From Nostoc sp. DedSLP01 (GTDB lineage Bacteria > Cyanobacteriota > Cyanobacteriia > Cyanobacteriales > Nostocaceae), in the NCBI GenBank assembly GCA_034530875.2, contig JAVRCJ020000067.1, forward strand, positions 1 through 25,843: a DNA stretch of 25,843 nucleotides. Direction: 5' to 3'. The notes under the pieces were generated by a model. That model ran no database searches and was not told the DNA's origin. It saw only the letters and a program-made list of their open reading frames with translations. How positions within the stretch are numbered: the first letter of the stretch is position 1; every line of letters starts with the position of its first letter. This document shows positions 1 to 25,843 of the stretch, piece by piece. The position numbers were made by a program, and so were the translations under genes.

Positions 1-2
1 GT

Positions 3-505
3 TTAAAAGTCAGCAGAGATTTAGATAGCACCAATTCATCGAAACCTCCGTCTGGGGACATCCTGAAAAAAAGTGAAACCAAAAAATCACCGACTCCAGA
101 AGAATCAAATCAGCCGAAAAAGAGACCAGGCGGACAACCAGGGCATCAAGGAAAGACTCGTAAGGGTTTTGGCAGAATAGATCGTTATGAAATCTTACGT
201 CCAGAAGATTGTGTTTACTGCGGTCAAAAAGCATTTGCGACCGTGGCAGTAAAAATAGAAAAACAGTCTGTAGCGCAATTAGTGGAACGTCCCATTGAAA
301 TAGTGGAGTATCAACGTCAGACGTGCGTGTGTGAATGCTGTGGAAATATACAAACAGCCTCATGGTCGCCAGATATCGTTCCAGGGCAAGATTTAGGGAT
401 AAGATTACAGGCGTTCTTAGGATGGGTAAACAATTATGCACATATGCCCTATGAAAAACAGCAAGAAATGTTGTGGGAACTAGGGCAAATTGAAATTTGG
501 AGTCA
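3..505 (+). pseudogene. IS66-family transposase, N-terminal fragment (truncated)
   Basis: Frame is open from position 3: NSSKPPSGD, KRPGGQPGHQG, Zn-finger CVYCG and CECCG, typical of IS66 TnpC. Similarity ends after LGQIEI (~500), with no DDE core. Confidence 0.85.
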
Positions 506-671
506 TTGTAAGATTTATTATTCAAAAACAATACTTCAGCATGAAATAGTAATTAGCTATCAGGCTAATATCTGTAGGAATAACGGTACTGATATCAAGT
601 ATTTATGCAATCGGCAATAAAAGTTTACAGTTGCTTTTGGTCAAGCTCAGGTTTTGGCTCCACTAAATACA

Positions 672-1196
672 CTTCTAAGTCAGGCGATCGCTTCCTTGAG
701 CGAACTGCCAATTTTCATCAACGATAACTCTTGCCCTTCTCTCAATGAAATCCGCAGTCAAGTTCGCCGGATATCATCGCAGTACGGTGGTGTTGGGCTT
801 GTGGTTGTGGATTATCTGCAATTGATGGCTGAAGGTGCTGACTCCAAGGCGAATATGACCGAGCGTGTTGGCGAAATCAGCCGGGGGTTGAAGAAACTCG
901 CCAAGGATTTGGATGTGCCAGTGCTGGCTCTATCGCAGTTGAGCCGTGAAGTTGAACACCGTAATGACAAACGCCCCATACTGAGCGATTTGCAGTCAAG
1001 TGGTGCAGTTGAGCAAGACAGTGATGTTGTCATCATGCTCTACAGGGAAGAAATGCATAATCCCGATACACCTGAGCGTGGCATTGCTGAGTTAATTGTG
1101 CGGAAGCAGAGAAATGGCCCTACTGGTACGGTCAAGTTGTTATTTGATAACCAGTTTACCTCTTTCAAGAACCTTTCTCGCGGTCGAAATTTTTAG
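672..1196 (+). pseudogene. dnaB: Replicative helicase DnaB, C-terminal fragment (copy 1)
   Basis: Has VVVDYLQLM (Walker B), SQLSR, EQDSDVV and KQRNGPTG motifs, but no N-domain or Walker A. The conserved LR(E/S)SG reads LQSSG. HIP1 at 684-691. Confidence 0.9.
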
Positions 1197-2413
1197 CAAA
1201 CTAGCTGGACATCAAAATATGAGTGCAACTTACCAACAACTCCTCAACCAATGGGCTACGCTTGCCCAGCCCTTTCAACGCGAACAAATGAACTAGTAAG
1301 AAGCAATCGATAAAAGTCTTAGTCTGAGTAGGTTTTAAGGCGTAAAGCAGTTGGAAGCAGACATGAAATTGCGTTAAATTCTCCTTCCATCGATGGAAGT
1401 CAACACCAGAAATATTAGCTTTAGTTTTGAGCTTGATGATGAGTGTCTAAAAGCCGCGCAGTTGAAAGGTGACGATGTTTAGTGTCAACGATTAAAGGTT
1501 CTCGCTTTTTCTTGACTTTGCGAATCGCCTTGAGAAAACGCTGAAGTTCGACTCTAGCTGCCAAATCTGGCTTTGACACTCAACACTACTTCATCAAAAG
1601 CTCTCCTTGGAAGAAGACTAGCGCTTGCCTGGTTTCAGGCAGCTTTCTTGCTTTTTAAGCTTGATTTTTTGATATTTTATCAAAAATTACAAAAGTTATT
1701 ACACCGATTTTTGCTAATTAGTCATCTGTATTTATACTATTTGATAAAAAACATATCAAATATTTAAAATATGTATAAATTAATACATTTCTTTCTATTT
1801 GAGAATTTCATCTGCAATTAGATAGAAAAAGTCTATCCCATACGATAGAAACTAAAATTATCAGCATCTTTTTTTAGAAATCTAGGTCAAAAAAGCTGTT
1901 ATGTCATCTGGCTTATGTCATGGTTTCATCACATAACTGTATAAACACTTGCTTAAATAGCTATTAAAAATACTTAAAGTATAATTTAATTACATTATCT
2001 AAAAAATTGCTCTAAGCATTTCCTGCTCCTATTTTAAACGATCTATCTAATTTTCACAGTAGAAAAGACACCGTGATAATATTTAAAAAGTCGTACTTTT
2101 TCTCTTATAAAAAGTCATAATAATTACTTTGTATATATAGAAATTAATTTAATACAAAATTACATAAAATTACGGATATATTTTTTCATGGAAATATTAA
2201 AAAATAATTAACTAAGTTAAGTTTTGCCATGCAAACTTAATGAGTGAAAATACTTTGTTGAAATGAAAGCGCAGCGGCTTGGCGCAGGTAATCGTCAAGG
2301 ATAGAAAGGGCGCAAAGAGAATAAGGATTTGCAAATCAGACAGTAATACTAGTATCTGCTAATAATCCGCAGCAAAAAGTTCATTCTGTATCTCTGTAAA
2401 TAATGGAGTTTTT

Positions 2414-3379
2414 ATGAGCAAATTTGTTTTGCCCAATTTATACTGTCCATTTCCATCGCAGATTAATCAGCATGTTGATATTCTGGAAGACTATGCTCTG
2501 GAGTGGGTAATGCGTTTCAACCTGTTGAAAAATGAATCTACTTATCAGCGTCTTTCCAAGTCAAAATTCTTTTTACTAGCAGCGGGTGCTTACCCTTACA
2601 GCCAGCTTGAAGAACTGAAGATTGCAAATGATTTGTTAAACTGGGTGTTTATTTGGGATGACCAATGCGATCTATCAGATTTAGGAAAACAACCAGAAGT
2701 ACTTAAGGGTTTCCATCATAGATTTCTGGAAGTATTGAATGGAGCGGAACCGACGAATAACGATATACCTCTTAGTTATGCTCTCAGTGACTTAAGGCAG
2801 CGAATGCTGAGAAAAGTGAGTAGAGAATGGTTCCTCCACTTTGTAAACGGCTTTAAGGAATGGTTCCACGGATATGAGCAGGAGGCAAGCATCCGGGTAC
2901 AGGATATTATTCCTGATGTCTCCACTTATATAACGTTACGTAGGTCAAGTGTGGGGGTAAATATTTTCCTCACATTAACTGAAATGTGCCATCAGTTGAC
3001 AATTTCAGATTTTTTGCGAAACCACGATGTAATGAAAAGATTAAAACTGATGATAGGCCATATTATTGCTTGGTCTAATGATATCTTTTCTGCATTTAGA
3101 GAAATGGCAAGTGGCGACGTTCACAATCTTGTAATTGTACTGAATCACCAGCAGCAAATTTCTTTAGACCAAGCAATCATAAATGTTGCAATCTTGCACG
3201 ATCTAGAAGTAATCAACTTGATGAGTTTAGAAGCATCTATTCCATCTTTTGGAGAAGAGTTAGATTCTCAATTGGCAAAATATATATCAGGATGTCATGC
3301 TTGGATACGTAGTAACCTCGATTGGTATTCTCACTCTGACCGTTATCAAAATATTGAAAGCCTGGAACTAGTTGCATAG
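2414..3379 (+). CDS. Class I terpene synthase (cyanobacterial sesquiterpene synthase type, germacrene A / selinene synthase-like)
   Basis: 321 aa with DDQCD (DDxxD), RRSSVG sensor Arg, NDIFSAFRE (NSE triad) and C-terminal W..RY (WYSHSDRY). GGAG RBS just upstream. Confidence 0.95.
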   Translation: MSKFVLPNLYCPFPSQINQHVDILEDYALEWVMRFNLLKNESTYQRLSKSKFFLLAAGAYPYSQLEELKIANDLLNWVFIWDDQCDLSDLGKQPEVLKGFHHRFLEVLNGAEPTNNDIPLSYALSDLRQRMLRKVSREWFLHFVNGFKEWFHGYEQEASIRVQDIIPDVSTYITLRRSSVGVNIFLTLTEMCHQLTISDFLRNHDVMKRLKLMIGHIIAWSNDIFSAFREMASGDVHNLVIVLNHQQQISLDQAIINVAILHDLEVINLMSLEASIPSFGEELDSQLAKYISGCHAWIRSNLDWYSHSDRYQNIESLELVA

Positions 3380-3502
3380 CATATTCAGCTAATTTACAAC
3401 TTTTGTGAGTGAATTAGTATTGCTCTAAAATTGAGGCTAAAAATTAGCGCAATTACCTAATTTATAAGATGAAAAATTACCTAATTAAAGGATGAAAAAT
3501 AG

Positions 3503-4891
3503 ATGCCATTACCCAATCCTATCAAAACTCCCGCTTTTCTACAAAAGCTGCAATGGATTGCTGACCCTGTGGGATATATGGAAAGCTCAGCCCAGCAGTA
3601 TCCTGACATTTTTGCGAGTAAAGTAATTGATTTTGCTGACAGTCCGATATTTGTAAACCATCCCCAGGGAATCCAAGAAGTTTTTAACGATCGCAAACAC
3701 TTTGCAGCTCCTGGTGAAGCAAACAGAATTTTACGACCCTTAGCAGGGGAGTGTGCAATTTTCATGCTGTCAGGTGAGTCTCATAAACGGCGACGACAAC
3801 TGCTAATGTCGCCCTTTCATGGTGAACGAATGCAGGCTTATGGTGAGATAATCTGTCAACTGACTGAAAAACTTTTAAATCAGTTACCCCTAAATAAAAG
3901 TTTCTCAGCTCGTAGTACGCTACAGCAAATTTCCCTGCAAGTCATATTACAGGCTGTCTTTGGTTTATATGAGGGGGAACGTTCCCAAAAAATTAAGGAT
4001 TTAATGTTATTACTTTTGGGAGTTTTTCGATCGCGACTGACTTCTAGCCTGTTCTTTTTCCCCATCCTACAAAAAGATTTAGGAGCTTGGAGTCCTTGGG
4101 GAAGATTTCTGCGCCAACGGCAGCAAATGGATGAATTGCTCTACGCAGAAATTGCTGAACGCCGCGAACAACCCGATCCAAATCGCATCGATATCCTCTC
4201 TTTGCTGATGGATGCAACAGATGAGATTGGTAACAAAATGACGGATCAAGAGTTACGCAATGAGTTAATAACCCTAATTTTTGGTGGACATGAAACCACG
4301 GCAACAGCGATGGCTTGGGCATTGTATTGGATTCATCGCAAGCCAGAAATCAAACAAAAACTCCTCGAAGAACTAGATAGCCTTGGTAACTCACCAGACC
4401 ATATAAGCATTTTTCGGCTGCCTTATCTAACTGCGGTATGTAATGAAACCTTACGTCTTCACCCTGTGGCAATTTTAACTTTGTCTAGGGTAGTGCAAGC
4501 AAAAGTTGAACTACTAGGACATCCGCTAGAGCCTGGTATGGTAGTGACTCCCTGCATTTATCTAGCTCATCAGCGTGAGGATGTATATCCACAACCAAAG
4601 CAGTTTAAGCCAGAACGCTTTCTAGAACGTCAATTTTCTCCCTATGAATTTTTACCTTTTGGTGGTGGTGTTCGTGGCTGTATTGGTCAGGCCTTGGCTT
4701 TGTTTGAAATGAAGCTAGTTTTGGCAACCATCTTGTCACGCTATCAACTTGCACTGGCAGATCAGCAACCGGAGCAACCTCTGCGTGAAGGTGTCACTGT
4801 TGTACCTGCCAATGGAGTCAAGATGTTAATTACAGGGCGGCGTGTGCGTCGAGAGTCTCCAGTACCTATGGCAACTACATCCGCCCTCTAA
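3503..4891 (+). CDS. Cytochrome P450 (CYP110-like)
   Basis: 462 aa with GGHETT I-helix, ETLR (ExxR), PERF and FGGGVRGCIG heme-Cys motif. Confidence 0.96.
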   Translation: MPLPNPIKTPAFLQKLQWIADPVGYMESSAQQYPDIFASKVIDFADSPIFVNHPQGIQEVFNDRKHFAAPGEANRILRPLAGECAIFMLSGESHKRRRQLLMSPFHGERMQAYGEIICQLTEKLLNQLPLNKSFSARSTLQQISLQVILQAVFGLYEGERSQKIKDLMLLLLGVFRSRLTSSLFFFPILQKDLGAWSPWGRFLRQRQQMDELLYAEIAERREQPDPNRIDILSLLMDATDEIGNKMTDQELRNELITLIFGGHETTATAMAWALYWIHRKPEIKQKLLEELDSLGNSPDHISIFRLPYLTAVCNETLRLHPVAILTLSRVVQAKVELLGHPLEPGMVVTPCIYLAHQREDVYPQPKQFKPERFLERQFSPYEFLPFGGGVRGCIGQALALFEMKLVLATILSRYQLALADQQPEQPLREGVTVVPANGVKMLITGRRVRRESPVPMATTSAL

Positions 4892-4905
4892 TAAGCTCAG
4901 GACTT

Positions 4906-5078
4906 ATACCGTTTTACTTTAATGTTGATACAAATAGGTAGCTTTTGAGCAGGAAAGCAAGGGTGCTTTGGATGTGTATCAGTAATTGAGTGAAAGGCGT
5001 TGCTGATTGAAAGTATGAATTAGTCTCACGCACTGGCTCGCCAGTGCGTGAGGTAAAAAATTATTTATGCAAGAAGTC
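4906..5078. repeat. Composite of small IS-derived/MITE-like repeats between the convergent genes
   Basis: Imperfect IR pair TTTTACTTTAATGTTGATACA / TGTATCAGTAATTGAGTGAAA. GGCGTTGCTGATTGAAAGTATGAAT (4996) resembles the IS1 end at 14590. TGCAAGAAGTC (5068-5078) resembles the reverse complement of the IS end at 25774. Confidence 0.55.
5025..5052. terminator. 12-bp perfect stem-loop, possible bidirectional terminator
   Basis: CTCACGCACTGG-ctcg-CCAGTGCGTGAG lies between the convergent P450 and kinase genes, but there is no clean U-tract. Confidence 0.5.
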
Positions 5079-5113
5079 TATTGATGACAAAAAGCATAAG
5101 TCCAGAAAGTATC

Positions 5114-8100
5114 TTATTGGCGGACAGGTATCTCAATGAGAAATTCAGTACCCTTGCCGATGGCAGAATTACAGGATAACTTACCCTTGTGTTTGTCGAC
5201 AACAACTTGATAGCTAATAGACAAGCCCAATCCAGTACCACTACCAATAGGCTTAGTAGTAAAAAAGGGGTCAAAAATCTTCTGACAAACCTTAGCAGAC
5301 ATACCACCACCGTTATCAGCAATGCGAATCAGCAAAGTATTTGAGTCTGCCAATTCAGTGCAAATGTGAATCTGTGGTTTGTTAGTAGTTTTTGCTAATA
5401 TTGAAGACTGACCATTAACCAATGACTCTTCAAGTGCATCAATGGCATTAGTCAGGATATTCATAAACACTTGATTGAGTTGACCAGCGTAACAACTAAC
5501 TAATGGTAGCTGCCCATATTTTTTAATCACCTCAATTTCCTGGCGATGTCTATCGACAAGCCGCTTTGCGTCTACGCTCTTTTCCTTAAGTCGATGCTGC
5601 AAGATCATTAAGGTGTTATCAATGCCTTCATGAATATCGACTGGCTTCATTTCTGCTTCATCCAAACGGGAGAAATTTCGTAAACCCAGAACAATATTGC
5701 GGATGCGCGAACTGCCAACTTTCATGGAATCGAGAATCTTCAGTAAATCTTGGGCTAGAAAATCTGCGTCAATCTCTGAGGCTATGTTTTGAACTGGCTG
5801 TGAAGGATTGGGATATTCCTGTTGATAAATAGCAATTAAATTCAGTAAATCTTGTACATAGTCACTGGCATGAGCAATGTTGCCATGAATAAAATTAATC
5901 GGGTTATTAATTTCATGGGCAATTCCCGCTACCATTTCTCCCAACGAAGACATTTTTTCGCTTTGAATCAATTGGCTTTGGGTATTTTGTAATTCCGAGA
6001 GTGCTTGTTGTAAACGTTGATTTTTGTCGTGAAGTTCCGTTGTTCTTGCGGTTACTTTTTCCTCTAATGTGTGGTTATGTTCCTCCAATTTTTGATTTGC
6101 TTGAGCCAAATTTTGATAAAGGATGGCATTCTCTAGAGAAATTGCGACTTGAGTGGTGAGGAGTTTGAGGATTTCCAGGCGATCGCGGGTAAATGCTACG
6201 GTTGTGAGATTATTTTCCAGGTAAAGAATACCCAGCAATTTACCTTGATTCAGAATTGGAATACATAATATACTCTTAGGTTGCTCGCGGATAATGTAGC
6301 GATCGCTAGCTAGAAAAACAACAGCTTTCACATCATCAATAACAAAGATTTCCCTAGTACGTTTAACATAATTAATTAAAGTAACGGGGACATCATTACT
6401 AGACTCTAAATCGGTGGATGGAAACTCTATAGAAGTACGAATCGTATTTGAATTGGAACTCACTGCACTCACACTTAAGCCCAAGCCATCGCCTTCACTT
6501 AACATCAACGCGGCTTTAGAAGCACCGGCATTTTCCATCACCACTGCCATTAAGGTAGAAAGTAATTGCTCTAGTTCGATTTCTCCAGATAATGCTTGAG
6601 AGGCTTTGATTACAGATGCTAAATCTAGCATCTGAGAAATGCTGGTGCTAGAACTAATGACTGTTTCGTGAGTACTGGGGCTACTAGATAAAGATATGCT
6701 CGGTTCAGTGGTGGTATGAGTTTTGGGTTGAGTTAGTAGTTTTTCTTGTTGGATGATAGGGGCAAGTAATTGAGGATAGCGTTGCTGTAAATCGTCAACT
6801 TTGGCTTTTGCTCCCCAGCGAACGTAGCAATAGTAGGCATCTGTGAGATAGGTTTGGGCAATTTTCTGTTTACCCCTTGCTAGATAAAACTTGGCAGCTA
6901 GTTCCTGTGCTAGTGCTTCTTCGTTGATGTATTCATTTTCTTGGGCAAAGGTGATGGCGAGATCGTAATAATCCATCGCTTCTAGATATTCGCCCAGAAC
7001 TCGATATCTTTCAGCCTCTACAAGATAATATTTGTGCAGATAATTCATCGGAGCGTGATTTGCCCATTTGAGCATCTTTTCTTGATTTGTAACTACCTTA
7101 TCAAGGATTAGATTTTGCTCAATTTTTTCGACATCAGAATACACTGCCAGTCTAGCCAAAGAATCATAAAAGTGTAAAATCGGAAAAATTATCTGCCCTA
7201 TACCACACTGTAAATATTTTTCAGCGATTGTGGCATTCTCAACAGCTTCAGAGAAATGTTGAAATAGATAGTAGTGATACAGTTTGCAGCAATAAAAATT
7301 TATCAGTCCGATTCCATCTTGAGATTGCAGATAAATCGGCAACATTTCATCTTCATTGTAGAATTCACCAATGAAACTACAGGGATTTTCCCCATATCCT
7401 CGCAGGTTGTACACACTCTGCCGATAAAGTTGCTGCCAATTAAATACTGTTTCTTGCTTTGCTTGCTTGATGGCATTGCTGTTGTTTGTCAACTCCTGCT
7501 CAAGTCCCGTTAGTTCTCTACCGATGAAATATGAAGAGTAGGAATAAACGTAAACAGATAAAGCTGCACAATCTAAATCTCCTGCTTCCAGTCCGTGAGA
7601 GTAAGCTTCTAATAAAGGTTGTAAACTTTCTCGGATATGCTCTTTCCAATACCTAATAGCGGAATTAAATGTTTGTAGGATTACACCTTTAACTTCTTTT
7701 GCATTGTATTTCGCTTGTAACTTCAAAGCTAACTGGCCAAATTGATAGCCAGATTCAATATCTCCCATTACCCCACAGAGAATTACTCCATAATGCACAT
7801 AAGCAAGGGCAGAAAAGGCGGTATTGCCATATTTAAACGATAAGCCGATCCGTTTGAGAGCAAATAGTAGGAAAATATTAGGAACTACTTGATAAGCAAA
7901 ATTAATTGCACTAGATAAGATACGCATTGCTGCTAGTGAGATGTCTTGTGTCATCTCTGGCAGGTGAATTAAATCCTCAATGCTTTTGCCTACCAAATTT
8001 GATGCTGTTTCTGCCAATGCTTGTTCAACATCTGATTGACTAGGATTCTCAGGAAACTCAACTTCCAATGATTTCAAAAAGGCTAATGCAGTCTTGACAG

Positions 8101-10888
8101 CTTTTAGTGCTTGATTCTGCGCTCCACAGGCTTTAATTATAACTTCATTAACTTTCACTTTTTCTAAATGTGTTTTAGCCCGTGTTAACACTAATTCTAT
8201 AAACTGCTCCATTTGCTCAAAGTCACCAACCAAGTATGCTGCCTCTGCTGCTGTTTCATACAAAGCTAAGGTGAATTTATATTTTGTCTGCCAAGTATCA
8301 TCTGTAAGTAGTTGAATAGCAGTAGTTAAATACTTGAGTGCGGCTGGATAAGCAGTTGATGCCAAAGCTTTACGTCCAGCAGTCAGATTCATTTCTGACA
8401 ACTGTTCTTTATCGCTTTGCATATTAATTAATGGAACTGCGATGTTGAACTGATTTACCAGTTCAAAAATTCTTTCTTCTCTTTGTACAACTGGGATATT
8501 CTTCAACAGCAGTTGCCCAATCTTTAAATGAATTGATTGCTTTTGGTCTTCTGGAATTAAACAATAAGCTGCTTGTTGTACCCGGTCATGAATGAATCTA
8601 TATTGAATTGATTGGCAATTGCGATGGTTAAATATTCTGTGTTCCAAATCGATGATTTGTTCATTACCATCTTGTTCAACAATCCTGTACAACTCAGCTT
8701 GCGGTAAAATTAGTCCTGCCAGTAATGCTGGCCACAAATCATTGGCTGTAACTAATGCAGATTTTTCATGTACAATGGCAAGAGTATTTAAATCAAATTG
8801 ATTGCCAATACAGGCTGCTAATTTCAGAACTTTTTGAGTTTGTATTGGCAATTTCATGAGTTGAATTGTCATAAATTCAACTACATCATCTGTCAATGCT
8901 AAAGATTGAATTCTTACTAAATCGTATTGCCAATAACCCAAATGAAAATCAAATTCAATTAATCCATCTTTATGCAATGCTTTAAGGAATTCATGAGAAA
9001 AGAAAGGATTACCTTTAGTTTTGGCATACACCATCTGTGTGAGCGCAAGTGTTAATTTCTCTTCACATTTCAAGGTATCAGCAATTAAACAATTTAAATC
9101 ACCTTGGGTTAAAGGCGTGAGGGTAATTGTATTAATTGTGGCTCCACTTTTTTGAATCTCTTGCAATGCCAAATCTAGTGGATGTGCTTTTGTGACTTCG
9201 TTATCTCGATATGCCCCAATCAGCAAAAGACCTCCCTGACTACCACTTGAATTCTCGGTTTCACCTACTAATTCAGAAGGTTGGTTTGGATTAATTAATA
9301 ATTGAATTAATTTTAATGAAGCTGCATCTGCCCATTGCAAGTCATCTAAAAATATCGCTAAGGGATGTTCTTTAGTAGTGAAAACCTGAATAAATCTCTG
9401 CAACAATAAATTAAACCGATTTTCGGCAGCACTTCCAGAAAGTTCTGTGACTTCTGGTTGCTTGCCAATAATCAGTTCAAGTTCGGGAATCACATCAATA
9501 ATTACTTGACTTTGCTCGCCCAATGCTGAGATGATTTTCGTTTTCCAATTTTGAATTTGAGCATCAGTTTCTAATAGTATTTGCCCAATTAAATCTCGAA
9601 AGGCTTGCACCAATGCTGATAAAGGTATATCGCGTTGAAATTGGTCAAATTTACCTTTGATAAAGTAACCGCGTTGCCGAACAATAGGCTTGTGGACTTC
9701 GTTGACTACTGCTGTTTTTCCGATGCCAGAATAACCTGCCACTAGAATCAGTTCGCTACGTGAGACTGGTAGGGAGTGGTGAGCCAGCGCGGTCTTGGGG
9801 GTTTCCTCCATGAGCGACTGGCGAACCCCGAAGGGGTGAGTGGTAAGTAATGAAAATTCTTTCCCGACTCCCCACTCGCTACTCCCTACGTTGTGTGTAC
9901 TCACTCGCTCAAAAGCAGCAAGCAATTTCTCTACTTCTGCTTGCCGTCCATAGAGTTTTTCCGGGATGAGGAAACGGTCACAGATGTCCCGGACTCCCAA
10001 TTCAAAGCGTGTGATTTTTCCTGTCTGTTGCCACTGCTTGTGACATTCTTCTACATCGTGTTTGAGTCCTTGGGTGCTTTGATAGCGGTCTTCGGCATTT
10101 TTCGCCATCAGTTTGTGAATAATTAAAGACAGCATTACTGGAATGCTGGGGTTAATCTGGCTGACTGTTGGCGGTTGTTTGGCAATGTGACAGTAGACTA
10201 ACTCCATCGGGTCGATGGTGGTGAAGGGTAACTGCCAAGTTAGGAGTTCAAAAAAGGTCACACCCAACGAATAAAAGTCGCTACGGTAGTCAATACCTCG
10301 ATTCATCCGTCCGGTTTGTTCTGGGGAAATATAAGCTAGTGTCCCTTCTAAAACGTTGGGATTTGTGAGAGATTGAATTTCTCTCGGCAACAGTGTGGCG
10401 ATGCTGAAGTCGATGAGTTTGACTTCTAGCGTGCTGGAGTTAATTAAAATATTGGCAGGTTTGATGTCTTTGTGGATGATGCGATTGCGATGCAATCTCT
10501 CTAGACTGGATACGATTTGGATGGCTATGTGGAAAAAATCTTTTAGGGCGATACCATTTCCTTGTTTGCCTCTGTTCTCCTGTCCCCAATCTTTGAGCGA
10601 TATGCCGCCAAAGTCCTCCATAACTAAAGCGTAGCCATTACGGTGGTTTTCTAAAGTTAGGGGTTTGACTATCCCTGGATGGTCTAGATTTTTAGTAATT
10701 GTGTACTGATTGCGGAACTGGGCGATTTCGTTGAAGGTAGGATATTCGTTCCTTAACAGCTTGACGATTACGCTTTTTTGATCTAAATTTCTTTTACCTC
10801 GATAAACTAGGGTTTTGCTGCCTGAGTAGATTTGCTCGGTAATGCTATATCCATGTAGCGCAATCATTGTATCAGATAATACTACCAT
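5114..10888 (-). CDS. Hybrid Ser/Thr kinase / AAA ATPase / GAF / histidine kinase (HstK-type)
   Basis: 1924 aa with HKDIKPANIL, DFS and PEQTGR kinase motifs, GYSGIGKT P-loop, FLDDLQW Walker B, TPR-like helices, GAF (YLENN), H-box HEINNP and HATPase N/G boxes (DNGGG, GTGLGL). Confidence 0.96.
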   Translation of the reverse strand: MVVLSDTMIALHGYSITEQIYSGSKTLVYRGKRNLDQKSVIVKLLRNEYPTFNEIAQFRNQYTITKNLDHPGIVKPLTLENHRNGYALVMEDFGGISLKDWGQENRGKQGNGIALKDFFHIAIQIVSSLERLHRNRIIHKDIKPANILINSSTLEVKLIDFSIATLLPREIQSLTNPNVLEGTLAYISPEQTGRMNRGIDYRSDFYSLGVTFFELLTWQLPFTTIDPMELVYCHIAKQPPTVSQINPSIPVMLSLIIHKLMAKNAEDRYQSTQGLKHDVEECHKQWQQTGKITRFELGVRDICDRFLIPEKLYGRQAEVEKLLAAFERVSTHNVGSSEWGVGKEFSLLTTHPFGVRQSLMEETPKTALAHHSLPVSRSELILVAGYSGIGKTAVVNEVHKPIVRQRGYFIKGKFDQFQRDIPLSALVQAFRDLIGQILLETDAQIQNWKTKIISALGEQSQVIIDVIPELELIIGKQPEVTELSGSAAENRFNLLLQRFIQVFTTKEHPLAIFLDDLQWADAASLKLIQLLINPNQPSELVGETENSSGSQGGLLLIGAYRDNEVTKAHPLDLALQEIQKSGATINTITLTPLTQGDLNCLIADTLKCEEKLTLALTQMVYAKTKGNPFFSHEFLKALHKDGLIEFDFHLGYWQYDLVRIQSLALTDDVVEFMTIQLMKLPIQTQKVLKLAACIGNQFDLNTLAIVHEKSALVTANDLWPALLAGLILPQAELYRIVEQDGNEQIIDLEHRIFNHRNCQSIQYRFIHDRVQQAAYCLIPEDQKQSIHLKIGQLLLKNIPVVQREERIFELVNQFNIAVPLINMQSDKEQLSEMNLTAGRKALASTAYPAALKYLTTAIQLLTDDTWQTKYKFTLALYETAAEAAYLVGDFEQMEQFIELVLTRAKTHLEKVKVNEVIIKACGAQNQALKAVKTALAFLKSLEVEFPENPSQSDVEQALAETASNLVGKSIEDLIHLPEMTQDISLAAMRILSSAINFAYQVVPNIFLLFALKRIGLSFKYGNTAFSALAYVHYGVILCGVMGDIESGYQFGQLALKLQAKYNAKEVKGVILQTFNSAIRYWKEHIRESLQPLLEAYSHGLEAGDLDCAALSVYVYSYSSYFIGRELTGLEQELTNNSNAIKQAKQETVFNWQQLYRQSVYNLRGYGENPCSFIGEFYNEDEMLPIYLQSQDGIGLINFYCCKLYHYYLFQHFSEAVENATIAEKYLQCGIGQIIFPILHFYDSLARLAVYSDVEKIEQNLILDKVVTNQEKMLKWANHAPMNYLHKYYLVEAERYRVLGEYLEAMDYYDLAITFAQENEYINEEALAQELAAKFYLARGKQKIAQTYLTDAYYCYVRWGAKAKVDDLQQRYPQLLAPIIQQEKLLTQPKTHTTTEPSISLSSSPSTHETVISSSTSISQMLDLASVIKASQALSGEIELEQLLSTLMAVVMENAGASKAALMLSEGDGLGLSVSAVSSNSNTIRTSIEFPSTDLESSNDVPVTLINYVKRTREIFVIDDVKAVVFLASDRYIIREQPKSILCIPILNQGKLLGILYLENNLTTVAFTRDRLEILKLLTTQVAISLENAILYQNLAQANQKLEEHNHTLEEKVTARTTELHDKNQRLQQALSELQNTQSQLIQSEKMSSLGEMVAGIAHEINNPINFIHGNIAHASDYVQDLLNLIAIYQQEYPNPSQPVQNIASEIDADFLAQDLLKILDSMKVGSSRIRNIVLGLRNFSRLDEAEMKPVDIHEGIDNTLMILQHRLKEKSVDAKRLVDRHRQEIEVIKKYGQLPLVSCYAGQLNQVFMNILTNAIDALEESLVNGQSSILAKTTNKPQIHICTELADSNTLLIRIADNGGGMSAKVCQKIFDPFFTTKPIGSGTGLGLSISYQVVVDKHKGKLSCNSAIGKGTEFLIEIPVRQ
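5548..5574. repeat. 27-nt small dispersed repeat inserted in-frame into a HIP1 site
   Basis: Reads GCGAT[gtctatcgacaagccgctttgcgtcta]CGC. Removing it restores GCGATCGC and the peptide EKSDRQEIEV. Confidence 0.8.
9765..9895. repeat. In-frame repeat-derived insertion in the kinase gene
   Basis: Heptamer-like GGGAGT(G/A/C)G units and a GC-rich element (GGTTCGCCAGTCGC...GCGCTGGCTCAC on the - strand) add about 40 aa between ERVS and SELILVAG. Confidence 0.65.
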
Positions 10889-10919
10889 TTCAGAAAACTC
10901 ACAGTTTTATTTGTTTTCT

Positions 10920-10928
10920 AGTATTCCC
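10920..10928 (-). promoter_or_regulatory. J-box (SigJ-type -10 element) GGGAATACT
   Basis: Exact GGGAATACT on the - strand, about 30 nt upstream of the kinase ATG (10888). Confidence 0.6.
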
Positions 10929-11077
10929 TGATACTTCTTATAAGTATCAACCTATGTTAAGCGCAATTCTGTTTTTCAACAGAAATATCTGTCAAAGAGT
11001 TTCTCTCCACCCTTATAAATAGACTTGTCTAAGGATTGAACCATTGGATTTGGTCTGCTAATGTTGAGCTTCTTAAG

Positions 11078-11091
11078 GTATCTACAATTAC
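11078..11091. promoter_or_regulatory. Possible NtcA site GTA-N8-TAC
   Basis: GTAtctacaatTAC(A). Two more matches occur at 10921-10934 and 10869-10882. Confidence 0.3.
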
Positions 11092-11526
11092 AGTCAGTCG
11101 TTGGAGGCTGCTCAGAGTGCATATACCCTGTTTCATGTTAAAGAAATTTCTCTGAATAGATGATGGATATCATTGAGCTTGCAAAATTATCAATTCCGGC
11201 GTTGATTTCTGTACACATAATATAGAACCAGAACTATTCAGTAATGGTTCCAATGTTAGAGTCCCCAAGCAGTAAAATTTTCTAACAGACCCAAGCGCCA
11301 AGCAAGTTCGTTGTCACAGACATTCACAACTATCTGATTTATTTTTACTTAAAAACAATTCCTAACTTTAATAACAGTTTACCAAACTGACTTGAAAATC
11401 AAACTTTGGAAAAAAACCAAAGAAAGTATGTGGCTCTACACCATTGATGGTGACAGCCTGAGCGTGGAAGACAGAAAATGTAAATTAGCGATCGCCCAGT
11501 TAACCACAAAGCGATCGCACCTCAAG

Positions 11527-11645
11527 GCACAAACCCGAAATAAATCCAAAAGCCTATTAAAACGAATAACCGACTACGCCCACGATTAACCACGTTCGCG
11601 TAGCGTCCCAAAGGAGAAGGCTGGGGATTTATTTCGGGTTTGTGC
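11527..11645. repeat. MITE-like element with 21-bp perfect terminal inverted repeats, downstream of nblA
   Basis: GCACAAACCCGAAATAAATCC (11527-11547) pairs with GGATTTATTTCGGGTTTGTGC (11625-11645). Confidence 0.7.
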
Positions 11646-11673
11646 TTAAACTTACCGTAGTTTTGTCCAGAAA

Positions 11674-11886
11674 TTAATTTACTGTTTCAAACCCGGATAA
11701 AGCATCTAAACTTCGTTGGCACTCCTGCTTTAGCAATTTCTGGTAGGTCTTTTCCCGGATCATCATCTGCTTGTACAGCATGGGCAAAAGCTCCTTAGCT
11801 TGTTCACCAGACAACTGCTGTACTTGGTCAGCAAAAATTCTCAGGCTAAACTCTTGTTCTAGAGAGAATTCAATTTTATGATTCAT
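11674..11886 (-). CDS. nblA: Phycobilisome degradation protein NblA
   Basis: MNHKIEFSLEQEFSLRIFADQVQQLSGEQAKELL..LYKQMMIREKTYQKLLK matches the NblA signature LSLEQ.F.L..F..QV..MS.EQA. ATG at 11886. Confidence 0.92.
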   Translation of the reverse strand: MNHKIEFSLEQEFSLRIFADQVQQLSGEQAKELLPMLYKQMMIREKTYQKLLKQECQRSLDALSGFETVN

Positions 11887-12100
11887 AGTTGGTTCAATCA
11901 CCCAACTGGGCGAAAACTAAAAGGATTATGCTGGCTAGTCACGCGTCCCAACACAAATGCGGTTTATTACTTGTAGTTATGTATTTATAATATGTTGGAA
12001 AGTAATGACTGGAAATTCGGTTTTCTTCACCGAATAAAATGATGATTACCACACTGAGATTAAATATTAAGAATAATTCCAGTTCCTTCTAGTTTTTTAG

Positions 12101-12303
12101 TTAGAAATTGTCGCTTTCATCAAAAAAGCCGAAACCAAGAAACCACCTTCTGGCAAAACTGTTCTATCAATCAATGCACCAACCGGCATTATATTGTTCG
12201 CTGGGGGCGGCGGGATTGAAGCAGGCATGGTGCAAGCTGGCATCCGTCCAGTGATTACGGTGGAGCATGACCCGACCAAACTACAGCTGAGTCGGGCGAT
12301 CGC
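12101..12303 (+). pseudogene. C5 DNA-cytosine methyltransferase fragment (motifs I-II) fused in frame to dnaB
   Basis: IILFAGGGGIEAGMVQAGIRPVITVEHD is the FxGxGG SAM-binding motif I plus motif II. There is no PC catalytic motif. The frame opens after a TAG at 12098-12100. Confidence 0.8.
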
Positions 12304-12808
12304 TTCTTTGAGCGAACTGCCGATTTTCATCAACGATAACTCTTGCCCCAGCTTGACTGACATCCGCAGCCAAGTTCGCAGGGTTTTATCGCAGTACGGT
12401 GGCGTTGGGCTTGTAGTTGTGGATTACTTACAGCTTATGGCTGAAGGTGCTGACTCCAAGGCTAACATGACTGAGCGTGTTGCCGAAATCAGCCGGGGGT
12501 TAAAGAAACTCGCTAAGGATTTGGACGTGCCAGTACTTGCTCTATCGCAGTTAAGCCGTGAAGTTGAAAGTCGTAATGACAAACGCCCCATACTCAGTGA
12601 TTTGCGGTCAAGTGGAGCCGTGGAACAGGACAGTGATGTTGTCATCATGCTTTACCGTGAAGAAATGCATAATCCCGATACACCTGAGCGTGGCATTGCT
12701 GAGTTAATTGTTCGTAAGCAGCGCAATGGCCCTACTGGGACGGTCAAGTTGTTATTCGACCATCAATTTACCTCCTTCAAGAATTTATCTTGTGGTCGGG
12801 GGTTTTAA
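12296..12808 (+). pseudogene. dnaB: Replicative helicase DnaB, C-terminal fragment (copy 2)
   Basis: Same motifs as copy 1 and colinear with 684-1196. Starts at HIP1 12296-12303 and lacks Walker A. Confidence 0.9.
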
Positions 12809-12811
12809 ACT

Positions 12812-13282
12812 GTGAGTACAACTATCATCAAAGCTATCAGTTTACATCAGCCTTGGGCTTCTCTCATTCCAATGGGTTTGAAAAAGTACGAAACCCGTTC
12901 TTGGGCTACAAACTACAGAGGCCCGTTATTAATCTGTGCGGCTAAGAAAACTAGCACTCCCCAAAAACTCACTCAGAACTATTTCCTTAAGAAGTATCAA
13001 CAAATACTGGTTGACACTGATAACTACATTGAGTGGGATGATTTACCTTTTGGGAGTGCCATTGCTCTGGTAGACCTTACTGATTGCATCAAAATGACTC
13101 AGACTTTCATTAATGAACAGTCGCTTTTAGAGATTGATACTGGGGATTGGCGAGTGGGGCGTATGGCATGGAAATTGGAGAATATTCAACGAATAATACG
13201 CCCTATACCTATCACTGGCAGGCAAGGTTTGTTTAATGCAGAGATTGATTTGCACTCTCAACACCTGGAGGTAGTCGCATGA
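12812..13282 (+). CDS. ASCH domain protein
   Basis: AISLHQPWASLI.MGLKKYETRSW.TNYRGPLLICA (GxKxxExR signature) and C-terminal GRQGLF. Confidence 0.9.
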   Translation: MSTTIIKAISLHQPWASLIPMGLKKYETRSWATNYRGPLLICAAKKTSTPQKLTQNYFLKKYQQILVDTDNYIEWDDLPFGSAIALVDLTDCIKMTQTFINEQSLLEIDTGDWRVGRMAWKLENIQRIIRPIPITGRQGLFNAEIDLHSQHLEVVA

Positions 13283-13462
13283 TATCCGTCCTCTCTCTAT
13301 TCTCTGGCATCGGCGGACTCTGCCATCACGGGATTGCAGCAGCGGGTTTATCCCACAAATTCCAAGTTAAACAGTTTGTCGAAATTTCTCCTTATTCTCA
13401 ATCACGACTTGATTATGAATAGTCAGATATCCGAATTCATGCAGACATTTACAACGCACAAC
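13279..13462 (+). pseudogene. Second C5 DNA-cytosine methyltransferase, N-terminal remnant
   Basis: ATGA overlap with the ASCH stop. Reads MISVLSLFSGIGGL...FVEI...IHADI with an internal TAG (~13420), and is cut by the IS end at 13463. Not in the ORF track. Confidence 0.8.
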
Positions 13463-14589
13463 GGGAGCAATGCGATTTTGTGAGGTTTGGTCAAAAACAA
13501 GCGATCGCTAAAAACTATATTTAGGTACAGGGTGATTTTATTTGCAAATAAGATACTGATTTACACAAAAATTCATCTTGATGAAATATTTCAAAAAGAT
13601 TGCTAGCAAGTCATTTGACGATTATTTATAAAAATATCTGCAATCAGTCTTTTATATTTAGTATTAATTGTGTCAAATAGTAAGTTATAGACAGGATTAA
13701 AGTATAAAATTTATCAAGCAGTTTTGGGTTTGATAAAGGAATTAAAGATAGAACCACAAAAATTATCCCAACTTCCAGCTACCCATTGACAACGCAGATG
13801 TAACATAATTTCTGCATTTTCTTTCAACCAAAATTTACTGTTACCCTTGATTCTTAAATTGACAACTTGACGGATTAAACTCTCAATTGCCCCACTACCT
13901 ATTGGTAGTTTTTGGTCTAGTATCTTAGCGTAATTTAAACGCCTTTCACGATAGGCACGTAAAAGGTAATTTCTCTGTATTACCATAGTTTTACAACGCT
14001 CTCCCGTGGCTTCAGAGATAAATTCATCCATCTGCCTAATTATGGTCATGGCATTACTTTTTTTTAAAGTTCTCCGTGCTTTTTTAAACCAATTATTCCG
14101 CTCCTTATCATCACTAAACGCTACATCAGCAAATTTCTGTAGCCGCTCAGTAACATGGTAAAAATCAAATAATTGATAAGTCGCATCGGGAGATTTCAAT
14201 TTCTTTAAAAGAGGGGGAATATGCTTCCAAATCCATTCAGCACCGTCAGCAACTAATAAAACTTGTTTTGCTTGACTAATTCCCAAACTAATCAGATGCA
14301 TTTCTAAAATTGGTAAAAAGCCTTTATAGTCTTCATAAGTGCCATCATTTACAATCTTTATTTCGCCATTTTTAACTTTTTTACCCTGTTCATCAACCAC
14401 ATAAATTGTCAATAATTTTGGCTCAACCCATTCCCCTGTAAAGCCATGCTTGTTTGTTTTGAGATTTTTTCTACCTTTTTTATTAATCCTAATTCTACTC
14501 CTGCCACCATCTACAGCAATTACAACTCTCTGGTCTTTAAGTATATTCCCATCAGGTAATTTACCTTGTTGCAAGTTAGATATTTTATC
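13463..14589 (-). mobile_element. ISLre2/ISKra4-like (IS256-related) element, 5'-truncated; transposase remnant 13714-14589
   Basis: AVDGG, VADGAEWIW, DFYH and PIGSGAIES motifs. Probable terminal repeat GGGAGCAATGCGATTTTGTGAGG at 13463. N-terminus removed at the IS1 boundary. Confidence 0.82.
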
Positions 14590-15343
14590 GGCGTTGCTGA
14601 ATGAAGGGATGAATCGATTTATGTAGGTACAGTTTGATACTTCAAATAATGAAGTAATAATTTAACCGAGTATCTCAGCATTTCTTCTGTCTTGGTATAG
14701 CATAAAGTTTTTCGGTGAAGGCGTGCCAAATAATGTCTTAGCCTAGTGTTTTCATTTTCAACTCGTGTCATATATGTTTGACTTACAATTTGATCTCCAT
14801 CTGGAATAAAACTTGGGTAAACTTTCCAGCCATCAGTCACATAAAAATAGCTTTTCCATTGTTTAGCAATTTCCCATAATGGCTCAAAAGTTTCGGCACT
14901 ATGGTCTCCCAAAACCCAGGCTAAAATACCTTGAGTAAAGTGATTTACTGCTGTCCATAACCAAATTTTGTTTTTTTTGAACCAATAAATGTCTCTAATT
15001 CATCAAGTTCTCCAACTTCGGGAATTACATCTTCTTTCGGTACGTCGGGAAGTTTCTTCCCTAATTGTTTGACCCAATAAATAATCGTAGTATGATGCAC
15101 TCCTTTCACTCGTTCAATCCCGCGAAAACCCATACCATTGAGATACATTTTTAAGCAATCTTGCTTCACTTCCTCTGAATATCCTTTGGGCGGGTTGTAC
15201 ACGTCGATAAATTGGCGCTCGCAGTTAGTACAGATGTGATTTTGTTTACCTCTACGCTTTCCATTCTTTCTAATTTCCGTAGATCCACAGTATGGACATT
15301 GCACAGTAGATGACCTCAATTCATCCCTCTATTATGCAACGCC
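14590..15343 (-). mobile_element. IS1-family insertion sequence, apparently complete (754 bp)
   Basis: Terminal IRs GGCGTTGCTGAATGAAGGGATGAAT / ATTCATCCCTCTATTATGCAACGCC enclose insA- and insB-like ORFs. Confidence 0.93.
14619..15304 (-). CDS. IS1 transposase InsAB' (-1 programmed frameshift)
   Basis: CPYCGS..CTNC Zn finger and HTH, then ELDEL. An A8C slippery run at 14970-14978 shifts into KIWLWTAV...TDGW...VENEN (DDE). Confidence 0.88.
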
Positions 15344-16030
15344 GCATATTTTATGTACAACGAACCGGATGCCAATGGGAAATGTTACCCCATGACCTAC
15401 CACCGTATACGACGGTATATGGCTACTTTCACGGGTTGGCAACGCAAAGGCATTTGGCAACAAATGCACGACCAAGTTCGCCAAAAACTACGAATGGAAT
15501 TAGGCAAAGATGAGCAATCCAGCGTGGCGATCGCAGATTCTCAATCCGTTAAGACAACGGAAAAAAAAGGGAGGTCTACGGTTTCGATGGTGGCAAAAAG
15601 GTTAAAGGACGTAAACGCCATATTGTTGTAGATTCTCAAGGATTGTTGATTGGGGTTTTCGTCACTGAAGCAAACGCCTCAGAACGATTAGGGGCAGTTG
15701 TGGTGTTGGATGAGGCAAAGGAGAAGTTGTCCAAATTAGAAGTCATCTGGGTGGATCAAGGGTATTCTGGCAAGAACTTTGCCAATGCTATTGCCCAGGT
15801 TTGTGGTGAACATGTGCGAGTGGAAGTGATAGAAAGAACCTCCGACATCTTCCTTGCGTTGCCCAAACGGTGGATTGTTGAGCGCACTTTTGGATGGCTG
15901 AACCGATTTCGGCGCTTGAGTAAAGATTATGAGGTTTATTCCGAGGTGAGTGAAGCGATGATTTATGGTTCTTTGCTTCGTCTCATGGTTAGGCGATTAG
16001 CTATTTAATATTTACTTTACGAATCAGCTC
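15344..16030 (+). mobile_element. IS5-family (IS1031/IS427-like) element, 5'-truncated and frameshifted
   Basis: [26 protein letters not shown] followed by an A-run frameshift, GRKRHIVVD, WVDQGY and RWIVERTFGWL. Extra frameshift near 15430. End TTTACGAATCAGCTC is followed by TAA. Confidence 0.9.
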
Positions 16031-16372
16031 TAACAGTAGAATTTTAGATATTAAAAAAATTTATAGAAATAAGAAAAATAATATTAAGTTGATAATGGAA
16101 AACTAAGTTATATTAGTGATTTACTAAAAAAACTTATCTATCTTCAGGAAGAAAATTAGATTAATTGCTACTAATAAAAGATAGTCAATATAGGTAAAAA
16201 AGAATTTAAATTCTATCTTTTGGGGGATAAATATTGAAACTAGCTAATAAATAGCAGTTTGAAGAAGATAATAGACATTGATACGATCATCTTATGTGAT
16301 TTAAAAATTCCCATTGGAGGGAGAAAATAGAGAATAGATTTTTTTAACTCATGTAAGGCTGCTATAGGTGAT

Positions 16373-16404
16373 ATTGCTATGACTGCGATCGCAGTCATAG
16401 CAAT
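16373..16404. repeat. Perfect 32-bp palindrome centred on HIP1
   Basis: ATTGCTATGACTGCGA|TCGCAGTCATAGCAAT, with no spacer. Confidence 0.9.
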
Positions 16405-17116
16405 TGAAGTATAAATTAGGACATTAATACTACTTCTCTAAAATCGAGCAACAGATGTAAGCAAGGATTGCCTTGCTGTATCTAAGTTTCTTAATTGCGA
16501 AAAGTAGCAAATTGGTATTACCTGTTGATAGTCGCGTTCAACAACTTGCAATACCAATTTCATCGTCACTCGGCTTGTCCAAGTTTTATTCGTGCTAGTG
16601 ACATTACTAGCCAGTTGCCCTACCAAGCACTGGATTCATTGTGTAGCGATCGCAGCACTCTTACAACTGGCTGCACTCCGACAACAGAAGTAGGAATTTC
16701 GGCTGTGTTTTTCACACAATCTTCTGTTTGTCTTTGCGTCTTATTACGTCTATTAAAACAGCAACTGAAATACTTTAGATGCCAAATTGCCAAAATACTT
16801 AGGAGTTTTTTTGACTCTAGATTTCACCTCAGTGCGGAAAAGAATTGTGGTTTCTTGCACCATACACTCTCAGCAACATAAACCCATTGCAGAAAACTGG
16901 AATCATCTTTGCTGCCATCGCCCTCGGTAGTACTGCTATTTGGCTTATCACCTCACAGAAAAACTCATCCATTGCTTTAACCGAAGAATGGACAGTTATA
17001 GATGTAACAGATGCCCAAACCATGATCCTCCGGCAAACCGATGGCAACCAAATGCAAGTTCGATTGTGTCGCATTGATGCGTCAGAGTTAGGAAATAAAG
17101 CTAAGGATAAGCTGCG

Positions 17117-17164
17117 TTCCCTCTTAGGGTTGCCGTTCGCGGTAGCGTCTCTGAAAGAGAAGGC
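17117..17164. repeat. 48-nt nested small dispersed repeats splitting a HIP1 site
   Basis: Reads GCG[ttccctcttagggttgccgt{tcgcggtagcgtctctgaaagaga}aggc]ATCGC. Removal restores KLRSLVA. Confidence 0.7.
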
Positions 17165-17233
17165 ATCGCTTGTTGCAATTAACGATAGCCAAGTAATGGT
17201 CATTCCGGCTGGGGAAGATGAGCAAGGGCAAAA

Positions 17234-17388
17234 CAATTCTCAATTCGCAACTCGCAATTCGCAATTGTTTTAACTGCGTATTATGTATTGTGAACTGAAT
17301 TGATGCCTTGAGACTTACAAAGTATTAATTGTTTGATTGACTAACCACGTATTTCAATTGCGAATTGCGAACTGTTAATTGCGAATTG
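17234..17388. repeat. Element bounded by inverted heptamer arrays (CAATTCG / AATTGCG)
   Basis: STRR-type repeats in opposite orientation at the two ends. It interrupts the nuclease gene. Confidence 0.75.
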
Positions 17389-18031
17389 TGTTGGTGACTT
17401 ACGGTCAAGGTGAGGCTGAGATTAGTTTTCAAGAAGAACTACTCAAAAGCGGCTTGGCTAGAACGTAGCAAGGTGGGGTGGAATGCCCAAATCAAATAGC
17501 TTTCGAGAATGCCCAAAGGTTGGCGATCGCTTCCAAAGTCGGAGTCTGGAGTCAGGGCAAACAAAATCTGCATTAAAGCTAAAACTAGAAGCAACAATTA
17601 TAAAGAAAACAGGTTCTTGTGCTTGTTAGTCATGGCAACTAAATGTGGCATAGAATCCGACAAGTCAGACCATCAACGATCTAATTACCATTGATTTCAG
17701 CTACTACTAATATCCGTACTGCAAAATTTGGCTGGTCGTGTTTGAGCCGAGATATCAACGATGGGGCGTAACGGCAAGCATTAAATGCACACCTGTCCAG
17801 ACGGTATTTTACACAGTATACAGGATAACCAGAATTTTGAACAGCATCAAAAGAAATAAATCAGGATTTATTATCTCTTCTGTCAGGATTTGTTAATTTA
17901 TTCCGGGTGATTGAGCTATTTACCCCCAATTTTGTAAATATAGATACAGAAATTATTTATTTTACTCTTTCTGGTCTAGTTGGAGAGAGTAATGCTTGCC
18001 AGTTTTAATAGATTACAGACGCACAAAGCCT

Positions 18032-18277
18032 ATGTCCCATCAAACAGTTTTGGTTAATTCGACCGCCCCGACTCTGGCAAAGCAGATCGCTTCAGGTTGG
18101 AACCCCGTCTGCCACATCACGTACAACCGAGATACCTGGGTAAAGTTGCTCCAACCACCCGGTGACTATGCCTTTGAGGAAGCCAAGTTGCTCTGCCAGG
18201 AATCCCCAGCAACCTGGGTTGCCTGGGTGCCAGATTACGGTGAAGTGCTACTCGATCGCAGTGATTTCTATTGCTAA
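18032..18277 (+). CDS. Small hypothetical protein (cyanobacterial type, Trp-rich)
   Basis: 81-aa ORF, WVKLLQPP..YAFEEAKLLCQES..TWVAWVPDYGEVLL, with clean coding composition. Confidence 0.7.
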   Translation: MSHQTVLVNSTAPTLAKQIASGWNPVCHITYNRDTWVKLLQPPGDYAFEEAKLLCQESPATWVAWVPDYGEVLLDRSDFYC

Positions 18278-18355
18278 TCAGAAGCACGGTTGATATACCC
18301 ACCAGCTATTTCGCTAATGTTTTATTTGCCAGGTTAATAATGTAAGGTCATCTCT

Positions 18356-18524
18356 AATTCGCAAGTCGCAATGGGCTAACGCCCCGCTCCGTTCGCGCAG
18401 CGTCTCGTAGAGAAGAGAGCAATTCGCTCTTTAAGAACCCCACAACTGAAGTTGGGGCTTGCACCCTGAATGAACCAATTTTCAATTACATCCATAATTG
18501 CGAATTGCGAAAAGCAGCGAATTG
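18356..18524. repeat. Composite Nostoc-type repeat (AATTCGC heptamers, small dispersed repeat, hairpin)
   Basis: AATTCGC...GCGAATT inverted ends, a CCCCACAAC/GTTGGGG hairpin and a 21-nt insert at 18393-18413. Confidence 0.65.
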
Positions 18525-18587
18525 TTTGGTCAAGGTCTGGCTGGTATGGGCAAGTAAGTAATTCAGGTATTAAACAGGTTGAGTGTG

Positions 18588-18848
18588 ATGAACGTCGATT
18601 CGGCTATTGATTGGGATGAAATATTTGAGTATTTGCCGGGGACAGTGGTAGAACTCAAGAATAATCCTGGGGTTTTGCATCAGATTGATTACTATGAAAC
18701 CACGATGGTTCCTCCAATCTGGTTGGTGAACGATCCGCGTCCGCGTTACCCTCACGAGTTGCAAATTGTCTCTCGTCGTGGGATCCAGGCTTGTGACATC
18801 GGGTCGCAGGTTGTTGCATTCAGAGCAAGTGCTGCCTCTGGTATTTAG
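18588..18848 (+). CDS. Small hypothetical protein
   Basis: 86-aa ORF, WDEIFEYLPGTVVEL...MVPPIWLVNDPRPRYPHEL. Confidence 0.7.
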   Translation: MNVDSAIDWDEIFEYLPGTVVELKNNPGVLHQIDYYETTMVPPIWLVNDPRPRYPHELQIVSRRGIQACDIGSQVVAFRASAASGI

Positions 18849-19033
18849 CGTCAATTAACCACCAAAAATTGAACTTGAATTTTGAGACAATAATCTCTTA
18901 TAAGCATCACTCAAAAGTTGTCTTTGAAAGGCTGATTTTTACCTTAACTTTTTTGTGTTTGGAGATCGTTAATAAAATTATTGTCGTTCAATAGTTACAA
19001 GTGAACGTCAATAAAAAACGGAAGCTGCTGATT

Positions 19034-19426
19034 ATGAATGACTGGAATTTGCCTTGGTCAGGCGGATGTCGTTGCTCCCAGTTGCGGTTTCAGGTGAGCC
19101 AACCGCCTCTATTAACGATGGCTTGCCACTGCACAGGTTGCCAACGAATGACTGCCAGTGCTTTTTCTTTAAGCGTTGCGATTCCAAGCATTGGCTTTTC
19201 AGTAATCAAGGGTCAGCCAACTATTGGCGGTTTACATGGCGCGACTCGACATTACTTCTGCCCACACTGCATGAGTTGGATATTTACTTGTCCCGAAGGA
19301 ATGGATGAGTTCGTTAACCTGCGTGCGACGATGCTGGATGATGTGTCATGGTTCACGCGTTTCATCGAAACTTGGACAAGAGAAAAGCTGACATGCGCGG
19401 TAACTTCTAGGCCCAAACCGGATTAA
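19034..19426 (+). pseudogene. GFA-family (CENP-V-like) Zn protein, probably C-terminally truncated
   Basis: GGCRC, CHCTGCQ and FCPHC motifs. The last codons run into beta-lactamase sequence. Confidence 0.8.
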
Positions 19427-19649
19427 AGGGCTGTTGCCAGAGGGAACAGTTGTAGCACACAAGACTGGTACATCACGCACGGTAGACGGGGTGACGGCGG
19501 CAACAAATGATGTAGGACTGATAAAACTAGCAGATGGGCGACATTTAGCGATCGCAGTTTTTGTATCAGGTTCTACGGCTGATGAGGTCACACGCGGAGA
19601 AGTTATAGCAAAGGTAGCGCGAGCCGTATGGGATAAATGGAATAAATAG
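19410..19649 (+). pseudogene. Class A beta-lactamase, C-terminal fragment
   Basis: [21 protein letters not shown]...ATNDVGLI..DGRHLAIAVFV contains the KTG motif. SxxK and SDN are absent. Confidence 0.88.
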
Positions 19650-19865
19650 ATACAAAGTAAATTGACAAGCCTTGGCATCTGCAAGAGAGTTGCGGATGCT
19701 ATAGATGATGCGATAGTACTTGGGGTTGCCTTGAAATAGCCAGAGGCCATTATCTGTTAGATGTGCTTGTTTGTATGGGATTAGCGATCGCTGGATTTTG
19801 TCTTAAGAGATCGGAGATAATGTTATAGGTGGCACTGACTGCCTTTGTTCTCAGATAGAACTTAA

Positions 19866-20414
19866 TTAGTCGATATCCATATCTAAAGAAAAAGCCTCGT
19901 TAATACATTGCACAAGTTCGCCTGTTTCAAACCTCTCCTTAAAAGCACCTCGCTTTTGAGAGTTTTCGGCTGAAATATCTTGTACACTCAGTAGCCTACC
20001 TGCTTCAAAACTGAACTCCAAAAGCGTTTCAAAAGCACTGCCCTTTTGATAGCCCATGTGAACGTATAGCTCTCGAATAAAGTCTTTACCCAGCCTAATT
20101 TTTCCAGTAAAAGATGTAAGTAGTCTTAATCCTTGGTAGGTTGGATAACCATAGCTGTCTCCAGAAGGTATGCTTGGCATAATTCCTTGGATTGGTTTGT
20201 GTCTTCCTTCAACTTCACCAATCACCATCTGCGTTAAGAATAAGCCTTCATCTGTTATTTCATAAGTTGAATAAAAGCCGCGATAGCAAGCTGTCTCAAG
20301 CATCTGGGGTTGCATACCATAGTCTTGTGGGGTTATTAACCCTTCTCCAGCTAATGCAACTAATTGGTATTCTTCACCGTTATAAAGAAATGTATCTGGA
20401 ATTTGGGATGTCAT
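19866..20414 (-). CDS. Hypothetical protein
   Basis: Intact 182-aa ORF from MTSQIPD, with motifs TACYRG, FTGKIRLGKDFI and YVHMGYQ. Function not recognised. Confidence 0.75.
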   Translation of the reverse strand: MTSQIPDTFLYNGEEYQLVALAGEGLITPQDYGMQPQMLETACYRGFYSTYEITDEGLFLTQMVIGEVEGRHKPIQGIMPSIPSGDSYGYPTYQGLRLLTSFTGKIRLGKDFIRELYVHMGYQKGSAFETLLEFSFEAGRLLSVQDISAENSQKRGAFKERFETGELVQCINEAFSLDMDID

Positions 20415-20631
20415 AAAATTCACAATAAATGTAATTATCGATTTTTCGAGAGAGTGAATAGCCTTTTCAATAATGAATACGCTGCCTTTGTGCAAAGTAT
20501 TCTTGTAATTGGTAGCATTCGGCTGATGAATTGCAATCGGATTCTCAGCACAAGGTCTTATTTTAAGTTTTCCCTTAGCTGAGTTATTTCTAACGGCTTA
20601 TTTGTAAAGTAGATTTTGGTGCAACAAACCT

Positions 20632-21477
20632 ATGCTAAAGCTGCGTCCTTTCGTTAAAGTTGTGTTATCTACAGCATTATTTACAATACTGATTTGGCAG
20701 CATCCCGCTTTTGCTTGGAATAAAGCCGGACACATGGTGTCAGGAGCGATCGCTTACAACGAACTTAAGCAGAATCATCCACAAATAATCGAGAAAATTG
20801 CTGCAATTTTAACAGAGCATCCTGAATATTCTAAATTTGAACAACAGTGGAACTCTCTCCAGGGATCTAATATTTCTGCTGACTCTAAAAATTTGTACTT
20901 GTTCATGTGGGCGGCAAAATGGGCAGATAAAGCTCGTGATAACCCTGCATTTAATAACCCAACTTGGCATTACATTAATTTTCCTTACCAACCAAGCAGT
21001 TCTTCAAACTCAATCCCTCGTGAAATTCCAGGTGAAGAAAATATTCTGTAAGCTTTTCAAAAAAACCTTGATATTGTTCAAAGCGATACCAGCAATAGTG
21101 AAAAAGCAGTTGCAATATGTTGGCTGTTCCATTTAACAGGAGATGTGCATCAACCATTGCACACTACTAAACTAATAACTAAGTAATATCCACAGCCAGA
21201 AAGCGATCGGGGTGGCACGCGTTTTTACATTAAAGTTAAACCCGATAGCCAAACGATTAGTTTGCATAAATTCTGGGATGACCTAATTGTTGGTAGCGAA
21301 AGATTTCAAACAGTTCGTACCACTGCTACTCGTCTGAGAGCATCTTATCAACGTAATAGATTACCCGAATTAAGAGAAACTAAATTTGATAACTGGGCGA
21401 AGTTGGAGAGTTTTAAGATCGCAAAACAAAACGCATATCTCAACGGAAAACTTTCTGGCAGCACCGATAAGGATGAT
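20632..21477 (+). pseudogene. S1/P1 nuclease (secreted), with two nonsense codons and a truncated 3' end
   Basis: Signal peptide, then AW..GH, WAD, WHYIN, HLTGDVHQPLH, DRGG and LHKFWD all in one frame. TAA at 21049 and 21184. Confidence 0.9.
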
Positions 21478-21974
21478 GTACTGCTGAAATGATTGCTCTG
21501 TTAAGTAACTAGGTAAAGAATATTGGCTGATAAACTTATGTTGCACATCAACACAAAGTCCAATTTCTCCAGATTCCATAAAAAATGGACGGACTGAAAA
21601 TCCTCGAAACATTGAGATCGCACCAAACTTTTGATACGGAACCTTCTCAAAAAAAGGTTTTCCGGCGCTAGATTGCCACAACTGTGCATTTCCAAACAAA
21701 GAAGATTGCACCATAAAATGGAGAAAGCGCCAACAAATCTTATCATTTTGTGGAGTGCGTAGTGAGTAATCTAGAGTTAAGGTCTTACCAGTTGATTTGA
21801 AATAGACAATTCCTCTAATAATTTGAAAGCGCTCTGGCGGATCGGGTGCATCAACAGAAAGAACTAAATAAGGTTTATCATCATGTTCAATAATAGTAAC
21901 AGGATGTTTTAGTAAATAACTCAAACTATGAATTAAATTCTGCTGATTCTGATAGTATTCAGCATGGCGCTTAA
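21478..21974 (-). pseudogene. Probable long prokaryotic Argonaute, N/L1 region fragment
   Basis: EYYQN..LSYLLKHPVTII..PYLV..LDY..NDKICWRFLHF..LWQ..AGKPFFEK..FRGFSVR..IGLCVDVQHKFIS..LP resembles the N-L1 segment of long pAgos. Truncated at both ends. Recognised from memory only. Confidence 0.6.
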
Positions 21975-23567
21975 CCCGCATTTCTCACAAATGAGGAAAA
22001 AATACTGGGATTAGCTAGATTTAGGATAATTTAATTGATACATCATCAAAATACGTCCAGAGTATGGGTAACTCAAAGTAAAAACCGAAATAATCAAAGT
22101 TATATTAAATACAGCAAAATTAAAGAATCCTGAAACAACAATTTTTTACTAATAAAAATTGACAAGCCAATTCATCAGGTTAAATTAAGTAAAATAACCT
22201 CAAAAATCAGCTATTAAAAATCTGAAACAGCTATGACTTATGAAATTAGGTCATTATTAACCAGGAGAAGGCAGTTGAGATAAACGCTGATAAACCGTTG
22301 CGAAAATCTCCTTATAAGGACAAGCACTACTAATTGCGATTAAAACTCGTCGTTTACTAATAGTAATAACTGCTCCTAACTTCAATAGTTTTGCGCGGAT
22401 AGTCTCAACAGTTGCATTTTTAAATTCCGTTTTTGCTAAACATTGTTCTCGCAGGGCATTCATTAAAATGTAAGCAATCGATGCAAACCACAAACGTAAT
22501 TGATTTCCTTCAAATGTGTGGGTACTAGTTCTATCACTGTGCAATCCTAACTTTTGTTCTTTTAGACAATTCTCCATATTACCCCGTGGACAATATTTTT
22601 GAGTATAAAGTCGTCCTGGCGGAATTTTATTAATAGGGAGCGAAGTCACCACAAAACAAGTATCCACTTCTTCATAGCTGTACTCAACTTTGGCGACAAC
22701 ACGACGATTACGGCTCCAACTGTCTAGAGTTTGGTAATCAATAGAGCAATACCAAACTGAGTTATCAACAAATACTGCTGCGTCGTCCTTTAAATCTGGT
22801 GATGGAGCAAATAAGGTTTCAAAAAACTCGACTATATGTTTAATTTTTCCTGAGTATTCTTGGGATGCGCGATACTGGATTGACTTAGTTGCTTGGAGTA
22901 GCCGATTATTCGGAGCGAGTCCAAATACATAATCAATTTCAGTTTGAGATTCACACCAACTCATTATATCTTCTCTCGAATAAGCGCTGTCTTTGCGGCC
23001 AAAGTAATTGATTCTTGTTCTGAATTAATCACTTTTCCAACTGCAAATGCAAATATTGCATCGTGACGCAAAGTTTCATGGTCATTTATATCTTCATAGC
23101 CCATGATTAAGCCATATATTCGCTGTGCAATTAAACTATTGACTGGATGCAGAATCTTATTTGGCTCTCGGTAATATTTGAAACAGGCTGTTAGCACCTG
23201 TTCAAAAATAACGAAAGCCAACCTTATTGGGTATCGTGACGCTCAAGATTACTCGTGGGGGAGCAAATGCCCTCTTAGGGCATTTGCGAAGGTTGGCTTT
23301 CGTTATTTCATGACAACCCCTTAGCCGTGATGTTATTCCTCTTTTTCTGTCCAGTTCCGCAATTAATGTTAATCCTGCATCAGATGTTACAGATTCACAC
23401 TTAAAATTAACTACAACTGGACATGACTTTACTTGTTCAAATACGAACTGTTCTGGGATACAATCATTTTTATTTGGGGTCATACTTCAAACTGCTGGAA
23501 TTGTTGTGCAATATGCATTTTGGCAGTTTTTGACCCCTGTTTCTTCAAGCTTTGTGAGAAATCCAGG
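21975..23567 (-). mobile_element. IS1380-family element with internal deletion and MITE insertion (transposase pseudogene 22257-23483)
   Basis: IRs CCCGCATTTCTCACAAA (21975) / TTTGTGAGAAATCCAGG (23567). Motifs VTSDAG, GYEDINDH, DSAY and YCPRGNMENCLKE. LAAK is joined out of frame to DSAY at about 22992. Confidence 0.92.
23194..23320. mobile_element. 127-bp MITE with TTA(G) target duplication
   Basis: 20-bp IR core AAATAACGAAAGCCAACCTT (23206-23225 / 23289-23308), flanked by TTA at 23191 and 23321. Removal restores SRLTACF. Confidence 0.85.
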
Positions 23568-23596
23568 TAGAGCATTTTGTAACCGCAGCCCAACAA

Positions 23597-23809
23597 TGCC
23601 TCAACAAAAGTTTTCCTGGGGAGCTTGCTGTCACAATGGCACGACTCGTATCAATCCTTAGCCAGCGGCCGCGCCTGTGTCAGCATTGAAATCCCTAGTA
23701 GTCCATGAGCTTGCCCACCTGTTGCACCGCAATCATGGTAATGAATTTTGGGTAACGCTGTCATGTGTGATGCCGGACTGGAGGGTGCGGGTGTGGCTGG
23801 GGATTGGCT
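23597..23809 (+). pseudogene. M48/YgjP-like (DUF45) metallopeptidase C-terminal remnant
   Basis: SWGAC...RIN followed by LVVHELAHLLHRNHGNEFW..VMPDW (HExxH). Disrupted, and not in the ORF track. Confidence 0.75.
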
Positions 23810-23874
23810 GAGATAGGTTGGAGCGATCGCTTGTAGAAAATATTGAGTATCTATTCCTACTTTGCCTACCAAAT

Positions 23875-24120
23875 TCATGTTGAGGCTTCTGTTGAATCAA
23901 TTTGCCTTTCTATTTCTTCTAGAGTTGCGGTACTAAGCAAGTTGTTTAATGCAATCGCTTTTACATTTGAGTTTTCTAACTTTTTCGCTAGTCTTTCAGC
24001 CCAAAGTGTATACTTATATGCTTTCTGCGCTCTTGTTCCTTTTACGTCTTTAATAGAATCTAATATCAGTGCGTTCTTTTCTTTGATAACTTCAATGATG
24101 GCTTCGGTTGGTATCTCCAC
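23875..24120 (-). CDS. Hypothetical protein or gene remnant
   Basis: 81-aa charged helical ORF with no recognised motif. Confidence 0.3.
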   Translation of the reverse strand: MEIPTEAIIEVIKEKNALILDSIKDVKGTRAQKAYKYTLWAERLAKKLENSNVKAIALNNLLSTATLEEIERQIDSTEAST

Positions 24121-24398
24121 CTGAGAATCCTTTCGGTCGTAATATACTGATTTTACAGCAATTAGAAAACCATTGTCTTTTCACGATTAAAACTGCCCTG
24201 GAGAAGAACCAGAGCAGCATTAGAGAAGCAAAGATAGATTTTATTTATGAGAGAGCTTTGATAGTTGTAGCTCTCTGTTTGCATATAAAGAATTTGGTAT
24301 ATAAGGGGATACAGTTTAAGCTCTGCACTTTCCGGTAAATTTCCAGTAAACAAATTAATTTACCAGCTTGAGTTATTCACGTTTTTTGTAAGTGCATA

Positions 24399-25770
24399 TT
24401 ATTGAAGCGGCTGCAACAACCTCTGCCACAACCTTGTGTACCTCTGCTGGTCATCTGTAGTCCGTACAGCTAGGGATATCGCTTTCTTGGAACCAACCAC
24501 AATCGCTAATTTCCTCGCACGAGTCAATGCTGTGTAAAATAAGTTACGTGACAGCAGAAGATAATGTTGCATATACAAAGGCAATATTACGACTGGATAT
24601 TCACTGCCCTGACTTTTGTGTATACTGATACTCCACGCCAACGTAATCTCATTCAAATCGGCATAATCGTAAACCACAGGTCGCCCAGCGTAATCAACCG
24701 TTACTTCTTGTTCTTCAGTATCAATGCCAGAGATAGTCCCCAAATCACCGTTAAACACTTCGCGATCATAGTCATTCATTTGCTGAATCACGCGATCGCC
24801 AAGACGTAGAATCATCCCACCCCTGACAATCTCTGCTTTATCGGGGCTTGGCGGATTGATTAGTTGCTGTAACACCATATTCAAGTTGCGAGTTCCCACC
24901 AACCCCCGCGACATGGGACAAAGCACTTGAACATCAGATGAGGGATTGAAACCCAGCCGGGGAATAAAGGAGCTAATCAACTCACAAATTGCTTGTACCC
25001 CATGTTCTGGCTGATGACCTCCACCATGCCAAAGGCAATCTGACATGGGATTGTCGCTAATCGGCTCTAGAGTTGGATAATCGCCCTGGTTGATTTGGTG
25101 TGCGGCGATGACAATTGCGCTCTGCTGGGCTTGGCGAAATACTTGCGTTAATCGTACTACTGGTACTTGAAGCGAATTAATTAGATCGGCCAGCACTTTT
25201 CCAGGGCCGACGGATGGCAACTGGTCGATATCACCCACTAATAATAGTTGTTTCCCCTGTGCCACAGCTTTCACCAAGGAATGTGCTAGAAACAGATCCA
25301 GCATCGATGCTTCATCGGCAATAATTGCATCACTTGGCAGGGGGTTTTCGTTATCCCGTTTAAAACCCATAGTCTTGGGGTCGAACTCCAACAAGCGATG
25401 TATGGTTTTTGCTTCTAATCCCGTCATTTCGGCTAATCGCTGTGCTGCTCTGCCTGTTGGTGCAGCCAAGGCAATGGATTTACCCATTGCTTTCCACAGG
25501 CTGACAATGGTATATGTAGTGAAGGTTTTGCCAACTCCCGGGCGACCAGTCAGAACCATCACGGGAGAATATGCGGCTTTCTCTACCGCTTGCTGCTGCT
25601 GTGGCGATAGTTGAATTTTGCGACTGGTTGTAAAACGCTCTATCCAAGCTCGAACACGAGGCATATCCTGTACTATCGGCTGGCTTAAGCGTCGGGATAT
25701 CATTTGTGCTAAATTCGTCTCCGTGTGGAAGAACGTTGGTTTAAAGCACAGTAGCAGCTTCTCGCCATCA
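24399..25770 (-). pseudogene. recD2: RecD2 (RecD/TraA-like SF1B helicase), 3' part; interrupted by an IS
   Basis: GRPGVGKT, APTGRAA, DEASM, GDIDQLPSV, QVFRQ, IHKSQGSE and YTALTRA. The frame continues upstream of 25703 (LLCFKPTFFHTE) to the IS boundary. Confidence 0.9.
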
Positions 25771-25773
25771 TTA

Positions 25774-25843
25774 GACCTCTTGCAAAAGTCCTAGATGCAT
25801 GGGACAAGTAAGTGAGAGTTGGGTAGCATAAATGACCTACGAA
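25774..25843 (+). mobile_element. Left end of a probable IS5-family (ISL2/IS702-like) element; continues beyond the window
   Basis: TTA target, then GACCTCTTGCAAAAGTC, with an ORF start MTYE at 25832, exactly where recD2 similarity stops. Confidence 0.65.

Follow-up and report, generated by a model that had tools for sequence, protein, structure and literature searches.

Probable decay of a PliAgo-group Argonaute operon on a plasmid-like Nostoc contig, and the five-gene operon of its intact relatives

Beside a broken insertion sequence, a contig of Nostoc sp. DedSLP01 (JAVRCJ020000067.1) carries an open frame that had been predicted, from the letters alone, to be a fragment of a long prokaryotic Argonaute (pAgo). 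This locus raises the question of whether the fragment is a remnant, a working part of a divided enzyme or an artefact of assembly, and of what the complete gene and its partners would do. The window analyzed here is the whole 25,843-nt stretch.

The open frame and its gene of origin

Many stops interrupt the plus strand of 21478-21974, and translation places the open frame on the minus strand. There, 21478-21972 comprises 165 codons without a stop, including FRGFSVR...IGLCVDVQHKFIS..LP, in agreement with the length and motif originally reported; a fully open frame was seen in only one of 20,000 base shuffles of the 495 nt. The frame is part of a chimeric ORF (21370-21981, minus strand) that is called as a 203-amino acid gene and consists of three residues from the end of an IS1380-family element, 165 pAgo residues and 35 residues antisense to an S1/P1 nuclease gene. 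Its start codon comes from the IS end: the ATG (21981-21979) lies within the IS1380 inverted repeat (21975-21991), as had been noted. The pAgo homology covers exactly 21477-21974 (minus strand), consistent with the predicted truncation by the IS1380 end on the 5' side and by a junction on the 3' side.

This remnant corresponds to codons 29-193 of an 802-codon gene, about a fifth of its length. In VbAgo, the N domain spans residues 1-134 and L1 residues 135-187, with PAZ starting at residue 188 (PMC13219720, partial text). By analogy with these boundaries, the fragment holds the N domain minus its first 28 residues, plus L1, and ends at about the PAZ start, where the original prediction had placed it. 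A working long pAgo has the architecture N-L1-PAZ-L2-MID-PIWI, of which the window contains just residues 29-193 of 802.

An intact 802-amino acid pAgo gene is found in NNBT01000358.1 (locus L018), whose positions 2116-2613 align without gaps to window 21477-21974 (498 nt, 98.2% nucleotide identity); six of the nine nucleotide differences, small numbers in themselves, alter a residue. Longer homologs of the fragment confirm its derivation from a long pAgo: the 32 returned are 402-818 amino acids long, most of them ca. 800, with 66-96% identity to the fragment. A precomputed Piwi domain is present in 26 of these, and a Piwi family scored above cut-off in four of the six homologs scanned. Pfam and NCBIfam searches of the fragment itself gave no match, as had been expected of annotation pipelines; PADLOC, however, does detect it as pAgo_II (E 2e-56), the model that also identifies the L018 protein (1014 bits).

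The only PDB matches of the fragment are PliAgo (7R8F series, PMC9360449; E 1e-19) and a second D-R pAgo (8XIH/9WMD; E 1e-5), of which 9WMD is MbpAgo (PMC13346755). The L018 protein aligns with PliAgo across residues 1-776 with 472 bits, vs. 195 bits for MbpAgo and 84 bits for VbAgo. PliAgo has the catalytic tetrad D563/E592/D626/D762 and an RHSY-type MID pocket in which His and Tyr are described as absolutely conserved (PMC9360449, partial text). Mapped by eye through the PliAgo alignment, the tetrad of L018 is intact (D562, E592, D626, and D758), and none of the 35 near-full-length alignment rows has lost a DEDD residue. The MID pocket of L018 keeps H496 and Y529, with Cys and Thr in place of its Arg and Ser; the Cys occupies the position of PliAgo Arg467, which varies across the group. 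All 27 full-length rows of the clade on the PliAgo side have the MID His and Tyr.

A quick tree of 36 rows, in which the fragment fills only 20% of the columns, RslAgo forms a long branch and PliAgo and SeAgo are absent, groups the fragment with L018 and P0002 (96), and these fall in a clade of 28 rows that includes RslAgo (SH-aLRT 98). No SeAgo- or CtAgo-type structure occurred among the PDB matches of the fragment and its intact relatives. The preference originally voiced for a PliAgo/RslAgo-like over a SeAgo-type affinity thus agrees with both the PDB matches and the RslAgo clade, with SeAgo itself outside the tree. As judged from sequence, the assignment of the fragment to a long pAgo of the PliAgo/RslAgo group is supported. 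Cyanobacterial members of the PliAgo class have been mentioned before (PMC9360449), and the window fragment is an unremarkable, decayed representative of a class already described.

Intact copies do occur in Nostoc: the 90% cluster of L018 includes named records such as WP_190952935.1 (N. punctiforme FACHB-252), which is intact, together with partial ones. This part of the claim that related Nostoc plasmids carry an intact pAgo stands, but its plasmid part lacks support for the close relatives, as none of nine PLSDB matches on complete plasmids reaches 60% identity. Among GTDB representatives, no close intact copy was found in 126 other genomes of the genus or in a 400-genome sample of the phylum. 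The RslAgo gene is plasmid-borne.

The sole close copy found among these 126 genus genomes (L002 in G109; 85% identical) is also broken, with a frameshift, a split and IS-rich surroundings, and in another genome (G081) the gene for an HExxH protein, a downstream member of the operon described below, has an internal stop. The pAgo cassette seems to decay often in the genus Nostoc.

Breakpoints and genomic context

On the 5' side of the fragment lies a degenerate IS1380-family element (approximately 21975-23567, minus strand). Its transposase gene, with DDE_Tnp_1_4 and NF033539 matches, is broken into three pieces and hence scores below the NCBIfam cut-off. The inverted repeat on the pAgo side and that on the far side (23551-23567, with loose ends at 23567 in runs X2 and X3) agree at 15 of 17 bases, and the alignment with copies of ca. 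1.86 kb from Nostoc plasmids begins at 21973-21975 and ends at 23567. A perfect 20-nt inverted repeat within the element (23206-23308) matches another contig in runs X2 and X3; a nested element that disrupted the transposase may have left it behind. Immediately beyond the IS end, a stretch of ca. 36 nt (23566-23601) recurs, often more than once per genome, in many of the 127 genomes of the genus that were searched.

The region that the IS occupies is represented differently in a related strain. Run X4 is an RNA library whose contigs, up to 117 kb long, were compared and thus show presence, not transcription. In its contig 14, the pAgo segment is followed by 1628 other letters replacing the 1591-nt IS, and then by window 23566-23800 (joint 21974 to 23566). 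In run X9, the pAgo gene extends beyond the fragment on both sides. Because the start of the HTH gene of L018 lies 1370 nt upstream of the junction, the 1628 nt of X4 fits, by length, the HTH gene, the nuclease gene, the pAgo start and ca. 260 nt more. IS1380 stands in place of these ca. 1.63 kb, whose predicted gene content (HTH gene, nuclease gene and start of pAgo) is judged by length. The operon's original upstream flank in the related strain (23568-23800, plus strand) is documented by the X4 contig alone, the upstream flank of L018 being unlike window 23566 onward; a remnant of a YgjP-like peptidase gene lies at 23701-23805 (plus strand; PF01863, E 1.5e-10). Elements of the IS1380 family generate target-site duplications of 4-5 bp. 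None is present here, where the flanks read TTAA and TAGA, an absence attributable to the replacement of ca. 1.6 kb; adjacent deletions often account for the lack of such duplications (PMC11708052, partial text).

On the 3' side, the remnant meets an S1/P1 nuclease pseudogene (20632-21478, plus strand; PF02265) that lies outside the pAgo operon, contains two in-frame stops and has lost its last 37-38 codons. The two genes are joined head-on at a deletion junction (21477-21478) with 2-nt microhomology: S1/P1 homology ends at 21478 in seven of seven aligned relatives and pAgo homology ends at 21477, leaving a 2-nt overlap common to both. Both genes run past the junction point in run X4, on separate contigs. 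If they once lay on one molecule, we infer a deletion of ca. 4.5 kb or more.

The gene content makes the contig look plasmid-like: it includes a RecD2-type helicase with its best matches on Nostoc plasmids, two DnaB fragments and numerous pieces of IS elements. The DnaB fragments are similar C-terminal pieces (654-1196 and 12194-12808), the second followed by an ASCH-domain gene (12812-13282). Other genes include an apparently intact pair of terpene synthase and cytochrome P450 (2414-4891), the phycobilisome-degradation gene nblA (11674-11901, minus strand) and, after a GFA-family gene, a C-terminal fragment of a class A beta-lactamase-like gene (19434-19649). A 1924-amino acid ORF (5114-10888, minus strand) presumably encodes a Ser/Thr kinase - ATPase - GAF - histidine kinase hybrid.

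We consider it very probable that the window stretch is the dead remnant of a PliAgo-group pAgo operon. In keeping with this, the neighbors have decayed too, the S1/P1 gene by stops and the transposase gene by breakage. A scan of 21200-22400 found no sigma-70-like promoter on the minus strand, and the two sites in total, vs. 4.0 expected, are both on the plus strand. In one event, IS1380 would have replaced the promoter region, the XRE-HTH gene, the Cas4-like nuclease gene and the first 28 pAgo codons, presumably through an IS-adjacent deletion. In another, a deletion at the 2-nt microhomology would have removed the PAZ-L2-MID-PIWI part, both genes downstream of it and the 3' end of the S1/P1 gene. 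Both events are probably recent, on a plasmid-like contig of Nostoc type. Since the window copy has no PAZ, MID, PIWI or any of its partners, it cannot load a guide or cut RNA.

Counted against this reading are the open frame, the ATG and the annotation as a 203-amino acid gene, which leave room for translation. The ORF could instead encode one half (N-L1) of a split Argonaute, functional together with a MID-PIWI partner encoded elsewhere. Some pAgos are split, with N-L1-L2 as a protein of its own, AfAgo-N being likewise a stand-alone N-terminal piece (PMC10954474, partial text), and the fragment keeps two Phe that in PliAgo (F116 and F123) stack on the 3' part of the guide (PMC9360449). AfAgo-N, however, has L2 and a co-encoded MID-PIWI partner, and the window has neither; the fragment also lacks the first 28 residues, its ends coincide to the base with the IS end and the deletion junction, and its relatives at 98% DNA identity are single-chain proteins. 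The missing 3' part, for which the original prediction had proposed a search of the rest of the genome, was not found there: tblastn with four full-length homologs detected no further pAgo piece, leaving the missing 609 residues nowhere in the assembly, which is 99.78% complete in 113 contigs and could lack a piece. The Piwi family likewise had no match in this genome, by a search whose control profile matched in three of 14 genomes. Nor did it yield the operon's upstream HTH and nuclease genes or its small and HExxH genes; one of these searches had no built-in positive control, although a related profile (A4) matched in seven of 127 genus genomes. A functional half-Argonaute is accordingly a highly improbable account of the 203-amino acid ORF. 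We hold it equally improbable that the junctions arose as chimeras during assembly, with the operon in fact intact in the strain. Such errors might be expected of an assembly in 113 contigs and of a contig rich in IS ends; yet the missing 609 residues are absent from the whole assembly, and contigs of runs X2 and X3, which may be the source data and so are not independent, span window 20500-23478 with no differences. Single 5084-nt contigs of both runs cross both junctions (word depth 475 and 190), which makes misassembly less likely.

As a dead remnant of a PliAgo-group operon, the fragment is itself of little weight: it is a pseudogene, albeit a clean example of the loss of a defence cassette by IS-linked deletion, and the window adds a base-resolved record of that loss in one Nostoc-type strain. 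The fragment is of value in pointing to the intact PliAgo-type genes of Nostoc and to the MbpAgo- and VbAgo-like operons of the genus.

The operon in intact relatives

Examination of the neighboring genes in relatives, which the original prediction had proposed, revealed a conserved operon. In L018 it encodes, in order, an XRE-HTH protein (119 amino acids), a PD-(D/E)XK Cas4-like nuclease (310), the pAgo (802), a small protein (121) and an HExxH protein (375), with overlapping stop and start codons; the two upstream genes have HTH_3, PDDEXK_1 and Aga_Cas4-like_Nuc matches. Of the 23 loci that could be checked, 22 have the small and HExxH genes downstream of the pAgo, that of RslAgo itself among them, the sole miss being a weak partial match of uncertain clade (L012). 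These loci are related and do not constitute independent trials. They remain from 32 examined. Of the nine left out, five stop within the pAgo gene (L010, L023, L029, L032, and L033), L002 is broken, L035 gives just a short partial match, L020 is a duplicate of L019, and L070 had come to light through its HExxH gene. Many of the examined loci went into the small-gene profile, so that only L014 (RslAgo), L015 and L070 are independent detections, whereas the HExxH profile was built from one locus and 77 database proteins.

Searches that began from the HExxH protein gave a similar association. Five of seven matches in the 127 genus genomes were full-length, as were two of 12 in a 401-genome sample of Acidobacteriota, and all seven of these full-length matches lie directly after a pAgo. 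No pAgo was found in the 1.5-kb flanks of the 12 weak matches (two from the genus and 10 from Acidobacteriota), and Pfam gave no useful name for 11 of their ORFs. In two loci, the pAgo is fused in frame at its C-terminus to the small protein (L003:7959-10751 and L024:4197-6998; 930 and 933 amino acids); a separate XRE and IrrE/M78-like gene pair is found upstream in both as well.

The L018 operon shares with the PliAgo group (PliAgo, PDB 7R8F-7R8K, and RslAgo; PMC9360449) the DEDD tetrad, the MID His and Tyr, and the upstream HTH and PD-(D/E)XK genes, none of which survives in the window, with its residues 29-193 only. The main text of that paper names only the HTH and nuclease genes, to which the relatives examined here add the two downstream genes; it uses "peptidase" and "protease" zero times, and its Fig. 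1b and Supplementary Fig. 1 could depict the genes. We found no description of the small and HExxH pair in the literature, taken exclusive of supplements and most subscription journals. The PnyAgo/MbpAgo group and VbAgo (PMC13346755 and PMC13219720, partial texts) belong with this gene to a broader D-R lineage, but are more distant. Nostoc pAgos resembling MbpAgo (L072, 384 bits) and VbAgo (L073, 634 bits) nevertheless have the same nuclease, small and HExxH genes. The APACE1 system (CtAgo/MaAgo with ACE1; PMC12094033, partial text) likewise pairs a cyanobacterial long-A pAgo with a Cas4-family nuclease, but targets DNA, and no APACE1 structure occurred among the PDB matches of the fragment and its relatives. 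ACE1 and ACE2 systems are treated in that source as unrelated clades, with a mean size of 313 amino acids for ACE2, which the 310-amino acid nuclease of L018 fits in a comparison by length alone.

The order nuclease - pAgo - small - HExxH recurs with VbAgo-like or more distant pAgos in L073 (G123; VbAgo-like), L074 (G457) and L070 (G834). An MbpAgo-like operon in L072 (11510-14601; G101), as also in L007 and L008, directly follows TniQ, TniB/TnsC and a transposase-like ORF; this type of operon looks like the cargo of a Tn7-like element in Nostoc.

The downstream pair and its possible role

The small protein matched only generic four-helix bundles in fold searches. In the HExxH protein, H152, E153, H156, E219, H259, and P260 are invariant in 78 of 78 sequences, and D223 and R265 are conserved in at least 90%. 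An HExxH with a downstream Glu ligand and an HP..R motif is a combination that we take to be the signature of an M48-like zinc peptidase. The protein has an extra N-terminal three-helix bundle, and scored no match above curated cut-off to M48 (HtpX/Ste24) or M78. Foldseek returned nothing at E <= 0.001 in the PDB or viral libraries, and PDB profile searches gave coiled-coil matches only. An Atlas lead pointed to Lit/U49 (score 0.77-0.79); PF10463 matched in none of 201 genomes and in no controls.

For the intact relatives, a plausible sequence of steps can be proposed. The XRE protein would repress the operon, and the PD-(D/E)XK nuclease would make ssDNA guides from invading DNA, an activity demonstrated just for the separate ACE1 clade (PMC12094033) and speculated upon for the PliAgo group (PMC9360449). 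Given its clade and residues, the pAgo would cut complementary RNA of invader transcripts, as DNA-guided RNA cleavage, which in the PliAgo group falls between positions 9' and 10', has been shown for PliAgo and RslAgo; the cellular role of such pAgos is called open in the same source (PMC9360449, partial text). The small four-helix protein could then bind the zinc-peptidase-like HExxH protein, link or restrain it, and connect the pAgo with this second arm, which would act by proteolysis, a role that we propose only tentatively. By extension, intact operons might constitute a two-armed defence in which an RNA-cutting Argonaute is coupled via the small protein to a latent M48-like zinc protease; this sequence-based idea may well prove wrong, but is favored by the occurrence of the pair in 22 of 23 loci, by the position of all seven full-length HExxH genes beside a pAgo and by the two fusions of small protein and pAgo.

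As the chief alternative, the HExxH protein might act without being an effector. ImmA/IrrE/CapP-like systems provide a model in which cleavage of an XRE repressor induces an operon, and the HExxH protein could be a mere regulator of this kind. The HTH protein matches PADLOC capH weakly (E 4e-6), and five of 46 HExxH relatives scanned have weak Peptidase_M78 matches (best E 8e-4), both of which would suit such a function. Against it, five loci (L071-L075) keep the small and HExxH pair with no HTH-like ORF directly upstream (ORFs of at least 110 amino acids, by eye), the separate XRE and M78-like pair of L003 and L024 exists besides the HExxH gene, and it is the small gene, not the HTH gene, that is fused to the pAgo in these two loci. 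On this analysis, a purely regulatory HExxH protein appears unlikely. Should the downstream pair instead act as a protease arm, the system would go undetected in any in vivo test that uses only the pAgo, and the five-gene Nostoc cassette would offer a direct test route; if the two-armed reading is true, PliAgo-, MbpAgo- and VbAgo-type enzymes have so far been studied only without their protease arm.

Two further features accompany these genes. HExxH proteins P0156 and P0172 have a C-terminal match to the CHAT (caspase-like) domain. Ubiquitin-like conjugation genes adjoin the pAgo operon in two unrelated hosts (L003:2971-5078, minus strand, and L014:10220-12399), with multiubiquitin and ThiF/E1 genes in both and an E2-like gene in L003.
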